Positions 1 through 64,000 of a stretch of 64,000 bases of DNA are shown here, piece after piece. A program made the position numbers and the translations under genes. Source of the DNA: Escherichia coli (lineage in GTDB: Bacteria > Pseudomonadota > Gammaproteobacteria > Enterobacterales > Enterobacteriaceae); the NCBI RefSeq assembly GCF_044324785.1, contig NZ_CP172127.1; one strand, given 5' to 3'. Positions within the stretch are counted from its first letter, which is position 1; the number at the start of each line of letters is the position of its first letter. Below the pieces are notes generated by a model that had not been told where the DNA came from, made no database searches, and saw only the letters and a program-made list of their open reading frames with translations.

Positions 1-3000
1 GTCAGGCCGCACGATGCCAGCCAGCGGCGGCTTTCCTCACTCACCCGGTCAGCCAGGATTTCACTTTCCAGCCGGTCGAGCATCTGCACCAGCACCGGCG
101 GGAACACCACACTGCCACCGTCTTCACCGCCGGACTGCTGAAGCGCATCCGCCAGGCTGCGGCGCTGCGTTTTCGCCAGCTCACCGGTGGCGGTTTCGAC
201 CCTGATGAGTGGCGTGAAGCTCCCCGGCTGATAAACCGTCTGGATGCGGGTTCTGTCGTTCTGTATCGTGGTCAGCCGGTCGCCGTCCCAGCCGTACCAG
301 GTCACTTCCGGTTTCCGTGACAGCGACATCCAGCCCGTCAGGTCCCGTTCACGCCGCCACACCCGTTTTGCCACCCTGCGGCCCAGCGGGTCGTAAAGAT
401 AGCGACTTTCGACCAGCGGCTCTGCATATTGTGTCCGCGTGTAGTGCACCAGCCGGTGCCGGCTGTCGTAATGATACCGGTGAGTCCGCTCATCATCCGT
501 GCGGATAACCCCTTCCGGGCTGAGGTCGGTTTTCTCCGTCAGCCTGCCGTGACGGTCATACCGGTAAAGATAGTGCGCGTCACGGGCGATACGGTTATCC
601 GGCCATGCGCTGAGGGGGCTGTCCGGGTGCAGCTCCGGGTCGGGCAGGCGGTTGCCCGCCGGGTCCGTGGCATACGGGATGCGGATATCAAGGTTCGCTG
701 CCGTGGTGTGGACGCCGGTCAGCCTGCCGGTGTCGCTGTAGCTGTAACTCCGGGTCTGGCGCGGGCTGCTGATGCGGATGAGTTCGCCGTTGTCGTTCCA
801 GGTGTAATCGCGGTCATACTGCAGGCTGTTCAGGTGCTGGCTCTGTAACTGCCCGGCAGGGGTGTAAGCGGTGGTGAGTTCATAACGGCCGAAGCTGCGC
901 AGCGTTTCCCGGTGCAGGCGGTCGCGGGTGAAATCCACCAGCGGTGTGTCGCCGAGTTTCATGCCTGACAGCCAGCCGCTGCCGTAGGTCAGCCATTCCA
1001 CGGCGGGCAGGCTGTCCGGTATACAGCGGTTCGCCAGTCCCTGCGCGTTGTAAGCGTGTCTGGTTTCATGCTGCCAGAGCAGTGCTTCCGTCTGCAGGTG
1101 ATGCACCGTCTGGCGCTCACCGGTCAGGCGGCCTTTCTCATCATACCCGTAATGCACCGTCACCCGGTGGCCTTCGCTGAGATGGCTGATGCCTGTCAGC
1201 CAGCCGCGTTCGTCATACTGCCACTGCTCTGCAGGTTCACCCTTCACGGTACGCTGCGTGATGCGGTCTGCTTCGTCATAGTGCCAGTGGGTGACCAGCC
1301 CCTCATCCTCGCTGCGGATAAGTTTGCCGGTCAGGTCGTGGTGATAACGCTGTGTGCGGCCGTCAAAGCCGGTTTCCTGTATCAGACGGTCAAGTACATC
1401 GTAACGGAAGGTGGTGTGGCTGCCGTTTTCACTGGTCAGGCGGATGACCCGTCCGGCAGCATCGTATTCCATACTGCGCGTCAGACCACCCTGCGTGGTA
1501 CGGATGGCCTTTCCCCACGTATCGTACTGTGTCCCGTTTCTGCTGCCGTCCGGGGCAATGACGGCGGTCAGGTCACCGGCGGCGTTGTATTCATACCGCG
1601 TTTCATGGCCCTGCATGTCTTTCACCGCAATTAACTGTCCACGGCTGTCGTATGCGCGGTACTGGCTCAGGCCTTCCTCGCGGTGCACCGCCGTCACCTG
1701 ACCAAAACGGTCATGGTCATAACGGGTTACATAACCGGAACAGTCAGTGACGGTCAGCAACTGACCGTAACGGCTCCATGTCATGGTTTTCCGGCTGCCG
1801 GTGGCATCTTCCGTTGCGCAGGGTAAGTCACTGTGTGGATTATCATAACGGTAGCGGGTGATATCGCCGTTGTGTGCGGTTTCCTGAATCAGACGGCCGG
1901 ATTCATCATATTCCCGGCGCAACTCCAGCCCGTCAGTCCCGGTGGCTGACGTTAACTGGTTGTGGTGGTTATAGTAAAACGCCGATGCCCTGCCATCCGG
2001 TGTGGTGATGCGCGTGATGAGTCCCGTCACCACATCCGGGCTGTACTCAGTCGTCCGGCCTGCGGCATCCGTCTGTGCCTTAAGCCTGCCCACCGCGTCA
2101 AACTGACTCTGCGTGACGCTGCCGTCCGCGTGTTCCTTTTTCACCACCCGCTTCAGCCCGCCTTCGCCCTGCGTGTGCAGGACTTCACGGCGGTCCAGGC
2201 TGTCGGTGATGGTGATGTGGTCTTTCTCATACTGATACGTGTAGCTTAAGCCTGCCGGGTTTAGCTGTTCTGTCACCCGCCCGTCACTGTCGTAACGGTA
2301 ACGGATTTCCGGCCGGCCCGTGTGACGGTGCGCCACCATCCGGCCCCGGTATTTATCATCGTAAGTAAAGCTGCGCACCTGTGTGCCGCTGCGGTCATAC
2401 ACCGCCGCCAGTTCGCCGCGTGGCGTCCAGCCATAGCGTACCAGCGGCGCGGCTGGCAGGTTGTCCGGATATTCCGGGTCGTGCGTCAGCCACACGGCAG
2501 ACAGACGGATGCCGTTGTCCCGGCCATATTCGGTGTAACCCGGCAGGGTATCAGGAAAAGCGGACGGTTCCGCCCCGCCGGAAATGGCCTGCTGCCGGGC
2601 CTCTTCTGCCCGCTGCGCCTGCGTGGTCAGTACCAGCCGGAAGTGACGCCCGGCACCATCCGTCACGCCGGTGATTTCGCCGCTGAATTCGCCGCCAGCC
2701 TCACGGTGGAACGTCTGTGTGCGCCCGAAGCGGTCCACCAGCCCGGTCAGTACCCGGTACGGCGGCAGCGGCGCGGGCAGCACCTCATCCGCCTCCGGCA
2801 CCCGCTCACACCAGCCGAGTACCCACCACGGCCCCTGCGGACTGTTTGTCGCCAGATAACGATGCGGACTCAGGCGAAGCTCTTCCGGCAGCGCCTGCCA
2901 GAGTGCGGCCAGCCGGTGACCTTCATCCAGTTTCGCCATGCCGCCGCGCACCAGCCAGAGTGACTCGCTGCGGCTGTAACCGTCCTCACCGGGAAACAGG

Positions 3001-3374
3001 TGCTCAAAATACAGGCTTCTGCCGCCGTTATCACTGAGTATCAGTGTGTTATCGCGCAGCTGTAAGCGGATATCCGCAGGCATTTTCCAGCCGGGGCCGA
3101 GGCTCCCCACCGGCGCGGGCGTTTTTGTCCGGTAACTGCTGTAGGTGCGGGAGAGGATGAACGGCAGCGGGCCGGGCAGGGCAAGGTCGGTTTCTCCGGG
3201 AAGGACCTTCGCACCGAGCAGCGGATTGACCGGATGGCCGGACGTCACCCCGCCGGGGCACACCGAACAGGCCACACCGGTGGGGGCACCGATGCGCACC
3301 CCGGCAGAACCCTGAACAATGCTACCGCCATACTGCGTCATGTCGCCCTGACGCGCCGCCGGTTTTCCGCTCAT
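1..3374 (-). CDS. rhsB: Rhs-family protein, N-terminus and YD-repeat core; gene runs off the window at position 1, so the C-terminal tip is not present
   Basis: Minus-strand ATG at 3374..3372 translates to [17 protein letters not shown], the conserved Rhs N-terminus. The frame stays open to the window edge, which is why it is absent from the stop-bounded ORF track. Position next to nikR matches the rhsB locus of K-12. Confidence 0.8.
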
Positions 3375-3576
3375 CGTAAAATCCTTTTCTATTATTTTAA
3401 TGACAGTATCTTCATACGAAAAAGCGAAGAAAAACTTGTGGTCACAATGAATTGAAGATTTTTAGGAATATATTTAGAACGTTACAAAAGAGAAGGTTCG
3501 GATAGGGTATTTAGAGAGGAATCAGGTGTGCTAGTGGCCCTTTGTTGATCGTTCACCAAAGGACCCAATAATAGGC

Positions 3577-6380
<2,804 letters not shown>

Positions 6381-6384
<4 letters not shown>

Positions 6385-7325
6385 GCGTGGGCTCCTTCAT
6401 GACGACGAATGCGCGGGTCCAGCGCGGCGTTGAGCAAATCGACAATCAAATTACAGACCACAAAAACCACCACCATCATCAGCGTAAAGCACTGGATCAC
6501 CGGATAGTCACGGTTAAAAATCGCCGACACCGCATAGCGCCCGACGCCCGGCCAGGCAAAGATGTTTTCGATAATCATCGTCCCGCCAATCAGTTCGCCA
6601 ATGTGCATCCCCACGGCGGTGATCATCGGCAGCGAGGCATTGCGCAGAATATGACGACGCTCGGTCTGTTTGTCATTCAGGCCGCGTAGCCGTGCCCAGG
6701 TGACGTGACGCTGACCGGCGACGTCCAGCATACTGGCGCGCAGCAGCCGCGCGTTAATCGCCAGCGACATAAAGGCAATGGAAACCGCAGGCAAAATGAT
6801 GTGCTGCCAGCCGCCGTAGCCCATCGCGGGTAGCCATTGCAGATATACCGAAAACGCCATCACCAGCAAAAACGCCAGCCAGAAGTTGGGCATCGATACG
6901 CCGAGAAACGCGATGAAACGTACGGCGAAATCCGGCAGACGATCGCGATGGCGCGCCGCCCAGATACCGAGCGGTACGGAAGTGAGCAGAATTAACACCA
7001 GCGCGGCACCTGCAAGTTCCAGCGTGGCGGGCAGGAAGTTCAGCATATCGTCCAGCACCGGGCGTTGGCTGGCGAATGAGATACCAAAGTCAAGATGCAG
7101 CGCCTTCCACAACCAGGTGCCGTACTGGACATACAGCGGCTGATCCAGCCCCAGCATGGTGCGTGTAGAGGCCAGCATCTCCGGCGTCGGCGGCAGGTTA
7201 GACAGACGCAGATAATCGAGCGCCGGGTCGCCGGTGCCGAGGCGCAGCATCAGAAAAATGATCACCGAGGCGGCGAGCACCATCGGGATCAGCAGCAGAA
7301 AGCGGCGTAATACGTAACGCAACAT
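6381..7325 (-). CDS. nikB: Nickel ABC transporter permease NikB
   Basis: 314-aa permease; 1-nt overlap with nikA stop. Confidence 0.92.
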
Positions 7326-8899
7326 TAAGGTTTCACCGGTTTAATCTGTTCGAACGGAATTTCGGTGGCGATCGGCGCGTAGGGGATGTTACCCAGCTCC
7401 GGTTTTGATACCACCATCATTGAGATGTAACTGATAGGCAGATAAACCGCCTCGTCATGCAGACGGGTCAGAATGTCGCGATACAGCGCCTGACGTTGCG
7501 TTTCGTCATGGGTTGCCAGCACTTCGCCGATCTCTTTATCAATCAGCGGCTTGTCGGCTAATCCTTGCTGTGCCTGGAAATCAGCGTGCGACGGTACGCG
7601 CATTGAACTCAGGAAGGCGTGTGGATCGTATGGCGCGCCCCAGGTGCGATGGAAAATCATGCCAAAACGACCGTCGCGCTGACGAGCATAGATACTGCTC
7701 TCTTCTTCGCCAATCAGTGAGACATCTGCGCCAATCTGGCGCATATCAGCCTGAATGATTTCCGCCATCGATTTGCTTAACGCATCGGTGCCGATGAACG
7801 ACAGTTCAATGCGCAGCGGCTGACCATTTTTCTCGCGGATGTCTTTGCCCGCAGGCAACGTCCAACCGGCTTTTTCCAGCAACGCTTTCGCTTTCTGCGG
7901 ATCGTACTGGCGCGGTTTCAGGCCGAGGTTGGCATAGGGCACAGAAGGAGCAAACAGGGTGTCGGCGACCTGCTGGGTGCCATACAACGCGTTATCAATC
8001 AGCGATTTTTTGTTTACCGCGTAATTGAGTGCTTCACGTACGGCCAGCTCGTTGGTGGGGGCTTTGGCGGTATTGAGTGCCAGCATCACGGTTTCGATCG
8101 GCTGTGACAGTTGGGTGTGGTAAGCCGGATTCTGGCTAAAGCGAGCGAAGGTATCGAGCGGTAATAACCCTTCGTTTCCGTACAGCAGGTCGATATCGCC
8201 AGTTTCAAACGCCACCGCGCGGGTAGTCGGGTCCGGGATGACGTTAAAAGTGATCTTCTTAATCGCCGGCTTCTCGCCCCAGTAGTTTTCGTTACGGACA
8301 AAGACATCGTACTGATTCAGTTTCGATTCCTGCAAAACCCACGGCCCGGTGCCAATTGGCGCTTTAATCCCGTTCATGGTTTCGTGGTTTTTAAACTGCG
8401 AGGGGGCGATAAAACGGAAAGGACGGGGCAGGGCCAGTTCTTGCAGGAAAGGATAGTAGGCGCTTTTCAGGGTGATTTGCAGCTCTGTTTTACTGAGTGC
8501 TTTGACATCAACAATCTGGTTTGCCAGCTCCAGCCAGGCGTGACGTTGACGGTTATCGAGCACTGCGCGGAAGTTTTCTGCCGCCGCCTCTGCATCAAAC
8601 GGTTCGCCGTTGGAGAATTTCACGTCATCACGCAGGGTGAAGGTCCAGGTTTTACCATCTTCTGAATGAGTCCAGCTTTTTGCCAGCCACGGGATCACCG
8701 AACCGTCTGCCTGATATTTCACCAGCGGTTCATAAACCATGCTCTGGGCGAACATCTGGTTAGGCGTGTAAAGGTGCGGGTTTAGTGGCCCGACATTCAC
8801 CGGCCAGGCGGTGGTGATTTCATCTGGTGCAGCGGCATGGACGATAAAAGACGCACAAGCCAGCAGCGCAAATAGAGTGCGGCGGAGTGTGGAGAGCAT
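7325..8899 (-). CDS. nikA: Periplasmic nickel-binding protein NikA
   Basis: 524 aa with signal peptide ([25 protein letters not shown]); family 5 solute-binding protein; first gene of nikABCDE. Confidence 0.93.
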
Positions 8900-8936
8900 G
8901 GTAACCCCAATGGATTAAAATAGATGGCGGAAATAA

Positions 8937-8964
8937 GTATGACGATTTTAAGTATTCGTCATAC
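8937..8964 (-). promoter_or_regulatory. NikR operator in the nikA promoter (GTATGA-N16-TCATAC)
   Basis: Perfect GTATGA at 8937..8942 and TCATAC at 8959..8964 separated by 16 nt, about 40 bp upstream of the nikA start codon. Confidence 0.8.
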
Positions 8965-8971
8965 TGATAAC

Positions 8972-8985
8972 CTGTTCTGGATCAA
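8972..8985 (-). promoter_or_regulatory. FNR-like site upstream of nikA
   Basis: On the nik-coding strand the site reads TTGAT-CCAG-AACAG: one perfect FNR half-site plus a degenerate partner, upstream of the NikR operator. nik is known to be FNR-activated. Confidence 0.45.
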
Positions 8986-9009
8986 AAGATGGACAGTCGG
9001 GTGGGCGGA

Positions 9010-9597
9010 TCAGTTAACTGAATCGATCCATTGCACACTGTCGGCGGAGAGCGTAAAGGGGGTGGGAGTGCAGATCGCCAGGCTTAAATTATCAAGCTGG
9101 CAATGGCTGACCGACAGTGATGACTGATAGGTGCTGTCTACGCTGACGATTTGCCAGGCGCTGCCGCCACGTTGTTTAACGATGGCTTCTTTGCGTGTCC
9201 AGATGCGCCAGAACATTTCCAGTTGCTGATCAGGATGCACGGCGTCCATCTCAGCGTGTTCCCCGAGGCTGAACACGGCGTTCGCCAGCCAACGCCAGTT
9301 GGCGCGCGGGCGAATCACTTCGATATCGCAGCCGACTTCGCCTTCATCGCTCAACAGCAGGGCGATATCGTCACCGCTATGGCTTAAGTTGAACCATAGC
9401 GGCGTTTCCGGCGCGAATGCCGGTTTGCCTTGTTCGCCATAGATGATCTCCGGTAGCGGGGAAAGCGTGTGCGAAAGCAATGCACGCCCCGCCAGCCAGC
9501 GTTCGCGTCGTGGACCTTGCGGTGCTTGCTCGCGTAAACCCGGTGGCAGTGGAGCTGCGCTTAAGGTCGAAACTTTCCCCAGAACTATCCGATACAT
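9010..9597 (-). CDS. acpT: Holo-ACP synthase 2 (4'-phosphopantetheinyl transferase)
   Basis: 195-aa ORF of the expected length, located between yhhT and nikA as in K-12. Confidence 0.85.
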   Translation of the reverse strand: MYRIVLGKVSTLSAAPLPPGLREQAPQGPRRERWLAGRALLSHTLSPLPEIIYGEQGKPAFAPETPLWFNLSHSGDDIALLLSDEGEVGCDIEVIRPRANWRWLANAVFSLGEHAEMDAVHPDQQLEMFWRIWTRKEAIVKQRGGSAWQIVSVDSTYQSSLSVSHCQLDNLSLAICTPTPFTLSADSVQWIDSVN

Positions 9598-9651
9598 ATC
9601 AGGGCCAACGTTTAATGGAAAATGAAAGTGCGTATCGTATCACTTGTCGCC

Positions 9652-10701
9652 TCATCCCGGTAACCGACTTTTCGGTCTGCCTGGCCCCAGTAAAATCGCC
9701 AGTTTGCTACCGCCTTTCGTAGTTTCCATCCAGATTTTACACACGCTGGTTAATGGCACCGAAAGTAGCATCCCTACCGGGCCGAGCAGCCATCCCCAAA
9801 TTAACAATGAAAGAAATACCACCATGGTGGACATCCCCAGGCGATGGCCCATCATCCGTGGTTCTAAAATATTGCCGATGACCATATGGACAACTAAAAA
9901 CAATGCGCCGACCAGAATACATTCGTAAATACCATTAAACAGCAGCACCTGAATCATTGGCGGTACGGCGGAAATTACCGCGCCGATATTGGGCACGTAG
10001 TTGAGCAAAAACGCCAGTACTGCCCACATCAGCGCAAACTGTACGCCCATTAGCGCCAGCCCCAGCCAGACGATTACGCCTGTCCATAAACTTAGTAGCG
10101 TCTTTAACGCCAGATAATGCGAAACACCTTTTAAGGCGCGGTGTAGTCCGGCGATGTGAATCTGTGGATTATTCAACGCAAAACGCATTTTGTAAGGGAC
10201 GTGGCGCACTTCAAACAGCATGAAAACTACGGTCATCACCAGCAAAAGCACGCTCGCCATTGCCCCGGAAAGCCCGGTCATTAGCGCCGTGGTGAAGGTA
10301 ACCACTTTTTCCGAGTCCATCCGCTGCAGCATTCGCTCCGGTGACATATGCAAATTAAGAAAAGGCAACATCTCCTGCAATTTAAAAAGTTTGCGCGTCA
10401 GCTCCTTATTAAACTTCGGCAGCATAGAGATAAATTCGTTAAACGATGCCGCCAGTACGCCGACCAGCGCAGTTAGTGCGATCAGCATCACCACCACCAC
10501 AATCGTAATGGCAACGGGGCGTTGTACTCCCCGACGAATAAACCAGGTGACGAGCGGGTTGAGGACGATGGCAAAAAACAGCGCCAGTAACAGCTGCACA
10601 ATGATATCTGCCGCTGCGTGAATGCCCGCGAGGATCACTACCAGCGAGGCCAGCTTGAGCAGAATGTGCATGCCCGTTTTATCGGGTTGAGGGGTTTCCA
10701 T
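9652..10701 (-). CDS. yhhT: AI-2E family inner-membrane transporter YhhT
   Basis: Supplied ORF is 376 aa; the internal Met at 10701 (METPQPDKTG) gives the 349-aa product I expect. Multi-pass membrane protein. Confidence 0.85.
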   Translation of the reverse strand: METPQPDKTGMHILLKLASLVVILAGIHAAADIIVQLLLALFFAIVLNPLVTWFIRRGVQRPVAITIVVVVMLIALTALVGVLAASFNEFISMLPKFNKELTRKLFKLQEMLPFLNLHMSPERMLQRMDSEKVVTFTTALMTGLSGAMASVLLLVMTVVFMLFEVRHVPYKMRFALNNPQIHIAGLHRALKGVSHYLALKTLLSLWTGVIVWLGLALMGVQFALMWAVLAFLLNYVPNIGAVISAVPPMIQVLLFNGIYECILVGALFLVVHMVIGNILEPRMMGHRLGMSTMVVFLSLLIWGWLLGPVGMLLSVPLTSVCKIWMETTKGGSKLAILLGPGRPKSRLPG

Positions 10702-10832
10702 TGGGGCTTCCTTGTGACTTTTTGTATTAAGTGTAGCGGGAGTCACGCCAGCAATATTCTGATTCTTACTGCTGATTTTCACGTCAGCACGTGGTAAAAA
10801 TGAAACACTGTTGTAAAAATGTGGTGATCCTC

Positions 10833-12050
10833 ATGCCCGAACCCGTAGCCGAACCCGCGCTAAACGGATTGCGCCTGAATTTGCGCATTGTCTCTATAGT
10901 CATGTTTAACTTCGCCAGCTACCTCACCATCGGGTTGCCGCTCGCTGTATTACCGGGCTATGTCCATGATGTGATGGGCTTTAGCGCTTTTTGGGCAGGA
11001 TTGGTTATCAGCCTGCAATATTTCGCCACCTTGCTGAGCCGCCCTCATGCCGGACGTTACGCCGATTTGCTGGGACCCAAAAAGATTGTCGTCTTCGGTT
11101 TATGCGGCTGCTTTTTGAGCGGTCTGGGATATCTGACGGCAGGATTAACCGCCAGTCTGCCCGTCATCAGCCTGTTATTACTGTGCCTGGGGCGCGTGAT
11201 TCTTGGGATTGGGCAAAGTTTTGCCGGAACGGGATCGACCCTGTGGGGCGTTGGCGTGGTTGGTTCGCTGCATATCGGGCGGGTGATTTCGTGGAACGGC
11301 ATTGTCACTTACGGGGCGATGGCGATGGGTGCGCCGTTAGGTGTCGTGTTTTATCACTGGGGCGGCTTGCAGGCGTTAGCGTTAATCATCATGGGCGTGG
11401 CGCTGGTGGCCATTTTGTTGGCGATCCCGCGTCCGACGGTAAAAGCCAGTAAAGGCAAACCGCTGCCGTTTCGCGCGGTGCTTGGGCGCGTCTGGCTGTA
11501 CGGCATGGCGCTGGCACTGGCTTCCGCCGGATTTGGCGTTATCGCCACTTTTATCACGCTGTTTTATGACGCTAAAGGTTGGGACGGTGCGGCTTTCGCG
11601 TTGACGCTGTTTAGCTGTGCGTTTGTCGGTACCCGTTTGTTATTTCCTAATGGCATTAACCGTATCGGCGGCTTAAACGTGGCGATGATTTGCTTTAGCG
11701 TTGAGACAATCGGCCTGCTACTGGTTGGCGTGGCGACTATGCCGTGGATGGCGAAAATCGGCGTCTTACTCGCGGGGGCGGGGTTTTCGCTGGTGTTCCC
11801 GGCATTGGGCGTAGTGGCGGTAAAAGCGGTTCCGCAGCAAAATCAGGGGGCGGCGCTGGCAACTTACACCGTATTTATGGATTTATCGCTTGGCGTGACC
11901 GGACCACTGGCTGGGCTGGTGATGAGTTGGGCGGGCGTCCCGGTGATTTATCTGGCGGCGGCGGGACTGGTCGCAATCGCGTTATTACTGACGTGGCGAT
12001 TAAAAAAACGGCCTCCGGTGGAAGTACCTGAGGCCATCTCATCATCTTAA
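10833..12050 (+). CDS. yhhS: MFS transporter YhhS
   Basis: Start placed at MPEPVAEPALNG, internal to the 419-aa ORF, giving 405 aa; 12-TM MFS-like hydrophobicity. Confidence 0.85.
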   Translation: MPEPVAEPALNGLRLNLRIVSIVMFNFASYLTIGLPLAVLPGYVHDVMGFSAFWAGLVISLQYFATLLSRPHAGRYADLLGPKKIVVFGLCGCFLSGLGYLTAGLTASLPVISLLLLCLGRVILGIGQSFAGTGSTLWGVGVVGSLHIGRVISWNGIVTYGAMAMGAPLGVVFYHWGGLQALALIIMGVALVAILLAIPRPTVKASKGKPLPFRAVLGRVWLYGMALALASAGFGVIATFITLFYDAKGWDGAAFALTLFSCAFVGTRLLFPNGINRIGGLNVAMICFSVETIGLLLVGVATMPWMAKIGVLLAGAGFSLVFPALGVVAVKAVPQQNQGAALATYTVFMDLSLGVTGPLAGLVMSWAGVPVIYLAAAGLVAIALLLTWRLKKRPPVEVPEAISSS

Positions 12051-12053
12051 AAC

Positions 12054-12611
12054 TTACTGAATAACCAGCGTATTAATGATGTTTTCTGCGGTGGTCTGTG
12101 CTTTTTGCTGATCGTCAGCTGGCAGCGTAATTTGCATGGTCAGCAGTTGGTTACCCACGTTACCCAGAATAACGGAAGAGTACGCCGTCTGGCCTTTCGC
12201 GGAGATAATGCTGTCTAACTGCTGCATTTTGTGACCTTTCAGCTCAATGGCTTTATTGGTTACCACTTGCAGCTGCGGATCGCGGCTACGTTGCTGATCT
12301 TCCAGGCGCTTCGCCAGCACCGCCAGATCTTCTTTCGGATCATCGCCCATGATGACGATGACTGCTTTTTGCCCGGTGGCGTCGGACCAGACATGCATGT
12401 TATTAGCCTGCGTTCCCAGCTTACCGCTCTGGTCGGTCATATCCGCTGGCAGCGAGAAACTTAACTTGCCATCAAGCAGGTTGACGGGATTCCCGGTAGC
12501 GTTACTTTCCGCGACCGAACCCTGCGCCGTAGCGTTAGTGTCTTTATCATCACAGGCCGCAAGCCCCATAACCAGCAGGCCAATTCCGACATATTTAACC
12601 AGATTGCGCAT
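12054..12611 (-). CDS. dcrB: Periplasmic lipoprotein DcrB
   Basis: Start at [20 protein letters not shown] (lipobox LAAC), internal to the 203-aa ORF, giving 185 aa. Confidence 0.85.
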
Positions 12612-12683
12612 TGACTTCTTCCTTTCGATAAACGGCCATAACGGCTCATTCATCCATCTTATCACAACTCTGATAACGAACCT

Positions 12684-13349
12684 TTAACTCGCCTGCAAAG
12701 CGTTGATTTCGGATTTATCTGCCAGTCTTTTCAACAGCATATTGAGTAATACACCATACATTGGTAGGAAGAAAACGATACTGATTAACACTTTGAAACA
12801 GTAATCGACCAGCGCGATTTCCATCCAGTGTTCAGCCATAAAGGCATCCGGGCTACGCCAGAAGGCAATGAAGAAAAAGGCCAGCGTGTCGCTGACGTTA
12901 CCGAACAGTGTGGAAGCCGTCGGTGCCAGCCACCAGCGGCGACTCTGACGCAGGCGGTTAAAAACGTGCACGTCGAGGATTTGCCCCAGCGCGTAGGCCA
13001 TGAAACTGGCGGTGGCGATACGGGCGACAAACAGGTTGAAGTGGGCGAGCGCGCCGAATCCCTGCCAGGAACCCATATAGAACAGCGACGAGATGACGTA
13101 GGAGATCAGTAACGCCGGGATCATCACCGCAAAGATGATACGACGGGCCAGCGGTGCGCCAAAAATACGCACAGTCAGGTCGGTAGCAAGGAAAATAAAC
13201 GGAAAGCTAAACGCGCCCCAGGTGGTATGGAAACCAAAAATGGAGATGGGAAGCTGAACCAGATAGTTACTGGAGGTGATCACCAGAAGATGAAATAACG
13301 ATAACCAGAACAACGCCTTATAGCGTTGAGTTTGCGAGAAAACGTTCAT
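12684..13349 (-). CDS. yhhQ: Queuosine-precursor transporter YhhQ
   Basis: 221-aa polytopic membrane protein between dcrB and tusA. Confidence 0.85.
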   Translation of the reverse strand: MNVFSQTQRYKALFWLSLFHLLVITSSNYLVQLPISIFGFHTTWGAFSFPFIFLATDLTVRIFGAPLARRIIFAVMIPALLISYVISSLFYMGSWQGFGALAHFNLFVARIATASFMAYALGQILDVHVFNRLRQSRRWWLAPTASTLFGNVSDTLAFFFIAFWRSPDAFMAEHWMEIALVDYCFKVLISIVFFLPMYGVLLNMLLKRLADKSEINALQAS

Positions 13350-13569
13350 ATTGTACCTTTTTGATTAACCATTGGGGTGAGGGAACCCAATACGTACGAC
13401 ACGTCTGTTACCTTAACATAATAACGTGCTGACCCTTTTTTCGAGCCGCCGCATGATACTGCTTTACGTTGACAATGCAATGGTTAATTTTCACGCAATC
13501 GTTAACCTGGTTTGCTTACGGACTCACAGGGCGTAAACTAGCGCCGTTTTTTTATGTGATGAGAAGAAA

Positions 13570-13815
13570 ATGACCGATCTCTTTTCCAGCCCTGACCACA
13601 CACTCGACGCACTTGGCCTGCGCTGCCCGGAACCAGTAATGATGGTGCGCAAAACAGTGCGCAATATGCAGCCAGGTGAAACGTTGCTGATTATTGCTGA
13701 CGATCCGGCGACGACCCGCGATATTCCTGGGTTTTGTACCTTTATGGAACACGAACTGGTTGCTAAAGAGACGGATGGACTGCCTTATCGTTATTTGATT
13801 CGTAAAGGCGGTTGA
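13570..13815 (+). CDS. tusA: Sulfur-carrier protein TusA
   Basis: 81 aa containing the conserved CPEP motif ([12 protein letters not shown]). Confidence 0.92.
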
Positions 13816-13844
13816 TGGGGGAAGATTGGCTTCGATGCCGCCTT

Positions 13845-13883
13845 TTCCCCTCACCCTAACCCTCTCCCCAGAGGAGCGAGGGG
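13845..13883. repeat. GC-rich intergenic repeat, partial copy of the family seen at 32405..32551
   Basis: CCCCTCACCCTAACCCTCTCCCC...GAGGGGACCGATCG is shared almost base-for-base with the ugpB-ugpA intergenic element. Confidence 0.5.
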
Positions 13884-13911
13884 ACCGATCGCGCTCAATG
13901 TTGCGATCGGT
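13884..13911. terminator. Hairpin between convergent tusA and zntA
   Basis: ACCGATCGC / GCGATCGGT 9-bp inverted repeat with a 10-nt loop, lying between the two convergent stop codons. Confidence 0.45.
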
Positions 13912-13916
13912 TTGCC

Positions 13917-16115
13917 TTATCTCCTGCGCAACAATCTTAACGCATTCGCTGTCACCAGCACCGTCGCACCCGTATCTGCCAGCACTGCCAGCCACAGTCC
14001 GGTCATCCCTAACAGCGTGGTGACGAGGAAGATCCCTTTCAGTCCCAGCGCAATGGTGATGTTCTGGCGGATATTGGCGTGAGTGGCGCGTGCCAGTTCA
14101 ATCATTTGCACCAGGCCGCGCAGGTGGTTATGGGTTAATGCTGCATCGGCGGTTTCCAGCGCCACGTCTGTGCCACTGCCCATTGCAATCCCGATGGCGG
14201 CGGCTTTCATCGCTGGCGCGTCGTTAATACCGTCACCGACCATCGCCAGCGGCGCATGTTGATTCAGCTCGGTCACCGCTTTGACTTTATCTTCCGGCAA
14301 CAGGCCCGCTTTAAACTCCAGCCCCAACTCTCCGGCAATTGCCGCCGCTGCGCGTGGATTATCGCCGGTGAGGATCACCCCTTTGACGCCCAGCGCGTTC
14401 AGTTCACTGATGGCAGTTGCAGCATCGGCGCGTAGGGTATCCTGCAATGCAATTACGCCAAGCACGTCATCGTTACGCACTACCAGCACTACCGTTTGCC
14501 CGGCGCTTTCCAGTTCATTAATCAAACCAGCAAATGCAACAGCCGGATGTTTTCCGGCAGCGCATATCAACACGCGCTCACCGTTAACCTGCGCTTCAAT
14601 GCCAGACCCGACCAGCGCCCGCTGTGATTCGGCGGCGGGAATGGCGAGTTCAGCAACCTGTGCTTCGCGTACGATGGCTTGCGCCAGTGGATGCGTCGCG
14701 CCTTGCTCGACCGCCGCCGCCAGTGTCAGCAGTTCAGATTCACTAATACCCGTTGCCGGATGAATCGCGGTAACGCGCGGTTTACCGACGGTCAGCGTAC
14801 CGGTTTTATCAAACGCCACCTGGGTAACACGACCCAGTTGTTCCAGCGCCGCACCGCCTTTAATCAACGCCCCACGACGCGCTGCTGCCGCCAGCCCGGA
14901 GGTAATCGCCGCGGGCGTGGAGATAACTAACGCACACGGGCAGCCAATCAGCAGCAGCGTCAGGCCTTTATAAATCCACTCTTGCCAGCTGGCGGCAAAC
15001 AGCAGCGGTGGCACCAGCGTTACCAGCAGGGCGACGGCCATAATCGCTGGCGTGTAAATACGGCTGAAACGATCGATAAACCTCTCAATGGGGGCGCGAC
15101 GCTCTTCGGCTTCTTCGATCAGTTTCAGAATCCGGTCAATGGCGCTGGCACCCGGTTCTGACAGCACTTCCAGCGTTACCAGACGGTCTACGCTGGTGGC
15201 TCCTGCAGGAACTTTTTCGCCCGTCGCGCGCTCCACAGGAATGGATTCTCCGGTCAGGGCGCTTTCATCAAAACTGGCAAACGGTGAGAGCAGTTTACCG
15301 TCGGCAGGCAAACGTCCACCTGCGGCGACTTCAATCACATCGCCAGGGCGCAGGCTGTTAATCGCCACCTCTTCACGCTCACCGTTACGCAGGCGCGTGG
15401 CGGTTTCTGGTTTCAGCGCCATTAACGCGCTAACGCCCTGACGCGCGCGGCTGGCGGCCCAGCCTTCCAGTCGTTCACCAATCAAAAACAGCAGCAACAC
15501 CATCGCAGCTTCAGCCGTTGCGCCAATAAACAGTGCACCAATAGCGGCTACGCTCATTAAGGTTTCAATAGCGAAGTAGCTGCCGGATTTGATCAGCCGT
15601 AATGCCTGACGAGCAATCGGGTACAGCCCAACCAGCGTGGTCGCGATAAACGCCAGTTGCCCGAACGGATGATTAAACTGTTCCAGCCCCCAACTGATTG
15701 CCATCAACACGATTAGCGTAATCAGCGGCAAATTCTCTTTCAGGCGTGATGCTTGCGGTTCGTCGGCGGACTGTTCATCGCGCAGGGAATAGCCCGCTTT
15801 TTGCACCGCAGATTCAACTTGTGCACGAATGTCATTGTCGGCATCGACCACCAGTTTTTCGGTGGCGAACAACACCTGCACCTGATTCACGCCTGCAAGC
15901 TGGCGCACGGCATTTTCTACCTTGCGCGCGCAGGCGGCGCAGTCCATGCCGCTGACTTTCCAGCTATAGCGGGTGCCGGAGACGTTTTCAGAGAGCGTTG
16001 GCGTGCTGGAACATGCGCCGTCGCAGCAACAGTCGTTGGTGTTCTGTACCGTAGTTAGCGGTTTGAACGCAGCAAATTGAGGGGCTTTCTTGCCGTGATT
16101 GTCAGGAGTCGACAT
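13917..16115 (-). CDS. zntA: Zn/Cd/Pb-exporting P1B-type ATPase
   Basis: 732 aa with N-terminal metal-binding GMDCAAC, the CPC transmembrane motif, DKTGTLT phosphorylation site and GDGINDAPA hinge. Confidence 0.95.
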   Translation of the reverse strand: MSTPDNHGKKAPQFAAFKPLTTVQNTNDCCCDGACSSTPTLSENVSGTRYSWKVSGMDCAACARKVENAVRQLAGVNQVQVLFATEKLVVDADNDIRAQVESAVQKAGYSLRDEQSADEPQASRLKENLPLITLIVLMAISWGLEQFNHPFGQLAFIATTLVGLYPIARQALRLIKSGSYFAIETLMSVAAIGALFIGATAEAAMVLLLFLIGERLEGWAASRARQGVSALMALKPETATRLRNGEREEVAINSLRPGDVIEVAAGGRLPADGKLLSPFASFDESALTGESIPVERATGEKVPAGATSVDRLVTLEVLSEPGASAIDRILKLIEEAEERRAPIERFIDRFSRIYTPAIMAVALLVTLVPPLLFAASWQEWIYKGLTLLLIGCPCALVISTPAAITSGLAAAARRGALIKGGAALEQLGRVTQVAFDKTGTLTVGKPRVTAIHPATGISESELLTLAAAVEQGATHPLAQAIVREAQVAELAIPAAESQRALVGSGIEAQVNGERVLICAAGKHPAVAFAGLINELESAGQTVVLVVRNDDVLGVIALQDTLRADAATAISELNALGVKGVILTGDNPRAAAAIAGELGLEFKAGLLPEDKVKAVTELNQHAPLAMVGDGINDAPAMKAAAIGIAMGSGTDVALETADAALTHNHLRGLVQMIELARATHANIRQNITIALGLKGIFLVTTLLGMTGLWLAVLADTGATVLVTANALRLLRRR

Positions 16116-16150
16116 GGCATCCTCCGGTTAAGTTTTTTCTCATTAACCGA

Positions 16151-16182
16151 AGGATACACTCTGGAGTCGACTCCAGAGTCAA
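16151..16182 (-). promoter_or_regulatory. zntA promoter with ZntR (MerR-type) operator
   Basis: On the coding strand: TTGACT, then a 20-nt spacer, then TATCCT. The spacer carries the perfect palindrome ACTCTGGAGTCGACTCCAGAGT (16158..16179), the long-spacer architecture typical of MerR-family promoters. Confidence 0.8.
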
Positions 16183-16188
16183 GTTTTA

Positions 16189-16815
16189 TCAGAGATACAG
16201 CGAGCGGACGATGAGGAAGTGACCGGCAAAGTAGCAGGCCGCAGCAATCGCGTTATCTGCCCGGAAGCGGCGGCGATAGTGGCTACCCAGCCAGACAAAG
16301 TTACTGATAAACAGCAATGAAGCGCCAACAAACGCAGAGAGCGCCGGAGCGGTCGGACGGAAGAACCACAGTTCACCTGCCAGCCACACCATCACCAGCG
16401 TCATGCCGATAAACGTGCAGATAGGCCAACGATACTCTTCCAGCCGCGTCCAGATAATCGCCAGTAACAGAGCACCCAGAACCAGCAACACCAGTGGCAG
16501 AGGCCAGAAGAAAGAGAGCGTCATCTGACTGGCGAAATAGATGGTGTACAGCAGGTGCGAGAGGAAAAACGCGCCGATGGCGTACATCAGACGTTGACGT
16601 GGCAACAGGGTTAGCGCATCGCCCAGCAGTGAGGCGCACAGTCCCGCCAGCACCAGATAGCTAATGGCGTCGAACATTGGCGCTTGCCAGGCCAGTAACA
16701 GCAGGAGAAGAAGGGTTAACGGTTTAAATACCCAGCGTTGCCAGGTTGGCCCACGATACGATGCATCCACAGATAGCCATGCGGAAAGACAGACAGCGAT
16801 AAACGACCAAAGCAT
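16189..16815 (-). CDS. yhhN: YhhN-family membrane protein
   Basis: 208-aa hydrophobic ORF in the K-12 position. Confidence 0.85.
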
Positions 16816-16955
16816 CTTAGTTCCTTGAATTCGTTATTTTTTCGTAAGCGGAATGCCTACGGTCTTGCTTCCAGTTTAGTGGCGAGGGTGGACGGATGAC
16901 AACACCATAACTGGCAGGGTATGCTTAATTCCGCATTTTCCGATGAGGGATAAAG

Positions 16956-17315
16956 ATGAGCAAACCACCTCTTTTCTTTATTGTTATCATTGGCTTAATC
17001 ATCGTCGCCGCATCGTTTCGTTTTATGCAACAGCGACGGGAAAAAGCTGATAATGATATGGCACCGCTCCAGCAAAAGCTGGTGGTGGTGAGCAATAAGC
17101 GGGAAAAACCGATTAACGATCGCCGTTCGCGCCAGCAGGAAGTGACTCCGGCAGGCACCAGTATGCGCTATGAGGCAAGTTTCAAACCGCAAAGCGGAGG
17201 AATTGAGCAGACGTTTCGCCTCGACGCCCAGCAGTACCATGCCCTGACAGTGGGCGATAAAGGTACGCTGAGCTATAAAGGAACGCGCTTTGTCAGCTTT
17301 GTTGGCGAACAATAA
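16956..17315 (+). CDS. yhhM: DUF2500 protein YhhM
   Basis: 119 aa with one N-terminal TM segment; synteny. Confidence 0.8.
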   Translation: MSKPPLFFIVIIGLIIVAASFRFMQQRREKADNDMAPLQQKLVVVSNKREKPINDRRSRQQEVTPAGTSMRYEASFKPQSGGIEQTFRLDAQQYHALTVGDKGTLSYKGTRFVSFVGEQ

Positions 17316-17317
17316 GG

Positions 17318-17587
17318 TTATTTTTTAACTTTAAATTTCTTCTGCCAGACCAGCAGTTCAAACACGCCGAAAAGGAAAATCCGCACCTTTTCGGCGGTGG
17401 TCATCTGCGGGCCATCTTTCGGTAAAGTGGATTTCAACAGCGCCAGCTGCATACCATGCATCAGCACGGTAAAAATCAGCGCCACGTTAACGAAAATATT
17501 CAGCGGACGCGGGAAGGGATGCACCAGGTTGAGGATTAAAAATCCCCAAACGCAGAGCATTAACAAACGTCCAATATTAATCAACAT
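17318..17587 (-). CDS. yhhL: Small membrane protein YhhL (DUF1145)
   Basis: Start at MLINIGRLLMLCVW gives the expected 89 aa. The supplied 130-aa ORF extends upstream into rsmD. Confidence 0.7.
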   Translation of the reverse strand: MLINIGRLLMLCVWGFLILNLVHPFPRPLNIFVNVALIFTVLMHGMQLALLKSTLPKDGPQMTTAEKVRIFLFGVFELLVWQKKFKVKK

Positions 17588-18173
17588 CACTTTCTCCTTG
17601 TGCTTCGCGTTGATACAGCCGATAAGCCACCTGACCCGCCACTTTTTCCCGATGTAATGACCAGTTTGCCGGAACAGTGGGCAGACCGTTTTCGACTTCG
17701 CTTTCGACATAAATCAGGGCTTCGTCAGCCAGCCAGCCGTTATCTTCCAGTAAATTTATCGTCTCTTCTAACAAGCCACGGCGGAACGGTGGATCGACAA
17801 ACACGATATTATGCGGTGTGCCTTTTTGTGCCAGGAATGACATCGCGTTGCTGTTCACCACGCGCGCATTGCCTGCTTTTAGTGTCGCCAGATTCTTAAT
17901 TAACTGCTGAGAAACTGCACGATCCATCTCAATCAACGTGGCCCCCGCAGCGTAGCGCGATAACGCTTCCAGCCCCAGCGCGCCGCTCCCGGCGAAGCAA
18001 TCCAGACATTGGGCGTCAACAATGACCGGAGCCAGCCAGTTAAACAACGTTTCGCGTACGCGGTCGGTGGTGGGGCGCAGACCTGGACTATCAGGAACCG
18101 GGAGTTTACGGCCTCGCCACTGCCCGCCAATAATGCGGATTTGGCCGCTGCCGGAATGATTCGGTTTTTTCAT
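17577..18173 (-). CDS. rsmD: 16S rRNA m2G966 methyltransferase RsmD
   Basis: 198 aa with DxFxGxG SAM-binding motif (LDCFAGSGALG) and DPPF motif (VFVDPPF). Confidence 0.9.
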   Translation of the reverse strand: MKKPNHSGSGQIRIIGGQWRGRKLPVPDSPGLRPTTDRVRETLFNWLAPVIVDAQCLDCFAGSGALGLEALSRYAAGATLIEMDRAVSQQLIKNLATLKAGNARVVNSNAMSFLAQKGTPHNIVFVDPPFRRGLLEETINLLEDNGWLADEALIYVESEVENGLPTVPANWSLHREKVAGQVAYRLYQREAQGESDVD

Positions 18174-18322
18174 GATAAATTGCTCAATCCGCCAGATAAC
18201 ACATACTTGCAGGCGGTGATGTGAATTAAGTTAAGTGATAGACTATTTCATCATTTTTTTAGCTGCTATGTACATAGCGTTAACGCTGTGCCATGAAGCA
18301 ACAGCGAGGAGTGTAGTCGCAA

Positions 18323-19819
18323 ATGGCGAAAGAAAAAAAACGTGGCTTTTTTTCCTGGCTGGGCTTTGGTCAAAAAGAGCAGACCCCGGAAAAAGAGACA
18401 GAAGTTCAGAATGAACAACCGGTTGTAGAAGAAATCGTTCAGGCGCAAGAGCCTGCGAAGGCTTCTGAACAAGCCGTTGAAGAGCAGCCGCAGGCGCATA
18501 CTGAAGCCGAGGCGGAAACTTTTGCTGCCGAAGTTGTGGAAGTCACTGAACAGGTTGCTGAAAGTGAAAAAGCGCAGCCTGAAGCGGAAGTCGTTGCACA
18601 GCCGGAACCGGTCGTAGAAGAAACGCCGGAGCCAGTGGCTATCGAGCGTGAAGAGCTGCCGTTGCCGGAGGACGTCAACGCCGAAGAGGTTTCGCCAGAA
18701 GAGTGGCAGGCCGAAGCGGAAACCGTAGAGATTGTCGAAGCGGCGGAAGAAGAAGCGGCTAAAGAAGAAATCACCGACGAAGAGCTGGAAGCACAGGCGC
18801 TGGCTGCCGAAGCGGCAGAAGAAGCGGTGATAGTGGTTCCTCCGGCAGAAGAAGAGCAGCCGGTGGAAGAAATCGCTCAGGAGCAGGAAAAACCAACCAA
18901 AGAAGGTTTCTTCGCGCGCCTGAAACGCAGCCTGTTAAAAACCAAAGAAAATCTCGGTTCCGGATTTATCAGCCTGTTCCGCGGTAAAAAAATCGACGAT
19001 GATCTGTTTGAAGAGCTGGAAGAACAGCTGTTGATCGCCGATGTGGGCGTGGAAACCACACGTAAAATTATCACCAATCTGACGGAAGGCGCATCCCGCA
19101 AGCAGCTTCGTGATGCCGAGGCGCTTTATGGCCTGCTGAAAGAAGAGATGGGCGAGATTCTGGCGAAAGTCGATGAGCCGCTGAATGTTGAAGGTAAAAC
19201 GCCGTTCGTGATCCTGATGGTGGGCGTCAACGGTGTGGGTAAAACCACGACGATTGGTAAGCTGGCACGTCAGTTTGAGCAGCAGGGTAAATCGGTGATG
19301 CTGGCGGCGGGCGATACTTTCCGTGCAGCAGCGGTTGAACAGCTTCAGGTCTGGGGTCAGCGCAACAATATTCCGGTGATTGCCCAGCATACCGGTGCGG
19401 ATTCCGCCTCTGTTATCTTCGACGCCATTCAGGCAGCTAAAGCGCGTAATATCGACGTCTTGATTGCCGATACCGCCGGACGCCTGCAGAACAAATCGCA
19501 CCTGATGGAAGAGTTGAAGAAAATCGTCCGCGTGATGAAGAAACTCGACGTTGAAGCGCCGCATGAAGTTATGCTGACTATCGATGCCAGCACCGGGCAG
19601 AACGCGGTAAGCCAGGCCAAACTGTTCCACGAAGCCGTTGGCTTAACCGGCATCACGCTAACGAAACTGGACGGCACGGCGAAAGGCGGGGTAATTTTCT
19701 CGGTGGCTGACCAGTTTGGTATCCCTATCCGCTATATTGGTGTCGGCGAACGTATTGAGGATTTGCGTCCGTTTAAGGCGGACGACTTTATAGAGGCACT
19801 TTTTGCCCGAGAGGATTAA
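18323..19819 (+). CDS. ftsY: Signal-recognition-particle receptor FtsY
   Basis: Acidic low-complexity N-terminal domain followed by an SRP-GTPase domain (GVNGVGKTT, DTAGR, TKLD). Confidence 0.95.
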   Translation: MAKEKKRGFFSWLGFGQKEQTPEKETEVQNEQPVVEEIVQAQEPAKASEQAVEEQPQAHTEAEAETFAAEVVEVTEQVAESEKAQPEAEVVAQPEPVVEETPEPVAIEREELPLPEDVNAEEVSPEEWQAEAETVEIVEAAEEEAAKEEITDEELEAQALAAEAAEEAVIVVPPAEEEQPVEEIAQEQEKPTKEGFFARLKRSLLKTKENLGSGFISLFRGKKIDDDLFEELEEQLLIADVGVETTRKIITNLTEGASRKQLRDAEALYGLLKEEMGEILAKVDEPLNVEGKTPFVILMVGVNGVGKTTTIGKLARQFEQQGKSVMLAAGDTFRAAAVEQLQVWGQRNNIPVIAQHTGADSASVIFDAIQAAKARNIDVLIADTAGRLQNKSHLMEELKKIVRVMKKLDVEAPHEVMLTIDASTGQNAVSQAKLFHEAVGLTGITLTKLDGTAKGGVIFSVADQFGIPIRYIGVGERIEDLRPFKADDFIEALFARED

Positions 19820-19821
19820 CA

Positions 19822-20490
19822 ATGATTCGCTTTGAACATGTCAGCAAGGCTTATCTCGGTGGGAGACAGGCGCTGCAGGGCGTTACGTTCCATATGCAGC
19901 CGGGTGAGATGGCGTTTCTGACCGGTCATTCCGGCGCAGGGAAAAGTACCCTCCTGAAGCTGATCTGTGGGATTGAGCGGCCCAGCGCCGGGAAAATCTG
20001 GTTTAGCGGCCATGACATCACGCGTCTGAAAAACCGTGAAGTTCCGTTTCTGCGCCGCCAGATTGGCATGATTTTCCAGGATCACCATCTCCTGATGGAC
20101 CGTACTGTCTACGATAATGTGGCGATCCCGCTGATTATCGCCGGTGCCAGCGGTGACGATATTCGTCGCCGGGTGTCGGCGGCGCTGGATAAAGTCGGGC
20201 TACTGGACAAAGCGAAGAACTTTCCTATTCAGCTTTCCGGCGGTGAACAACAGCGTGTTGGCATTGCCCGCGCGGTGGTGAATAAGCCCGCGGTACTGCT
20301 GGCGGACGAACCGACTGGTAACCTGGACGACGCGTTGTCGGAAGGCATTTTACGTCTGTTTGAAGAGTTTAACCGCGTTGGGGTAACCGTATTGATGGCA
20401 ACGCACGACATCAACCTGATTTCACGGCGTTCCTATCGCATGCTCACCCTGAGCGATGGTCACTTGCATGGAGGCGTGGGCCATGAATAA
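19822..20490 (+). CDS. ftsE: Cell-division ABC ATPase FtsE
   Basis: 222 aa with Walker A (GHSGAGKST) and signature (LSGGEQQR). Confidence 0.95.
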
Positions 20491-21541
20491 GCGCGATGCA
20501 ATCAATCATATTCGGCAGTTTGGCGGGCGTCTTGATCGCTTCCGTAAATCGGTCGGCGGCTCAGGCGACGGCGGTCGTAACGCGCCGAAACGCGCGAAAT
20601 CCTCGCCAAAACCGGTAAATCGCAAAACCAACGTTTTCAACGAACAGGTGCGCTATGCCTTCCACGGCGCATTGCAGGATCTGAAAAGCAAACCGTTCGC
20701 CACGTTTTTAACGGTGATGGTTATCGCCATCTCCCTGACGCTGCCCAGCGTCTGTTATATGGTGTACAAAAACGTTAACCAGGCGGCGACGCAATATTAT
20801 CCGTCACCGCAAATCACTGTTTACTTGCAAAAAACGCTGGACGATGACGCCGCTGCGGGCGTGGTGGCACAGTTGCAGGCCGAGCAAGGCGTGGAGAAAG
20901 TGAACTATCTTTCTCGTGAAGACGCGCTGGGCGAGTTCCGTAACTGGTCTGGTTTTGGTGGTGCGCTGGATATGCTGGAAGAAAACCCACTTCCGGCAGT
21001 GGCGGTGGTGATCCCGAAGCTCGACTTTCAGGGGACGGAGTCTCTGAATACGCTGCGTGATCGTATCACGCAGATCAACGGCATTGACGAAGTGCGGATG
21101 GATGACAGCTGGTTTGCCCGTCTGGCGGCGTTGACCGGGCTGGTCGGGCGCGTTTCGGCGATGATCGGCGTGTTGATGGTGGCGGCAGTGTTTCTCGTCA
21201 TCGGTAACAGTGTACGCCTGAGCATCTTTGCTCGCCGTGACTCCATTAACGTACAAAAACTGATTGGTGCGACGGATGGTTTCATCCTGCGCCCGTTCCT
21301 GTACGGAGGCGCATTGCTGGGATTTTCTGGCGCATTGCTGTCATTAATTTTGTCAGAAATTCTGGTACTGCGTTTGTCATCGGCGGTTGCGGAAGTGGCA
21401 CAGGTTTTCGGAACAAAGTTTGATATCAATGGCTTATCGTTCGATGAATGCCTGCTGTTGCTGCTGGTATGCTCGATGATTGGCTGGGTGGCAGCGTGGC
21501 TTGCCACGGTACAACATTTACGCCACTTTACGCCTGAATAA
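20483..21541 (+). CDS. ftsX: Cell-division ABC permease-like protein FtsX
   Basis: Start at [15 protein letters not shown] gives 352 aa; ATGAATAA overlap with the ftsE stop. Confidence 0.92.
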
Positions 21542-21665
21542 TAAAAGCGTGTTATACTCTTTCCCTGCAATGGGTTCCGTAGCAGGGAAAGAGACCCCGT
21601 TGTCTCTTCCCGGTATTTCATCTCTATGTCACATTTTGTGCGTAATTTATTCACAAGCTTGCATT

Positions 21666-21692
21666 GAACTTGTGGATAAAATCACGGTCTGA
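21666..21692 (+). promoter_or_regulatory. rpoH sigma-E-dependent promoter (P3) with embedded DnaA box
   Basis: GAACTT-N16-TCTGA matches the sigma-E -35/-10 pattern; the spacer contains TGTGGATAA (21672..21680), the reverse complement of the DnaA box TTATCCACA. Confidence 0.7.
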
Positions 21693-21785
21693 TAAAACAG
21701 TGAATGATAATCTCGTTGCTCTTAAGCTCTGGCACAGTTGTTGCTACCACTGAAGCGCCAGAAGATATCGATTGAGAGGATTTGA

Positions 21786-22640
21786 ATGACTGACAAAATG
21801 CAAAGTTTAGCTTTAGCCCCAGTTGGCAACCTGGATTCCTACATCCGGGCAGCTAACGCGTGGCCGATGTTGTCGGCTGACGAGGAGCGGGCGCTGGCTG
21901 AAAAGCTGCATTACCATGGCGATCTGGAAGCAGCTAAAACGCTGATCCTGTCTCACCTGCGGTTTGTTGTTCATATTGCTCGTAATTATGCGGGCTATGG
22001 CCTGCCACAGGCGGATTTGATTCAGGAAGGTAACATCGGCCTGATGAAAGCAGTGCGCCGTTTCAACCCGGAAGTGGGTGTGCGCCTGGTCTCCTTCGCC
22101 GTCCACTGGATCAAAGCAGAGATCCACGAATACGTTCTGCGTAACTGGCGTATCGTCAAAGTTGCGACCACCAAAGCGCAGCGCAAACTGTTCTTCAACC
22201 TGCGTAAAACCAAGCAGCGTCTGGGCTGGTTTAACCAGGATGAAGTCGAAATGGTGGCCCGTGAACTGGGCGTAACCAGCAAAGACGTACGTGAGATGGA
22301 GTCGCGTATGGCGGCACAGGACATGACCTTTGACCTGTCTTCCGACGACGATTCCGACAGCCAGCCGATGGCTCCGGTGCTCTATCTGCAGGATAAATCA
22401 TCTAACTTTGCTGACGGCATTGAAGATGATAACTGGGAAGAGCAGGCGGCAAACCGTCTGACCGACGCGATGCAAGGTCTGGACGAGCGTAGCCAGGATA
22501 TCATCCGCGCGCGCTGGCTGGACGAAGACAACAAGTCCACGTTGCAGGAACTGGCTGACCGTTACGGTGTTTCCGCTGAGCGTGTGCGCCAGCTGGAAAA
22601 GAACGCGATGAAAAAACTTCGCGCTGCCATTGAAGCGTAA
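21786..22640 (+). CDS. rpoH: RNA polymerase sigma-32 heat-shock factor
   Basis: 284 aa beginning [68 protein letters not shown]. Confidence 0.97.
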
Positions 22641-22658
22641 TTTCCGCTACTAAGCAGA

Positions 22659-22692
22659 GAACCCTGGATGAGAATCCGGGGTTTTTGTTTTT
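22659..22692 (+). terminator. rpoH intrinsic terminator
   Basis: AACCCTGG / CCGGGGTT stem (one G-U pair) with an 8-nt loop, followed by TTTTTGTTTTTT. Confidence 0.7.
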
Positions 22693-22911
22693 TGGGCCTC
22701 TGCAATAATCAGTTTCCCCCTCCGGCAAAACGCCAATCCCCACGCAGATTGTTAATAAACTGTCAAAATAGCTATTCCAATATCATAAAAATCGGGTATG
22801 TTTTAGCAGAGTATGCTGCTAAAGCACGGGTAGTCATGCATAAAACGAAATAAAGTGCTGAACAACAACATCACAACACACGTAATAACCAGAAGAATGG
22901 GGAACCTCAGG

Positions 22912-24015
22912 ATGAACATGAAGGGTAAAGCGTTACTGGCAGGATGTATCGCGCTGGCATTCAGCAATATGGCTCTGGCAGAAGATATTAAAGTCGCGGT
23001 CGTGGGCGCAATGTCCGGTCCGGTGGCCCAGTACGGTGACCAGGAGTTTACTGGTGCTGAGCAGGCGGTTGCGGATATCAATGCTAAAGGTGGTATCAAA
23101 GGCAACAAACTGCAAATCGTGAAATATGACGATGCCTGTGACCCGAAACAGGCGGTTGCGGTGGCGAACAAAGTCGTTAACGACGGCATTAAATATGTGA
23201 TTGGTCACCTCTGTTCTTCATCAACGCAGCCAGCGTCAGACATCTATGAAGATGAAGGCATTTTAATGATCACCCCAGCGGCAACCGCGCCAGAGCTGAC
23301 CGCTCGTGGCTATCAGCTGATCCTGCGCACTACCGGCCTGGACTCCGACCAGGGACCGACGGCGGCGAAATATATTCTTGAGAAAGTGAAACCGCAGCGT
23401 ATTGCTATCGTTCACGACAAACAGCAGTACGGCGAAGGTCTGGCGCGTGCGGTGCAGGACGGCCTGAAGAAAGGCAATGCTAACGTGGTGTTCTTTGATG
23501 GCATCACCGCCGGGGAAAAAGATTTCTCTACGCTGGTGGCGCGTCTGAAAAAAGAGAATATCGACTTCGTTTACTACGGCGGTTATCACCCGGAAATGGG
23601 GCAAATCCTGCGTCAGGCACGCGCGGCAGGGTTGAAAACTCAGTTTATGGGGCCGGAAGGTGTGGCTAACGTTTCGCTGTCTAACATTGCGGGCGAATCA
23701 GCGGAAGGGCTGCTGGTGACCAAGCCGAAGAACTACGATCAGGTTCCGGCGAACAAACCCATTGTTGATGCGATCAAAGCGAAAAAACAGGACCCAAGCG
23801 GCGCATTCGTTTGGACCACCTACGCCGCGCTGCAATCTTTGCAGGCGGGCCTGAATCAGTCTGACGATCCGGCAGAAATCGCCAAATACCTGAAAGCGAA
23901 CTCCGTGGATACGGTGATGGGGCCGCTGACCTGGGATGAGAAAGGCGATCTGAAAGGCTTTGAGTTCGGCGTATTTGACTGGCACGCCAACGGCACGGCG
24001 ACCGATGCGAAGTAA
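22912..24015 (+). CDS. livJ: Periplasmic Leu/Ile/Val-binding protein LivJ
   Basis: Start at [23 protein letters not shown] (signal peptide) gives 367 aa; about 80 percent identical to the livK product in this window. Confidence 0.92.
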
Positions 24016-24074
24016 TCATTAATCGGCAACTTGGAGTTGCCGCCAAATTGCTAATATCGAGTACGTTGCTTCAT

Positions 24075-24173
24075 GCCGGATGCGGCGTATACGCCTTATC
24101 CGGCCTACAAGATCCAAAGAAATCAGTAAATTGCAGCACACATTGTAGGCCTGATAAGCGTAGCGCATCAGGC
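24075..24173. repeat. REP/BIME element (two inverted REP units)
   Basis: GCCGGATGCGGCGTATACGCCTTATCCGGCCTACA and the inverted TGTAGGCCTGATAAGCGTAGCGCATCAGGCA match the classic E. coli REP (PU) consensus. Confidence 0.8.
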
Positions 24174-24214
24174 AATTTCTCGTTGGTCGTCACTTTTGAA
24201 ATCAAACTTGACGA

Positions 24215-24598
24215 TTAACGCTTCTCCCAGCCGCCCTGTTGTGCCGTAAACCCCAGTGCCTGCATAAACGCTGTCATCACGCCGCGATCTTCCACGCCAG
24301 CATCCGCCATCCACCAATATGAAACGCCAGGATTGTTACGCAAAACCTCTTCCAGCAGATATTGCCCCACACCGCGACGGCGGGTGACTTCCCTCACACG
24401 CAGGGAATTCAGTGCCCCCTCGGTGCCGCTTAAGGTTACCCGCACGGCCGCGAGAAGGCGCTCGTTAAAACGCGCGGCGTAGATACGGTGGTTATCGTCA
24501 ACCTGTAAAGAGGAAGGGGAATACTCCGGCCAGATCTTTTGCAGGTCAATCCGGTCCTGGTCGCTAAAGTTTTCTAATCGAATGATGGTCAGCTTCAT
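24215..24598 (-). CDS. panM: PanD maturation factor PanM (PanZ), GNAT fold
   Basis: 127-aa ORF between livJ and livK in the yhhK position. Confidence 0.85.
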   Translation of the reverse strand: MKLTIIRLENFSDQDRIDLQKIWPEYSPSSLQVDDNHRIYAARFNERLLAAVRVTLSGTEGALNSLRVREVTRRRGVGQYLLEEVLRNNPGVSYWWMADAGVEDRGVMTAFMQALGFTAQQGGWEKR

Positions 24599-25021
24599 GG
24601 GTAACCCGTGTAAATCACAAAAGTGGAACCAGTGTAGCGAAATAATTTAATCGGAGGCTTTCTCTTTTTTAATTCTTTTGGCAGGTGATTAATTTTTTTT
24701 CAGCAATAATTACAAAGTTAAAACATTAGAGAATGAAAAATACCCAGCATAATCCCCTGAATGGTAGTGAATTATTCCGCCCTTTGTACCGTTATTTTAT
24801 GCTGACAACGGCGCTTTTTTCTGTTTATCTATCAATAAATTCAGAATATTATCTGTTCTTAATCGACTGAAAAATAGGGATTTTAATCGCTATCATCACA
24901 AAATACTGCGCTAAACCCTTAATCAGACAGGCAAAAACAGTGCAGTATAAAAAAAGAACAGTCTGATTTGTTAACACATAAGAACAAAGCAACACAACAT
25001 CACGAATGGGGATTTTTGACT

Positions 25022-26131
25022 ATGAAACGGAATGCGAAACCTATCATCGCAGGGATGATTGCACTGGCAATTTCACACACCGCTATGGCTGACGATATTA
25101 AAGTCGCCGTTGTCGGCGCGATGTCCGGCCCGATTGCCCAGTGGGGCGATATGGAATTTAACGGCGCGCGTCAGGCGATTAAAGACATTAATGCCAAAGG
25201 GGGAATTAAAGGCGATAAGCTGGTTGGCGTGGAATATGACGACGCCTGCGACCCGAAACAAGCCGTTGCGGTCGCCAACAAAATCGTTAACGACGGCATT
25301 AAATACGTTATTGGGCACTTGTGTTCCTCCTCTACCCAACCTGCATCAGATATCTACGAAGACGAAGGTATTCTGATGATCTCGCCGGGAGCGACCAACC
25401 CGGAGCTGACCCAACGCGGTTATCAATACATCATGCGTACTGCCGGGCTGGACTCTTCCCAGGGGCCAACGGCGGCAAAATACATTCTTGAGACGGTGAA
25501 GCCCCAGCGCATCGCCATCATTCACGACAAACAACAGTATGGCGAAGGGCTGGCACGTTCGGTGCAGGACGGGCTGAAAGCGGCTAACGCCAACGTTGTC
25601 TTCTTCGACGGTATTACCGCGGGTGAGAAAGATTTCTCCGCGCTGATCGCCCGCCTGAAAAAAGAAAATATCGACTTCGTTTACTACGGCGGTTACTACC
25701 CGGAAATGGGGCAGATGCTGCGCCAGGCCCGTTCTGTCGGCCTGAAAACCCAATTTATGGGGCCGGAAGGTGTGGGTAATGCGTCGCTGTCGAACATTGC
25801 TGGCGATGCTGCCGAAGGCATGTTGGTCACCATGCCAAAACGCTATGACCAGGACCCGGCAAACAAAGGCATCGTTGATGCGCTGAAAGCAGACAAGAAA
25901 GATCCATCCGGGCCATATGTCTGGATCACCTACGCGGCGGTGCAATCTCTGGCAACTGCCCTTGAGCGTACCGGCAGCGATGAGCCGCTGGCGCTGGTGA
26001 AAGATTTAAAAGCTAACGGTGCAAATACCGTGATTGGGCCGCTGAACTGGGATGAAAAAGGCGATCTTAAGGGATTTGATTTTGGTGTCTTCCAGTGGCA
26101 CGCCGACGGTTCATCCACGGCAGCCAAGTGA
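25022..26131 (+). CDS. livK: Periplasmic leucine-specific binding protein LivK
   Basis: Start at [23 protein letters not shown] gives 369 aa; first gene of livKHMGF. Confidence 0.92.
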
Positions 26132-26178
26132 TCATCCCACCGCCCGTGAAAAACGGGCGGGTTTAGAAAGGTTACCTT

Positions 26179-27105
26179 ATGTCTGAGCAGTTTTTGTATT
26201 TCTTGCAGCAGATGTTTAACGGCGTCACGCTGGGCAGTACCTACGCGCTGATAGCCATCGGCTACACCATGGTTTACGGCATTATCGGCATGATCAACTT
26301 CGCCCACGGTGAGGTTTATATGATCGGCAGCTACGTCTCCTTTATGATCATCGCTGCACTGATGATGCTGGGAATTGATACCGGCTGGCTGCTGGTGGCG
26401 GCGGGATTCGTTGGCGCAATCGTCATTGCCAGCGCCTACGGCTGGAGTATCGAACGGGTGGCTTACCGCCCGGTGCGTAACTCTAAGCGCCTGATTGCGC
26501 TTATTTCCGCAATCGGCATGTCCATCTTCCTGCAAAACTACGTCAGCCTGACCGAAGGTTCGCGCGACGTGGCGCTGCCGAGCCTGTTTAACGGTCAGTG
26601 GGTGGTGGGCCATAGCGAAAACTTCTCTGCCTCTATTACTACCATGCAGGCGGTGATCTGGATTGTCACCTTCCTCGCCATGCTGGCGCTGACGATTTTC
26701 ATTCGTTATTCCCGTATGGGGCGCGCCTGCCGTGCCTGCGCCGAAGATCTGAAAATGGCGAGCCTGCTTGGCATTAACACCGACCGGGTGATTGCGCTGA
26801 CCTTTGTGATTGGCGCGGCGATGGCGGCGGTGGCGGGTGTGCTGCTCGGTCAGTTCTACGGCGTCATTAACCCCTACATCGGCTTTATGGCCGGGATGAA
26901 AGCCTTTACCGCTGCGGTGCTCGGTGGGATTGGCAGCATTCCGGGAGCGATGATTGGCGGCCTGATTCTGGGGATTGCGGAGGCGCTCTCTTCTGCCTAT
27001 CTGAGTACGGAATATAAAGATGTGGTCTCATTCGCCCTGCTGATTCTGGTGTTGCTGGTGATGCCGACCGGTATTCTGGGTCGCCCGGAGGTAGAGAAAG
27101 TATGA
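26179..27105 (+). CDS. livH: Branched-chain amino-acid ABC permease LivH
   Basis: 308-aa permease; 4-bp overlap with livM. Confidence 0.93.
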
Positions 27106-28379
27106 AACCGATGCATATTGCAATGGCGCTGCTTTCTGCCGCGATGTTCTTTGTCCTCGCTGGCGTCTTTATGGGCGTGCAACTGGAGCTGGATGGCACC
27201 AAACTGGTGGTCGATAGCGCTTCGGATGTCCGTTGGCAGTGGGTGTTTATCGGCACGGCGGTGGTCTTTTTCTTCCAGCTTTTGCGACCGGCTTTCCAGA
27301 AAGGGTTGAAAAGCATTTCCGGACCGAAGTTTATTCTGCCCGCCATTGATGGCTCCACGGTGAAGCAAAAGCTGTTTCTCGTGGCGCTGCTGGTGCTTGC
27401 GGTGGCGTGGCCGTTTATGGTCTCACGCGGGACGGTGGATATCGCCACTCTGACCATGATCTACATTATTCTTGGTCTCGGGCTGAACGTGGTGGTAGGG
27501 CTTTCTGGTCTGCTGGTGCTCGGTTACGGCGGCTTTTACGCCATCGGCGCTTACACCTTTGCGCTGCTCAATCACTATTACGGTCTGGGGTTCTGGACCT
27601 GTCTGCCCATTGCCGGGTTAATGGCAGCGGCGGCGGGCTTCCTGCTCGGCTTCCCGGTGTTGCGTTTACGTGGCGACTATCTGGCGATCGTTACCCTCGG
27701 TTTCGGCGAAATTGTGCGCATATTGCTGCTCAATAACACTGAAATCACCGGCGGCCCGAACGGAATCAGTCAGATCCCGAAACCGACGCTCTTCGGACTC
27801 GAGTTCAGCCGTACCGCCCGTGAAGGCGGCTGGGACACGTTCAGTAATTTCTTTGGCCTGAAATACGATCCCTCCGATCGCGTCATCTTCCTCTACCTGG
27901 TGGCGTTGCTGCTGGTGGTGTTAAGCCTGTTTGTCATTAACCGCCTGCTGCGGATGCCGCTGGGGCGTGCGTGGGAAGCGTTGCGTGAAGACGAAATTGC
28001 CTGCCGTTCGCTGGGCTTAAGCCCGCGTCGTATCAAGCTGACTGCCTTTACCATCAGCGCCGCGTTTGCCGGTTTTGCCGGAACGCTGTTTGCTGCGCGT
28101 CAGGGCTTTGTCAGCCCGGAATCCTTCACCTTTGCCGAATCGGCGTTTGTGCTGGCGATAGTGGTGCTCGGCGGTATGGGCTCGCAATTTGCGGTAATTC
28201 TGGCGGCAATTTTGCTGGTGGTGTCGCGCGAATTGATGCGTGATTTCAACGAATACAGCATGTTAATGCTCGGTGGTTTGATGGTGCTGATGATGATCTG
28301 GCGTCCGCAGGGTTTGCTGCCCATGACGCGCCCGCAACTCAAGCTGAAGAACGGCGCAGCGAAAGGAGAGCAGGCATGA
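27102..28379 (+). CDS. livM: Branched-chain amino-acid ABC permease LivM
   Basis: 425-aa permease; 4-bp overlap with livG. Confidence 0.93.
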
Positions 28380-29143
28380 GTCAGCCATTATTATCTGTTA
28401 ACGGTCTGATGATGCGCTTCGGCGGCCTGCTGGCGGTGAACAACGTCAATCTTGAACTGTACCCGCAGGAGATCGTGTCGTTAATCGGCCCTAACGGTGC
28501 CGGAAAAACCACGGTCTTCAACTGCCTGACCGGATTCTATAAACCCACCGGCGGCACCATTTTACTGCGCGATCAGCATCTGGAAGGTTTGCCGGGGCAG
28601 CAAATTGCCCGCATGGGCGTGGTGCGAACCTTCCAGCATGTGCGTCTGTTCCGTGAAATGACGGTGATTGAAAACCTGCTGGTGGCGCAGCATCAGCAAC
28701 TGAAAACCGGGCTGTTCTCTGGCCTGTTGAAAACGCCTTCTTTCCGTCGCGCCCAGAGCGAAGCGCTCGACCGCGCCGCCACCTGGCTTGAGCGCATTGG
28801 TTTGCTGGAACACGCCAACCGTCAGGCGAGTAACCTGGCCTATGGTGACCAACGCCGTCTGGAGATTGCCCGTTGCATGGTGACGCAGCCGGAGATTTTA
28901 ATGCTCGACGAACCGGCGGCAGGTCTTAATCCGAAAGAGACGAAAGAGCTGGATGAGCTGATTGCCGAACTGCGTAACCATCACAACACCACTATCTTGT
29001 TGATTGAACATGATATGAAGCTGGTGATGGGGATTTCAGACAGAATCTACGTGGTCAATCAGGGGACGCCGCTGGCAAACGGTACGCCGGAGCAAATCCG
29101 TAATAACCCGGACGTGATCCGTGCCTATTTAGGTGAGGCATAA
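28376..29143 (+). CDS. livG: Branched-chain amino-acid ABC ATPase LivG
   Basis: 255 aa with Walker A (GPNGAGKTT). Confidence 0.93.
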
Positions 29144-29144
29144 G

Positions 29145-29858
29145 ATGGAAAAAGTCATGTTGTCCTTTAACAAAGTCAGCGCCCACTATGGCAAAATCCA
29201 GGCGCTGCATGAGGTGAGCCTGCATATCAATCAGGGCGAGATTGTCACCCTGATTGGCGCGAACGGCGCGGGGAAAACCACCTTACTCGGCACGCTATGC
29301 GGCGACCCGCGCGCCACCAGCGGGCGAATTGTGTTTGATGATAAAGACATTACCGACTGGCAGACGGCGAAAATCATGCGCGAAGCGGTGGCGATTGTCC
29401 CGGAAGGGCGTCGTGTTTTCTCGCGGATGACGGTGGAAGAGAACCTGGCGATGGGCGGTTTTTTTGCTGAACGTGACCAGTTCCAGGAACGCATAAAGTG
29501 GGTGTATGAACTGTTTCCGCGTCTCCATGAACGCCGTGTTCAGCGGGCGGGCACCATGTCCGGCGGTGAGCAGCAGATGCTGGCGATTGGTCGCGCGCTG
29601 ATGAGCAACCCGCGTTTATTGTTGCTTGATGAGCCATCGCTCGGTCTTGCGCCGATTATCATCCAGCAAATTTTCGACACCATCGAGCAGCTGCGCGAGC
29701 AGGGGATGACCATCTTCCTCGTCGAGCAGAACGCCAACCAGGCGCTAAAACTGGCGGATCGCGGCTACGTGCTGGAAAACGGTCATGTGGTGCTCTCCGA
29801 TACTGGCGATGCGCTGCTGGCAAATGAAGCGGTGAGAAGTGCGTATTTAGGCGGGTAA
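29145..29858 (+). CDS. livF: Branched-chain amino-acid ABC ATPase LivF
   Basis: Start at MEKVMLSF, 2 nt after the livG stop, gives 237 aa; Walker A GANGAGKTT. Confidence 0.92.
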   Translation: MEKVMLSFNKVSAHYGKIQALHEVSLHINQGEIVTLIGANGAGKTTLLGTLCGDPRATSGRIVFDDKDITDWQTAKIMREAVAIVPEGRRVFSRMTVEENLAMGGFFAERDQFQERIKWVYELFPRLHERRVQRAGTMSGGEQQMLAIGRALMSNPRLLLLDEPSLGLAPIIIQQIFDTIEQLREQGMTIFLVEQNANQALKLADRGYVLENGHVVLSDTGDALLANEAVRSAYLGG

Positions 29859-29867
29859 ATTATCGAT

Positions 29868-29906
29868 AACCCGGCAGCCACGTTCTGCCGGGTTATTCGT
29901 CCGTTT
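29868..29906 (+). terminator. livF intrinsic terminator
   Basis: AACCCGGCAG / CTGCCGGGTT 10-bp stem with a 7-nt loop, followed by a moderately T-rich tail. Confidence 0.6.
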
Positions 29907-29976
29907 ACAGACTTGTTTCGACTGACCGGGAGGATTAAAACCAGACCACTTATTTGCCACGGAAAGGTTCCCTCCC

Positions 29977-30723
29977 ATGCATTATGCCGTTGTCGTCATG
30001 CTTGAACTGCTTTGCTGTATTCACGCTTATCGCTCCGGACAAGAGCGATACTGGATTTTTATTATCTTCTGTTTTCCGGTGATTGGCTGCGTGGCGTATT
30101 TCGTCATGGTTATGCTGCCTGAAACGGGCGCTGACCGTCACGGGCGTACTTTGCTGATGCGCCTGCAGGACAAAATCAGCCCGGAACGCCACCTGCACAA
30201 ATTAACCGAAGAGCTGGCGATTGCCGAGACCAATCAAAACCATTATGCGTTAGCTAACGAACTGGCGCGCCTTGGGCGTTATCACGAAGCCGTTCCCCAT
30301 TATCAGCAGGCGTTAAGCGGAATTTTCGCCCATGAAGCGGTAATGATGTTAAGCCTGGCGCAGGCGCAATTTGCTATTCAGGAGTTCGCCGCCTGTCAGC
30401 AGACGCTGGAAGATGTGATGCGTTATAACCCCGATTTTCAGTCGGCAGACGGGCATTTGTTATTTGCCAGAGCGTTAGCCGCACAAGAAGAATACGCTGA
30501 TGCGGAAAGTGAGTTTGAAGTGTTGGTTTCTTATTACCCCGGCCCGCAGGCGCGTATTTACTATGCGGAAATGCTGGCGAAAATGAGTCGGTTACGTGAA
30601 GCCAACGAGCAGTATGTTGCTGTGGTTGATACGGCTAAACGCTCAAGAGCGCATTATAGAAAACACTACCGGGAATGGATTAAGACCGCCAATGAACGGT
30701 TGAAGCAGAGTGTGGTGCAATGA
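29977..30723 (+). CDS. Hypothetical membrane protein: N-terminal two-TM domain resembling the PLD/cardiolipin-synthase N-terminal domain, plus a C-terminal TPR-like helical domain
   Basis: 248-aa ORF with two hydrophobic helices and a W...FP.IG...Y pattern (WIFIIFCFPVIGCVAYFV), followed by alanine-rich repeats with TPR-like periodicity. I do not recall a gene between livF and ugpB in K-12. Confidence 0.6.
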   Translation: MHYAVVVMLELLCCIHAYRSGQERYWIFIIFCFPVIGCVAYFVMVMLPETGADRHGRTLLMRLQDKISPERHLHKLTEELAIAETNQNHYALANELARLGRYHEAVPHYQQALSGIFAHEAVMMLSLAQAQFAIQEFAACQQTLEDVMRYNPDFQSADGHLLFARALAAQEEYADAESEFEVLVSYYPGPQARIYYAEMLAKMSRLREANEQYVAVVDTAKRSRAHYRKHYREWIKTANERLKQSVVQ

Positions 30724-30793
30724 AAATCTTCTTTGCCGTTAGACAAGTGTCGCGGCAATCTTTTGTTAAAATTGAAAAATGTAGCTCTCATCG

Positions 30794-30837
30794 GGCAGCA
30801 AAACTGGACGCAGAATTTGCTGCCATTTTTGCTCTTC
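30794..30837 (+). terminator. Intrinsic terminator after the 248-aa ORF
   Basis: GGCAGCAAA / TTTGCTGCC 9-bp stem with a 13-nt loop, followed by ATTTTTGCTCTTC. Confidence 0.5.
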
Positions 30838-30946
30838 ATGGTAAGGAGTTCTGGCGATTAGCTGGCCGTTAATCGCCTCTTTTCAGTGCATTCTCGGGAT
30901 ATCCGTGCCCCATCTCCCATTTTCCCTCACCCGTACCGTCACCGCC

Positions 30947-30964
30947 TTGTCATCTTTCTGACAC
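30947..30964 (+). promoter_or_regulatory. Pho-box-like element in the ugpB promoter
   Basis: TTGTCAT-CTTT-CTGACAC resembles the PhoB direct-repeat box (CTGTCAT-N4-CTGTCAT), about 120 bp upstream of ugpB. ugp is a known Pho-regulon operon. Confidence 0.5.
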
Positions 30965-31082
30965 CTTACTATCTTACAAATGTAACAAAAAAGTTATTTT
31001 TCTGTAATTCGAGCATGTCATGTTACCCCGCGAGCATAAAACGCGTGAATTCGCGCATTCGGTACAACAAGAGAGATAAACG

Positions 31083-32399
31083 ATGAAACCGTTACATTAT
31101 ACAGCTTCAGCACTGGCGCTCGGACTGGCGTTAATGGGGAATGCACAGGCAGTGACGACCATTCCGTTCTGGCATTCTATGGAAGGGGAACTGGGTAAAG
31201 AGGTGGATTCTCTGGCCCAACGTTTTAACGCCGAAAACCCGGATTACAAAATTGTACCGACCTATAAAGGCAACTACGAACAGAATTTAAGCGCGGGGAT
31301 TGCCGCATTTCGTACCGGCAACGCGCCGGCTATTTTGCAGGTTTATGAAGTTGGCACCGCCACCATGATGGCGTCTAAGGCCATTAAACCGGTATATGAC
31401 GTGTTTAAAGAGGCGGGGATTCAATTCGATGAGTCGCAGTTTGTGCCGACGGTTTCAGGTTACTACTCCGACAGCAAAACCGGCCACTTACTCTCCCAGC
31501 CGTTCAACAGCTCGACTCCCGTTCTCTATTACAACAAAGACGCCTTCAAGAAAGCTGGGCTAGACCCGGAACAGCCGCCGAAAACCTGGCAGGATCTGGC
31601 GGACTATGCCGCAAAACTGAAAGCCTCCGGCATGAAGTGCGGCTACGCCAGCGGCTGGCAGGGCTGGATCCAACTGGAAAACTTTAGCGCCTGGAACGGT
31701 CTGCCGTTTGCCAGCAAAAACAACGGCTTTGACGGCACGGACGCGGTGCTGGAGTTCAACAAGCCGGAGCAGGTGAAACACATCGCCATGCTCGAAGAGA
31801 TGAACAAGAAGGGCGACTTCAGCTACGTCGGTCGTAAGGATGAATCCACCGAGAAGTTCTATAACGGTGATTGCGCGATGACCACCGCCTCTTCCGGTTC
31901 GCTTGCCAACATTCGCGAGTACGCCAAATTTAACTATGGCGTAGGCATGATGCCTTACGACGCCGATGCGAAAGATGCGCCACAAAACGCCATTATCGGC
32001 GGAGCCAGCCTGTGGGTGATGCAGGGTAAAGATAAAGAAACGTATACCGGTGTGGCGAAGTTCCTCGACTTCCTCGCGAAGCCAGAAAACGCTGCCGAGT
32101 GGCATCAGAAAACTGGTTATCTGCCAATCACCAAAGCGGCGTATGACCTGACCCGTGAGCAGGGTTTTTATGAGAAAAACCCAGGGGCGGATACCGCGAC
32201 GCGTCAGATGCTGAATAAGCCGCCGTTACCGTTCACCAAAGGGCTGCGTCTGGGCAACATGCCGCAGATCCGCGTGATTGTGGATGAAGAGCTGGAGAGC
32301 GTGTGGACCGGTAAGAAGACACCACAGCAGGCACTGGATACCGCCGTTGAGCGTGGGAACCAGTTACTGCGCCGCTTTGAGAAATCGACGAAGTCTTAA
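31083..32399 (+). CDS. ugpB: Periplasmic sn-glycerol-3-phosphate-binding protein UgpB
   Basis: 438 aa with signal peptide ([23 protein letters not shown]). Confidence 0.95.
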
Positions 32400-32404
32400 T
32401 TCTC

Positions 32405-32551
32405 TTACCCTCACCCTAACCCTCTCCCAAAGGGAGAGGGGACCGATCGGCGTGGTATCCAGGTGCCGTGTCGGTTTGCAACTTCGCTCGGTGGGAAAGT
32501 ATGCACCGCCTTTCTCCCTCGCCCCTCTGGGGAGAGGGCCGGGGTGAGGGG
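32405..32551. repeat. Long GC-rich palindromic intergenic repeat between ugpB and ugpA
   Basis: Arm CCCTCACCCTAACCCTCTCCC (32408..32428) pairs with inverted GGGAGAGGGCCGGGGTGAGGG near 32530..32550; each arm also holds a local hairpin (CCCTCTCCC-AAA-GGGAGAGGG). A partial copy lies at 13845..13883. Confidence 0.55.
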
Positions 32552-32574
32552 AACACAACACGAAGAGTTTAACT

Positions 32575-33462
32575 ATGTCATCATCCCGTCCGGTGTTCCG
32601 CTCGCGCTGGCTGCCTTACCTGCTGGTCGCGCCGCAGCTCATCATCACCGTTATCTTTTTTATCTGGCCTGCGGGCGAAGCGTTGTGGTACTCGCTACAA
32701 AGCGTCGATCCATTTGGTTTCTCCAGCCAGTTTGTCGGTCTGGATAACTTCGTCGCGCTGTTTCATGACAGCTACTATCTCGACTCCTTCTGGACGACGA
32801 TAAAATTCAGCACCTTTGTCACCGTCAGCGGTTTGCTGGTATCGCTGTTCTTTGCGGCTCTGGTGGAGTACATCGTGCGCGGCAGCCGTTTCTATCAAAC
32901 CTTGATGCTGCTGCCGTATGCCGTGGCTCCCGCCGTTGCCGCCGTATTATGGATCTTCCTGTTTAACCCCGGTCGCGGGTTGATCACCCATTTTCTCGCT
33001 GAGTTCGGCTACGACTGGAACCATGCGCAAAACAGCGGTCAGGCGATGTTCCTGGTGGTGTTTGCCTCGGTGTGGAAGCAAATTAGCTACAACTTCCTGT
33101 TCTTCTATGCCGCGCTGCAATCCATTCCCCGCTCGTTGATCGAAGCCGCAGCCATCGACGGTGCAGGCCCGATTCGCCGCTTCTTTAAGATTGCGCTGCC
33201 GCTTATCGCTCCGGTGAGTTTCTTCCTGCTGGTGGTGAACCTGGTATACGCCTTCTTCGACACCTTCCCGGTGATCGACGCCGCCACGTCCGGCGGGCCG
33301 GTTCAGGCCACCACGACGCTGATTTATAAGATTTACCGCGAAGGCTTTACCGGACTGGATCTGGCTTCGTCTGCCGCGCAGTCGGTGGTGTTGATGTTCC
33401 TCGTCATCGTGCTGACGGTGGTGCAGTTCCGCTATGTTGAAAGCAAGGTGCGTTACCAATGA
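32575..33462 (+). CDS. ugpA: sn-Glycerol-3-phosphate ABC permease UgpA
   Basis: 295-aa permease; 4-bp overlap with ugpE. Confidence 0.93.
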
Positions 33463-34304
33463 TTGAGAACCGTCCGTGGCTGACGATATTCAGCCATACC
33501 ATGCTGATCCTCGGGATCGCGGTGATCCTCTTCCCGCTGTACGTGGCGTTTGTCGCGGCGACGCTGGATAAACAAGCCGTCTACGCCGCGCCGATGACGC
33601 TAATCCCCGGCCCACATCTGCTGGAAAACATCCACAACATCTGGGTGAACGGGGTAGGCACGAATAGCGCGCCGTTCTGGCGGATGTTGCTTAACAGCTT
33701 CGTGATGGCGTTCAGCATTACGCTCGGCAAAATTACCGTCTCGATGCTTTCGGCATTTGCCATTGTCTGGTTTCGTTTTCCGCTGCGTAACCTCTTCTTC
33801 TGGATGATTTTTATCACCCTGATGCTGCCAGTTGAAGTACGTATCTTCCCGACGGTGGAAGTCATCGCCAACCTGAAAATGCTCGACAGCTACGCAGGCC
33901 TGACGCTGCCGCTGATGGCCTCGGCGACCGCTACCTTCCTGTTCCGCCAGTTCTTTATGACGCTGCCGGATGAACTGGTGGAAGCCGCGCGGATCGACGG
34001 CGCGTCACCAATGCGTTTCTTTTGCGACATCGTTTTTCCGCTCTCCAAAACTAATCTGGCGGCGCTGTTTGTGATCACCTTTATTTACGGCTGGAACCAG
34101 TATTTGTGGCCGTTGTTGATTATTACCGACGTTGATCTCGGCACCACCGTGGCAGGGATTAAAGGGATGATCGCCACTGGCGAAGGCACCACGGAATGGA
34201 ACTCAGTGATGGCGGCGATGTTGTTAACCCTGATCCCACCAGTAGTGATTGTTTTAGTGATGCAGCGTGCCTTTGTGCGCGGCCTGGTCGATAGTGAGAA
34301 ATAA
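33459..34304 (+). CDS. ugpE: sn-Glycerol-3-phosphate ABC permease UgpE
   Basis: 281-aa permease with the expected hydrophobic profile. Confidence 0.93.
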
Positions 34305-34305
34305 G

Positions 34306-35376
34306 ATGGCAGGACTGAAATTACAGGCAGTAACCAAAAGCTGGGATGGCAAAACCCAGGTCATTAAACCGCTGACACTTGATGTGGCGGATGGCGAATT
34401 TATCGTGATGGTCGGGCCGTCTGGCTGCGGGAAATCGACGCTGCTGCGCATGGTTGCCGGGCTGGAGCGGGTGACGGAAGGCGATATCTGGATCAACGAC
34501 CAGCGGGTGACCGAAATGGAGCCGAAAGATCGCGGGATTGCGATGGTGTTCCAGAACTACGCTCTCTACCCACATATGAGCGTCGAAGAAAACATGGCGT
34601 GGGGGCTGAAAATTCGCGGCATGGGCAAGCAGCAAATTGCCGAACGTGTTAAAGAAGCGGCGCGCATTCTGGAGCTGGACGGCCTGCTTAAACGTCGCCC
34701 GCGCGAGCTATCTGGCGGTCAGCGTCAGCGTGTGGCGATGGGGCGTGCGATTGTGCGTGAGCCGGCAGTGTTCCTGTTTGATGAGCCGCTCTCTAACCTC
34801 GATGCCAAGCTGCGTGTGCAGATGCGCCTTGAACTGCAACAGCTGCACCGTCGCCTGAAAACGACTTCACTGTACGTTACTCACGATCAGGTTGAGGCGA
34901 TGACCCTCGCCCAGCGAGTGATGGTGATGAACGGCGGCGTTGCCGAACAGATTGGCACGCCAGTTGAAGTCTACGAAAAGCCCGCCAGCCTGTTTGTGGC
35001 GAGTTTTATTGGCAGTCCGGCGATGAACCTGCTGACAGGCCGCGTGAATAACGAAGGCACGCATTTCGAACTGGACGGCGGCATCGCGCTGCCGCTAAAC
35101 GGTGGCTACCGTCAGTATGCCGGGCGTAAAATGACCCTCGGCATTCGCCCGGAACATATAGCGCTAAGCTCGCAGGCAGAAGGTGGTGTGCCGCTGGTGA
35201 TGGACACGCTGGAGATCCTCGGTGCAGATAACCTGGCGCACGGACGCTGGGACGAACAGAAGCTGGTGGTGCGACTGGCGCATCAGGAGCGCCCGACGGC
35301 AGGCAGCACACTGTGGCTGCATCTGCCGGAAAATCAGCTGCATCTTTTTGATGGTGAAACAGGACAACGAGTATGA
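34306..35376 (+). CDS. ugpC: sn-Glycerol-3-phosphate ABC ATPase UgpC
   Basis: Start at MAGLKLQAV, 2 nt after the ugpE stop, gives 356 aa; Walker [10 protein letters not shown] and signature LSGGQRQR. Confidence 0.93.
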
Positions 35377-36116
35377 GTAACTGGCCTTATCCCCGCATCG
35401 TCGCCCATCGTGGCGGCGGTAAACTGGCCCCGGAAAACACCCTGGCGGCAATCGACGTGGGGGCAAAATACGGTCATAAGATGATCGAATTTGACGCGAA
35501 GTTATCGAAAGATGGCGAGATCTTCCTGCTCCATGACGACAATCTCGAACGTACCAGCAACGGCTGGGGCGTCGCGGGTGAACTGAACTGGCAGGATTTA
35601 CTACGCGTGGATGCGGGCAGTTGGTACAGCAAAGCGTTTAAAGGTGAGCCGCTGCCGTTGCTTTCGCAGGTGGCGGAACGCTGTCGCGAACACGGGATGA
35701 TGGCGAATATCGAAATCAAACCCACCACTGGCACCGGGCCATTAACGGGCAAAACGGTGGCGCTGGCGGCACGCGAACTGTGGGCCGATATGACGCCGCC
35801 GCTGCTGTCATCGTTTGAGATTGATGCTTTAGAAGCTGCACAACAGGCGGCACCGGAACTGCCGCGCGGTTTATTGCTTGATGAGTGGCGCGACGACTGG
35901 CGAGAACTGACCGCGCGGCTGGGCTGCGTCTCTATTCATCTCAATCATAAGTTGCTCGATAAAGCGCGAGTGATGCAGTTGAAAGACGCCGGATTACGGA
36001 TTCTGGTTTATACCGTCAATAAACCCCAGCGCGCGGCAGAGTTGCTGCGCTGGGGCGTGGATTGCATCTGTACCGATGCGATTGACGTGATTGGTCCGAA
36101 CTTTACGGCCCAATAG
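35373..36116 (+). CDS. ugpQ: Glycerophosphodiester phosphodiesterase UgpQ
   Basis: 247 aa with the GDPD-family N-terminus ([18 protein letters not shown]). Confidence 0.93.
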
Positions 36117-36543
36117 TTTTCAACGGAATATCAGGCTGCGGCGTGCTGGGCTGATTCAGCATGTCGCCGTTTCTCCTCTCCGGCAGCATATGCTGCTGAT
36201 TCAACGAACTATCCGGATTACGGTTGCTGTTTAACATCCCGCCGTTGGTGTTGGGCAGCATTTGCTGCCGGGCGGGATTTCGCTCCCCCGGCTGTGACTG
36301 CAACACCCGCTGAGAATTATTGTTTATCTGGTTTTCTAAATGCTGTTGTTGCAACTGAGTTTGCGTTTTCAGTTGCTGATTCAGCATCCCTTTTTGCTGG
36401 ATTTGCTGCGTTTGCATTTGAGTCTGCATCCGCTGCTGGCTGGGGATCTGATATCCCGGCTGGTTGGGGTTGTTCAGAGTATTAATGGGCTGTGCAAAGC
36501 CGACAAACGGCAGGAGTGCCGTAAGAATCAGAAGTCGTTTCAT
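36103..36543 (-). CDS. yhhA: Gln-rich secreted protein YhhA (DUF2756)
   Basis: 146 aa with signal peptide and Q-rich low-complexity repeats; converges on ugpQ with a 14-bp overlap. Confidence 0.8.
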
Positions 36544-36662
36544 CGCGTATCCTCCTCTGAAGATATTCTTTAAGTTTACTCCTTTCCTGCAATCATCAGG
36601 ATTAATTCAGAGTTATATACCAGGCTTAGCTGGGGTTGCCCCTTAATCTCTGGAGAATAACG

Positions 36663-38408
36663 ATGATAAAACCGACGTTTTTACGCCGGGTGGCCATTGC
36701 TGCTCTGTTCACAGGAAGTTGTTTTAGTACGGTAGCCGCGCCACCTGCGCCGTCTCCTGTTTCTTACGGCGTGGAGGAAGATGTCTTTCATCCGGTACGC
36801 GCGAAACAGGGGATGGTGGCGTCTGTAGATGCTACTGCCACTCAGGTGGGGGTGGATATCCTCAAGGAGGGCGGGAATGCCGTTGATGCCGCCGTGGCGG
36901 TGGGCTACGCGCTGGCGGTAACGCATCCGCAGGCGGGGAATCTGGGCGGCGGTGGTTTTATGTTAATCCGCTCGAAAAATGGCAACACCACGGCGATTGA
37001 TTTCCGCGAAATGGCACCCGCCAAAGCGACCCGGGATATGTTCCTTGATGATCAGGGCAACCCGGACAGCAAAAAATCACTCACTTCGCATCTGGCCTCC
37101 GGCACGCCCGGTACGGTCGCTGGTTTCTCGCTGGCGTTGGATAAATACGGCACTATGCCGTTGAACAAAGTGGTGCAGCCAGCGTTTAAACTGGCACGCG
37201 ATGGTTTTATCGTTAACGACGCGCTGGCTGACGATCTCAAAACCTACGGGAGCGAAGTGCTGCCGAATCACGAAAATAGCAAAGCTATCTTCTGGAAAGA
37301 GGGCGAGCCGCTGAAAAAGGGCGACAAGCTGGTGCAGGCGAACCTGGCAAAGAGCCTGGAGATGATTGCCGAAAACGGCCCGGACGAATTCTACAAAGGC
37401 ACGATAGCGGAACAGATTGCCCAGGAGATGCAGAAAAACGGTGGCTTGATCACGAAAGAAGATTTAGCGGCGTATAAAGCGGTCGAACGTACACCGATTA
37501 GCGGCGATTATCGCGGGTATCAGGTTTACTCGATGCCACCGCCATCTTCCGGCGGGATCCATATCGTACAAATCCTCAATATTCTGGAAAACTTCGATAT
37601 GAAGAAATACGGCTTTGGCAGCGCCGACGCGATGCAAATCATGGCAGAAGCTGAGAAATACGCCTACGCCGACCGCTCGGAATATCTTGGCGACCCGGAT
37701 TTTGTCAAAGTCCCGTGGCAGGCGCTGACCAATAAAGCCTATGCCAAATCTATTGCCGATCAAATCGATATCAATAAAGCGAAGCCGTCCAGTGAGATTC
37801 GCCCTGGCAAGCTTGCGCCTTATGAGAGTAATCAAACTACCCATTACTCTGTAGTGGATAAAGACGGTAACGCGGTGGCGGTGACCTATACGCTGAATAC
37901 CACCTTCGGTACGGGCATTGTCGCGGGCGAGAGCGGTATTTTGCTCAATAACCAGATGGATGATTTCTCCGCCAAACCGGGCGTGCCGAACGTTTACGGG
38001 CTGGTGGGCGGTGATGCCAACGCCGTCGGGCCGAACAAACGTCCGCTGTCATCGATGTCACCAACCATTGTTGTGAAAGACGGTAAAACCTGGCTGGTGA
38101 CTGGTAGCCCTGGCGGTAGCCGGATTATCACCACCGTGCTGCAAATGGTAGTGAACAGCATCGATTATGGCATGAATGTCGCCGAAGCGACCAATGCACC
38201 GCGTTTCCACCATCAGTGGTTGCCGGACGAGCTGCGCGTCGAGAAAGGATTTAGCCCGGATACGCTCAAACTGCTGGAAGCAAAAGGTCAGAAAGTGGCG
38301 CTGAAAGAGGCGATGGGCAGCACACAAAGCATTATGGTTGGGCCGGACGGCGAGTTGTACGGCGCATCCGATCCGCGCTCGGTGGATGATTTAACGGCGG
38401 GGTATTAA
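36663..38408 (+). CDS. ggt: Gamma-glutamyltranspeptidase
   Basis: Start at MIKPTFLRRVAIAALFTGS gives 580 aa; catalytic threonine context (QTTHYSV) present. Confidence 0.95.
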   Translation: MIKPTFLRRVAIAALFTGSCFSTVAAPPAPSPVSYGVEEDVFHPVRAKQGMVASVDATATQVGVDILKEGGNAVDAAVAVGYALAVTHPQAGNLGGGGFMLIRSKNGNTTAIDFREMAPAKATRDMFLDDQGNPDSKKSLTSHLASGTPGTVAGFSLALDKYGTMPLNKVVQPAFKLARDGFIVNDALADDLKTYGSEVLPNHENSKAIFWKEGEPLKKGDKLVQANLAKSLEMIAENGPDEFYKGTIAEQIAQEMQKNGGLITKEDLAAYKAVERTPISGDYRGYQVYSMPPPSSGGIHIVQILNILENFDMKKYGFGSADAMQIMAEAEKYAYADRSEYLGDPDFVKVPWQALTNKAYAKSIADQIDINKAKPSSEIRPGKLAPYESNQTTHYSVVDKDGNAVAVTYTLNTTFGTGIVAGESGILLNNQMDDFSAKPGVPNVYGLVGGDANAVGPNKRPLSSMSPTIVVKDGKTWLVTGSPGGSRIITTVLQMVVNSIDYGMNVAEATNAPRFHHQWLPDELRVEKGFSPDTLKLLEAKGQKVALKEAMGSTQSIMVGPDGELYGASDPRSVDDLTAGY

Positions 38409-38445
38409 GGTTAGCGGCTCTCTTCGTGGGAAGAGGGCCGTATTG

Positions 38446-38730
38446 TCAGGGCAAGCCGAAGGTAGCCTTTTTTATTTCATAATCCTGTAGATATTCTTCC
38501 AGCGGCTTTGCCGTTCCAAGGGAATGAATTTCACCACTGTCTTTATCAATAATAAAAGGTGCGTTACCGGCTAAACGCGCGGCCTCATCTCCAGATTCAA
38601 GAAATTCTTGTGATTCGAAACAGAAATACCAGCCCTGGCTAAAACGTCCATGCAGAGTGATGACGACAGGGAGATCTGCATCATCAAGGTAATGGTTCGC
38701 TTTCGCGAATGCGTCGTGATAAGTAATCAT
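38446..38730 (-). CDS. yrhB: Small stress protein YrhB
   Basis: 94-aa ORF (MITYHDAFAKANHYLDDADLPVV) in the expected position. Confidence 0.75.
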   Translation of the reverse strand: MITYHDAFAKANHYLDDADLPVVITLHGRFSQGWYFCFESQEFLESGDEAARLAGNAPFIIDKDSGEIHSLGTAKPLEEYLQDYEIKKATFGLP

Positions 38731-39188
38731 AATTATAATAAATATTATTGTTGATCGTTATATTATTATTCTTGCGTTATACTTTGAGAAAAGACGCGTT
38801 CATCTTCGTCAAAGATATTATAAAATGCTGGTTTTGAAAAAAGTTCATCGGATAATATACAGTCACGAAATAAGTATCTGCTAATATTTTGTGATTTCTT
38901 TTTCAGAACGTCGAACGGGATTTTCTTATTTAAGATATCAGAATCTTATGATTCGGGTGAAATTCTAACTAAATCAACATGTCACTAAAATCATCATAGC
39001 CATTAGCTATTTCGGCTAAAATGGCTAAAATAGAGATTACATGTCTTCGGTCCATCTCACTTAAGGAGTGTAGTTCCGTTGTAAGTTTTTCCATAGCTTG
39101 CATTGCTAAGTTTCGAACAAGGAATTTTCTGCTGGTAATCTCTAAAAAGATGGCATGGTTTACAATGATTTTTGTTACCTTTTGATTA

Positions 39189-39683
39189 TTATGAACAACT
39201 GTCCATGATTTCGTTTAAGAATGAAGAGAAATCACTAAACGAACTGAATATATTTTCGGTGCCAATATTATCTCTAATTTCAAAAAAGTTACTTTTAATG
39301 TCATAAGTAAATATTGAAATGCTATCATCACCGATCACTAACCGTTCTTGTAGATCAGGGTTTATGAAATCATCATTATTTCTATAAAATTCATTTACGG
39401 CAAAAAGGTTTTTAACTGAAGGTTCTGGAATCGAGAGGCTAAATAATCGTAATCCATTAGCTTCGAATCCATCCATTGCTCTTAAAAAAGTAAGATAATC
39501 AGGTTGATTCTTAAAAAGAATACTAACTTCATTACATAACTTCTCCAGGCAATTAGTTGAATTAGAATTAAATTCTATTTGGATTATACTTTCAATAAAT
39601 GATTCCTTGAGCGGTGCTTCAAATGGATGGTCTAAATCATTCATCATTTTTTTTAATTTATTTATTTGGGTTTTAGTCATCAT
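39189..39683 (-). CDS. yrhA: YrhA, uninterrupted; candidate immunity protein for the upstream Hcp-nuclease
   Basis: 164-aa ORF, low GC, immediately downstream of yhhZ with an ATGA stop/start overlap. In K-12 I recall this gene as a pseudogene disrupted by IS1; no IS1 sequence is present here. Confidence 0.6.
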   Translation of the reverse strand: MMTKTQINKLKKMMNDLDHPFEAPLKESFIESIIQIEFNSNSTNCLEKLCNEVSILFKNQPDYLTFLRAMDGFEANGLRLFSLSIPEPSVKNLFAVNEFYRNNDDFINPDLQERLVIGDDSISIFTYDIKSNFFEIRDNIGTENIFSSFSDFSSFLNEIMDSCS

Positions 39684-40858
39684 TTTGTGGGTTCCATAAT
39701 ATTTTTCATGAGAGGATAAATTGAGCCAGATGGAATGGCCCAGGGAGTGATTTTGCTTTCACCTACTAATATTCCCTTAGCTATTCGTGATTGCATGTTA
39801 GTAAAAACTTTATGATATGGTTCGTTTTCGATTAATACTAAATTTTCGAAATCATTAGTACCACCATCATCTAGAGATAGTTTATGGTGAACATTATAAT
39901 TTAGAGGAACATTGCCCTTTCTCATTCTTAAAAGGTCTTCGGCGTTGAATCTTCCAGATGCTTCGGAGGTTTTTGCAAGTTTGATAAGAAAATTTTTTCT
40001 TACAGTTTTATTAAACTCCTTTCGTAAGTTAGCTAAGTCTTTTGAAGGTCTCTTAATGTATATTATTTCTATTATGTCTATACCATCAAGAAGTTTTTGT
40101 TGACCTCTAAGTTTGCCTAAGTAACTATTTATTTCTGTATATGTATCAACATTAGAACGCTTTGTTAAAAGAATAGATGCTGTTGCTATCGCTATGCCCG
40201 CTGTTTTTTCATTTAGTATTTGATCATAGCCTTTGATTGCATCTCCACCCAGTTTTTCCGCAGTATCTCTGAATCCTTCAATGTTCCCATTGTATACGCC
40301 ACCAGCAGCAAGTAGCCTGCCAACAGCTTCGCTGTTTAACGTTTTTAAACCATTATTTGTTTTGTTTTTTGAATTTGGTAAAAACAAGCGGTTATAATTT
40401 TCAGGGAGTGCCAAATAGCTGAACTCGGTGTTAGTGATAAGATGTTGGCAGAGGATAAATTCATAACTAACAGTTATTGTTTCTGTATCCAGCTGGTTTT
40501 CAATGATCTGGTGATGAATAGCCGATAAAAAAGCGCCTCTTAGTTGTATATAATAATACTTTTCCCATCTACCAAATCTATTTATTCGATAGAAGTCAAA
40601 TCCCATAAATAATTGTTCATTATTGTTAATGGAATTAATAAATAATGGAGTGCTTTTATCAATTAATTTACAAAATGTTATACCATGGAACTGTGAACCA
40701 AGCCCCGTATTAGAAATACTATTTAAGAGTGAGAATGTAAATATTTCATTCTCATGCCCGCTCTGCCAGCGATTACCTATAGATTCAGTAGTCCCACAAC
40801 CTGCGGAGATGCTTCCTTGTTGTTCTCCCGTTACTGTCAGATAAATAATATTACTCAT
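39680..40858 (-). CDS. yhhZ: Hcp (T6SS tube protein) fused to a C-terminal HNH / colicin-DNase-like nuclease domain
   Basis: 392 aa. The N-terminal 120 aa is Hcp-like; the C-terminus carries an HNH pattern, NVHHKLSLDDGGTNDFENLVLIENEPYH (His-His codons at 39884..39889 on the minus strand). Low-GC gene. Confidence 0.75.
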   Translation of the reverse strand: MSNIIYLTVTGEQQGSISAGCGTTESIGNRWQSGHENEIFTFSLLNSISNTGLGSQFHGITFCKLIDKSTPLFINSINNNEQLFMGFDFYRINRFGRWEKYYYIQLRGAFLSAIHHQIIENQLDTETITVSYEFILCQHLITNTEFSYLALPENYNRLFLPNSKNKTNNGLKTLNSEAVGRLLAAGGVYNGNIEGFRDTAEKLGGDAIKGYDQILNEKTAGIAIATASILLTKRSNVDTYTEINSYLGKLRGQQKLLDGIDIIEIIYIKRPSKDLANLRKEFNKTVRKNFLIKLAKTSEASGRFNAEDLLRMRKGNVPLNYNVHHKLSLDDGGTNDFENLVLIENEPYHKVFTNMQSRIAKGILVGESKITPWAIPSGSIYPLMKNIMEPTK

Positions 40859-41093
40859 CCCTGAAAAGTCCTTTTATAGCATGCTATTTTATCAATGGCA
40901 CTATTATGCTTGTTAATTGTTATTTATTTACTCCAGGAAATTGTAGGCGTATATATTAAAAAATAAAATATTACACTTTAGGAAGTAATTATGAGGTAAA
41001 TCTCATATATTTATTGGGAAAATAAATACATTAAAGGAAGGTATGCCGATTTTGAATGACACCCTTTTTCCATCTCAGAAAAAGGGCACTATC

Positions 41094-41582
41094 TTACTTC
41101 ACCCGCGCCATATAATACGCATCGACATATTCACCATTACGTAATGCGTACTTTTTGCCAGTCCCTTCAATCTCAAAGCCGAATTTTTTATAGACCTTAA
41201 TTGCTGGCGCGTTATCGACGAACACCGTTAGTTCAATACGATCTACCCGCAACCAGTTATCGCACATTTCAATCATCTCTCGCATCAGGGCACTGGCGAC
41301 ACCGCGATTCTTCCAGCGGGCGTCGACACAGATACCAAAATCGGCAACATGACTGCGGCGCGGGCGTTGTTGCACGTCAATGGTGAGATGGCCTACGACG
41401 ATTCCATCAATACAGGCGACTAACTGCTTGATGCCGGGACGATCGGCGAGTCGCTCCTGCCACATATGATCGGAAGGATGAGGCACCTGTAGTGTGTTGC
41501 AATACACCTCCGGCTGGGCGTGAATCTGCCTGATGGCCTCGTAATCCCGTGTTTCTGCGTGGCGTATTACTATCTCACTCAT
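41094..41582 (-). CDS. yhhY: GNAT-family N-acetyltransferase YhhY
   Basis: Start at MSEIVIRHAETRDYEAI gives 162 aa; acetyl-CoA-binding region around RWKNRGVASALMREM. Confidence 0.85.
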   Translation of the reverse strand: MSEIVIRHAETRDYEAIRQIHAQPEVYCNTLQVPHPSDHMWQERLADRPGIKQLVACIDGIVVGHLTIDVQQRPRRSHVADFGICVDARWKNRGVASALMREMIEMCDNWLRVDRIELTVFVDNAPAIKVYKKFGFEIEGTGKKYALRNGEYVDAYYMARVK

Positions 41583-41914
41583 TCCTTTGTCCTCTTTGGG
41601 GTAAATGTCCCTTTCAACATCATTGACTTTCACATACGAGTCAAATGCATTTTTTTGCAAAAAGTGTTGGACAAGTGCGAATGAGAATGATTATTATTGT
41701 CTCGCGATCAGGAAGACCCTCGCGGAGAACCTGAAAGCACGACATTGCTCACATTGCTTCCAGTATTACTTAGCCAGCCGGGTGCTGGCTTTTTTTTTGA
41801 TCTTTCGTTCTCAATTTATCCACGGGAGTGCTTGTGTTCGTTATGCGCACTCCAGTAGGAACCACGTCCGCTTTGCGCTAAGGTGTAAATAACCACCTTA
41901 AAAAGGACGAAATC

Positions 41915-42952
41915 ATGGTCATCAACTGCGCCTTTATTGGCTTCGGCAAAAGCACCACCCGTTACCATCTGCCGTATGTACTTAACCGCAAGGATAGCTG
42001 GCATGTCGCGCATATTTTTCGCCGCCATGCGAAGCCGGAAGAACAGGCCCCCATTTACTCTCATATCCATTTCACCAGCGATCTCGACGAAGTACTAAAC
42101 GATCCCGATGTTAAGCTGGTTGTGGTCTGCACCCATGCGGACAGCCATTTCGAGTACGCGAAACGCGCGCTGGAAGCCGGGAAAAATGTGCTGGTCGAAA
42201 AACCGTTCACTCCGACGCTTGCGCAGGCGAAAGAGCTGTTTGCTCTGGCGAAAAGTAAAGGGCTGACCGTCACGCCATATCAGAATCGTCGCTTTGATTC
42301 CTGCTTCCTGACAGCGAAAAAAGCGATTGAAAGCGGCAAGCTGGGAGAGATTGTCGAAGTGGAAAGCCATTTTGACTATTACCGCCCGGTGGCAGAAACC
42401 AAACCTGGACTGCCGCAGGATGGCGCGTTTTATGGCCTTGGTGTGCATACGATGGACCAGATTATTTCTCTGTTCGGTCGCCCGGATCACGTCGCTTATG
42501 ACATCCGCAGCCTGCGTAATAAAGCCAATCCTGACGACACCTTTGAAGCGCAGCTGTTTTATGGCGACCTGAAAGCCATCGTCAAAACCAGCCATCTGGT
42601 GAAAATCGATTATCCGAAATTTATCGTTCACGGTAAGAAAGGTTCGTTTATTAAATACGGTATCGACCAGCAGGAAACCAGCCTCAAGGCTAATATTATG
42701 CCGGGCGAACCGGGATTCGCGGCGGATGATTCGGTCGGTGTGCTGGAGTATGTCAATGACGAGGGCGTGACGGTCAGAGAAGAGATAAAGCCGGAGATGG
42801 GCGATTACGGGCGCGTTTATGATGCGTTGTATCAAACCATCACTAACGGTGCGCCAAATTACGTCAAGGAATCTGAAGTTCTTACCAATCTGGAAATCCT
42901 TGAACGAGGATTTGAGCAAGCCTCTCCCTCCACAGTGACTCTCGCGAAGTAA
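41915..42952 (+). CDS. yhhX: Gfo/Idh/MocA-family oxidoreductase YhhX
   Basis: 345 aa with an N-terminal Rossmann motif (AFIGFGKS). Confidence 0.85.
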   Translation: MVINCAFIGFGKSTTRYHLPYVLNRKDSWHVAHIFRRHAKPEEQAPIYSHIHFTSDLDEVLNDPDVKLVVVCTHADSHFEYAKRALEAGKNVLVEKPFTPTLAQAKELFALAKSKGLTVTPYQNRRFDSCFLTAKKAIESGKLGEIVEVESHFDYYRPVAETKPGLPQDGAFYGLGVHTMDQIISLFGRPDHVAYDIRSLRNKANPDDTFEAQLFYGDLKAIVKTSHLVKIDYPKFIVHGKKGSFIKYGIDQQETSLKANIMPGEPGFAADDSVGVLEYVNDEGVTVREEIKPEMGDYGRVYDALYQTITNGAPNYVKESEVLTNLEILERGFEQASPSTVTLAK

Positions 42953-43074
42953 GTTTGATGGCCCCTCGAATAGTTCAATTTTTTTGAACAGAGGGGTCAA
43001 TTTTCACCCTCTATCATCCCAGGCAGATCGGGTCCACACTAAGCCCATCGAAATCATTCAGGGGGCGAATACAA

Positions 43075-43770
43075 ATGATCTACTTACGCAAAGCAAATGA
43101 ACGTGGTCATGCAAATCATGGCTGGCTGGACTCCTGGCATACTTTCTCTTTTGCCAACTATTACGATCCGAACTTTATGGGCTTCTCCGCGCTGCGCGTG
43201 ATTAACGACGACGTGATTGAAGCAGGGCAGGGCTTCGGCACTCACCCGCATAAAGATATGGAAATTTTGACCTACGTGCTGGAAGGTACTGTTGAGCATC
43301 AGGACAGCATGGGCAATAAAGAGCAGGTTCCGGCGGGTGAGTTCCAGATTATGAGTGCGGGTACGGGTATTCGTCACTCAGAGTACAACCCAAGCAGCAC
43401 CGAGCGTCTGCATCTGTATCAAATCTGGATCATGCCGGAAGAAAACGGTATTACGCCGCGTTATGAACAGCGTCGCTTCGATGCCGTACAGGGCAAACAG
43501 CTGGTGCTCTCGCCGGATGCGCGAGATGGTTCGCTGAAAGTGCACCAGGATATGGAACTGTATCGTTGGGCATTGCTGAAAGATGAGCAGTCGGTGCATC
43601 AGATTGCCGCTGAACGCCGCGTCTGGATCCAGGTGGTGAAAGGCAATGTCACCATTAACGGCGTGAAAGCCTCGACCAGCGATGGTCTGGCAATCTGGGA
43701 TGAGCAGGCAATCTCCATTCATGCGGATAGCGACAGCGAAGTGTTACTGTTCGATCTGCCGCCGGTTTAA
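43075..43770 (+). CDS. yhhW: Pirin-like quercetin 2,3-dioxygenase YhhW
   Basis: 231 aa with cupin His residues (GFGTHPHKDMEI). Confidence 0.88.
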   Translation: MIYLRKANERGHANHGWLDSWHTFSFANYYDPNFMGFSALRVINDDVIEAGQGFGTHPHKDMEILTYVLEGTVEHQDSMGNKEQVPAGEFQIMSAGTGIRHSEYNPSSTERLHLYQIWIMPEENGITPRYEQRRFDAVQGKQLVLSPDARDGSLKVHQDMELYRWALLKDEQSVHQIAAERRVWIQVVKGNVTINGVKASTSDGLAIWDEQAISIHADSDSEVLLFDLPPV

Positions 43771-43993
43771 AACTCAACGGCATCTTTGAAGCCTGCCTTT
43801 TTGCAGGCTTCCTCGCTCGCTCCGGTCGCGTGCTGATGTACGCTTCCGGGGTTTTGCCGCGTCGTTAGCACAATGCGATGCAATTGATTTAGTGTATATC
43901 TAATAATTGTAAACAAGCACTGTTTTCCCCGGGAAGGTTCTGAGGCGTCCGTGTTAAACTAAGAGAATCTATCTCTTTTGTACCTTCAGGACG

Positions 43994-44989
43994 ATGAAAA
44001 AGAAAAGACCCGTACTTCAGGATGTGGCTGACCGTGTAGGCGTGACCAAAATGACGGTCAGCCGCTTTTTGCGTAACCCGGAGCAGGTTTCCGTCGCTCT
44101 ACGCGGCAAGATTGCCGCCGCTCTTGATGAACTGGGTTATATTCCCAATCGCGCGCCCGATATCCTCTCTAACGCCACCAGCCGGGCGATTGGCGTCCTG
44201 TTACCTTCTCTCACCAACCAGGTTTTCGCGGAAGTATTACGCGGAATCGAAAGCGTCACCGACGCGCACGGTTATCAGACCATGCTGGCCCACTACGGTT
44301 ATAAACCGGAAATGGAGCAAGAACGCCTCGAATCAATGCTCTCATGGAATATCGACGGACTGATCCTCACCGAACGTACCCACACGCCGCGCACCTTAAA
44401 GATGATTGAAGTGGCGGGGATTCCGGTGGTGGAACTGATGGACAGCAAGTCGCCGTGCCTCGATATTGCCGTCGGTTTTGATAACTTTGAAGCGGCACGC
44501 CAGATGACCACCGCCATTATTGCTCGCGGGCATCGCCACATTGCCTATCTCGGCGCACGTCTCGACGAACGTACTATCATCAAACAGAAGGGATACGAAC
44601 AGGCGATGCTGGATGCAGGCCTGGTGCCATATAGCGTGATGGTTGAGCAATCTTCTTCTTACTCTTCCGGTATTGAACTGATTCGCCAGGCGCGGCGGGA
44701 ATATCCGCAGCTGGATGGCGTGTTCTGTACTAATGATGACCTGGCGGTCGGCGCGGCGTTTGAATGCCAGCGTCTGGGGTTGAAAGTTCCTGACGATATG
44801 GCGATTGCCGGTTTCCATGGTCATGACATTGGTCAGGTGATGGAACCACGGTTGGCGAGCGTACTGACGCCGCGTGAGCGGATGGGCAGTATTGGCGCTG
44901 AACGCCTGCTGGCGCGTATTCGTGGCGAATCTGTGACACCGAAAATGTTAGATTTAGGTTTCACCTTGTCACCGGGCGGATCTATTTAA
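43994..44989 (+). CDS. gntR: Gluconate repressor GntR (LacI family)
   Basis: 331 aa with an N-terminal HTH (LQDVADRVGVTKMTVSRFL). Confidence 0.93.
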   Translation: MKKKRPVLQDVADRVGVTKMTVSRFLRNPEQVSVALRGKIAAALDELGYIPNRAPDILSNATSRAIGVLLPSLTNQVFAEVLRGIESVTDAHGYQTMLAHYGYKPEMEQERLESMLSWNIDGLILTERTHTPRTLKMIEVAGIPVVELMDSKSPCLDIAVGFDNFEAARQMTTAIIARGHRHIAYLGARLDERTIIKQKGYEQAMLDAGLVPYSVMVEQSSSYSSGIELIRQARREYPQLDGVFCTNDDLAVGAAFECQRLGLKVPDDMAIAGFHGHDIGQVMEPRLASVLTPRERMGSIGAERLLARIRGESVTPKMLDLGFTLSPGGSI

Positions 44990-45068
44990 GCCCACAAATT
45001 TGAAGTAGCTCACACTTATACACTTAAGGCACGGATGGATATTGCTTCTGATATTGTCCGGCCGGACA

Positions 45069-45098
45069 ATGTTACCGATAACAGTTACCCGTAACATT
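45069..45098 (+). promoter_or_regulatory. Two overlapping GntR operator sites upstream of gntK
   Basis: ATGTTACCGATAACAG and AGTTACCCGTAACATT are near-palindromes of the GntR box, 30 to 60 bp upstream of the gntK start. Confidence 0.65.
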
Positions 45099-45128
45099 TT
45101 TTATTTCTTGTATTGTGGGGGCACCACT

Positions 45129-45656
45129 TTGAGCACGACTAACCATGATCACCACATTTACGTCTTGATGGGCGTATCGGGCAGCGGCAAATCTGCGGTC
45201 GCCAGTGAAGTGGCGCACCAACTTCATGCCGCGTTTCTTGATGGCGATTTCCTCCATCCACGGCGCAATATCGAAAAAATGGCCTCTGGTGAACCGCTGA
45301 ATGACGACGATCGTAAACCGTGGTTGCAGGCGCTGAACGACGCCGCGTTTGCCATGCAGCGTACCAATAAAGTGTCGCTGATCGTCTGTTCTGCACTGAA
45401 AAAACACTATCGCGACCTGCTGCGTGAAGGTAATCCGAATCTTTCTTTCATCTACCTGAAAGGCGATTTTGATGTGATTGAAAGCCGCCTGAAAGCGCGC
45501 AAAGGCCATTTCTTTAAAACCCAAATGTTGGTGACGCAGTTTGAAACGCTGCAGGAGCCGGGTGCGGACGAAACCGATGTACTGGTGGTGGATATCGATC
45601 AACCGCTGGAAGGTGTTGTGGCAAGCACCATTGAGGTTATTAAAAAAGGCAAATAA
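45129..45656 (+). CDS. gntK: Gluconokinase GntK, probable TTG start
   Basis: The mature N-terminus (M)STTNHDHHIYVLMGVSGSGKS aligns from TTG at 45129, with a GGGGG Shine-Dalgarno 8 nt upstream; no in-frame ATG gives the expected 175 aa. Confidence 0.85.
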   Translation: MSTTNHDHHIYVLMGVSGSGKSAVASEVAHQLHAAFLDGDFLHPRRNIEKMASGEPLNDDDRKPWLQALNDAAFAMQRTNKVSLIVCSALKKHYRDLLREGNPNLSFIYLKGDFDVIESRLKARKGHFFKTQMLVTQFETLQEPGADETDVLVVDIDQPLEGVVASTIEVIKKGK

Positions 45657-45659
45657 GTA

Positions 45660-47000
45660 GTGACTACATTAACGCTTGTTTTAACAGCAGTAGGGTCTGT
45701 TTTACTGCTGCTGTTTTTAGTCATGAAGGCGCGTATGCACGCTTTCCTGGCTTTGATGGTGGTGTCCATGGGGGCTGGCCTTTTTTCCGGTATGCCGCTC
45801 GATAAAATCGCAGCGACGATGGAAAAAGGGATGGGAGGCACCCTCGGCTTTCTGGCGGTGGTTGTCGCCCTGGGAGCCATGTTTGGCAAGATCTTACATG
45901 AAACCGGCGCAGTCGATCAGATTGCCGTCAAAATGCTCAAATCCTTCGGTCACAGCCGCGCGCATTATGCCATCGGCCTTGCGGGGCTGGTCTGTGCGCT
46001 GCCGTTGTTCTTTGAAGTGGCGATTGTTCTGCTGATTAGCGTTGCTTTCTCAATGGCGCGCCACACCGGTACGAACCTGGTGAAGCTGGTAATCCCATTA
46101 TTCGCAGGCGTGGCGGCAGCGGCTGCGTTCCTGGTGCCGGGGCCTGCGCCAATGCTGCTGGCATCGCAGATGAACGCCGACTTTGGCTGGATGATCCTGA
46201 TTGGCCTGTGTGCGGCAATTCCGGGAATGATTATTGCCGGGCCGCTGTGGGGTAATTTCATCAGCCGCTACGTGGAGTTGCATATTCCTGACGACATCAG
46301 CGAACCACATCTCGGTGAAGGCAAAATGCCGTCCTTCGGATTCAGCCTGTCGCTGATCCTGTTGCCACTGGTGCTGGTGGGGCTGAAAACCATTGCCGCG
46401 CGCTTTGTGCCGGAAGGCTCTACCGCTTACGAATGGTTCGAGTTTATTGGTCATCCGTTTACCGCGATTCTGGTTGCTTGTCTGGTAGCAATTTATGGCC
46501 TGGCAATGCGTCAGGGTATGCCAAAAGACAAAGTGATGGAAATTTGTGGTCACGCGCTGCAACCGGCGGGGATCATTCTGCTGGTGATTGGTGCAGGCGG
46601 CGTGTTCAAACAGGTGCTGGTTGACTCTGGCGTAGGTCCGGCACTGGGCGAAGCGTTAACCGGCATGGGCCTGCCGATTGCCATCACCTGCTTCGTGCTG
46701 GCAGCTGCAGTGCGCATCATTCAGGGTTCTGCCACCGTTGCCTGTTTAACGGCGGTGGGACTGGTGATGCCGGTTATTGAACAACTGAACTATTCCGGAG
46801 CGCAAATGGCGGCGCTGTCGATTTGTATCGCCGGTGGTTCGATTGTTGTCAGCCACGTTAACGACGCCGGTTTCTGGTTGTTCGGTAAATTTACCGGCGC
46901 GACTGAAGCCGAAACACTGAAAACCTGGACCATGATGGAAACCATCCTCGGCACTGTCGGTGCTATCGTTGGGATGATTGCGTTCCAACTGTTGAGTTAA
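45660..47000 (+). CDS. gntU: Low-affinity gluconate permease GntU (GntP family)
   Basis: 446-aa polytopic transporter with GTG start, 4 nt after the gntK stop. Confidence 0.9.
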   Translation: MTTLTLVLTAVGSVLLLLFLVMKARMHAFLALMVVSMGAGLFSGMPLDKIAATMEKGMGGTLGFLAVVVALGAMFGKILHETGAVDQIAVKMLKSFGHSRAHYAIGLAGLVCALPLFFEVAIVLLISVAFSMARHTGTNLVKLVIPLFAGVAAAAAFLVPGPAPMLLASQMNADFGWMILIGLCAAIPGMIIAGPLWGNFISRYVELHIPDDISEPHLGEGKMPSFGFSLSLILLPLVLVGLKTIAARFVPEGSTAYEWFEFIGHPFTAILVACLVAIYGLAMRQGMPKDKVMEICGHALQPAGIILLVIGAGGVFKQVLVDSGVGPALGEALTGMGLPIAITCFVLAAAVRIIQGSATVACLTAVGLVMPVIEQLNYSGAQMAALSICIAGGSIVVSHVNDAGFWLFGKFTGATEAETLKTWTMMETILGTVGAIVGMIAFQLLS

Positions 47001-47011
47001 TTACTGCGACA

Positions 47012-47055
47012 AATTACTGCGAGCTTGCTCGCAGTAATTCATTTCTCTTTTCTCC
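47012..47055 (+). terminator. gntU intrinsic terminator
   Basis: AATTACTGCGAGC / GCTCGCAGTAATT near-perfect palindrome followed by CATTTCTCTTTTCTCC. Confidence 0.7.
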
Positions 47056-47139
47056 TGTCTTCATCTTTTTGATCTCTCTCGCAAATTTACCTGCTAATAA
47101 TCCGTTCTAATCACTGCCTAAAGATCGCAGGAGATAAAG

Positions 47140-49236
47140 ATGGAAAAGCACGGAGCTGAATTGCTTTTACAGCGGATGTTAGGAAATACCACCGCTACTT
47201 TCAGGGAAGGGCAATGGGAAGCCATAGATGCAGTGGTTAATCAGCGGCGAAAACTGCTGGTTGTACAGCGCACCGGCTGGGGGAAAAGTGCCGTGTACTT
47301 CATCGCCAGTAAAATCTTCCGAGATCGCGGCGCTGGCCCGACAATTATCATCTCTCCTTTGCTTGCCCTGATGCGTAACCAGGTTGCCGCCGCTGAACGG
47401 TTAGGTATTACGGCTGAAACGTTGAATTCTACAAACAGGGAAGAATGGCAGCGCATTAGCGATAAGTTGCTGCAAGGTGAGGTCGATTGCTTGCTGGTTT
47501 CCCCGGAACGATTGGCAAACCAGGACTTTATCGAAACGGTTTTATATCCTATAGCCGATCGTATTGGCTTGCTTGTGGTCGACGAGGCGCACTGCATCTC
47601 TGATTGGGGCCACGATTTTCGCCCGGATTACCGACGTATATTAGATATTTTGCGCCAACTGCCTGCGAATACCCCTGTTCTGGGTACAACCGCGACAGCG
47701 AATAACCGTGTTGTTGAGGATATCCGTCAGCAATTGGGTGACATTGTGATTCAGCGTGGAACGCTGGCTCGCGAAAGTTTGGCGCTTGATGCCTTAGTCT
47801 TAGGAGAACAGTCATCCCGTCTGGCATGGTTAGCAACGGTTATCCCTCAGTTTTCCAAATCGGGAATTGTTTATACCCTGACGACTCGCGATGCTGAACT
47901 TGTCGCCGAGTGGTTAAGGAAAAATGGTATCAGTGCATTTGCTTACTACAGCGGCGTGACTTGTGAAGGCGCGGAAGATTCTAATACTGCCAGGGAATAT
48001 CTGGAGCAGGCACTGCTGGCAAATAAAATCAAAGTGCTGGTCGCGACGACGGCATTAGGTATGGGGTTTGATAAACCTGATTTAGGTTTCGTCATTCATT
48101 ATCAGATGCCGGGGTCTATTGTCGGTTACTACCAACAGGTGGGGCGTGCCGGTCGTGCTATAGATTCCGCAGTTGGCATATTGCTTTGTGGTGGTGAAGA
48201 CCGCGCTATTCATCAATTCTTCCGTGAAAGCGCCTTTCCTGCGGAGGCGCAAATTCATGAAATACTCAACGTACTTAGCGAGAATGACGGTCTTACCCTA
48301 CGAGGCATTGAACAACGGACGAATCTTCGTTATGGGCAAATAGAAAAAGCACTGAAATTATTGGTAGCGGAAAATCCATCGCCTGTGGTGTATACCGAGA
48401 AATTATGGCGCAGAACTATCGTCAGTTTTTCTCCTGATCATGAACGAATTAACCATTTGATGAATCAGAGAAAAAGTGAGCTGGCAGACGTTGAAAGCTA
48501 TATCACGACCAAGGAGTGCAAAATGCAATTTCTGCGCCGTGCACTCGATGAGCCAAGTGCCGAACGTTGTGGTAAATGTAGCAGTTGTCTTCAGCATCCG
48601 TTATTGTCGCCCGACATTGATAGCGGCTTACTCCATGCGGCAAATTTATTTATTAAACACGCTGACCTGCCGTTAAATCTCAATAAACAGGTGGCAGCTG
48701 GGGCTTTTACGCAATACGGATTTAAAGGGAACTTGCCTGCGGGTTTACAAGGATCTACGGGGCGAATCCTTTCTCGTTGGGGAGATTCCGGGTGGGGAAA
48801 GCAGGTAGCACAGGAGAAAAAAACGGGGCGCTTCAGTGATGAGCTGGTAGAAGCATGTGCGGAAATGGTTCGCCAACGCTGGAATCCGCATCCTGAACCA
48901 ACCTGGGTATGCTGCGTTCCTTCATTAAGGCACCTCGACCTGGTTCCTGATTTTGCCCGGCGACTGGCGGCGAAACTTGGCTTACCTTTTATTGATGCCA
49001 TTGAAAAAGTCGTGGACAATCCACCGCAGAAAATGCAGCAAAACCGTTTTCACCAGTGTCAAAATCTCGACGGGGCGTTTGTGATTACCCCTCCTTTGAT
49101 GCCAGGTCCGGCGTTGCTGGTTGACGATATCGTGGATTCTGCATGGACGCTGACAGTTCTGACAGCACTGTTACGCCAGGCAGGTTGCCCGACGGTTTAT
49201 CCTCTTGCCCTTGCTTCTACCTCGGTAAAAAATTGA
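47140..49236 (+). CDS. RecQ-like SF2 DNA helicase fused to a C-terminal ComF/GntX-type phosphoribosyltransferase-fold domain
   Basis: 698 aa. Walker A TGWGKS (47272..47289); DEAH box with RecQ signature VVDEAHCISDWGHDFRPDY (DEAH at 47581..47592); GTTATA; YYQQVGRAGR; Cys cluster CKMQ...CGKCSSC. The C-terminal 180 aa carry the PRTase motif LLVDDIVDSAWTLT (Asp-Asp codons from 49123). AGGAG Shine-Dalgarno 8 nt upstream. Confidence 0.85.
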   Translation: MEKHGAELLLQRMLGNTTATFREGQWEAIDAVVNQRRKLLVVQRTGWGKSAVYFIASKIFRDRGAGPTIIISPLLALMRNQVAAAERLGITAETLNSTNREEWQRISDKLLQGEVDCLLVSPERLANQDFIETVLYPIADRIGLLVVDEAHCISDWGHDFRPDYRRILDILRQLPANTPVLGTTATANNRVVEDIRQQLGDIVIQRGTLARESLALDALVLGEQSSRLAWLATVIPQFSKSGIVYTLTTRDAELVAEWLRKNGISAFAYYSGVTCEGAEDSNTAREYLEQALLANKIKVLVATTALGMGFDKPDLGFVIHYQMPGSIVGYYQQVGRAGRAIDSAVGILLCGGEDRAIHQFFRESAFPAEAQIHEILNVLSENDGLTLRGIEQRTNLRYGQIEKALKLLVAENPSPVVYTEKLWRRTIVSFSPDHERINHLMNQRKSELADVESYITTKECKMQFLRRALDEPSAERCGKCSSCLQHPLLSPDIDSGLLHAANLFIKHADLPLNLNKQVAAGAFTQYGFKGNLPAGLQGSTGRILSRWGDSGWGKQVAQEKKTGRFSDELVEACAEMVRQRWNPHPEPTWVCCVPSLRHLDLVPDFARRLAAKLGLPFIDAIEKVVDNPPQKMQQNRFHQCQNLDGAFVITPPLMPGPALLVDDIVDSAWTLTVLTALLRQAGCPTVYPLALASTSVKN

Positions 49237-50438
49237 TGAATCTTTCAGCCAATGCACAAGCGACTCTCCTGCTAACCAGCGATTTTTCTCGCGCGGCGGC
49301 GAGTGAGTATAAACCTCTTAGTAATAGTGAATGGGGGAAGTTTGCATTATGGCTGAAGCACCAACGTATCAGTCCCGCCGATCTTCTGGTACCGCAACCG
49401 CAAGAGAAACTTACAGGCTGGAGCGATCCGCGTATTTCTCAGGAGCGTATTCTTGGCTTGCTGGCGCGTGGTCATAGTCTGGCGTTGGCGGTAGATAAGT
49501 GGCAACGCGCCGGATTATGGATCTTAACCCGCGGAGATGCCGATTATCCCGTTCGCTTGAAAAACCGATTGCGAACGGATGCTCCTCCCGTTTTATTTGG
49601 CTGCGGGAATAAAGCATTATTGCAAGCGGAAGGTATGGCGATTGTTGGCTCGCGAGATGCTCCGACTGACGATTTGCGCTATACCCAACAACTGGCAGCG
49701 AAACTGGCCCAACAGGGGATTTGCGTTATCTCTGGTGGTGCGCGAGGTATTGATGAATGTGCAATGGCGTCGGCACTGGAGGCCGGGGGAACTGCCGTTG
49801 GCGTATTAGCTGATAGCTTGTTAAAAACGAGCACGTTAGTGAAATGGCGTGAAGGGCTTATAGCAGGCAACCTGGTGTTGATTTCACCGTTTTACCCAGA
49901 GGTACGTTTCACTGTCGGCAATGCGATGGCGCGGAATAAATATATTTATTGCCTTGCTGAAAGCGCAATGGTTGTACGTGCGGGAATGACCGGTGGAACG
50001 ATAACCGGAGCGATGGAGGCGTTAAAACATCAGTGGCTGCCTGTTCTGGTTAAACCAAATCAGGATGTGCAATCAGCCAATTCACGATTAGTAGAAAATG
50101 GGGCGTCATGGAGTGCTGAACAGGCTGAGAATGTGACGATCAGACTGCCAGATGTTCCTGGGCTGATGTATGACAGAGCACTCCGTAACGCTCAACCAGA
50201 ATTGTTTTCGCTGCTCGAAGATGACGCAAATTACGCAGTAATGCCCGCGCATACCCCTGTCGATTTTTATCAACTCTTTGTGGCGGAACTGGCGATCCTT
50301 GCAAAGGAATCGATAAGTATTGAAAGGCTGGCGTCTTGTACTGGTTTAACCATCGAACAAATTAGTGTGTGGCTGAACCGCGCAGAAGAAGAGGGAAGGG
50401 TTATCCGATTGGGCGAAGGTCATTATCAGTTCAGGTAA
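49236..50438 (+). CDS. DprA/Smf-like (SLOG Rossmann) protein with a C-terminal winged-helix-like region
   Basis: DprA core motifs AIVGSRDAPTDDL, ISGGARGIDECAM, NAMARNKYIYCLAE and VVRAGMTGGT. Start chosen at the ATG sharing one base with the upstream TGA stop (400 aa); an in-frame ATG at 49143 would give 431 aa. Confidence 0.8.
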   Translation: MNLSANAQATLLLTSDFSRAAASEYKPLSNSEWGKFALWLKHQRISPADLLVPQPQEKLTGWSDPRISQERILGLLARGHSLALAVDKWQRAGLWILTRGDADYPVRLKNRLRTDAPPVLFGCGNKALLQAEGMAIVGSRDAPTDDLRYTQQLAAKLAQQGICVISGGARGIDECAMASALEAGGTAVGVLADSLLKTSTLVKWREGLIAGNLVLISPFYPEVRFTVGNAMARNKYIYCLAESAMVVRAGMTGGTITGAMEALKHQWLPVLVKPNQDVQSANSRLVENGASWSAEQAENVTIRLPDVPGLMYDRALRNAQPELFSLLEDDANYAVMPAHTPVDFYQLFVAELAILAKESISIERLASCTGLTIEQISVWLNRAEEEGRVIRLGEGHYQFR

Positions 50439-50440
50439 TA

Positions 50441-50478
50441 AAACAGGTGCCGCGTCTGGTTGTGTGCAGCACCTGTTT
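50441..50478. terminator. Hairpin between the DprA-like gene and convergent yhgN
   Basis: AAACAGGTGC / GCACCTGTTT 10-bp inverted repeat with an 18-nt loop, between two convergent stop codons. Confidence 0.45.
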
Positions 50479-50483
50479 GAACC

Positions 50484-51077
50484 TTACCCCTTCATCCACA
50501 TTCGAATCCCGTCGAGGAACATCTGGGTTGCCATCATCACCAGAATCAATCCCATCAGGCGTTCAAGTGCATTCACCCCTTTCTCGCCGAGCAGACGTAA
50601 AAATAGCGAAGACTGTAGCAGGATGACAAAGGTGCCACCCCAGGCCAGCAGCAGAGCAATTACCAGATGTCCCATCTGATTCGGGTACTGATGAGACAAC
50701 AACATCAGCGTGGCGAGAATAGTCGGCCCGGCGACTAACGGAATTGCCAACGGCACGATAAACGGCTCTTCACCTGCCGGAAGCCCGCTGCTATTTCCTG
50801 AAGCACTGGGGAAAATCATCTTAATGGCGATCAGAAACAGAATGATGCCGCCAGAAATGGAGACGGTTTCTGCCCGCAGGCTAAGAAATGCCAGAATTTT
50901 CTCACCCGCAAACAGGAACACCAGCATCACCAGGAGAGCAATAAGCAACTCTCGCACCATGATTGCCCGCCGTCTTTTCGGTTCAGTATGTTTCAGTACG
51001 GACATGAAAATAGGTAGGTTTCCGAGCGGATCCATAATCAGGATCAATAAAACTGCTGCAGAAATGATTTCATTCAT
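50484..51077 (-). CDS. yhgN: MarC-family inner-membrane protein YhgN
   Basis: 197-aa hydrophobic ORF adjacent to asd. Confidence 0.85.
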   Translation of the reverse strand: MNEIISAAVLLILIMDPLGNLPIFMSVLKHTEPKRRRAIMVRELLIALLVMLVFLFAGEKILAFLSLRAETVSISGGIILFLIAIKMIFPSASGNSSGLPAGEEPFIVPLAIPLVAGPTILATLMLLSHQYPNQMGHLVIALLLAWGGTFVILLQSSLFLRLLGEKGVNALERLMGLILVMMATQMFLDGIRMWMKG

Positions 51078-51268
51078 AACTCAAATTCCCTGATAATTGC
51101 CGCGGACTTTCTGCGTGCTAACAAAGCAGGATAAGTCGCATTACTGATGGCTTCGCTATCATTGATTAATTTCACTTGCGACTTTGGCTGCTTTTTGTAT
51201 GGTGAAAGATGTGCCAAGAGGAGACCGGCACATTTATACAGCACACATCTTTGCAGGAAAAAACGCTT

Positions 51269-52372
51269 ATGAAAAATGTTGGTTTTATCGGCTGGCGCGG
51301 TATGGTCGGCTCCGTTCTCATGCAACGCATGGTTGAAGAGCGCGACTTCGACGCCATTCGCCCTGTCTTCTTTTCTACTTCACAGCTTGGTCAGGCTGCG
51401 CCGTCTTTTGGCGGAACCACTGGCACACTTCAGGATGCCTTTGATCTGGAGGCGCTAAAGGCCCTCGATATCATTGTGACCTGTCAGGGCGGCGATTATA
51501 CCAACGAAATCTATCCAAAGCTTCGTGAAAGCGGATGGCAAGGTTACTGGATTGACGCAGCATCGTCTCTGCGCATGAAAGATGACGCCATCATCATTCT
51601 TGACCCCGTCAATCAGGACGTCATTACCGACGGATTAAATAATGGCATCAGGACTTTTGTTGGCGGTAACTGTACCGTAAGCCTGATGTTGATGTCGTTG
51701 GGTGGTTTATTCGCCAACGATCTTGTTGATTGGGTGTCCGTTGCAACCTACCAGGCCGCTTCCGGCGGTGGTGCGCGACATATGCGTGAGTTATTAACCC
51801 AGATGGGCCATCTGTATGGCCATGTGGCAGATGAACTCGCGACCCCGTCCTCTGCTATTCTCGATATCGAACGCAAAGTCACAACCTTAACCCGTAGCGG
51901 TGAGCTGCCGGTGGATAACTTTGGCGTGCCGCTGGCGGGTAGCCTGATTCCGTGGATCGACAAACAGCTCGATAACGGTCAGAGCCGCGAAGAGTGGAAA
52001 GGGCAGGCGGAAACCAACAAGATCCTCAACACATCTTCCGTAATTCCGGTAGATGGTTTATGTGTGCGTGTCGGGGCATTGCGCTGCCATAGCCAGGCAT
52101 TCACTATTAAATTGAAAAAAGATGTGTCTATTCCGACCGTGGAAGAACTGCTGGCTGCGCACAATCCGTGGGCGAAAGTCGTTCCGAACGATCGGGAAAT
52201 CACTATGCGTGAGCTAACCCCAGCTGCCGTTACCGGCACGCTGACCACGCCGGTAGGCCGTCTGCGTAAGCTGAATATGGGACCGGAGTTCCTGTCAGCC
52301 TTTACCGTGGGCGACCAGCTGCTGTGGGGGGCCGCGGAGCCGCTACGTCGGATGCTTCGTCAACTGGCGTAA
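51269..52372 (+). CDS. asd: Aspartate-semialdehyde dehydrogenase
   Basis: Start at [21 protein letters not shown] gives 367 aa; active-site cysteine context GGNCTVS. Confidence 0.95.
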
Positions 52373-52644
52373 TCTTTATTCATTAAATCTGGGGCGCGAT
52401 GCCGCCCCTGTTAGTGCGTAATACAGGAGTAAGCGCAGATGTTTCATGATTTACCGGGAGTTAAATAGAGCATTGGCTATTCTTTAAGGGTGGCTGAATA
52501 CATGAGTATTCACAGCCTTACCTGAAGTGAGGACGACGCAGAGAGGATGCACAGAGTGCTGCGCCGTTCAGGTCAAAAAAATGTCACAACCAGAAGTCAA
52601 AAATCCAGTTGGATGGGGTGACACAATAAAACAGGAAGACAAGC

Positions 52645-54831
52645 ATGTCCGATCGTATCGATAGAGACGTGATTAACGCGCTAATTGCAGGCCATTTTGC
52701 GGATCCTTTTTCCGTACTGGGGATGCATAAAACCACCGCGGGACTGGAAGTCCGTGCCCTTTTACCCGACGCTACCGATGTGTGGGTGATTGAACCGAAA
52801 ACCGGGCGCAAACTCGCAAAACTGGAGTGTCTCGACTCCCGTGGATTCTTTAGCGGTGTCATTCCGCGACGTAAGAATTTTTTCCGCTATCAGTTGGCTG
52901 TTGTCTGGCATGGTCAGCAAAACCTGATAGATGATCCTTACCGTTTTGGTCCGCTAATCCAGGAAATGGATGCCTGGCTATTATCTGAAGGTACTCACCT
53001 GCGCCCGTATGAAACCTTAGGCGCGCATGCAGATACTATGGATGGCGTCACAGGTACGCGTTTTTCTGTCTGGGCTCCAAACGCCCGTCGGGTCTCGGTG
53101 GTTGGGCAATTCAACTACTGGGACGGTCGCCGTCATCCGATGCGCCTGCGTAAAGAGAGCGGCATCTGGGAACTGTTTATCCCTGGGGCGCATAACGGTC
53201 AGCTCTATAAATATGAGATGATTGATGCCAATGGCAACTTGCGTCTGAAGTCCGACCCTTATGCCTTCGAAGCGCAAATGCGCCCGGAAACCGCGTCTCT
53301 TATTTGCGGGCTGCCGGAAAAGGTTGTGCAGACTGAAGAGCGCAAAAAAGCGAATCAGTTTGATGCGCCAATCTCTATTTATGAAGTTCACCTGGGCTCC
53401 TGGCGTCGCCACACCGACAACAATTTCTGGTTAAGCTACCGCGAGCTGGCCGATCAACTGGTGCCTTATGCTAAATGGATGGGCTTTACCCACCTCGAAC
53501 TGCTGCCCATTAACGAGCATCCGTTCGATGGCAGTTGGGGTTATCAGCCAACCGGCCTGTATGCACCGACCCGCCGTTTTGGTACCCGCGACGACTTCCG
53601 TTATTTCATTGATGCCGCACACGCAGCTGGTCTGAACGTGATTCTCGACTGGGTGCCAGGCCACTTCCCGACCGATGACTTTGCGCTTGCCAAATTTGAT
53701 GGCACGAACTTGTATGAACACAGCGATCCGCGCGAAGGCTATCATCAGGACTGGAATACGCTGATCTACAACTATGGTCGCCGTGAAGTCAGTAACTTCC
53801 TTGTCGGTAACGCGCTTTACTGGATCGAACGTTTTGGTATTGATGCGCTGCGCGTCGATGCGGTGGCGTCAATGATTTATCGTGACTACAGCCGTAAAGA
53901 GGGGGAGTGGATCCCGAACGAATTTGGCGGGCGCGAGAATCTTGAAGCGATTGAATTCTTGCGTAATACCAACCGTATTCTTGGTGAGCAGGTTTCCGGT
54001 GCGGTGACAATGGCGGAGGAGTCTACCGATTTCCCTGGCGTTTCTCGTCCGCAGGACATGGGCGGTCTGGGCTTCTGGTACAAGTGGAACCTAGGCTGGA
54101 TGCATGACACCCTGGACTACATGAAGCTCGACCCGGTTTATCGTCAGTATCATCACGATAAACTGACCTTCGGGATGCTCTACAACTACACTGAAAACTT
54201 CGTCCTGCCGTTGTCGCATGATGAAGTGGTCCACGGTAAAAAATCGATTCTCGACCGGATGCCGGGCGACGCATGGCAGAAATTCGCTAACCTGCGCGCC
54301 TACTACGGCTGGATGTGGGCATTCCCGGGCAAGAAACTGCTGTTCATGGGGAACGAATTTGCCCAGGGCCGCGAGTGGAACCATGACGCCAGCCTCGACT
54401 GGCATCTGTTGGAAGGCGGCGATAACTGGCACCACGGTGTCCAGCGTCTGGTGCGCGATCTGAACCTCACCTACCGCCACCATAAAGCGATGCATGAACT
54501 GGATTTTGACCCGTACGGTTTTGAATGGCTGGTGGTGGATGACAAAGAACGCTCGGTGCTGATCTTTGTGCGTCGCGATAAAGAGGGTAACGAAATCATC
54601 GTTGCCAGTAACTTTACTCCGGTGCCGCGTCATGATTATCGCTTCGGCATTAACCAGCCGGGCAAATGGCGTGAAATCCTCAATACCGATTCCATGCACT
54701 ATCACGGCAGTAATGTCGGCAATGGCGGCACGGTACACAGCGATGAGATTGCCAGCCACGGTCGTCAGCATTCATTAAGCCTGACACTACCACCGCTGGC
54801 CACTATCTGGCTGGTTCGGGAGGCAGAATGA
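52645..54831 (+). CDS. glgB: 1,4-alpha-glucan branching enzyme
   Basis: 728-aa GH13 ORF ([28 protein letters not shown]). Confidence 0.95.
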
Positions 54832-56801
54832 CACAACTCGCCATTGGCAAACCCGCACCCCTCGGCGCGCATTACGACGGTCAGGGCGTCAACTTCACAC
54901 TTTTCTCCGCTCATGCCGAGCGGGTAGAACTGTGTGTCTTTGACGCCAATGGCCAGGAACATCGCTATGACTTGCCAGGGCACAGTGGCGACATTTGGCA
55001 CGGTTATCTGCCGGATGCGCGCCCGGGTTTGCGTTATGGTTATCGCGTTCATGGCCCCTGGCAACCCGCCGAGGGGCATCGCTTTAACCCGGCGAAGTTG
55101 TTGATTGATCCTTGCGCGCGGCAAATTGACGGGGAATTTAAAGATAACCCGCTGCTGCACGCCGGTCATAATGAACCTGACTATCGCGACAACGCCGCCA
55201 TTGCGCCGAAATGCGTAGTGGTGGTTGATCACTATGACTGGGAGGATGATGCTCCGCCGCGCACGCCGTGGGGCAGTACCATCATTTATGAAGCCCATGT
55301 CAAAGGATTAACGTACCTGCACCCGGAGATCCCGGTCGAGATCCGTGGCACTTATAAAGCCCTGGGGCATCCGGTGATGATCAACTATTTGAAACAGTTG
55401 GGCATTACCGCGCTGGAACTGCTGCCGGTGGCGCAGTTTGCCAGCGAACCACGCCTGCAACGTATGGGTCTAAGTAACTACTGGGGTTATAACCCGGTGG
55501 CGATGTTTGCGCTGCATCCGGCGTATGCCTGCTCCCCAGAAACGGCGCTTGATGAGTTTCGCGATGCAATCAAAGCACTGCATAAAGCGGGTATCGAAGT
55601 CATTCTTGATATCGTGCTCAACCATAGTGCGGAACTGGACCTCGACGGCCCGTTATTCTCTCTGCGTGGGATCGACAACCGTAGCTATTATTGGATAAGA
55701 GAAGACGGCGATTATCACAACTGGACCGGTTGTGGCAACACGCTCAATTTGAGTCATCCGGCGGTGGTGGATTATGCCAGCGCCTGCCTGCGTTATTGGG
55801 TAGAAACCTGCCACGTCGATGGTTTCCGCTTTGATCTGGCGGCAGTCATGGGCCGTACGCCAGAGTTTCGTCAGGATGCGCCGTTGTTTACCGCTATCCA
55901 GAACTGCCCGGTGCTCTCGCAGGTGAAGTTAATTGCTGAACCGTGGGATATTGCTCCTGGTGGTTATCAGGTGGGAAATTTCCCACCGCTGTTTGCCGAG
56001 TGGAACGATCATTTCCGCGATGCTGCCCGTCGTTTCTGGCTTCATTATGATTTGCCTCTGGGGGCGTTTGCCGGGCGTTTTGCTGCCTCCAGCGATGTTT
56101 TTAAACGTAATGGTCGTCTGCCGAGTGCCGCGATTAATCTCGTCACCGCGCATGACGGTTTTACGCTTCGCGACTGCGTTTGCTTCAACCATAAACATAA
56201 TGAAGCAAACGGAGAAGAAAATCGCGACGGGACCAACAACAATTACAGTAACAATCATGGTAAAGAAGGGTTAGGCGGTACTCTTGACCTGGTTGAACGG
56301 CGTCGCGACAGCATTCACGCCCTGTTAACAACGTTGTTGCTCTCCCAGGGTACGCCGATGTTACTGGCCGGTGACGAACATGGTCACAGCCAGCATGGCA
56401 ATAACAATGCCTACTGTCAGGATAACCAATTAACCTGGTTGGACTGGTCGCAGGCAAGCAGTGGTTTAACCGCATTTACCGCCGCGTTAATCCATCTGCG
56501 CAAGCGCATTCCCGCTTTGGTGGAGAATCGCTGGTGGGAAGAAGGCGACGGCAATGTCCGTTGGCTAAATCGATATGCTCAACCTTTAAGCACGGATGAG
56601 TGGCAAAACGGGCCGAAACAGCTGCAAATTCTGCTCTCGGATCGCTTTTTGATCGCAATTAACGCCACGCTTGAGGTAACAGAGATTGTTTTACCTGCTG
56701 GGGAGTGGCACGCCATTCCCCCATTCGCTGGAGAGGATAACCCAGTGATTACGGCTGTCTGGCAGGGACCTGCACACGGATTGTGTGTGTTCCAGAGATG
56801 A
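54828..56801 (+). CDS. glgX: Glycogen debranching enzyme
   Basis: 657-aa GH13 ORF; 4-bp overlap with glgB. Confidence 0.95.
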
Positions 56802-56818
56802 TAAAAAAGGAGTTAGTC

Positions 56819-58114
56819 ATGGTTAGTTTAGAGAAGAACGATCACTTAATGTTGGCGCGCCAGCTGCCATTGAAATCTGTTGCCCTGATACTGGCGGGAG
56901 GACGTGGTACCCGCCTGAAGGATTTAACCAATAAGCGAGCAAAACCGGCCGTACACTTCGGCGGTAAGTTCCGCATTATCGACTTTGCGCTGTCTAACTG
57001 CATCAACTCCGGGATCCGTCGTATGGGCGTGATCACCCAGTACCAGTCCCACACTCTGGTGCAGCACATTCAGCGCGGCTGGTCATTCTTCAATGAAGAA
57101 ATGAACGAGTTTGTCGATCTGCTGCCAGCACAGCAGAGAATGAAAGGGGAAAACTGGTATCGCGGCACCGCAGATGCAGTTACCCAAAACCTCGACATTA
57201 TCCGCCGTTATAAAGCGGAATACGTGGTGATCCTGGCGGGCGACCATATCTACAAGCAAGACTACTCGCGTATGCTTATCGACCACGTCGAAAAAGGCGC
57301 ACGTTGCACCGTTGCTTGTATGCCAGTACCGATTGAAGAAGCCTCCGCATTTGGCGTTATGGCGGTTGATGAGAACGATAAAATTATCGAATTCGTTGAA
57401 AAACCAGCTAACCCGCCGTCAATGCCGAACGATCCGAGCAAATCTCTGGCGAGTATGGGTATCTACGTCTTTGACGCCGACTATCTGTATGAACTGCTGG
57501 AAGAAGACGATCGCGATGAGAACTCCAGCCACGACTTTGGCAAAGATTTGATTCCCAAGATCACCGAAGCCGGTCTGGCCTATGCGCACCCGTTCCCGCT
57601 CTCTTGCGTACAATCCGACCCGGATGCCGAGCCGTACTGGCGCGATGTGGGTACGCTGGAAGCTTACTGGAAAGCGAACCTCGATCTGGCCTCTGTGGTG
57701 CCGGAACTGGATATGTACGATCGCAATTGGCCAATTCGCACCTACAATGAATCATTACCGCCAGCGAAATTCGTGCAGGATCGCTCCGGTAGCCACGGGA
57801 TGACCCTTAACTCACTGGTATCCGGCGGTTGTGTGATCTCCGGTTCGGTGGTGGTGCAGTCCGTTCTGTTCTCGCGCGTTCGCGTGAATTCATTCTGCAA
57901 CATTGATTCCGCCGTATTGTTACCGGAAGTATGGGTAGGTCGCTCGTGCCGTCTGCGCCGCTGCGTCATCGATCGTGCTTGTGTTATTCCGGAAGGCATG
58001 GTGATTGGTGAAAACGCAGAGGAAGATGCACGTCGTTTCTATCGTTCAGAAGAAGGCATCGTGCTGGTAACGCGCGAAATGCTACGGAAGTTAGGGCATA
58101 AACAGGAGCGATAA
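56819..58114 (+). CDS. glgC: Glucose-1-phosphate adenylyltransferase
   Basis: Start at [33 protein letters not shown] gives 431 aa. Confidence 0.95.
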
Positions 58115-59547
58115 TGCAGGTTTTACATGTATGTTCAGAGATGTTCCCGCTGCTTAAAACCGGCGGTCTGGCTGATGTTATTGGGGCATTACCCGCAGCA
58201 CAAATCGCAGATGGCGTTGACGCTCGCGTACTGTTGCCTGCATTTCCCGATATTCGCCGTGGCGTGACCGATGCGCAGGTAGTATCCCGTCGTGATACCT
58301 TCGCCGGACATATCACGCTGTTGTTCGGTCATTACAACGGGGTTGGCATTTACCTGATTGACGCGCCGCATCTCTATGATCGTCCGGGAAGCCCGTATCA
58401 CGATACCAACTTATTTGCCTATACCGACAACGTATTGCGTTTTGCGCTGCTGGGGTGGGTTGGGGCAGAAATGGCCAGCGGGCTTGACCCATTCTGGCGT
58501 CCTGATGTGGTGCATGCGCACGACTGGCATGCAGGCCTTGCGCCTGCGTATCTGGCGGCGCGCGGGCGTCCGGCGAAGTCGGTGTTTACTGTGCACAACC
58601 TGGCCTATCAAGGCATGTTTTATGCACATCACATGAATGACATCCAATTGCCATGGTCATTCTTTAATATTCATGGGCTGGAATTCAACGGACAAATCTC
58701 TTTTCTGAAGGCCGGTCTGTACTATGCCGATCACATTACGGCAGTCAGTCCAACCTACGCTCGCGAGATCACCGAACCGCAGTTTGCCTACGGTATGGAA
58801 GGTCTGTTGCAACAGCGTCACCGTGAAGGGCGTCTTTCCGGCGTACTGAACGGCGTGGACGAGAAAATCTGGAGTCCAGAGACGGACTTACTGTTGGCCT
58901 CGCGTTACACCCGCGATACGTTGGAAGATAAAGCGGAAAATAAGCGCCAGTTACAAATCGCAATGGGGCTTAAGGTTGACGATAAAGTGCCGCTTTTTGC
59001 AGTGGTGAGCCGTCTGAGCAGCCAGAAAGGTCTCGACCTGGTGCTGGAGGCCTTACCGGGTCTTCTGGAGCAGGGCGGGCAACTGGCGCTACTCGGCGCG
59101 GGCGATCCTGTGCTGCAGGAAGGTTTCCTTGCGGCGGCAGCGGAATACCCCGGCCAGGTGGGCGTTCAGATTGGCTATCACGAAGCATTTTCGCATCGCA
59201 TTATGGGCGGCGCGGACGTCATTCTGGTGCCCAGCCGTTTTGAACCGTGCGGCTTAACGCAACTTTATGGATTGAAGTACGGTACGCTGCCGTTAGTGCG
59301 GCGCACCGGTGGGCTTGCTGATACGGTTTCTGACTGTTCTCTTGAGAACCTTGCAGATGGCGTCGCCAGTGGGTTTGTCTTTGAAGATAGTAATGCCTGG
59401 TCGCTGTTACGGGCTATTCGACGTGCTTTTGTACTGTGGTCCCGTCCTTCACTGTGGCGGTTTGTGCAACGTCAGGCTATGGCAATGGATTTTAGCTGGC
59501 AGGTCGCGGCGAAGTCGTACCGTGAGCTTTACTATCGCTTGAAATAG
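58114..59547 (+). CDS. glgA: Glycogen synthase
   Basis: 477 aa ([22 protein letters not shown]); start shares one nucleotide with the glgC stop. Confidence 0.95.
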
Positions 59548-62013
<2,466 letters not shown>

Positions 62014-62029
62014 TTTCACTAATAAATAG

Positions 62030-62057
62030 AACGGGGCCAAAGGGTCCCGTTTTTTTC
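62030..62057 (+). terminator. glgP intrinsic terminator
   Basis: AACGGGGCC-AAAG-GGTCCCGTT hairpin (9-bp stem, one G-U pair) followed by TTTTTTT. Confidence 0.75.
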
Positions 62058-62140
62058 GCCATCATTTCGGAAAAGTGTCCAGAAGGGGCAAGGGGACTCG
62101 GGGAGTATAATTTTGCCATTCAGAAAGAATGGAAAGAATA

Positions 62141-63646
62141 ATGCAAAACAGAAAATGGATTTTGACCTCGCTGGTAATGACTTTTTTCGGCATCCCCATT
62201 CTGGCGCAGTTTTTGGCGGCGGTTATTGCCATGCTGGGGGCCGGGCTTGCCGCTATTCTTGAGTTTTGCAATTTACTCTTTACGCCAACAATTTATCTTC
62301 TACTCAACGTCTTTATGCTGACGCTGGGCGCATTACTGCTATTTTTCTCTGGGCGAGTGTGGGCGGGCGATAACGCACCAGAAAACAGAGAAATAGCCGC
62401 CTGGCGACAATGTCTTTTTTTAGTTCCCGCTTTATTAACCCTGGTTGGCTGGATAATCACGCTACATCTGGCAGATTATCAATTTCGCCAGATGGTTTCA
62501 GGTTGGTTGGCAGATCTTATGCTTCCCTGGCTGGGTGTTTTGTTAGTCTCATTAGTCGGTGGTGAGTACTGGTGGATAGTCATTATTCCCGTTGGAACGC
62601 ATATCATTTTTTCGCTGGGATACGGCTGGCCGACAAGGCATCCTTTAACCGGCACGTCCGGGCTACGTTGCCGTAACTTACTCCTGTTTCTACTTCTCTT
62701 ACTTGGTATTGTCGCTGGGTATCAGGCCCATTTATATAAGCAGCATAACCCTGGTGTTGGTGTACGCGAAAATATTGATATCTGGGCCTGGCGACCCGAT
62801 AAACTCAATAATCGACTGACGCCGCTGCGTGGCAAACCGCAAATTCAGTTTACGCAAAACTGGCCGCGAATCGATGGTGCCACGGCGGCGTACCCAATTT
62901 ATGCTTCTGCCTTTTATGCGTTAAGCATAATACCAGAGGATTTTCACGTTTGGGATTATCTGGATAACTCTCGTACGCCAGAAGCATATAACAAAATCGT
63001 TAAGGGCGATGCTGATATTATTTTCGTGGCGCAACCTTCCGGTGGGCAGAAAAAACGTGCAAAGGAATCTGGTGTCACTTTGCTGTACACCCCCTTTGCT
63101 CGTGAAGCATTTGTTTTTATCGTCAATGCTGATAATCCAGTCAATTCCCTGACTGAACAACAAGTGCGAGACATTTTTAGTGGCGCAATTACCAACTGGC
63201 GTACTGTGGGCGGTAACGATCAGGAGATCCAGACCTGGCAACGCCCGGAAGACTCTGGCAGTCAGACGGTGATGCAATTACAGGTCATGAAAAATGTCCG
63301 TATGATCTCGCCGCAGGAAACCGAAGTGGCAAGTGTGATGGAGGGAATGATTAAAGTCGTTGCCGAATACCGTAATACAAACAACGCAATAGGTTATACC
63401 TTCCGCTATTACGCAACACAAATGAATGCCGATAAGAATATCAAATTGTTAGCGATTAACGGTATTGCACCGACTGCGGAAAACATTCGCAATGGCAAAT
63501 ATCCCTATATCGTCGATGCCTTTATGGTAACGCGGGAAAATATGACGTCAGAAACACAAAAACTGGTTGAATGGTTTTTAACGCCGCAGGGGCAGAGTTT
63601 GGTAGAAGACGTGGGTTATGTGCCGATGTATAAAACGTTGCATTAA
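62141..63646 (+). CDS. yzgL: Membrane protein with a C-terminal PstS-like periplasmic phosphate-binding domain (intact counterpart of the K-12 yzgL pseudogene)
   Basis: About 200 aa of hydrophobic helices followed by a substrate-binding-protein-like domain. Start set at MQNRKW (62141), which has better Shine-Dalgarno spacing than the ATG at 62129. Confidence 0.6.
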   Translation: MQNRKWILTSLVMTFFGIPILAQFLAAVIAMLGAGLAAILEFCNLLFTPTIYLLLNVFMLTLGALLLFFSGRVWAGDNAPENREIAAWRQCLFLVPALLTLVGWIITLHLADYQFRQMVSGWLADLMLPWLGVLLVSLVGGEYWWIVIIPVGTHIIFSLGYGWPTRHPLTGTSGLRCRNLLLFLLLLLGIVAGYQAHLYKQHNPGVGVRENIDIWAWRPDKLNNRLTPLRGKPQIQFTQNWPRIDGATAAYPIYASAFYALSIIPEDFHVWDYLDNSRTPEAYNKIVKGDADIIFVAQPSGGQKKRAKESGVTLLYTPFAREAFVFIVNADNPVNSLTEQQVRDIFSGAITNWRTVGGNDQEIQTWQRPEDSGSQTVMQLQVMKNVRMISPQETEVASVMEGMIKVVAEYRNTNNAIGYTFRYYATQMNADKNIKLLAINGIAPTAENIRNGKYPYIVDAFMVTRENMTSETQKLVEWFLTPQGQSLVEDVGYVPMYKTLH

Positions 63647-63659
63647 GCAGGATTACAAT

Positions 63660-63746
63660 ATGGATATCATTAATATTTTCCTGAACGCGGCGAATGCCCT
63701 TTTTATCTATCAGCCGTTTATGCACGATCAGCGGGCGAGGGGGTAA
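63660..63746 (+). CDS. Possible 28-aa small ORF or leader peptide (MDIINIFLNAANALFIYQPFMHDQRARG)
   Basis: ATG with AGGA 7 nt upstream; its stop lies 2 nt before the next ATG. Short and unsupported by homology. Confidence 0.25.
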   Translation: MDIINIFLNAANALFIYQPFMHDQRARG

Positions 63747-63748
63747 TT

Positions 63749-64000
63749 ATGCAACCCAGCCCCGCCATGCAGGCATTAATTGAGCAGGTTTATCATATTT
63801 TTCGTCGTTATCCGGTGCCGCAGCAATTTGTTGTTTGTTGTGAATATTGCCTGAGTCAACAGGAACAAAAAGCATTACGGAATACATCGTTGCGAGCGAT
63901 TCCTTATTCCTTAATCAATGCCTGGAATAGTAGTCCAGGACCTGATCCGCAAAACAGCGATGAGGTTCGTTATTTTCTGCCGCGTTTACTGGAATTTGTT
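63749..64000 (+). CDS. Hypothetical protein, N-terminal 84 aa; gene runs off the window end
   Basis: Open frame from ATG 63749 to the window end (MQPSPAMQALIEQVYHIFRRYPVPQQFVVCCEYC); GAGGGGG Shine-Dalgarno upstream. Not recognised. Confidence 0.4.
   Translation, partial: MQPSPAMQALIEQVYHIFRRYPVPQQFVVCCEYCLSQQEQKALRNTSLRAIPYSLINAWNSSPGPDPQNSDEVRYFLPRLLEFV

Follow-up and report, generated by a model that had tools for sequence, protein, structure and literature searches.

Between gntU and yhgN, which in Escherichia coli K-12 MG1655 are convergent and separated by a 56-bp spacer (K-12 annotation), the E. coli chromosome analyzed here carries two further genes. What are they, do they form a new system, and does that system act against phages? 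Here, we report an analysis of this junction within a 64,000-nucleotide window (the whole stretch of DNA analyzed, to which all coordinates refer). The insert is real but not new, and its genes, their toxin-antitoxin behavior, and their listing as a defense system are all already known from publications. With high confidence, we identify the locus as the rqlH-rqlI operon, alias PsyrTA, a toxin-antitoxin-like module of two genes that is commonly found in E. coli as an accessory locus.

The accessory segment

Alignment to the K-12 junction ended at 47000, with the gntU stop codon, and restarted at 50484, with that of yhgN; therefore, the 3,483 bp at 47001..50483 take the place of the K-12 spacer, and an initial annotation made from the sequence alone was right to call an accessory insert absent from K-12. 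The insert has a GC content of 0.493 (window, 0.527). A repeat scan, together with the open reading frames, found no terminal inverted repeats, flanking direct repeats, target-site duplication, or integrase at its edges. Its features were as follows.

47001..50483, no strand: accessory segment, 3,483 bp (K-12 junction alignment, K-12 annotation, repeat scan)
47012..47039, + strand: left hairpin, terminator-like, after gntU; 13-nt perfect arms at 47012..47024 and 47027..47039
47129..47133, + strand: ribosome-binding site AGGAG, 6 nt 5' of the rqlH ATG
47140..49236, + strand: rqlH/psyrT (ORF1), 698 aa; RecQ-like SF2 helicase with a C-terminal phosphoribosyltransferase (PRTase), the toxin
47197..48174, + strand: helicase core, approximately residues 20-345 (Pfam; E. 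coli RecQ 1oyw, E = 2.2e-53)
47284..47286, + strand: K49 of the Walker A motif GWGKS, which starts at residue 46 (sequence motif)
47581..47592, + strand: DEAH, residues 148-151 (sequence motif)
48568..48588, + strand: cysteine cluster CGKCSSC, residues 477-483, in a weak RecQ_Zn_bind match (E = 0.0014)
48787..49224, + strand: predicted PRTase-fold domain, approximately residues 550-695 (AF2 model and Foldseek; weak Pfam)
49126..49128, + strand: D663 of the PRPP-loop motif VDDIVDS, residues 661-667 (sequence motif)
49236..50438, + strand: rqlI/psyrA (ORF2), 400 aa; DprA-like SLOG protein with an HTH-like C-terminal tail, the antitoxin
50441..50478, no strand: right hairpin between convergent rqlI and yhgN (repeat scan and RNA folding)

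Strong hairpins bound both ends. The left one (−18.1 kcal/mol as RNA, z = −5.4), whose T-rich tail reaches approximately 47055, had been taken for the gntU terminator; it lies inside the insert, and the K-12 spacer has its own, different hairpin. The right one had been described as shared by the convergent genes, and it indeed folds on both strands (z = −3.2 on + and −4.7 on −), making it a likely bidirectional terminator. A sigma-70 consensus scan of the 139-bp leader returned no match on the + strand, so no promoter is claimed in 47040..47128.

Across 5,426 complete E. coli genomes, 1,650 (~30%) carried the locus, chromosomal in every case, and 3,774 others had the empty K-12-type junction. 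Neither gntU nor yhgN is mentioned in the hotspot map of Hochhauser 2023, which a two-gene insert would escape because the method scores sites with three or fewer genes as "empty."

Identity as rqlHI (PsyrTA)

The domain content read from the letters held up in profile searches. Gene 1 matched the PADLOC PsyrT profile at 1067.8 bits (residues 3-697 on positions 5-687 of 689) and gene 2 the PsyrA profile at 665.7 bits (residues 1-400 on positions 1-397 of 398), both full-length. Gene 1 also scored above the cut-off of the RecQ family model TIGR00614 (252.8 vs 219.8 bits) and matched Pfam DEAD and Helicase_C, with Walker A and DEAH intact. Its fused PRTase gave a weak match to Pribosyltran (PF00156; residues 605-683, E = 0.0087), a domain present in most homologs. 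Searched against the PDB by sequence alone, the last 198 residues of RqlH gave nothing significant (best E = 0.25, to adenine PRTases), and the fold was therefore checked with AF2 and Foldseek. The model of residues 500-698 had a core pLDDT of 75-96 (68 overall, owing to an unstructured first 46 residues), and its top 50 Foldseek PDB matches were all type I PRTases, with Helicobacter pylori ComF at rank 19. By this model, the C-terminal domain is a PRTase fold.

Gene 2 had been read as DprA/SLOG-like, which Pfam bears out (DNA_processg_A, 3.9e-50, residues 89-292, 49500..50111; SLOG cluster4, 1.4e-11); its PDB matches include DprA and ShosA. The two genes overlap as proposed, though by one base rather than through a 4-base ATGA: the junction reads TGATG, with TGA at 49234..49236 and ATG at 49236..49238. 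PGAP places the gene 2 start at an upstream ATG (49143), giving 431 aa; we favor 49236 because the PsyrA profile fits from residue 1 and published RqlI has 400 aa.

RqlH and RqlI of uropathogenic (ExPEC) E. coli F11 are 698 and 400 aa long (Russell & Mulvey 2015, PMC4670107), with the same gene order, toxin first, and overlapping stop and start codons. K49, D148, and D663 of gene 1 sit at the same positions as the residues mutated in published RqlH. rqlH differs from its CFT073 counterpart at 9/698 residues, and gene 2 differs from that of CFT073 at 6/431 and from STEC 1299 PsyrA at 11/400. The identification as rqlHI thus rests on full-length profile matches, equal lengths, equal motif positions, and few differences from CFT073. 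Only allelic differences separate this copy from known E. coli rqlHI, and its chromosomal site is that of CFT073 and STEC. The hallmarks of the PsyrTA/RqlHI family were all found, namely a RecQ-family helicase, a PRTase with an acidic PRPP-loop, an overlapping DprA-like partner, and full-length profile matches.

The name PsyrTA comes from Sberro 2013 and Millman 2022, the latter equating it with RqlHI and listing it as a defense system. The initial annotation could not place a RecQ-PRTase fusion in any described system and proposed the locus as an uncharacterized candidate for defense or DNA processing. Both points fall away: the fusion is that of RqlH/RqlI, and the exact locus has been cloned and phage tested, since the Millman E. 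coli construct SG127 (3,485 bp, STEC 1299, Table S2) maps to 47000..50484 of the window. With dedicated PsyrTA models in PADLOC and DefenseFinder (standard defense finders call the locus automatically), functional work on the E. coli genes published in 2015, and a 2022 defense catalogue entry, the probability that this is a previously undescribed system is negligible.

Other assignments were tried and rejected. Housekeeping RecQ has a homologous helicase core, but the likeness stops near residue 365, where the profile matches also end (TIGR01389, 296.3 vs 640.2 bits; NF008279, 225.4 vs 1015), and the C-terminal half of RqlH differs and ends in the PRTase. DpdF, of Dpd 7-deazaguanine DNA modification, was set aside on NF041063 (148.9 vs 550 bits) and on PADLOC DpdF hits that were partial and far below PsyrT. 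Canonical DprA was discarded for RqlI, which fell under both equivalog cut-offs (TIGR00732, 102.2 vs 191.15 bits; NF008007, 80 vs 495).

Toxin-antitoxin behavior and phage tests

Near-identical E. coli alleles have been characterized (Russell & Mulvey 2015, PMC4670107). In that work, rqlH and rqlI were co-transcribed, and F11 RqlH without RqlI in MG1655 caused SOS induction, filamentation, a mutator phenotype, and growth loss. Toxicity required the PRPP-binding motif (abolished by D663A and DIVD663EVME), the isolated PRTase domain was insufficient for it, and helicase-dead RqlH (K49A or D148A) was still harmful. RqlI neutralized RqlH and co-precipitated with it only when the PRTase domain was present. 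A delta-psyrA clone was unobtainable (Millman 2022). We regard as settled the identity of the locus and the toxin-antitoxin behavior of the published alleles, which this copy probably shares.

The initial annotation aptly likened the pair to anti-phage modules of DprA-like and PRTase genes. ShosTA (also Rst_DprA-PPRT; Rousset 2022, Pu 2025, NAR 2026) likewise joins a PRTase toxin to a DprA-like antitoxin, with PRPP-binding-dependent toxicity, DNA damage, and filamentation. However, ShosT begins with a pyrophosphatase (HAD-like) domain, whereas the first 360 residues of RqlH are a RecQ helicase. ShosTA is a type IV pair with no binding between its two proteins, unlike RqlI and RqlH, which co-precipitate, and RqlI scores 94.8 bits with the ShosA profile against 665.7 with PsyrA. 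Membership in ShosTA/DprA-PPRT was rejected on the helicase present in the toxin. Mycobacterium smegmatis RqlH also joins a RecQ-like helicase to a C-terminal PRTase; by the work of Ordonez, Unciuleac & Shuman 2012, as cited in the literature on these genes, it is a 3'-5' helicase whose activity is lost in the equivalent K and D mutants. Unlike the E. coli protein, it has no RqlI partner. In Gram-positive and actinobacterial genomes, rqlH usually stands alone.

The STEC 1299 version of the locus, on a construct that retained the native leader, gave no observed defense in the Millman panel (Millman 2022, Table S2). In E. coli NILS69, studied as a native host, PsyrTA conferred no detectable protection, and its expression in MG1655 impaired growth. 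PsyrTA of Bacillus sp. FJAT-29814, with the same two-gene architecture and domains, did protect in the assay, unlike the E. coli construct (scored "v" for "observed defense" and listed as "Verified"; Millman 2022); it is a distant relative, 53% identical over the helicase part of PsyrT and 32% in PsyrA. A very common E. coli "defense system," found in 30% of complete genomes, has thus been negative in phage tests of its E. coli alleles.

Competing accounts of function

The reading we favor, by inference, is that the pair acts as an abortive-infection type defense module. The RecQ-like helicase and the DprA-like, putatively single-stranded DNA (ssDNA)-binding RqlI would jointly hold the PRTase off until foreign DNA, replication intermediates, or a block in host gene expression releases it; the freed PRTase might then spend PRPP in a reaction that is genotoxic or disturbs nucleotide pools, and the infected cell would stop. 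The analogy is with ShosT, a PRPP-binding PRTase that perturbs purine metabolism, and ShosA, which binds ssDNA and RecA. Genomic surroundings bear on this proposal and on its rivals. A DprA-like gene lies directly 3' of the toxin on the same strand, its start codon overlapping or adjoining the toxin stop codon, at eight further loci in six other genera. In E. coli, Citrobacter, and Silvania, the pair is alone among core genes, with no adjacent defense or mobility genes, and holds the same core-genome position in all three. Homologs ~65% identical occur within type I restriction-modification (R-M) operons of Proteus, Alcaligenes, Halomonas, and Teredinibacter, where they separate hsdS from hsdR, and Halomonas meridiana has the pair within a BREX locus. 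Within E. coli, identity of the pair (97.1%) equals that of its flanks (97.0% and 98.5%), whereas between genera RqlH (72-73%) and RqlI (62-63%) contrast with flanking proteins at 90-97%.

In the cooperative model of Russell & Mulvey, RqlH and RqlI would jointly maintain the cell's own DNA or answer stress, aiding fitness in host colonization rather than phage defense. rqlI emerged as a fitness gene from infections of zebrafish and mice, the two proteins interact, the phenotypes are those of DNA stress, and both phage tests of E. coli alleles were negative; the shared position across three enterobacterial genera and a divergence within E. coli equal to that of the flanks fit long vertical residence. 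However, rqlH deletion rescues the in vivo defects of delta-rqlI, so those defects reflect unleashed toxicity rather than a lost beneficial function. The pair is also absent from ~70% of E. coli, the two proteins diverge between genera far faster than their neighbors, as conflict genes do, and homologs sit within R-M and BREX loci. We consider this model possible, if doubtful. The demonstrated toxin-antitoxin behavior, with E. coli alleles lacking a defense phenotype in published tests, would also suit a selfish addiction module kept since its loss is costly and bringing the host no benefit. That account is unlikely: a non-mobile chromosomal site with no surrounding mobile element leaves little room for post-segregational killing, a 698-aa helicase conserved full-length with intact motifs at ~65% identity across orders exceeds what addiction needs, and the family is linked to defense islands.

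The initial annotation had also pointed to the cytoplasmic core of natural transformation, a ComFA/ComFC/DprA-like module processing incoming DNA. What favors it is domain likeness: RqlI has a DprA-like fold, and H. pylori ComF is among the structural matches of the RqlH PRTase. However, RqlI fails both DprA cut-offs given above, a canonical DprA is encoded separately in E. coli F11 (Russell & Mulvey 2015, PMC4670107), the helicase is of the RecQ family rather than ComFA type, and the published phenotypes are of toxicity rather than DNA uptake; we therefore hold this role to be highly improbable.

Returning to the proposed abortive-infection module, observations point both ways: the two negative phage tests and the lone core-gene setting speak against defense by the E. 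coli alleles, and the verified, though distant, Bacillus homolog and the R-M and BREX embedding of relatives speak for a defense role of the family. A speculative and rather improbable joint reading takes the enterobacterial RqlHI lineage fixed at gntU-yhgN for a chromosomally resident derivative that has lost a general anti-phage role, responds to another invader or stress, and uses an unconventional phosphoribose acceptor. It stems from the two negative phage panels set against defense-like relatives in R-M and BREX loci. Under it, the helicase-tethered PRTase might move phosphoribose to an acceptor on or near DNA, which, if true, would be chemistry without demonstrated precedent among PRTase toxins.

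A literature search for PsyrTA lying within type I R-M operons found nothing specific, the nearest report being of a Halomonas island in which BREX encloses PsyrTA. The pair is sharply split by context, lone at a core-genome site in Enterobacteriaceae and embedded between hsdS and hsdR elsewhere, which may guide the choice of homolog to study.

Structure of the insert and its junction with K-12

The interval between gntU and yhgN is filled by two plus-strand open reading frames, with a hairpin at either end.

47012..47039, left hairpin (perfect 13-bp stem, T-rich tail), opening the insert
47140..49236, + strand, ORF1 (protein 1, rqlH), 698 aa
49236..50438, + strand, ORF2 (protein 2, rqlI), 400 aa
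50441..50478, right hairpin, closing the insert

In K-12 MG1655, gntU and yhgN are convergent and separated by a 56-bp spacer. When the K-12 junction was aligned to the window, the match broke off precisely at the stop codon of gntU (47000) and restarted precisely at that of yhgN (50484); therefore, 3,483 bp stand in place of the K-12 spacer and of the hairpin that it contains. The accessory insert proposed at this site in the initial annotation is thus real, with small corrections only. Both insert hairpins folded far better than shuffled controls. GC content was 0.493 for the insert versus 0.527 for the window, and the open reading frame listing and repeat scan showed neither terminal repeats nor a duplicated target site within the insert, and no mobility gene.

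An AGGAG motif lies 6 nt 5' of the ORF1 ATG. The two genes do overlap, as had been noted, but by one base common to the ORF1 TGA stop (49234..49236) and the ORF2 ATG (49236..49238), not by an ATGA. In CFT073 and N3, RefSeq (NCBI PGAP) extends the second gene to an upstream ATG (added stretch, window 49143-49235), so that the product has 431 aa and the gene overlaps rqlH by 94 nt; the ATG at 49236 is favored by the PsyrA profile and by the length of published RqlI (400 aa).

Identity of the encoded proteins

Protein 1 matched the PADLOC PsyrT profile over its full length (1067.8 bits; residues 3-697 aligned with positions 5-687 of the 689-position profile). It scored above the RecQ-family subfamily cut-off and below the RecQ, DpdF, and other equivalog cut-offs. 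Pfam assigned it DEAD and Helicase_C domains and gave weak matches to RecQ Zn-binding and, at residues 605-683, to Pribosyltran. Searched alone by sequence against the PDB, the phosphoribosyltransferase (PRTase) domain gave a best E value of 0.25. Because this sequence signal was weak, residues 500-698 were modeled from 13 diverse homologs. The structured core (pLDDT, 75-96) retrieved only type I PRTases among its top 50 PDB matches, including PurF, HGPRT, PRPP synthetase, and Helicobacter pylori ComF. Protein 2 matched PADLOC PsyrA over its full length (665.7 bits), carried Pfam DNA_processg_A (3.9e-50) and SLOG cluster4 (1.4e-11), resembled solved DprA and ShosA structures, and fell under both DprA equivalog cut-offs. 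Profile searches and the PRTase model thus bear out the RecQ-type helicase, PRTase, and DprA/SLOG domain calls made earlier.

The suggestion that the system was undescribed did not hold, as it has been published both as rqlH/rqlI (Russell and Mulvey 2015, PMC4670107) and as PsyrTA (Millman et al. 2022). Russell and Mulvey named the E. coli genes (698 and 400 aa), reported both absent from MG1655, and equated them with PsyrT/PsyrA of Pseudomonas syringae (Sberro 2013). The genes are cotranscribed, and when RqlI is missing, RqlH triggers the SOS response, filamentation, and a mutator phenotype; toxicity needs the PRTase motif, the PRTase domain by itself is not enough, and helicase-dead mutants are harmful too (PMC4670107). 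RqlI coprecipitated with RqlH only when the PRTase domain was present (PMC4670107). The mutants made in that work were K49A, D148A, D663A, and DIVD663EVME; window protein 1 has GWGKS at 46-50, DEAH at 148, and DIVD at 663. Millman et al. include "PsyrTA (also called RqlHI)" in their list of anti-phage systems and were unable to recover a delta-psyrA clone; the pair is also treated by Rousset 2022 and Iyer et al. 2017. The window pair is almost certainly RqlHI/PsyrTA with toxin-antitoxin behavior, and the insert is a real but ordinary instance of a system already known.

Possible phage defense and proposed mechanism

Whether the window allele has an anti-phage role is evenly balanced. In the observed-defense column of Millman et al. 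2022, construct SG127 (PsyrTA of E. coli STEC 1299) is marked "x" and SG128 (Bacillus sp. FJAT-29814) is marked "v." The cloned segment of SG127 (3,485 bp) begins at what corresponds to window position 47000 and would end at 50484, and is therefore the whole insert; identity to the window was 96% over the 399 bp compared, and 11 of 400 PsyrA residues differed. Relative to the window proteins, the verified Bacillus pair showed 53% identity in the helicase part and 32% in PsyrA. Work on PsyrTA in its native host, E. coli NILS69, detected no protection, and the system caused a growth defect upon expression in MG1655.

Published experiments show a toxin-antitoxin pair whose toxicity hinges on the PRTase motif, with RqlI bound directly to RqlH by way of the PRTase domain. 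By analogy with ShosTA, a related PRTase toxin and DprA-like antitoxin pair, and from genomic context, the helicase and DprA-like partner would keep the PRTase off, and foreign DNA or shut-off of host expression may release it. In ShosTA itself, the PRTase binds PRPP, with disturbance of purine metabolism; single-stranded DNA (ssDNA) as well as RecA are bound by ShosA, and ssDNA or a shut-off of transcription have been proposed as triggers.

Distribution and other features of the window

The insert was present in 1,650 of 5,426 complete E. coli genomes (near full length in 1,641), always chromosomal, with CFT073 and O157:H7 among the carriers. Another 3,774 had the empty K-12-type junction, the two states accounting for 5,424 of the 5,426. 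Against CFT073, the insert (97.1% identity) and its flanks (97.0% and 98.5%) were alike in divergence. According to Wu et al., the system is enriched in phylogroup E2. Shigella sonnei proteins were truncated RqlH forms (594-657 aa) without a PRTase Pfam match, and E. coli record NZ_OZ501598.1 matched only the 3' 53% of the insert, with a PRTase remnant annotated separately as "ComF family protein." Such forms resemble decayed alleles, in agreement with the IS-disrupted allele of S. sonnei 53G noted by Russell and Mulvey (PMC4670107).

The pair occupies the same gntU-yhgN site in Citrobacter freundii (locus L006/L007:6001-9302) and Silvania hatchlandensis (L013:7001-10272), where divergence is far greater for RqlH (72-73% identity to E. 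coli) and RqlI (62-63%) than for the flanking GntK, GntU, YhgN, and Asd (90-97%). In a published island of Halomonas meridiana, BREX encloses the pair. A type I restriction-modification operon has rqlH-rqlI between its hsdS and hsdR genes in Proteus terrae, Alcaligenes nematophilus, Halomonas sp. QHL1, and Teredinibacter turnerae (loci L008:2634-12743, L010:3634-13743, L011:3789-12129, and L012:3637-13740); prrC holds this position in the EcoprrI locus. These homologs are ~65% identical, with a longer RqlI (418-463 aa) and conserved upstream genes (HTH_3 of 380 aa, a 183-aa gene, and HTH_17); integrase and GmrSD genes lie near the Halomonas locus. We found no paper in the literature on rqlH-rqlI between hsdS and hsdR.

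Elsewhere, window position 1 corresponds to K-12 position 3622565, within the coding region of rhsB. The livF/ugpB interval (29859-30899) holds ~1 kb without a K-12 counterpart, with an open reading frame (29977..30723, +, 248 aa) giving weak TPR-type NCBIfam matches only, and 174 bp at the ugpB/ugpA junction (32401-32574) lacked a megablast match to K-12. At 39294-39302, yrhA is without K-12's IS1E insertion, and the two K-12 alignment blocks meet there and share 9 bp, as would fit a target duplication by IS1 in K-12. RyhB (41733-41797; RF00057, 83.1 bits) was the sole Rfam family at gathering threshold within the window. A 505-aa open reading frame 3' of glgP (62129-63646) is hydrophobic in its N-terminal half and matches a PstS-family phosphate-binding domain at 121 bits, under the cut-off; the K-12 match stops at 62363, where K-12 has only the short yzgL gene.

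Follow-up and report, generated by a model that had tools for sequence, protein, structure and literature searches.

What kind of protein results when a RecQ-like helicase ends in a domain resembling a phosphoribosyltransferase (PRTase), and what such a domain would do when tethered to a helicase, are the questions raised by an open reading frame at positions 47140-49236 of a 64,000-nucleotide stretch of an Escherichia coli chromosome (contig NZ_CP172127.1; hereafter the window). According to the ORF list and its translation, the frame lies intact on the plus strand, starts with ATG and encodes 698 aa plus a stop codon. An initial sequence-only reading, made from the letters and the translations, had described it as an unusual fusion of a RecQ helicase core, a zinc cluster and a C-terminal PRTase fold. 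The analysis presented here identified the frame as rqlH (psyrT), which opens the two-gene rqlHI/psyrTA operon (Table 1). The whole explanation, in which rqlH/psyrT encodes a four-part helicase-PRTase protein acting as a toxin that is checked by RqlI/PsyrA, is held at a probability of roughly 0.9.

Table 1. Genes, protein modules and hairpins of the rqlHI locus, with positions in the window
Feature	Position	Strand	Basis
Perfect hairpin with 13-bp arms, then a T-rich tract	47012..47039	+	Terminator scan, inverted repeat, K-12 junction
rqlH / psyrT coding sequence	47140..49236	+	ORF list, translation, PADLOC PsyrT match
SF2 helicase core of RecQ type with two RecA-like lobes, aa 1-363	47140..48228	+	Pfam, BLASTP, PDB, Foldseek
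Winged-helix-like insert (probable), aa ~364-430	48229..48429	+	AF2 secondary structure, weak Pfam wHTH matches
RecQ-type zinc-binding module, aa ~434-484	48439..48591	+	Pfam RecQ_Zn_bind, BLASTP, conservation
Type I phosphoribosyltransferase-fold domain resembling ComFC, aa ~495-698	48622..49233	+	
rqlI / psyrA, DprA/SLOG-like partner (antitoxin), 400 aa	49236..50438	+	PADLOC, Pfam
Hairpin with 13-nt arms, 92% complementary	50441..50478	.	Inverted repeat, K-12 junction

Domain architecture of the 698-aa protein

The N-terminal part was assigned to the RecQ family by several searches. Pfam identified DEAD (aa 23-194, E 4.9e-25) and Helicase_C (aa 239-340, E 4.2e-13) domains, and the Walker A motif GWGKS (aa 46-50, nt 47275-47289), the DEAH box DEAHCISDWGHDFRPDY (aa 148-164, nt 47581-47631) and QQVGRAGR (aa 332-339) were located within them. 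By BLASTP, aa 5-339 aligned with E. coli K-12 RecQ at 38% identity (E 3e-57), and the RecQ-family subfamily model TIGR00614 (NCBIfam) scored 252.8 bits, above its cut-off of 219.8. A PDB sequence search matched the N-terminus to the cores of RecQ, BLM, RECQ1 and WRN, and a Foldseek search with the full-length AF2 model (pLDDT 90.7) ranked RecQ catalytic cores first (E 1e-28), ahead of every other structure for the N-terminal ~500 residues. Among 40 full-length homologues, K49 was invariant and D148 was conserved in at least 90%. The RecQ motif set and helicase core noticed from the letters were thereby borne out.

The same holds for the RecQ-type cysteine cluster. Four cysteines arranged as CX16CX2CX2C, the spacing shared with the zinc site of E. 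coli RecQ, were found at C460, C477, C480 and C483 (nt 48517-48588), and Pfam RecQ_Zn_bind matched aa 443-484 (E 1.4e-3) as well as 30 of the 40 homologues at E <= 0.1. In a second BLASTP HSP, between aa 423-487 and RecQ 347-407, these cysteines lined up with the zinc-site cysteines of RecQ, and each of the four is retained by 90% or more of the full-length homologues. Because the homology to RecQ, the aligned cysteines and the residues kept across the 40 homologues coincide, the listed motifs are not attributable to chance.

Between the helicase and zinc modules, the BLASTP alignment revealed 84 residues in RqlH where RecQ has 18, an excess of ~66 residues that was termed the 'RqlH-specific linker' in 2012 (PMC3378886). 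In the AF2 model, this insert has three helices (369-381, 387-393, 398-410), after which comes a beta hairpin (416-419/422-425). The Pfam wHTH matches to it were weak (MarR_2 at 373-410, E 0.19), as were those to IclR, DprA_WH, GntR or HTH_5 in a few of the 40 homologues. Judged from the predicted secondary structure, a winged-helix-like module probably sits before the zinc module and not after it. The earlier statement that the protein lacks a canonical winged-helix plus HRDC tail stands in that Pfam returned zero matches to RQC and HRDC, both in the 698-aa protein and in the 40 homologues; it needs amending in that a winged-helix-like module is probably present, upstream of the zinc module. 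This module had gone unnoticed in the sequence-only reading.

In place of RQC and HRDC, RqlH carries a domain with the PRPP-loop motif LLVDDIVDSAWTLT (aa 659-672, nt 49114-49155; D663 at 49126-49128). L660, D662, D663, S667 and T670 were invariant in the 40 full-length homologues, and loop position 668 is Ala here and Gly or Arg in most homologues. The domain displays the five-stranded core of the type I PRT fold and a PRPP loop in which an acidic pair precedes a small/hydroxyl-rich turn. The single-sequence match to Pfam Pribosyltran was weak (E 8.7e-3), a PDB sequence search with the C-domain alone gave nothing significant (best E 0.25), and PRPP-loop proteins were reached from this domain only with a family profile search. 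No solved PsyrT/RqlH structure was found, the PDB sequence search returning RecQ-family cores for the N-terminus only. The C-terminal motif noticed from the letters is confirmed, and a PRT-fold domain in the place of the winged-helix/HRDC tail of RecQ is supported. Its likeness to ComFC and GntX (YhgH) is one of fold and motifs only: ComFC (H. pylori structure 7P0H, PMC9005727) is a stand-alone protein of ~190-230 aa with its own N-terminal zinc finger, whereas the RqlH domain is fused to a helicase, follows a RecQ-type zinc module and scores far below the GntX equivalog cut-off (15.2 bits vs 304).

Relatives of the C-domain were surveyed for the fusion. Among the best 150 representatives at 50% identity, 53 also matched the helicase core, including all of those with at least 550 aa; the remaining ones were 109-455 aa long, 37 matched the linker/zinc segment, and many of these short representatives are probably gene fragments.

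Family membership, partner gene and chromosomal site

The PADLOC PsyrT model PDLC03928 matched the 698-aa protein with E = 0 and 1067.8 bits, the alignment running end to end (aa 3-697 on profile positions 5-687 of 689), and full-length homologues with 65-74% identity were found in many Proteobacteria. The psyrT/psyrA names are those used by Sberro et al. 2013 and Millman et al. 2022. When the pair in the window was compared with RqlH/RqlI of the extraintestinal pathogenic (ExPEC) E. coli strain F11 (Russell & Mulvey 2015, PMC4670107) by length and residue numbering, RqlH had 698 aa and RqlI 400 aa in both, K49, D148 and D663 of the DIVD motif carried equal numbers, and the two genes form one operon in one species; at this level of comparison, the window locus shows nothing beyond allelic differences from the published E. 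coli RqlHI/PsyrTA. Since the fusion is the published rqlH/psyrT of the RqlHI/PsyrTA module, its detection amounts to a correct rediscovery of something known: the architecture has been known since 2012, the genetics of the E. coli gene pair since 2015, and the family is listed in the PADLOC and DefenseFinder catalogues. The sequence-only reading thus assigned the domain fusion correctly from raw sequence; that the fusion represents a described and widespread family had escaped it.

The domain order of E. coli RqlH is the same as that of M. smegmatis RqlH (MSMEG_5935; Ordonez, Unciuleac & Shuman 2012, PMC3378886), namely a RecQ-like ATPase, a linker, a tetracysteine zinc domain and a ComF-like PRTase without HRDC, and the two proteins are 41% identical along their whole length (PMC4670107). 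The 2012 study, which mapped these domains and noted that non-K-12 E. coli carry RqlH, demonstrated a DNA-dependent ATPase and 3'-5' helicase activity of the M. smegmatis protein for which the C-domain was not needed (PMC3378886). Unlike in E. coli, M. smegmatis rqlH has no RqlI partner (PMC4670107), nor has its product been reported to be toxic. Most Gram-positive RqlH homologues are likewise without RqlI (PMC4670107), and a toxin-antitoxin label is therefore unfit for the whole family.

In the window, the rqlI start codon, ATG at 49236, shares a single base with the stop codon of rqlH (TGATG, read from the sequence). The PADLOC PsyrA model PDLC03927 matched with E 8.3e-201, starting from residue 32 of a longer ORF (49143..50438), and RefSeq annotates a 431-aa version of the protein. 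Pfam identified DNA_processg_A at residues 89-292 (E 3.9e-50) together with SLOG cluster4. This DprA-like gene had not been recognized as a toxin-antitoxin-like partner in the sequence-only reading.

The operon fills the gap between gntU and yhgN, which in K-12, where rqlHI is absent, is a 56-bp spacer; comparison of the junctions indicated that 3483 bp cleanly replace it. Among 5426 complete E. coli genomes, the operon was detected in 1650 (~30%), at a single chromosomal site and with a DNA identity of 95-99.9% across the carriers, reaching 99.9% between the window locus and annotated E. coli chromosomes, and it had no match on E. coli plasmids. A mobile-element origin was rejected, as there was no integrase or IS, no plasmid copy and no flanking direct repeat except an 11-nt duplication adjoining the gntU terminator. 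The neighbours are the housekeeping genes gntRKU, yhgN, asd and glgBXCA, and no defence island surrounds the pair.

Proposed mechanism and competing explanations

The published genetics of the E. coli pair (PMC4670107) bear directly on function. The two genes are co-transcribed, RqlH is genotoxic without RqlI, and RqlI binds and neutralises it. From the study of K49A, D148A and D663A mutants, the PRTase pocket with its DIVD motif proved to be needed for toxicity, which is abolished by D663A and by individual conservative substitutions in the PRPP pocket; toxicity requires the PRTase domain, which alone does not suffice. Deletion of rqlHI caused no fitness or repair defect.

In the explanation that we favour, the helicase core, the winged-helix-like insert, the four-cysteine zinc module and the ComFC-like PRT-fold domain follow one another in this order, and the RecQ-like core works as an ATP-driven 3'-to-5' DNA helicase. 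On this view the harmful part is the PRTase-fold domain, acting through its PRPP-binding pocket; left unchecked, it leads to DNA stress with SOS induction, filamentation, a raised mutation rate and growth arrest. Two checks are proposed, the first being the active helicase module of RqlH itself and the second the co-translated DprA-like RqlI/PsyrA, which binds RqlH. With toxicity restrained by both, rqlHI behaves as a large, atypical toxin-antitoxin module, and its homologues serve as an anti-phage system. PRPP is presumably the ligand of the PRT-fold domain, and the acceptor may be a free base, a nucleotide or DNA. The literature searched up to mid-2026 reported no PRTase activity or acceptor substrate for RqlH/PsyrT; for PsyrTA, PsyrT, PsyrA, RqlH and RqlI it comprised surveys and the papers cited here, with no other mechanistic or structural work. 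The interest of the operon lies in its carriage by nearly a third of complete E. coli genomes and in the attenuation of ExPEC in animal models when the partner gene is lost.

A chemical extension of this mechanism was put forward by Russell & Mulvey 2015 (PMC4670107). The helicase would bare ssDNA, and PRPP would serve the tethered PRT-fold domain for the phosphoribosylation of a base in DNA, or of a base or nucleotide located at the fork, which we consider an unlikely course of events; it is similarly doubtful that the resulting DNA lesion or modification would normally be resolved with the help of RqlI. If true, it would constitute DNA-directed phosphoribosyltransferase chemistry not described before. 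The suggestion in the sequence-only reading that PRPP or nucleotide chemistry is coupled to unwinding had been made as speculation in the same paper (discussion, Fig 10).

That abortive-infection phage defence is the main role of rqlHI in E. coli is a real possibility, to which we give somewhat less than even odds. The helicase or its DprA-like partner would sense phage DNA or replication intermediates, RqlI would be titrated away, and the PRTase domain would poison DNA or nucleotide metabolism so that phage replication is blocked. PADLOC classes both genes as PsyrTA, which is listed as a defence system; the homologue from Bacillus sp. FJAT-29814 was verified as defensive (Millman et al.), and psyrA could not be deleted (a psyrA deletion could not be transformed; Millman et al. 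preprint). The locus is also accessory, given its distribution in E. coli and its absence from K-12. Further support comes from the sister system ShosTA, a PRTase toxin with a DprA-like antitoxin that defends via DNA damage and repair. ShosT, which is related to RqlH, binds PRPP and has no known acceptor; unlike RqlH, it has no helicase, its PRT domain being joined to one of pyrophosphatase type, and ShosA reportedly acts via RecA without binding the toxin, whereas RqlI co-precipitates with RqlH (PMC11961720, PMC12961424). Against this reading, a clone of the same locus from E. coli STEC 1299 showed no defence ('observed defense = x', Millman et al. Table S2). This 3485-bp clone begins as the window does at ~47003, and over the first 93 residues its PsyrT has one difference from that of the window. 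PsyrTA of E. coli NILS69 likewise gave no detectable protection, in its native host or in K-12, and rqlHI stands alone among housekeeping genes. Because STEC 1299 and NILS69 show no protection, the defence role of the E. coli locus is putative. A defensive function would add a purpose to the favoured toxin-partner explanation and does not contradict it.

It is improbable that RqlHI is instead a DNA-processing machine comparable to ComFA (helicase), ComFC (a PRT-fold ssDNA handler) and DprA, in which the PRT-fold domain binds ssDNA, PRPP or nucleotides serve as a regulatory ligand without chemistry, and toxicity is a by-product of unbalanced ssDNA handling. The fold of the C-domain and the DprA-like partner recall these proteins; however, RqlH has neither the ComFC zinc finger nor a GntX score near the cut-off, no repair defect follows from deletion, and E. 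coli was not naturally transformable in the published assays, in which the authors detected no transformation (PMC4670107). The loss of toxicity upon conservative changes in the PRPP pocket also argues against this reading.

Very unlikely in our view is a selfish addiction module that brings no benefit to the host and is kept by post-segregational killing and vertical descent. The behaviour of RqlHI is toxin-antitoxin-like, the double deletion has no fitness phenotype (PMC4670107), and psyrTA was picked up by a shotgun-cloning toxin-antitoxin screen. These points are countered by the fixed chromosomal site, the lack of E. coli plasmid matches and the junctions without a mobile-element signature, by the size of the two proteins, which is very great for such a module, and by the conservation of the family across phyla with invariant catalytic-type residues and one homologue that defends.

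Finally, an ordinary RecQ paralogue, or DpdF, the helicase of a Dpd cluster for 7-deazaguanine modification of DNA, has a negligible chance of being the correct assignment and was rejected, because the secondary matches from these models fail the curated cut-offs (RecQ equivalogs TIGR01389, 296.3 vs 640.2 bits, and PRK11057, 225.4 vs 1015 bits; DpdF, 148.9 vs 550 bits, with the PsyrT model scoring far above every DpdF model) and the gene context is without dpd genes, in a protein lacking RQC and HRDC.

Expression signals flanking the operon

The simple sigma-70 scan gave no plus-strand site from gntU to rqlH, and its overall counts were at shuffle level. A ribosome-binding site, AGGAG, precedes rqlH at about 47129-47133, and a 10-nt complement to it lies at 47048-47057. 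A structure sequestering the ribosome-binding site was dismissed as chance, because the fold of 47040-47160 had a z of -1.14 and 22 of 200 shuffles were equally stable. The upstream hairpin in Table 1, directly 3' of the gntU stop, is probably the gntU terminator and bounds the 3.48-kb insert on the left. The downstream hairpin, situated between the stop codons of the convergent genes rqlI and yhgN, is probably a bidirectional terminator that marks the right edge.

Identity and domain architecture of RqlH

The sequence-only reading had described the product of 47140-49236 (+) as a RecQ helicase core joined to a zinc cluster and a C-terminal PRTase fold, and the fusion ORF was recovered at this position with all the motifs quoted. 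The gene is the known rqlH (psyrT), in the place where it usually lies in E. coli; the fold had been assigned correctly, and the fusion was already known. RqlH matched the PADLOC PsyrT model along its full length (aa 3-697 against positions 5-687 of the 689 in the profile; E = 0, 1067.8 bits), and the PADLOC PsyrA model matched the ORF downstream (E 8.3e-201). In NCBIfam, RqlH cleared the cut-off of TIGR00614, which covers the RecQ family broadly (252.8 vs 219.8 bits). Its scores were far short of the cut-offs for DpdF (149 vs 550 bits) and for the RecQ equivalog (296 vs 640 bits), and both assignments were rejected. Pfam detected DEAD and Helicase_C, together with weak matches to RecQ_Zn_bind (aa 443-484, E 1.4e-3) and Pribosyltran (aa 605-683, E 8.7e-3).

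Features of the rqlHI locus, in window coordinates or RqlH residues
Feature	Position	Strand	Remark
Left boundary hairpin	47012-47039		perfect; after gntU
rqlH/psyrT ORF	47140-49236	+	uninterrupted; ATG start; 698 codons
Walker A GWGKS	RqlH aa 46-50		motif in translation
DEAHCISDWGHDFRPDY	RqlH aa 148-164		motif in translation
QQVGRAGR	RqlH aa 332-339		motif in translation
Four cysteines	RqlH 460, 477, 480, 483		position in translation
LLVDDIVDSAWTLT	RqlH aa 659-672		motif in translation
rqlI/psyrA long ORF	49143..50438		PsyrA profile begins at residue 32
rqlI ATG	49236		residue 32 of long ORF; first base is last base of rqlH stop (TGATG)
Right boundary hairpin	50441-50478		between convergent rqlI and yhgN stops

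The RecQ-type core was borne out by the 38% identity of aa 5-339 to K-12 RecQ in BLASTP, and by Foldseek, in which the confidently predicted full-length structure (pLDDT 90.7, pTM 0.87) ranked RecQ catalytic cores on top (E ~1e-28; TM-score 0.70, target-length normalised). A second HSP aligned aa 423-487 with RecQ 347-407 and set C460, C477, C480 and C483 opposite RecQ cysteines, which confirmed the RecQ-like cluster, with the spacing CX16CX2CX2C common to both proteins. The helicase and zinc blocks are separated by 84 residues in RqlH, whereas only 18 separate them in K-12 RecQ. Inside this gap, aa 369-425 of the model form three helices and a beta hairpin, and the segment of aa ~364-430 (48229-48429), termed the 'RqlH-specific linker' in a 2012 paper (PMC3378886), is probably a winged-helix-like module: these elements are predicted with high confidence, and Pfam returned weak wHTH matches only. 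This module would precede the zinc module, whereas the winged helix of RecQ follows it.

None of 40 full-length RqlH homologues matched RQC or HRDC; K49, L660, D662, D663, S667 and T670 were invariant among them, and C460, C477, C480 and C483 nearly so. At residue 668 (49141-49143), which gives the window protein the PRPP loop DSAWT, Gly occurs in 25/40 and Arg in 12/40 of the aligned sequences, and Ala in the query alone.

For the C-terminal domain, a search of 1.84 billion representatives yielded 1657 matches at E <= 1e-3 (761 at E <= 1e-10), from which 41 relatives of 38-59% identity were aligned. The structure of aa 484-698 predicted from this alignment had a pLDDT of 94.9 and a pTM of 0.90; the family profile matched the PRPP loops of PRPP synthetase and HGPRT in the PDB (best E 2.7e-7) and aligned with E. 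coli YhgH/GntX (probability 94.7%) across the motifs N-L-x-x-A-F and VDD-h-h-x-(S/T)-x-x-T; and Pfam Pribosyltran was found in 39/42 domain sequences (E <= 0.1). These results upheld the PRTase fold, and a standard winged-helix/HRDC tail devoid of PRTase similarity was not found, so the domain interpretation stands.

Six representatives of 913-1720 aa (homologues P0131, P0205, P0219, P0233, P0239 and P0262) combine the helicase, the linker/zinc segment and the PRT fold with several hundred extra residues, so RqlH-like modules are also found as components of larger multidomain proteins. Shigella sonnei RqlH (among homologues P0002-P0013) appears in truncated forms of 594-657 aa (91-92% identity), in agreement with the published insertion element of S. 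sonnei 53G, which splits the helicase and the PRTase region apart.

Insertion site and partner gene

The near-identical strain N3 has the gene order gntR-gntK-gntU, 'RecQ family ATP-dependent DNA helicase', 'DNA-processing protein DprA', yhgN (opposite strand), asd and glgBXCA. In K-12 MG1655 the gntU and yhgN stop codons lie 56 bp apart, and in the window 3483 bp (47001-50483) with rqlH and rqlI stand in place of this spacer. No mobile-element signature was found at the insert, and the G+C content of the two genes is 49.7% vs 52.7% for the whole window. Of 5426 complete E. coli genomes, 1650 have the 3.3-kb segment at >=95% identity (top match 99.9%), in every one of them on the chromosome. 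At 46999-47039, precisely at the insert's left edge in the comparison with K-12, lie two copies of the 11-nt direct repeat AATTACTGCGA, 13 nt apart; the repeat shares bases with the gntU stop and with the terminator hairpin's left arm, so that two alternative hairpins are possible.

RefSeq genomes annotate the partner ('DprA') as 431 aa from 49143, overlapping rqlH by 94 nt. Counted from the downstream ATG, the product has 400 aa, as published for RqlI, and this length and the PsyrA profile point to that ATG as the probable start. The resulting one-base overlap suggests translational coupling. This shorter product of 400 aa matches DprA strongly over aa 89-292 (E 3.9e-50) and SLOG as well, and shows a weak HTH match at its C-terminus.

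Mechanism and the phage-defence label

The published account of the RqlH mechanism is the best supported. M. smegmatis RqlH has DNA-dependent ATPase and 3'-5' helicase activities for which its C-domain is not needed, and RqlH was noted in non-K-12 E. coli strains (PMC3378886). In E. coli F11, Russell and Mulvey (2015; PMC4670107) reported that RqlH (698 aa) and RqlI (400 aa) co-precipitate and are co-transcribed, and that RqlH lacking RqlI causes SOS induction, filamentation, mutagenesis and growth arrest. Toxicity was lost on deletion of the PRTase domain (aa 509-690), D663A or DIVD663EVME; the PRTase domain by itself was not toxic; and helicase-dead K49A and D148A were harmful, with just partial rescue by RqlI. 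K49, D148 and the D663-DIVD motif occupy identical positions in the window protein. In this account the RecQ-like helicase bears an effector of PRT fold that needs its PRPP pocket to be genotoxic, and both the DprA-like partner and RqlH's own ATPase restrain it. The ligand, acceptor and natural trigger are inferred. The related ShosT binds PRPP in crystals and needs it for toxicity, with no acceptor known (PMC11961720, PMC12961424), and ComFC binds PRPP, NMPs and ssDNA with no known catalysis (PMC9005727). The literature searched to mid-2026 yielded no paper on the mechanism or structure of PsyrT/RqlH, and the residual interest of the gene lies in the chemistry of its PRT-fold domain.

The P. 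syringae orthologues were found as the PsyrTA toxin-antitoxin pair (Sberro et al., 2013), and PsyrTA (RqlHI) was listed as an anti-phage system (Millman et al., 2022). Table S2 of the latter (bioRxiv 10.1101/2022.05.11.491447) holds two constructs: SG128 from Bacillus sp. FJAT-29814, the only verified homologue ('observed defense = v'), and SG127 from E. coli STEC 1299 ('x'). The clone in SG127 is 3485 bp long, corresponds to ~47003-50487 and opens with the window's sequence from ~47003 (the first 63 nt hold 2 mismatches); among the first 93 residues of its PsyrT, one differs from the window RqlH. In a separate study, PsyrTA of E. coli NILS69 gave no protection in its native host or K-12. Toxin-antitoxin-like behaviour is thus demonstrated for this locus, and phage defence is not. 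In catalogues the E. coli locus is entered as a defence system despite the SG127 'x'.

Other loci in the window

Between livF and ugpB, a 248-aa ORF (29977-30723, +) with hydrophobic N-terminal segments and a helical-repeat-like remainder occupies a spot where N3 has a Phd/Doc toxin-antitoxin pair, so that core genes here seem to flank another small variable slot. A further strain-variable spot, 24016-24210, holds ~190 bp vs ~750 bp in N3, where a DUF1778 gene and an N-acetyltransferase remnant adjoin panM. Between yhhY and yrhB, 39189-40858 (-) contains a 392-aa ORF that the N3 annotation calls a type VI secretion effector of the Hcp1 family (tssD), followed by yrhA; this may be an extended Hcp with a toxin domain, together with an immunity gene.

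Follow-up and report, generated by a model that had tools for sequence, protein, structure and literature searches.

The question raised by this locus is whether a DprA-like protein encoded next to a helicase gene is the DprA of the cell or a relative that serves a separate cassette, and at which of two ATG codons its gene begins. The window (the whole stretch of DNA that was analysed, 64,000 nt) comes from the Escherichia coli chromosome and carries a two-gene insert between gntU and yhgN. In this insert the DprA-like gene lies directly 3' of a gene for a helicase-PRTase fusion, with an overlap of 1 nt, and the same layout recurred in each of the eight contexts that were read outside E. coli. 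The gene pair is best read as the psyrT-psyrA (= rqlH-rqlI) toxin-antitoxin operon, with the start of psyrA at 49236 (probability about 0.92). The features are collected in Table 1.

Table 1. Features of the psyrT-psyrA insert and its boundaries (positions in the window).
Feature	Coordinates	Strand	Basis
Terminator-like hairpin after gntU; upstream insert boundary	47012..47039	+	12-bp stem followed by a T-rich tail
psyrT/rqlH, 698-aa RecQ-like SF2 helicase with C-terminal ComF-like PRTase; toxin	47140..49236	+	PADLOC, Pfam, NCBIfam
PRTase domain of PsyrT/RqlH, residues 509-698	48664..49233	+	Limits and D663A / DIVD663 mutants from PMC4670107
Spurious 31-codon N-terminal extension of the DprA-like ORF, within the PRTase coding region	49143..49235	+	RefSeq/PGAP 431-aa form
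psyrA/rqlI, 400-aa DprA-like antitoxin/partner	49236..50438	+	PADLOC PsyrA; published RqlI = 1-400; primer sites
N-terminal helical domain, residues 1-92	49236..49511	+	AF2, six helices, pLDDT 76-92; position of the DprA/ShosA SAM domain
DprA-type Rossmann (SLOG-superfamily) domain, residues 93-295	49512..50120	+	Pfam, Foldseek
Variable linker, probably disordered, residues 296-342	50121..50261	+	pLDDT < 50 for 305-340; conservation 0.38
C-terminal winged-helix domain, residues 343-400	50262..50435	+	AF2 topology, pLDDT ~90
Stable hairpin in the convergent psyrA/yhgN interval; probable downstream insert boundary	50441..50478	.	

The product of the upstream gene was recognised by the PADLOC profile PsyrT with E=0 (residues 3-697 against profile positions 5-687 of 689). 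Pfam located in it the DEAD (23-194), Helicase_C (239-340) and RecQ_Zn_bind (443-484) domains and, weakly, Pribosyltran (605-683), and the NCBIfam model recQ_fam scored 252.8 bits, above its cut-off of 219.8. The motif LLVDDIVDSAW occupies PsyrT residues 658-668, and residues K49, D148 and D663 (DDIVD; DIVD663) coincide with the positions published for RqlH. At another locus (L006) the isolated PRTase fragment bears the RefSeq label 'ComF family protein'. The downstream product was matched by PADLOC PDLC03927 PsyrA (E=6.3e-201, 665.7 bits) over residues 1-400, corresponding to profile positions 1-397 of 398. The cloning primers of Russell & Mulvey, mapped with tolerance for errors in the machine-read primer table, fell at 47140, 49236, 50196 (codon 320) and 50438; those used for RqlH correspond to 47140 and 49236, and those of the functional FLAG-RqlI construct to 49236 and 50438. 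Since the full-length PADLOC matches, the RqlH residue positions and the primer sites agree, the gene pair is the rqlH-rqlI operon studied in the ExPEC strain F11, and the cassette is not new but already characterised.

The start codon was the next point to be settled. The sequence-only reading had rightly listed two in-frame starts and had regarded the choice between them as ambiguous. The long ORF (49143..50438, + strand) encodes 431 aa and overlaps the helicase ORF by 94 nt; the second ATG (49236-49238), in frame at codon 32, has its A in common with the helicase TGA stop (49234-49236, giving TGATG). Comparison across genera was used, variation within E. coli being too low: the 93-nt overlap holds one SNP across six loci, which cannot settle the start. 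Of the 119 homologue clusters, which come from many genera and have 48-72% identity, 118 open with MN(L/I)(S/T)xxAQATLLLT where ATG 49236 lies, and the 31-codon extension occurs in the E. coli cluster only. An upstream in-frame start was looked for in loci of four other genera, among them Citrobacter, Vibrio and Marinobacter, and none was found; each of the eight non-E. coli contexts shows an overlap of 1-4 nt between the DprA-like gene and the stop codon of the helicase gene. The Shine-Dalgarno comparison was uninformative, as both starts gave -3.1 kcal/mol against the anti-SD and neither is a good match. An internal stop at locus L003, equivalent to codon 298 of the long form and located within the Rossmann domain, was dropped as evidence against that form because it lies outside the extension.

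It is very improbable that the 431-aa form is a real product or a second isoform, with an E. coli-specific extension in an alternative frame of the PRTase region. ATG 49143 and its open frame are kept in the 6 E. coli loci examined (6/6), and all inspected E. coli records carry it as the RefSeq/PGAP start, but the overlapping PRTase codons are under constraint, and this accounts for the conserved frame in E. coli. The distribution of the extension among clusters and genera argues against this form as well, the PsyrA profile opens at the second ATG, and the 400-aa construct is fully functional; the lone variant in the overlap is silent when read in the helicase frame but changes an amino acid of the extension, a weak indication (n=1). 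Because the homologue clusters begin at 49236, other genera lack an upstream start and the published construct, which is functional, has the same first codon, the real start of psyrA is ATG 49236, giving 400 aa, and the 431 aa of RefSeq result from misannotation. Comparative and experimental evidence thus fix the start that had seemed ambiguous.

The AF2 model of the 400-aa PsyrA (pLDDT 85) found its best Foldseek matches in the three-domain R. palustris DprA, followed by ShosA and S. pneumoniae DprA. The DprA Rossmann core, which had been called clear from the sequence, was detected by Pfam DNA_processg_A (PF02481) with E=4.7e-50 at residues 120-323 of the 431-aa form, equivalent to 89-292 of the 400-aa form, and with 3.9e-50 for the domain at residues 93-295. 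The estimate of about 95 residues ahead of the core fits the former (~88 residues) and not the latter (119). The Rossmann domain also matched Pfam SLOG LDcluster4 (1.4e-11) in all 58 family members. Its Foldseek matches were the DprA-type structures 3maj, 8zva (ShosA), 3uqz and 4ljk, with DprA structures at E=1e-17 to 1e-11, and, more distantly, MoCo carrier proteins and LOG enzymes (E=1e-6 to 1e-4). PsyrA has a SLOG-type Rossmann fold and is thereby a member of the SLOG superfamily; this likeness to SLOG and MoCo carrier proteins accounts for the 'MoCo-binding domain' label in the 2015 RqlI paper.

The region ahead of the core had been described as extra, a view that did not hold. It lies where S. 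pneumoniae DprA, R. palustris DprA and ShosA have their SAM domain, and is no addition: canonical DprA and ShosA likewise have ~65-95 residues before the Rossmann fold. The N-terminal domain is as conserved as the Rossmann core (mean majority-residue frequency 0.78 vs 0.80) and is needed for RqlH inhibition. Its profile retrieved nothing from the PDB sequences even at E=10, and Pfam gave no match to this region in any of the 58 family members. Insertions in the linker account for the range of family lengths, from 400 to ~450 aa. The winged-helix-like tail proposed from the sequence was borne out by the AF2 topology (helix 344-355, short strand 360-361, helices 362-369 and 373-385, strands 389-392 and 396-399) and belongs to the standard DprA architecture. 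The Pfam matches to this domain were weak, namely DprA_WH in 4 of the 58 members (best 1.2e-3) together with TrmB, MarR and HTH_29.

The housekeeping role was then weighed. That PsyrA is the DprA/Smf orthologue of the cell, acting in natural transformation or RecA loading, has a negligible probability, although it carries the DNA_processg_A domain and RefSeq names the product 'DNA-processing protein DprA'. This reading was rejected on the profile scores, which remained below both equivalog cut-offs (102.2 bits vs 191.15 for the NCBIfam dprA model TIGR00732; 80 bits vs 495 for NF008007, PRK10736). The identity to the E. coli chromosomal DprA was 37%, with only 82 residues aligned, and the context of psyrA is gntU/yhgN and not def-dprA-smg. 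Of 5426 complete E. coli genomes, 5425 carry canonical dprA and 1650 carry psyrA. The second, unlinked dprA that had been anticipated was located in strain N3, in def-dprA-smg, ~140 kb from psyrA. PsyrA and the product of housekeeping dprA/smf are separate proteins, the former being a specialised paralogue of DprA that goes with the helicase gene. The earlier idea of such a paralogue recruited to the cassette therefore stands as regards the paralogue, which misses the equivalog cut-offs and is encoded by an accessory gene, with the qualification that the cassette is the published RqlHI/PsyrTA.

With regard to its location, the insert follows the end of gntU at 47000 and is probably closed by the hairpin between psyrA and yhgN. 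Folding of the latter gave an MFE of -18.9 kcal/mol (z = -3.27 vs shuffles), and an A-run before and a U-run after the stem were read in the sequence. The consensus terminator scan made no call at this hairpin, which is probably a bidirectional terminator. The closest complete genome is that of strain N3 (99.8% identity across 47000-50600), and 1-3% of nucleotides separate the allele of the window from those of other E. coli. The psyrT-psyrA pair is an accessory module at gntU-yhgN in ~30% of E. coli. The PHROGs search returned just generic DprA-like and helicase families.

The published work on the F11 genes allows a mechanism to be proposed. The genes rqlH and rqlI are transcribed together, the toxicity of RqlH depends on its PRTase domain, and RqlI binds RqlH and neutralises its genotoxicity, the co-immunoprecipitation being lost on PRTase deletion (PMC4670107). 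The PRTase domain is, accordingly, both the toxic module of RqlH and the portion needed for RqlI binding (PMC4670107). Residues 1-320 of RqlI are sufficient for RqlH inhibition, deletions of 1-84 or 1-129 are inactive and the winged helix is dispensable (PMC4670107). On this basis, PsyrT combines a RecQ-like 3'-5' helicase with a ComF-like PRTase domain that is genotoxic if unchecked, leading to SOS induction, filamentation and mutagenesis. Translation of PsyrA begins at ATG 49236, probably coupled to that of psyrT by the TGATG overlap, and PsyrA would bind the helicase protein in a PRTase-dependent manner and neutralise its toxicity, a task for which the N-terminal and Rossmann domains, but not the winged helix, would be needed; the genotoxicity, the binding and the neutralisation with its domain requirements were shown experimentally for the F11 genes (PMC4670107). 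The pair would then behave as a toxin-antitoxin module of the kind involved in abortive-infection-type phage defence, and its trigger may be, purely by analogy with ShosTA, that the antitoxin is lost or titrated when a phage infects.

Russell & Mulvey preferred a cooperative role in DNA processing over a pure toxin-antitoxin function, and the double deletion carried no fitness cost (PMC4670107). They also reported that many Gram-positive bacteria have RqlH without RqlI (PMC4670107). A different role of PsyrA has to be weighed, in which RqlI/PsyrA would be mainly a DNA-acting partner of the helicase that binds ssDNA as DprA does and either resolves the lesions or intermediates produced by the PRTase or recruits recombination proteins (type IV-like; compare the proposal for ShosA). 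This would agree with the model of those authors, in which the PRTase alters a nucleotide that RqlI and the helicase resolve, with the toxicity of helicase-dead RqlH mutants even when RqlI is present (PMC4670107), with the retention of the DprA Rossmann domain and winged helix in PsyrA, and with the behaviour of ShosA, which depends on its own DNA-binding surface to neutralise ShosT and does not interact strongly with it. The PRTase-dependent co-immunoprecipitation points instead to direct binding, the winged helix can be dispensed with, and the domains of the PsyrA of the window have little net positive charge (+3, +2 and -3); we found no published report of DNA binding by RqlI. We consider a mainly DNA-acting partner possible but unlikely, and the toxin-antitoxin operon is retained as the preferred reading.

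The genomic contexts outside E. coli bear on a role in defence. Four of the eight lie within type I restriction-modification operons (Vibrio cholerae, Marinobacter, a contig encoding a protein whose name refers to Shewanella xiamenensis, and one locus that has decayed), and one of the eight adjoins a NACHT protein. In those four, psyrT-psyrA is placed exactly between hsdS and hsdR. In the EcoprrI locus, prrC occupies the same position. PsyrTA might be a second-line guard of type I restriction, with the PRTase silenced by the DprA-like protein or by the restriction complex and set free by phage ssDNA or by an anti-restriction factor of the phage; the gntU-yhgN copy of E. coli would then be a decoupled remnant. 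We regard this as speculative and rather improbable. PsyrTA ('also called RqlHI') was listed as an anti-phage system by Millman 2022, where defence was shown for a PsyrTA system and a psyrA deletion was unobtainable. In the case of E. coli strain NILS69, the native PsyrTA did not detectably protect against the phages used for challenge, whether in the original host or on expression in K-12, and phage defence by the allele of the window is therefore no more than putative. If the guard model were true, a decoupled remnant could explain the absence of defence by the native E. coli system in the sole study testing it.

Little of this is new in biological terms, as the pair was genetically characterised in 2015 as RqlHI and is recognised as PsyrTA by defence-system finders. 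The practical value lies in the correction of the annotation, to 400 aa from 49236 in place of the RefSeq/PGAP product of 431 aa, which is started at an ATG inside the toxin gene. The RefSeq product name, in turn, masks an antitoxin paralogue that is distinct from the competence/recombination mediator.

When compared with known systems, the locus of the window shows no substantive difference from the published PsyrTA/RqlHI (Sberro 2013; Russell & Mulvey 2015, PMC4670107; Millman 2022); it is the same system, with the gene order and the stop/start overlap of the F11 operon. Canonical DprA (3MAJ, 3UQZ, 4LJK) has the same Rossmann fold, and the layout of N-terminal, Rossmann and winged-helix domains is that of R. 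palustris DprA, but dprA is a core gene and psyrA an accessory one, their contexts differ and PsyrA scores below the orthologue cut-offs. ShosTA (DprA-PRTase; PMC11961720; Rousset 2022, PMC9122126) also consists of a DprA-like antitoxin and a PRTase toxin that causes DNA damage and filamentation. ShosA, the second-best structural match to PsyrA (structures 8ZVA, 9VZO), has an N-terminal SAM domain of ~94 residues before the Rossmann fold. In ShosT the PRTase/pyrophosphatase stands alone, whereas in PsyrT the PRTase is fused to a RecQ-like helicase; ShosA has a disordered, destabilising tail in place of the winged helix present in PsyrA; and ShosT and ShosA show no strong interaction, whereas RqlH and RqlI co-immunoprecipitate. 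Membership of the ShosA family was rejected because the ShosA profiles match the Rossmann core only (residues 85-272 with 94.8 bits and 88-257 with 30.3 bits, vs 665.7 for PsyrA) and because the partner is a helicase-PRTase fusion. In ComFA/ComFC, as in PsyrTA, a helicase and a ComF-type PRTase are functionally linked to a DprA-type protein, a ComF/DprA parallel that was pointed out by Russell & Mulvey (PMC4670107) and by Iyer et al. PsyrTA differs from ComFA/ComFC in that its helicase is RecQ-like and fused to the PRTase, in having no link to DNA uptake, and in that its phenotype is toxicity rather than competence.

The DprA-like gene psyrA and the helicase gene psyrT upstream of it form an already known system. 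The helicase protein matched the PADLOC PsyrT profile end to end (E=0, 1067.8 bits), and the DprA-like protein read from the ATG at 49236 matched PsyrA with E=6.3e-201 (residues 1-400 on profile positions 1-397 of 398). The helicase has DEAD and Helicase_C domains together with two weak matches, one to the RecQ zinc-binding region and one to a C-terminal Pribosyltran domain, in which the motif LLVDDIVDSAW occurs; it scored above the NCBIfam RecQ-family cut-off and below the RecQ orthologue cut-off. PsyrTA is one system with RqlHI, which was studied in the ExPEC strain F11 (PMC4670107). Residues K49, D148 and DIVD663 of the window helicase are the exact positions mutated in RqlH by Russell & Mulvey (PMC4670107), and their primers, mapped with tolerance for misreadings in the machine-read table, fell at 47140 (RqlH start), 49236 (RqlH stop and RqlI start), 50196 (RqlI codon 320) and 50438 (RqlI stop). 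Since mutated residues and cloning primers coincide, the window carries the very genes of that study.

The sequence-only reading had proposed a specialised paralogue of DprA; the paralogy stands, but the pair is not novel, having been published as RqlHI/PsyrTA. The protein fell below both NCBIfam dprA equivalog cut-offs and showed 37% identity to the chromosomal E. coli DprA over 82 residues only. The housekeeping dprA expected elsewhere was located in def-dprA-smg, about 140 kb from psyrA in the nearest complete genome (strain N3), and a search of 5426 complete E. coli genomes gave canonical dprA in 5425. The protein is thus not a canonical orthologue in a genome without a second dprA, and the reading as a specialised paralogue therefore holds. 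The canonical dprA of N3 (L002, 20036-21162) is annotated as frameshifted, with ORFs of 218 and 151 aa, which may reflect either a true loss or an artefact of sequencing.

The ORF listing confirmed the two in-frame starts that had been described, one at 49143 giving a 94-nt overlap with the helicase ORF and one at 49236, where the ATG uses the A of the helicase TGA stop (TGATG). This start had been called ambiguous, which it is not truly: homologue alignment, the PsyrA profile and a published construct all lead to 49236. Of 119 aligned representatives of homologue clusters, all full-length and sharing 48-98% identity with the query, 118 start with MN(L/I)(S/T)xxAQATLLLT at the column of ATG 49236, and the 31-residue N-terminal extension occurs in the E. 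coli cluster only. The PADLOC PsyrA profile starts at the same ATG, as does the functional FLAG-RqlI construct, numbered 1-400 (PMC4670107). The DprA-like gene overlaps the helicase stop by 1-4 nt in all eight contexts read outside E. coli, and no in-frame ATG, GTG or TTG was found between the conserved ATG and the upstream stop in the Citrobacter, Vibrio cholerae and Marinobacter loci. Shine-Dalgarno scoring did not discriminate between 49143 and 49236. The upstream ATG falls in the GCA TGG (Ala-Trp) codons of the PRTase motif and is kept within E. coli because the helicase frame constrains these codons. The 431-aa form, annotated by RefSeq/PGAP in every E. coli record opened (the window, L001 and L003-L007), looks like a systematic start-site mis-annotation. 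A useful by-product is that both the RefSeq start and the product name are misleading, 'DNA-processing protein DprA' hiding the antitoxin role.

Coordinates of the features: window nucleotides for ORFs and hairpins, residues of the 400-aa protein for domains, locus nucleotides for psyrTA loci (L-handles) read from other genomes
Feature	Position	Strand	Description
psyrT helicase ORF	47140..49236	+	698 aa; ORF listing, direct reading
DprA-like ORF, long form	49143..50438	+	431 aa; ORF listing, direct reading
Hairpin 3' of gntU	47012-47039		terminator-like
Hairpin between convergent psyrA and yhgN	50441-50478		stable; -18.9 kcal/mol, z = -3.3
N-terminal helical domain	1-92		AlphaFold2: six helices
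Rossmann domain	95-295		AlphaFold2: high confidence
Linker	305-340		AlphaFold2: low confidence, probably disordered
C-terminal winged helix	344-399		AlphaFold2: pLDDT about 90
L008, L009, Citrobacter			gntU-yhgN site, same as E. coli
L010, L011, Vibrio cholerae	3905-7329 (L010)		hsdM-hsdS-[psyrT-psyrA]-hsdR, integrase nearby
L012, Marinobacter	3893-7254		hsdM-hsdS-[psyrT-psyrA]-hsdR
L014, contig with a protein named for Shewanella xiamenensis	4860-8350		hsdM-hsdS-[psyrT-psyrA]-hsdR, integrase nearby
L016, 2.1-Mb contig	4525-8812		decayed hsdM-hsdS-[psyrT-psyrA]-hsdR, hsdS and hsdR fragments
L018, Providencia rettgeri			adjoins large NACHT protein
L015, Brenneria			stand-alone
L017, Rheinheimera			stand-alone

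The clear DprA Rossmann core noticed from the sequence was recovered as Pfam DNA_processg_A (E=4.7e-50), overlapped by a weaker SLOG cluster-4 match. Pfam gave only an insignificant HTH match in the tail of the window protein; the predicted winged helix was borne out by the AlphaFold2 model of the 400-aa protein (58 homologues; pLDDT 85, pTM 0.71) and by weak winged-helix matches, DprA_WH among them, in the tails of some family members. With Foldseek, the top PDB match was R. palustris DprA, a protein of three domains (3MAJ; 415 alignment columns at E=1.4e-17), followed by ShosA (8ZVA) and S. pneumoniae DprA (3UQZ), whose alignments of ~304 columns each therefore take in their SAM domains, and by H. 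pylori DprA (Rossmann domain only, ~205 columns). MoCo-carrier and LOG proteins were more distant matches, and this accounts for the name 'MoCo-binding domain' used in the 2015 paper. What precedes the Rossmann core had been taken as extra, and this was not upheld: at the sequence level, PsyrA is homologous to DprA and ShosA from residue 86-87 onwards, the counterpart of residue 81 in R. palustris DprA and of 92-93 in ShosA, where residues 1-94 are the SAM domain. Being of normal family size and position, the region is no addition to the DprA plan. Across the family it is as conserved (0.78) as the Rossmann core (0.80); at 0.38 the linker is far more variable, and it takes up the length differences in the family, from 400 to ~450 aa.

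In the window, the gene order on the E. coli chromosome is yhhY-yhhX-yhhW-gntRKU-[two genes]-yhgN-asd-glgBX. Of the 5426 complete E. coli genomes, 1650 carry the DprA-like gene, each time as a single chromosomal copy (at least 97.3% nucleotide identity). Because nearly all other genomes matched only the flanks of the query 47000-50600, psyrT-psyrA is a two-gene accessory insert. The hairpin that follows psyrA, with an A-run 5' and a U-run 3', is likely a bidirectional terminator, which the consensus terminator scan missed on account of the long loop. Upstream of psyrTA by a few kb, a 392-aa ORF (39680-40858, minus strand) is as long as the gene annotated in N3 as an Hcp1-family type VI secretion effector (tssD) and is placed in the same way with respect to yhhY and the genes around it; in N3, tssD is followed by yrhA and yrhB. 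Judged from its coordinates, the window ORF looks like a putative orphan Hcp-fusion module. Between livF and ugpB, a 248-aa ORF (29977-30723, plus strand) matched TPR-type profiles only weakly (YbgF-like, 29 bits) and nothing in PADLOC; N3 holds a Phd/Doc toxin-antitoxin pair in its place, so this spot looks like a small variable site.

Decayed or interrupted copies were also observed. In E. coli O157:H7 EDL933 (L005, 377-2501) the toxin is a pseudogene (frameshift and internal stop) and the antitoxin gene is intact, a pattern that is typical of toxin-antitoxin decay. In L006 (336-3501) the helicase gene is interrupted by ISEcp1 with blaCTX-M-15, leaving a PRTase-coding 3' fragment ('ComF family protein') and then an intact DprA-like gene. 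In strain wlxctx60 (L003, 2408-3703) the DprA-like gene stops at long-form codon 298, residue 267 of the 400-aa protein, and the annotation gives an intact helicase-PRTase gene; the toxin therefore appears to persist beside a truncated antitoxin.

Published work on these genes and the present computation between them establish the operon structure, the PRTase-dependent genotoxicity and the PRTase-requiring physical association. Without RqlI, RqlH leads to SOS induction, filamentation, DNA-damage sensitivity and mutagenesis; its PRTase domain is needed for toxicity (abolished by D663A) and is insufficient alone, and co-immunoprecipitation with RqlI is lost when RqlH residues 510-698 are deleted (PMC4670107). 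Equally established are the DprA/SLOG fold and the fact that the N-terminal and Rossmann domains are required and the winged helix is dispensable: RqlI 1-320, devoid of the HTH tail, fully neutralises RqlH, and constructs without the first 84 or 129 residues fail to do so (PMC4670107). The same authors had remarked that RqlI is homologous to DprA, that a separate canonical dprA exists in these strains, and that there is a parallel with ComFA/ComFC (PMC4670107). The TGATG overlap suggests translational coupling of psyrA, and the N-terminal domain may be the toxin-contact module. Infection would release the toxin through loss of the antitoxin, by analogy with ShosTA, or through DNA sensing, and the E. 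coli allele may defend against some phages. PsyrTA was among the toxin-antitoxin systems defending against phage in Millman et al., with a DprA homologue as antitoxin; Rousset et al. drew the corresponding link for DprA-PRTase (ShosTA), and several E. coli surveys regard PsyrTA as a common defence system. In one study, native PsyrTA of E. coli NILS69 gave no detectable protection against the phage panel used.

Outside E. coli, psyrTA is in a defence-island context. In Providencia rettgeri (L018, 1-4318) it lies directly 3' of two genes, one for a protein with a NACHT domain (1468 aa or longer) and one for a 480-aa protein without Pfam match; this may be an adjacent defence system of NLR type. 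In four of the eight contexts sampled (one of them, L016, decayed) the pair is nested in a type I R-M operon, with an integrase near two loci. This position between hsdS and hsdR recalls that of prrC in the EcoprrI locus.

Follow-up and report, generated by a model that had tools for sequence, protein, structure and literature searches.

Between glgP and glpD, a 64,000-nucleotide stretch of Escherichia coli DNA (the window) carries a gene whose product joins predicted membrane helices to a domain of the phosphate-binding PstS type. At this position K-12 has only the yzgL pseudogene. The locus raises the question of what a solute-binding domain does when it is fixed to the membrane and no ABC permease or ATPase lies beside it. 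All features described here are on the + strand, and residue numbers for helices, linker and ligands follow the 505-aa numbering.

An intact gene at the yzgL locus

A preliminary description of the locus had proposed a full-length gene where K-12 keeps a remnant, and this proved correct. The reading frame is open for 505 codons from an upstream ATG at 62129 to a single stop at 63646, compared with a 222-bp 5' remnant, the first ~74 codons, in K-12 yzgL. Alignment to K-12-type genomes matched query positions 1–223, so that the surviving portion corresponds to 62141–62363; homology ends near 62363 and REP-like DNA follows. The start had been considered ambiguous between 62129 and 62141, and it is: ATG 62129 yields 505 aa, RefSeq takes ATA 62138 (502 aa, MMQNRKW), and ATG 62141 yields 501 aa. 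We favor the last (CDS 62141–63646) because the orthologues in other genera begin with M-K/Q-N-x-K-W.

An intrinsic terminator of glgP, a stem-loop followed by a T-run (62028–62056; RNA fold −17.1 kcal/mol, z = −3.5), is kept in five E. coli strains and sets the gene apart from the glg operon. A perfect −10 hexamer, TATAAT, lies 30 bp 5' of ATG 62141 (62106–62111) and may mark a promoter of the gene's own, with no good −35 element for it in the sequence. K-12 yzgL retains both this candidate promoter and the 5' end, and a modest Cpx response (−2.0) is on record for the yzgL promoter in K-12 (PMC2731931).

The gene is intact and under purifying selection. No frameshifts emerged from the alignment, and all seven E. 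coli alleles compared are intact, with dN/dS of 0.10–0.30. Their dS values of 0.11–0.48 exceed those of the adjoining glgP (0.04–0.14); the near-identical pair formed by the window and N3 has a dS of 0.017. These values bear on the reading that the gene is a decaying or functionless relic akin to K-12 yzgL. Loss, truncation and IS insertion are indeed frequent in E. coli, but the copy in the window and six further alleles stay intact at low dN/dS despite dS of up to 0.48, and same-site orthologues are conserved in Klebsiella and Salmonella. We regard a relic as the least probable of all the explanations considered.

Membrane module and topology

The fusion of a membrane module to a PstS-like domain, likewise part of the preliminary description, is evident in both profile searches and modeling. 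Six predicted helices (aa 2–46, 53–81, 87–114, 125–144, 149–169 and 177–206) precede a Pfam PBP_like_2 domain (E = 6.4e-30), and the AF2 model (pLDDT 85) has six long helices over aa 2–206 followed by the PBP domain. The N-terminal polytopic module spans 62141–62746, with hydrophobic segments at aa 10–203. No family in Pfam or NCBIfam matches it, and a profile search restricted to the TM part recovered just incomplete pieces of this E. coli gene and nothing of a different architecture. Within the protein, conservation is lowest in this module, which has P23 and Q199 as its sole invariant residues and evolves fastest (dN/dS 0.17–0.49 vs 0.05–0.21 for the PstS-fold domain).

Counted simply, the six helices would leave the domain on the N-terminal side of the membrane. 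However, family-wide K+R counts assign the N-tail, loop 75–93 and loop 168–183 all to the cytoplasm. By this positive-inside pattern, the six hydrophobic helices probably make an odd number of membrane crossings, and the PstS-fold domain is predicted to face the periplasm at the inner membrane.

With its ligand-binding domain joined to several membrane helices, the protein could be a periplasmic sensor whose own helices relay the signal across the membrane, a reading with which the modest Cpx response of the K-12 promoter is compatible. However, the protein has no cytoplasmic output domain, its cytoplasmic loops are short (17–20 residues), and the helices that would carry the signal are the part that evolves fastest and can be replaced by a lipid anchor in sister paralogues. 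Furthermore, no kinase, cyclase, chemoreceptor or other signaling neighbor is conserved among the 136 nearest neighbors of 72 loci from other phyla. We consider a sensor improbable. The preliminary description had offered "a sensor or anchored binding protein"; the first half of this alternative thus finds little in its favor, while the second fits well, because a transporter partner is found neither at the window nor in about 90 related loci.

A PstS-type domain with an almost complete anion pocket

A conserved juxtamembrane linker (aa 207–246) and the PstS-fold domain, predicted to be periplasmic, occupy 62747–63643, with the PBP_like_2 match at aa 247–485 (62867–63583). Profile searches of Pfam and NCBIfam revealed no other domain in the protein. 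In Foldseek, the C-terminal domain matched 9l8j, 4gd5, 4q8r and 1twy, all solved PstS-type phosphate binders, with a target TM-score of about 0.8 and E of about 1e-15; an earlier reservation that the domain might fall outside the phosphate-binding fold can be set aside on these matches. The window protein shares the type II periplasmic-binding fold with the PstS/TIGR02136 type (4gd5 and 4q8r from C. perfringens, 1twy from V. cholerae and 1ixh from E. coli). The best structural match, Synechocystis Sll0540 (9l8j), is PstS-like and does not belong to a pst operon according to its entry title. In contrast to the window protein, it is a 240-aa protein of the soluble type without a membrane module, and the two are 20% identical.

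Pocket residues were assigned by aligning the sequence with E. coli PstS (verified as that of 1ixh) using hhalign. Seven of the eight PstS ligand positions (T10, F11, S38, D56, R135, S139, G140 and T141) are chemically conserved in this alignment, and these seven are invariant across the phyla in which the family occurs, the Rhs-linked lipoproteins described below included. T252-A253 (62882–62887) correspond to the anion-site ligands T10-F11, and T283 (62975–62977) to S38. The segment Q371-R372-P-E374-D-S376-G377-S378 (63239–63262), which is covered by the family signature QRPxxSGSQ, supplies the equivalents of R135, D137, S139, G140 and T141. The one lost position is D56, with which PstS reads the proton of the phosphate: in the window protein it is A301 (A301-Q302, 63029–63034), and Ala is nearly invariant there throughout the family. 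Family-specific invariants absent from PstS are R325-E326 on the hinge strand and a GYTFRYY motif, and R426 is a further one. Taken together, the alignment suggests that the family retains a nearly complete PstS anion pocket.

A stand-alone family without a transporter partner

RefSeq annotates the gene under the name "phosphate transporter subunit", which is assigned automatically, in some 62% of the complete genomes of E. coli; with thousands of genomes already carrying an annotation for it, the gene is not new. The preliminary description mentioned neither this annotation nor the very large stand-alone family and the Rhs/T6SS-linked lipoprotein paralogues to which the gene is related. The family consists of stand-alone proteins of the same "multi-TM + PBP_like_2" architecture and crosses phyla, comprising at least 1,500 clusters at 50% identity (E<1e-30); the signature motif QRPxxSGSQ was recovered at 576 or more loci. 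It extends to Gram-positives, which have neither periplasm nor T6SS. Literature searches on yzgL, membrane-linked PBP_like_2, PstS in immunity and Sll0540 returned nothing that characterizes the family.

The absence of an adjacent ABC permease or ATPase, noted in the preliminary description, extends well beyond this locus. None was found in about 90 loci examined across phyla, including the window, the E. coli variants and six other enterobacterial contexts, with Klebsiella, Salmonella, Budviciaceae and Rahnella loci among those covered. In the 72 loci from other phyla, with 136 nearest neighbors, the 25 commonest of 156 Pfam families contain neither component, and no Pfam family occurs more than six times among these neighbors.

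These observations bear directly on the RefSeq name, under which the protein would be the substrate-binding component of an ABC transporter for phosphate. This assignment has in its favor the homology to binding proteins of the PstS family and the naming itself. However, the NCBIfam model TIGR02136 scores 121.2 bits against a cut-off of 206.6 and is matched in its C-terminal two-thirds alone. A polytopic N-terminal anchor takes the place of the signal peptide or lipobox of PstS, D56 is lost, pstCAB linkage is lacking, and the Pho box CTGTCATAWAWCTGTCAY, allowing up to three mismatches, has no match across the entire window. The name is poorly supported on these grounds and, given also that the closest relatives sit in an Rhs immunity-gene position, probably wrong, in which case it misleads in thousands of genome annotations. 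Genomic context largely refutes a role as ABC subunit, which we consider very unlikely. Binding domains covalently tethered to membrane helices also occur in OpuA/GlnPQ-type SBD–permease fusions and in SBD sensor kinases, but the window protein has no BPD_transp-type permease signature, ATPase, kinase or GGDEF domain. We therefore think it likely that the protein is a stand-alone tethered binder, one that would act in binding itself and not as a delivery subunit.

Lipoprotein paralogues in Rhs toxin modules

The closest relatives of the domain are paralogues, 55–68% identical to it, in which a lipoprotein signal takes the place of the multi-TM anchor. This short, lipoprotein clade nests within the enterobacterial long forms, and its members, carrying lipoboxes, are thus periplasmic. 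In the T6SS cluster of E. albertii, the gene order is tssBC-hcp-vgrG-PAAR-Rhs, followed after 84–105 bp by a PBP_like_2 lipoprotein (332 aa, lipobox LMSGC) and then the next Rhs. In orphan toxin/immunity arrays of Salmonella, a toxin C-terminal domain lies directly 5' of a PBP_like_2 lipoprotein. The toxin C-terminal domains of Salmonella and E. albertii are 68% identical over 154 aa, the DPxGL junction included, and Ntox34/HEAT and Peptidase_M91 pairs are also present in the surrounding Salmonella array. The lipoproteins of these E. albertii and Salmonella modules share 58–65% identity with the domain of the window protein.

The toxin family is tiny, with four relatives among 5.8 billion proteins, and none of the 5,426 complete E. 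coli genomes contains its DNA. Its invariant motifs are THTF, YSWGN, KKENEH and RNCK. The pattern of an invariant His on a strand and a Cys at a helix start hints at a papain-like fold, which we treat as a lead only; a Foldseek search of the toxin fold against the PDB gave nothing significant. A Peptidase_C92 gene beside one Salmonella long form was examined as a possible toxin relative and rejected (hhalign probability 0.1%).

The position of these lipoproteins, directly after the C-terminal toxin of an Rhs protein, is that of the Rhs/T6SS immunity proteins (RhsI). The window copy differs from such proteins in its multi-TM anchor and in having no adjacent toxin, its upstream neighbors being glgP and the terminator. 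Unlike typical small immunity proteins, the domain is about 300 aa in length and has an intact small-ligand pocket. No PBP-fold immunity protein was found in the literature searched.

A hypervariable islet between glgP and glpD

Downstream of the gene, a 28-codon ORF (63660–63746) is shown by three-way DNA alignment to be what a deletion within a YbbD-family gene has left behind; other E. coli keep that gene intact (236 aa) at this place. The islet continues with the 5' part of a 258-aa ORFan, which begins at 63749 and runs off the window at 64000; complete loci have a 201-aa membrane ORFan between this gene and glpD. These neighbors and a DUF4279-like one gave no informative family match in searches in which Pfam lacked PF26610 (YbbD_head). 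PADLOC models of known anti-phage defense systems had no matches for the window protein, the islet neighbors or the short paralogues. Plasmid carriage is essentially nil, the sole E. coli "plasmid" match being a 4.8-Mb record.

The islet exists in at least six variants, among them long+short and long+short+short. A near-full-length copy is absent from about 38% of E. coli genomes, K-12 among them, and decay has occurred through the K-12 deletion, IS1 insertions, frameshifts and a swap for a fimbrial operon. Long and short forms occur together between glgP and glpD in O157:H7, E. coli B, TA054, Escherichia sp. E4694 and Pseudocitrobacter. Such variable content, tandem paralogues and lack of a toxin are as in orphan immunity or polyimmunity islets, where hypervariability and stacking with paralogues are likewise seen.

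Possible roles of the tethered binder

We tentatively favor a protective, immunity-like role in enterobacteria, because the lipoprotein sister paralogues hold the immunity-gene slot of Rhs/T6SS toxin modules and because lipoprotein and long forms are exchanged or stacked in the hypervariable islet. The accessory behavior of the islet, with its variation and frequent decay, and the deeply diverged alleles with low dN/dS support this role. In such a scheme, the cleft would capture a phosphate-bearing group, or a protein inserting into the anion site, at the membrane surface, and the window copy would be an "orphan" allele that, with no toxin beside it, protects against periplasm-acting toxins from competitors. 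Several points temper this proposal. The window copy is not adjacent to any toxin, and the toxin's DNA is missing from the complete E. coli genomes. The family-wide role cannot be immunity to the Rhs toxin, since the family is huge and includes Gram-positives while the toxin family is tiny. Moreover, E. albertii and Salmonella have the long form in addition to the dedicated lipoprotein, so the long form is evidently no substitute for a cognate immunity gene. Finally, strict conservation of the small-ligand pocket is to be expected of an ordinary ligand receptor, and this counts against immunity.

Nearly as likely, and ranking just behind, is an orphan phosphate or oxyanion receptor, whose tethered domain would bind Pi, a related anion or a phospho-ester on the outer side of the cytoplasmic membrane for the cell's own physiology. 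It might supply an unlinked importer (such as PstCAB), hold ligand locally or sense it via the membrane module, with the Rhs-linked lipoproteins as a side-branch that arose later. Besides the PstS fold and the invariant ligand positions, the size of the family, most of which has no toxin linkage, agrees with such a receptor. TM-anchored binding proteins are ordinary in Gram-positives, and unlinked PstS paralogues with solved structures exist, Sll0540 being one. Conversely, the missing Pho box, the Ala at the D56 position and the sub-cut-off PstS score in NCBIfam do not favor a phosphate receptor, and the invariant R325-E326 and R426 point to a different ligand. The protein also has neither a conserved partner nor an output domain, and more than a third of E. 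coli genomes do without a near-full-length copy. The presence of paralogues with an intact pocket in the immunity slot would also be left unexplained.

The immunity-like role can be taken further, to the possible but doubtful proposal that PstS-fold proteins form a class of periplasmic immunity protein, so far unrecognized, that is directed at a new family of Rhs/T6SS toxins, with the E. coli yzgL locus as an orphan-immunity islet and the window gene as a protective allele anchored in the membrane. The phosphate pocket would then neutralize by binding the toxin or by shielding its phosphate-bearing envelope substrate. If the immunity link is true, it would add a new toxin/immunity pair and an unusual case of a solute-binding fold serving interbacterial defense with its pocket intact. 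If it fails, the proteins still represent an uncharacterized class of transporter-less, membrane-tethered anion receptors in Gram-negative and Gram-positive bacteria. For either outcome, K-12 serves as a natural null, both the long and the lipoprotein form are present in E. coli B/BL21 and O157:H7, and a candidate cognate toxin is available from E. albertii and Salmonella.

Architecture, topology and start of the window protein

The window gene (62129-63646, + strand), preceded by glgP and followed by glpD past the window end, consists of one open reading frame (505 codons), free of the frameshifts or stops of a pseudogene. Pfam places a PBP_like_2 domain at residues 247-485 (E=6.4e-30; numbering from the 505-residue version), and a PDB sequence search returned only PstS-type phosphate binders, led by C. 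perfringens 4q8r and 4gd5 (~1e-18). An AF2 model built from 24 family members (mean pLDDT 85, pTM 0.71) contains six long helices (residues 2-46, 53-81, 87-114, 125-144, 149-169 and 177-206) and, after them, a domain of mixed alpha/beta structure. Foldseek matched this C-terminal domain to the solved phosphate-binding proteins 9l8j, 4gd5, 4q8r, 1twy, 4exl and E. coli PstS, with target TM-scores of up to 0.8. Together, these results confirm the membrane-plus-PstS-like architecture proposed in the preliminary description, including the phosphate-binding fold of its C-terminal domain.

Six helices alone would place the domain on the same side as the N-terminus. Family-averaged K+R counts are high in the N-terminal tail (2.1) and in loops 75-93 (3.4) and 168-183 (4.3), and low in 34-52 (0.3), 115-125 (0.75) and 145-148 (0.1). 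By the positive-inside rule, this pattern suggests an internal N-terminus, an external domain and an odd number of crossings; one of the helices 126-144 and 149-167 is probably non-spanning. An external domain also fits the three-segment Gram-positive members and the lipoprotein paralogues.

A strong intrinsic terminator (62028-62056; -17.1 kcal/mol, z=-3.5) lies between glgP and the window gene, and a perfect TATAAT (62106-62111) lies upstream of the latter; no Pho box was found anywhere in the window. All E. coli strains share ATGGAAAGAATAATG at the gene start. RefSeq/PGAP begins the CDS at an ATA codon at 62138 (site 62138-62143, product starting MMQNRKW). The Klebsiella and Salmonella orthologues start MKNxKW, aligned with the second ATG, which argues for 62141 as the favoured start.

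Distribution and selection in E. coli

The window gene and its K-12 counterpart are already known, the former catalogued in RefSeq as a 502-aa 'PstS family phosphate ABC transporter substrate-binding protein'. As had been described, K-12 has only a remnant, annotated as the pseudogene yzgL, which comprises the promoter with the first ~74 codons; homology ends near window position 62363, where REP-like DNA follows. A CpxR-regulon table gives yzgL (b3427) the value -2.0 (Bury-Moné et al. 2009, PMC2731931), and the gene is also a site for neutral insertions into the chromosome (PMC6010332); the promoter left in K-12 is therefore active and may be responsive to envelope stress. Of 5,426 complete E. 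coli genomes, 3,347 carry at least 80% of the ORF, about 1,370 match it only in part, mostly through the K-12-type remnant, and 705 have no match.

All seven E. coli alleles compared are intact, with an overall dN/dS of 0.10-0.30 (0.05-0.21 in the binding domain, 0.17-0.49 in the membrane part). Excluding the near-identical window-N3 pair (dS 0.017), dS is 0.11-0.48 vs 0.04-0.14 in adjacent glgP (59566-62013), or 3-6 times the glgP value in most pairs. The locus is otherwise core, and its alleles are thus deep lineages or imports, under purifying selection and not decaying; the view that the window copy is a relic is the least credible of those considered.

A predicted phosphate-type pocket

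Profile-profile alignment of the family with E. coli PstS (identical in sequence to 1ixh) pairs T10 with T252, F11 with A253 (a main-chain ligand), S38 with T283, D56 with A301, R135 with R372, D137 with E374, S139 with S376, G140 with G377 and T141 with S378. On this mapping, seven of the eight PstS ligand positions appear to be kept; the exception is D56, through which PstS detects the proton on phosphate. The pocket positions are invariant or nearly so in the family, and are also kept in the Rhs-linked lipoproteins. Given the D56 loss and further family-specific invariant residues (R325-E326 in the hinge strand, and GYTFRYY), the ligand may not be plain orthophosphate. That the protein serves as an orphan anion receptor is possible, and nearly as likely as the immunity-like reading discussed below.

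A stand-alone family

The RefSeq name implies a transporter subunit, which by every test available the window protein is not. It scores 121 bits against the NCBIfam PstS-family model, vs a cut-off of 206.6. No ABC permease or ATPase gene occurs in the window, in the E. coli islet variants between glgP and glpD, or at the loci of K. oxytoca, Salmonella (two different sites), Budviciaceae and Rahnella. Scanning one genome per species for the motifs QRPx[DGN]SGSQ and [AS][IL]GY[TS]FR[YW]Y gave at least 576 loci with both, in Enterobacterales, many Bacillota, Planctomycetes, Actinomycetota, Treponema, Prevotella and Pasteurella; almost all encode 3-6 N-terminal hydrophobic segments ahead of the domain. 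The 136 nearest neighbours of 72 family loci carry 156 different Pfam families, each occurring at most six times, with no transporter family among the 25 commonest. The protein is therefore very unlikely to be a true ABC transporter subunit and is probably a stand-alone tethered binder; a role as a transmembrane sensor also seems improbable. An exhaustive representative search yielded 1,506 clusters at E<1e-30, and members are occasionally fused to WG, ankyrin or RCC1 repeats or carry tandem domains. In the searchable literature there appears to be no account of this stand-alone multi-TM family, of the weakness of the RefSeq name or of the link to Rhs immunity positions.

Lipoprotein paralogues and an Rhs toxin

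Short paralogues of ~320-340 aa have a lipoprotein signal in place of the membrane module, with lipoboxes including LMSGC, TAGCG, ISGC and LAGC. In an E. albertii T6SS cluster, the order is tssB/C, hcp, vgrG, PAAR-Rhs, an 84-105 bp gap, a PBP_like_2 lipoprotein and the next Rhs (DUF6531). The C-terminal domain of the PAAR-Rhs protein follows a DPLGL junction; a frameshift splits the gene in this assembly. A Salmonella homologue of the toxin tip (68% identical over 154 aa including the junction) likewise lies directly upstream of a PBP_like_2 lipoprotein, within an orphan array of Ntox34/HEAT and Peptidase_M91/154-aa pairs and a second PBP_like_2 gene. In Rhs systems gene order points to the immunity gene, and by this rule the lipoprotein is a candidate immunity protein, implying a toxin that acts in the periplasm. 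The Rhs-linked lipoproteins are 58-65% identical to the window domain and form a clade nested within enterobacterial long forms.

The toxin domain (stretch L016 9486-9893 in E. albertii; L017 10001-10396 in Salmonella) has invariant motifs THTF, YSWGN, KKENEH and RNCK, no Pfam match and, among 5.8 billion proteins, no more than four relatives; the family is apparently undescribed. A PBP_like_2 lipoprotein follows it in every locus recovered with flanks. The toxin shows weak similarity to permuted papain-like H-box/NC proteins.

Tentatively, the window copy could itself be a protective, immunity-like binder, which ranks first among the readings by a narrow margin; some weight goes to none of those named. 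Against this, no toxin is adjacent and the toxin DNA occurs in none of the complete E. coli genomes, its family is tiny vs the vast TM-PBP family, which includes Gram-positives, and E. albertii and Salmonella have a long form besides the dedicated lipoprotein. The ancestral role is therefore more general, most simply the binding of a phosphate-type ligand on the outer face of the membrane, and one enterobacterial branch has apparently been recruited to toxin defence. With K-12 as a natural null and both forms present in BL21 and O157, the immunity-like reading can be tested directly.

Salmonella also has a second long form, a divergent paralogue of 498 aa with 37% identity, encoded between ruvC and ruvA (L021 8001-11094). 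It adjoins a 230-aa ORFan and a gene of the permuted papain-like Peptidase_C92 type. The Peptidase_C92 protein, considered as a relative of the Rhs toxin, has no detectable relation to it.

The glgP-glpD islet

The glgP-glpD interval is a hotspot whose gene content comes in at least six versions (stretches L004, L005, L006, L014, L104, L105 and L108-L111 from other genomes). These include the long form with ORFans; presence or absence of a YbbD-family gene; long plus short lipoprotein forms (O157:H7, E. coli B, CLSC36); the long form with two short forms and a secreted repeat protein (TA054); the short form without the long (Escherichia sp. E4694, Pseudocitrobacter); a fimbrial operon replacing the long form; IS1-disrupted copies; and the K-12 deletion. 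A 28-codon ORF in the window (63660-63746; MDIINIFLNAANALFIYQPFMHDQRARG) fuses N- and C-terminal remnants of the YbbD-family gene; other E. coli, OkiPb01716 and C10 among them, have that gene intact (236 aa) at the same site. The internal deletion (~625 bp) is common to the window, N3 and ST131 EC958. Next come two ORFans (63749-64000, continuing in L001 7851-9235), the first Cys-rich (258 aa, CCEYC) and the second a polytopic membrane protein (201 aa), neither with a family in Pfam, NCBIfam or PADLOC. The membrane ORFan is kept in all islet variants at 77-100% nucleotide identity, even where the middle genes differ.

Follow-up and report, generated by a model that had tools for sequence, protein, structure and literature searches.

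The comparison of the glgP–glpD locus between Escherichia coli strains indicates that the 28-codon open reading frame (ORF) near the end of the analysed window, i.e., the whole 64,000-nt stretch of strain N3 DNA, is very probably an in-frame deletion scar. According to the alignments, it represents the pseudogene remnant of a 236-codon gene, which lay directly upstream of the larger gene at the window edge. We conclude that gene decay of the ordinary kind, in a region known to be variable, explains the arrangement, and that it is not a regulatory device.

The coordinates of the features discussed are given in Table 1. The sequence-only reading had described an ORF of 28 codons with a reasonable Shine–Dalgarno sequence and a stop codon located 2 nt before the ATG of a larger gene, and the sequence contains exactly these elements. 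The AGGA is placed 7 nt before the ATG of the small ORF, and only the dinucleotide TT separates its stop codon from the ATG at 63749. In the annotation of strain N3, the small ORF falls in an unannotated gap of 102 nt. The openness of the frame is not improbable alone, as a run of 28 stop-free codons has P = 0.26 in random sequence. The peptide had also been called hydrophobic, which holds only in a mild sense: its GRAVY value of 0.18 is positive, but the top 19-residue Kyte–Doolittle window reaches 1.28, which is below the usual transmembrane threshold of ~1.6. An alternative in-frame ATG is present at 63618. Starting there, the small ORF would have 42 codons (MCRCIKRCIKQDYNM...; 63618–63746) and overlap the 3′ end of the PstS-like gene, with an N-terminus resembling the called N-terminus of the outgroup ortholog P0204 (MCRCMKHSLTQGSNM...).

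Table 1. Positions of the features in the window (1 is the first nucleotide; extended positions continue the numbering past the window edge).
Feature	Position	Strand	Basis or remark
Gene of the 505-aa PstS-family membrane-anchored substrate-binding protein	62129–63646	+	ORF list; start at 62138 in PGAP
Spacer of 13 nt with AGGA (63649–63652)	63647–63659	+	Sequence; counterpart of the 14-nt spacer before the intact gene elsewhere
28-codon ORF	63660–63746	+	ATG at 63660, peptide MDIINIFLNAANALFIYQPFMHDQRARG, TAA at 63744–63746
Remnant, codons 1–5, resembling the parent start		+	Alignment with six intact alleles
Remnant, junction zone	~63675–63680	+	Alignment with six intact alleles
Remnant, part resembling the last 22 codons of the parent	63681–63746	+	Alignment with six intact alleles
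GAGGGGG, Shine–Dalgarno sequence of the 258-aa gene	63737–63743	+	Inside the last codons of the remnant; same in six intact E. coli alleles
258-aa gene (WP_116836241.1), first 84 codons	63749–64000	+	Intact; 525 nt more, to extended position 64525 (L001 5350–6126)
CCEYC motif, residues 30–34 (C30, C31, C34) of the 258-aa protein	63836–63850	+	Family alignments

In many strains, such as PEC165 and STEC367, the slot of the small ORF is occupied by a 711-nt coding sequence, for which the PGAP label is either "YbbD family protein" or hypothetical. This gene starts 14 nt past the stop codon of the PstS-like gene, and 2 nt separate its end from the next ATG. The alignment shows that the small ORF is composed of the parent start region (ATGGATATCATTAATA vs. 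ATGGAATTAGTTAATA; MDIIN vs. MELVN) joined in frame to the last 22 codons of this gene, the net loss being 624 nt, i.e., 208 codons.

In strains N47 and FDAARGOS_1284, the 3′ end of the intact allele matches the 3′ part of the scar (66 nt, 63681–63746) with 100% identity. The last eight codons, which include the Shine–Dalgarno sequence of the next gene, and the stop codon are the same in all six intact E. coli alleles compared. The 2-nt spacer is TT in five of these alleles and CT in FDA943, and GAGGGGG stands 5 nt before the ATG of the 258-aa gene. At the opposite end, 13 of 17 nt in the start region are shared with the intact 5′ end of PEC165, and the spacer has 13 nt instead of 14. As the 5′ 20–30 nt of the scar are ~25–30% diverged from every intact allele, the outgroup included, the junction is not reconstructable base by base and may be the product of more than one event.

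For the distribution of the scar, a sample of 5,426 complete E. coli genomes was searched with a junction-spanning probe, a match being counted when at least 80% of the query was covered. The probe was found in 677 genomes. A shorter probe gave matches in 671, 661 of them with at least 99% identity. All carriers have one junction in common, and many of them belong to ST131. Meanwhile, the interior of the intact gene was detected in 2,333 of the 5,426 genomes, and the downstream 258-aa gene in 3,009, a number near 2,333 + 677. The parent gene was also disrupted separately elsewhere, by other internal deletions (P0201 and P0221) and by frameshifts (P0214, P0215, and P0217).

The intact E. coli gene encodes 236 aa, and its length across E. 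coli and the outgroup is 236–251 aa. In the outgroup genus, whose GlgP is 91% identical (L053 and L056), glgP is followed by the PstS-like gene, a 251-aa ortholog of the parent protein (73% identity), a 248/256-aa gene, and the convergent glpD. The ortholog starts 1 nt past the stop codon of the PstS-like gene and its own stop codon is located 1 nt before the next ATG. As the outgroup carries the intact gene at the same syntenic site, the long gene represents the ancestral state and the small ORF the derived one. The sequence-only reading had made its interpretation depend on the conservation of the small ORF in related strains, and on this point the outcome is divided: the ORF is invariant in ~670 genomes, but it is not conserved as such across the relatives, since ~2,330 E. 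coli genomes and the outgroup have the 236–251-aa gene instead.

The tail of the scar carries five amino-acid changes, three lost arginines among them, and the scar shows no polymorphism among the carriers. A relaxed constraint on the tail was considered and withdrawn, as four of the five changes are also present in intact N47-type alleles. These shared changes are either older than the deletion, or the N47-type alleles took their 3′ end from the scar haplotype by recombination. Correspondingly, the intact 236-aa alleles of N47 and FDAARGOS_1284 (L059 2357–3067 and L060 2363–3073) may represent the progenitor of the deletion or a recombination between scar and intact alleles. In the AlphaFold model of the parent protein, the retained tail makes up the end of the last helix and the last β-strand, a fragment that, according to this model, cannot fold alone.

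The scar would have arisen as follows. The ancestral operon-like run between glgP and glpD would have contained the genes of the PstS-like 505-aa protein, the 236-aa "YbbD-family" protein, the 255–258-aa protein, and the 201-aa membrane protein, with spacings of 1–14 nt. In one lineage, which now accounts for ~671–677 of the 5,426 genomes, with strain N3 and ST131 among them, the 236-aa gene would have lost a net 624 nt from its interior, and the survivor would be the parent start region fused in frame to the last 22 codons. The retained codons would have kept with them the GAGGGGG of the next gene, the stop codon, and the 2-nt spacer. Because the retained 3′ end brings these three elements, the scar resembles a leader coupled to the next gene. 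The scar peptide probably has no function of its own, and the scar may at most passively bring terminating ribosomes next to a gene with its own strong ribosome-binding site.

In-frame internal-deletion remnants in bacterial operons, a form of gene decay of which yzgL of K-12 is an example at the same locus, are likewise collinear with both ends of an intact ortholog. Like the scar, they have one junction, the genes and translation signals of the neighbours are kept, and the parent gene is broken in other ways elsewhere. Unlike the usual deletion remnants, the scar happens to retain a start and a frame that can be used, which gives it the appearance of a designed small ORF, and its 5′ end is unusually diverged. 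A false lead is thereby removed: what looks like a coupled leader is a scar, and its apparent design was inherited from the intact gene. This calls for caution in screens for small ORFs and leader peptides in accessory regions.

The gene downstream of the scar is intact. Past the window edge, its frame does not close early, and the coding sequence in strain N3 comprises 777 nt. The CC-x-YC cysteine motif noticed at the N-terminus corresponds to C-C-E-Y-C at residues 30–34. The gene could not be placed from its first codons, and the full protein likewise matches no family in Pfam, NCBIfam, PADLOC, or PHROGs. A word-indexed search recovered relatives from Escherichia and Shigella only, and an exhaustive HMMER search returned 486 cluster representatives at E ≤ 1e-3, mostly of 240–260 aa and 20–42% identical. 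No Pfam domain was found in any of 60 family members (0/60), and no sequence relative was found in the PDB. C30 and C34 are conserved at a level of at least 90% across the distant family, in which the motif has the consensus V-C-T-x-C-C. The near-invariant residues are Y15, F18, C30, C34, P78, R79, W109, E113, and W203, all of which the 258-aa protein has, its homology to the family being full-length; a second motif is [KR][YH]FLPR. The AlphaFold model of the 258-aa protein is confident and all-α (pLDDT 89.6, pTM 0.89). The gene is under purifying selection, with omega values of 0.15–0.25 in all pairs, including those between remnant strains without the upstream partner. We conclude that the 258-aa gene is an intact member of a widespread, uncurated, and unnamed family, and that it is predicted to encode a soluble all-α protein with an N-terminal Cys motif.

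Compared with the other E. coli alleles, the N3 allele of this gene contains a divergent patch of ~200 nt at residues ~160–200 (L001 ~5774–5970; extended positions ~64173–64370), with a 9-nt insertion and ~40% mismatches. The synonymous sites in the patch are saturated, so it appears to have been imported by recombination from a distant allele or from a paralog. The same type of patch is seen in P0001, P0005, and P0023, as well as in paralogs in L006 and L068.

The 258-aa family includes tandem paralogs and fused duplicates. The long homologs P0121 and P0178 were considered as a clue to a fusion partner and proved to be merely tandem duplications of the same domain. On an enterobacterial metagenome contig (L006 6001–7586), two tandem paralogs of 262 and 261 aa, with 42% and 50% identity to the N3 protein, adjoin ampC-like and porin genes, and neither a PstS-like nor a 236-aa gene is found nearby. 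A genome scan with a 14-sequence subset of the alignment yielded 38 distant loci in Bacteroidota, Azoarcus/Zoogloeaceae, and Alphaproteobacteria. No recurrent neighbour was found in these 38 loci, the adjoining genes being unrelated or small enzymes and housekeeping genes, and the idea of an array of orphan immunity genes was therefore rejected.

As for the lost gene, the model of the 236-aa parent protein suggests a weak resemblance to a deaminase-like fold. Only one of the five AlphaFold models was confident, and the best pLDDT was 79. The deaminase motifs [HC]xE and PCxxC are not conserved in the parent, C111 alone being invariant. A CxE..CxxC cluster at residues 190–201 is wrongly spaced, lies in a low-confidence loop, and is absent in the distant orthologs P0216 and P0218. 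Membership of the parent gene in the deaminases was rejected on account of the unconserved zinc and catalytic motifs, and in this the parent differs from cytidine-deaminase-like proteins, including the toxin deaminases with downstream immunity genes. The link to the "YbbD family" (the K-12 ybbD/rhsD locus) was rejected as well: the best tblastn match against K-12 rhsD–ybbD had E = 2.8, and the PRK09781 score was 25 bits against a cutoff of 373 bits. The defence and phage libraries gave a single uninformative PHROG match to the 236-aa protein (a family of unknown function, E = 2.4e-4), and no toxin, immunity, or defence family in Pfam, NCBIfam, or PADLOC was above threshold for either gene.

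One explanation of the gene pair is that the lost 236-aa gene codes for an effector, or a toxin, with a deaminase fold and that the helical 258-aa protein is its cognate inhibitor; N3-type strains would have deleted the toxin while keeping an orphan protective gene. We regard this toxin–immunity-like pair as unlikely. The translational coupling of the two genes extends across genera, and within Enterobacteriaceae the pair is kept down to ~50% identity (E. coli, L053, L056, and L068). Purifying selection still acts on the downstream gene, whereas the upstream gene has been inactivated repeatedly, and the tandem paralogs and fused duplicates of the 258-aa family are accompanied by a patchy phyletic distribution. 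These features speak for the pairing, but several results stand against it. The co-occurrence is not obligate, unlike the toxin deaminases with their immunity genes: in L065, two PstS-like genes precede the 236-aa ortholog and no member of the 258-aa family adjoins it, while the 258-aa family occurs without the 236-aa gene in L006 and in the 38 distant loci, whose members lack a recurrent neighbour. In addition, the HxE/PCxxC zinc motifs are not conserved beyond the invariant C111, four of the five AlphaFold models of the parent are not confident, no PADLOC, Pfam immunity-family, or informative PHROG match was obtained, and no secretion or delivery domain was found. The toxin–immunity reading is possible, though poorly supported.

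In a wider form, the two genes would make up a previously unrecognised two-gene module, in which a helical protein of the large, uncharacterised Cys-motif family neutralises, or partners with, a catalytically divergent protein of deaminase fold; we would give this only a small chance of being correct. If it were, the ~670 scar genomes, ST131 included, would have lost the first partner, while the second would remain as an orphan with a protective or regulatory role, and a first functional handle would be obtained on a family that spans several phyla and comprises at least 486 sequence clusters. Regardless of the module, two uncharacterised proteins are flagged as targets for structural genomics: one with a confident all-α fold without a solved relative, from a family of at least 486 clusters, and its possible deaminase-fold partner.

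To return to the deletion scar itself, it is quite improbable that it was co-opted after the deletion as a functional small hydrophobic protein. An in-frame scar with a good AGGA–ATG start that is 100% identical in ~660 genomes would also fit a retained function, and its GRAVY value is above those of the parental tails (−0.66 in MS7163-type and −0.21 in N47-type alleles). However, the best hydropathy window remains under the transmembrane range, the intact alleles already hold most of the hydrophobic changes, and chance alone leaves one deletion in three in frame. The invariance of the scar carries little statistical weight, because clonal lineages dominate the sample and all copies come from one event; the clonal sampling of ST131 and a single origin explain it equally well.

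The least probable explanation, which we hold to be very doubtful, is that the translation of the 28 codons controls the 258-aa gene by coupling or attenuation: the close Shine–Dalgarno sequence, the stop codon next to the following ATG, and an in-frame ORF invariant in ~660 genomes agree with such a regulatory leader peptide or upstream ORF, but the identical stop–ATG geometry and Shine–Dalgarno sequence occur with the intact 236-aa gene in ~2,330 genomes and the outgroup, so that operon geometry inherited from the intact state accounts for the tight coupling. The leader or attenuator reading was rejected, and the suggestion that the arrangement may be regulatory is left unsupported. No Rfam family was above threshold across the locus, no promoter or terminator consensus was found at the small ORF, and no terminator-like sites were found at 63600–63800. 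At −34.9 kcal/mol, the folding energy of the region was no better than that of shuffled sequences, whose mean was −38.5 (z = +0.92). With leader peptides, such as the attenuation leaders of amino-acid operons, the small ORF shares a ribosome-binding site and an end at the next start. It differs from them in that alternative RNA structures, a terminator, and runs of regulatory codons are absent, the 258-aa gene has its own strong GAGGGGG, and the origin of the ORF as a gene fragment is demonstrable. In the glgP/PstS-like intergenic region (62019–62123; L001 3620–3724), a sub-threshold Rfam match to the "ylbH leader" was seen (22.9 bits vs. a gathering score of 50, E = 0.066), which is probably due to chance.

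The gene order in strain N3 is glgP, the 505-aa gene, the 102-nt gap, the 258-aa gene, 2 nt, the gene of a 201-aa hypothetical membrane protein, and the convergent glpD. It had been expected that K-12 would have the convergent glpD at this position and that the content here would be strain-specific. Both expectations proved right: in K-12, a yzgL fragment is followed by glpD, and the genes discussed here are absent. The yzgL of K-12 is a 5′ fragment of the 505-aa PstS-like gene. The 505-aa protein matched PBP_like_2 with E = 6e-30, and its TIGR02136 score was 121 bits, under the cutoff of 206.6. No pstCAB genes were found near it, and the family-membership test did not place it in PstS.

The comparison provided a clean map of the haplotypes of the glgP–glpD hotspot. 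The first haplotype contains the PstS-like, 236-aa, 255-aa, and 201-aa genes; the second is scar-bearing, as in N3. In the third, the auf operon stands in place of most of the PstS-like gene. The fourth has the PstS-like gene, a second PstS-family gene, and the gene of a membrane protein of 200 aa that shares 70% identity with the 201-aa protein, and the fifth is the K-12 remnant.

The hotspot has already been described in the literature, and nothing here is surprising to a specialist. In the passages of two papers that deal with this region, the same interval appears as "Hotspot A, glp-glg region" (PMC13185298) and as "GR 24", which holds the auf fimbrial operon (PMC12928451). The interval outlined there is the one analysed here, and its haplotypes (with the PstS-like gene, auf, a second PstS, or the K-12 remnant) were found here as well. 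The relevant passages of both papers neither describe the 28-codon scar nor characterise the hypothetical genes. A literature search on yzgL, ybbD, and presumed CFT073 locus tags gave nothing specific to these genes, only descriptions of the hotspot.

Several minor features of the locus were also observed. The PstS-like gene, which combines a polytopic N-terminal region with PBP_like_2, shows a 10–17% nucleotide difference between E. coli strains, while the adjoining 3′ end of glgP differs by just ~1% per 100 nt between the same strains; the PstS-like alleles are unusually deep or mosaic. In the ExPEC strains MS7163, E15, N47, FDAARGOS_1284, and CFT073 (L050, L051, L059, L060, and L064), a fimbrial operon, presumably auf, replaces the PstS-like gene, of which the last 25–30 nt are left, and the intact trio of 236-, 255-, and 201-aa genes follows. 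In BL21(DE3) (L061 4173–5767), and in the same type of locus in O157:H7, a second PstS-family gene of 330 aa replaces the 236-aa/258-aa pair. The 200-aa membrane protein is kept where the pair is replaced, and the membrane protein therefore tracks the PstS-like genes and not the pair. Past the window edge, between the 201-aa gene and glpD (L001 6756–6778), a GC-rich hairpin, GCCCGGTTG-AAGTG-CAACCGGGC, was called as a terminator-like site on the minus (glpD) strand.
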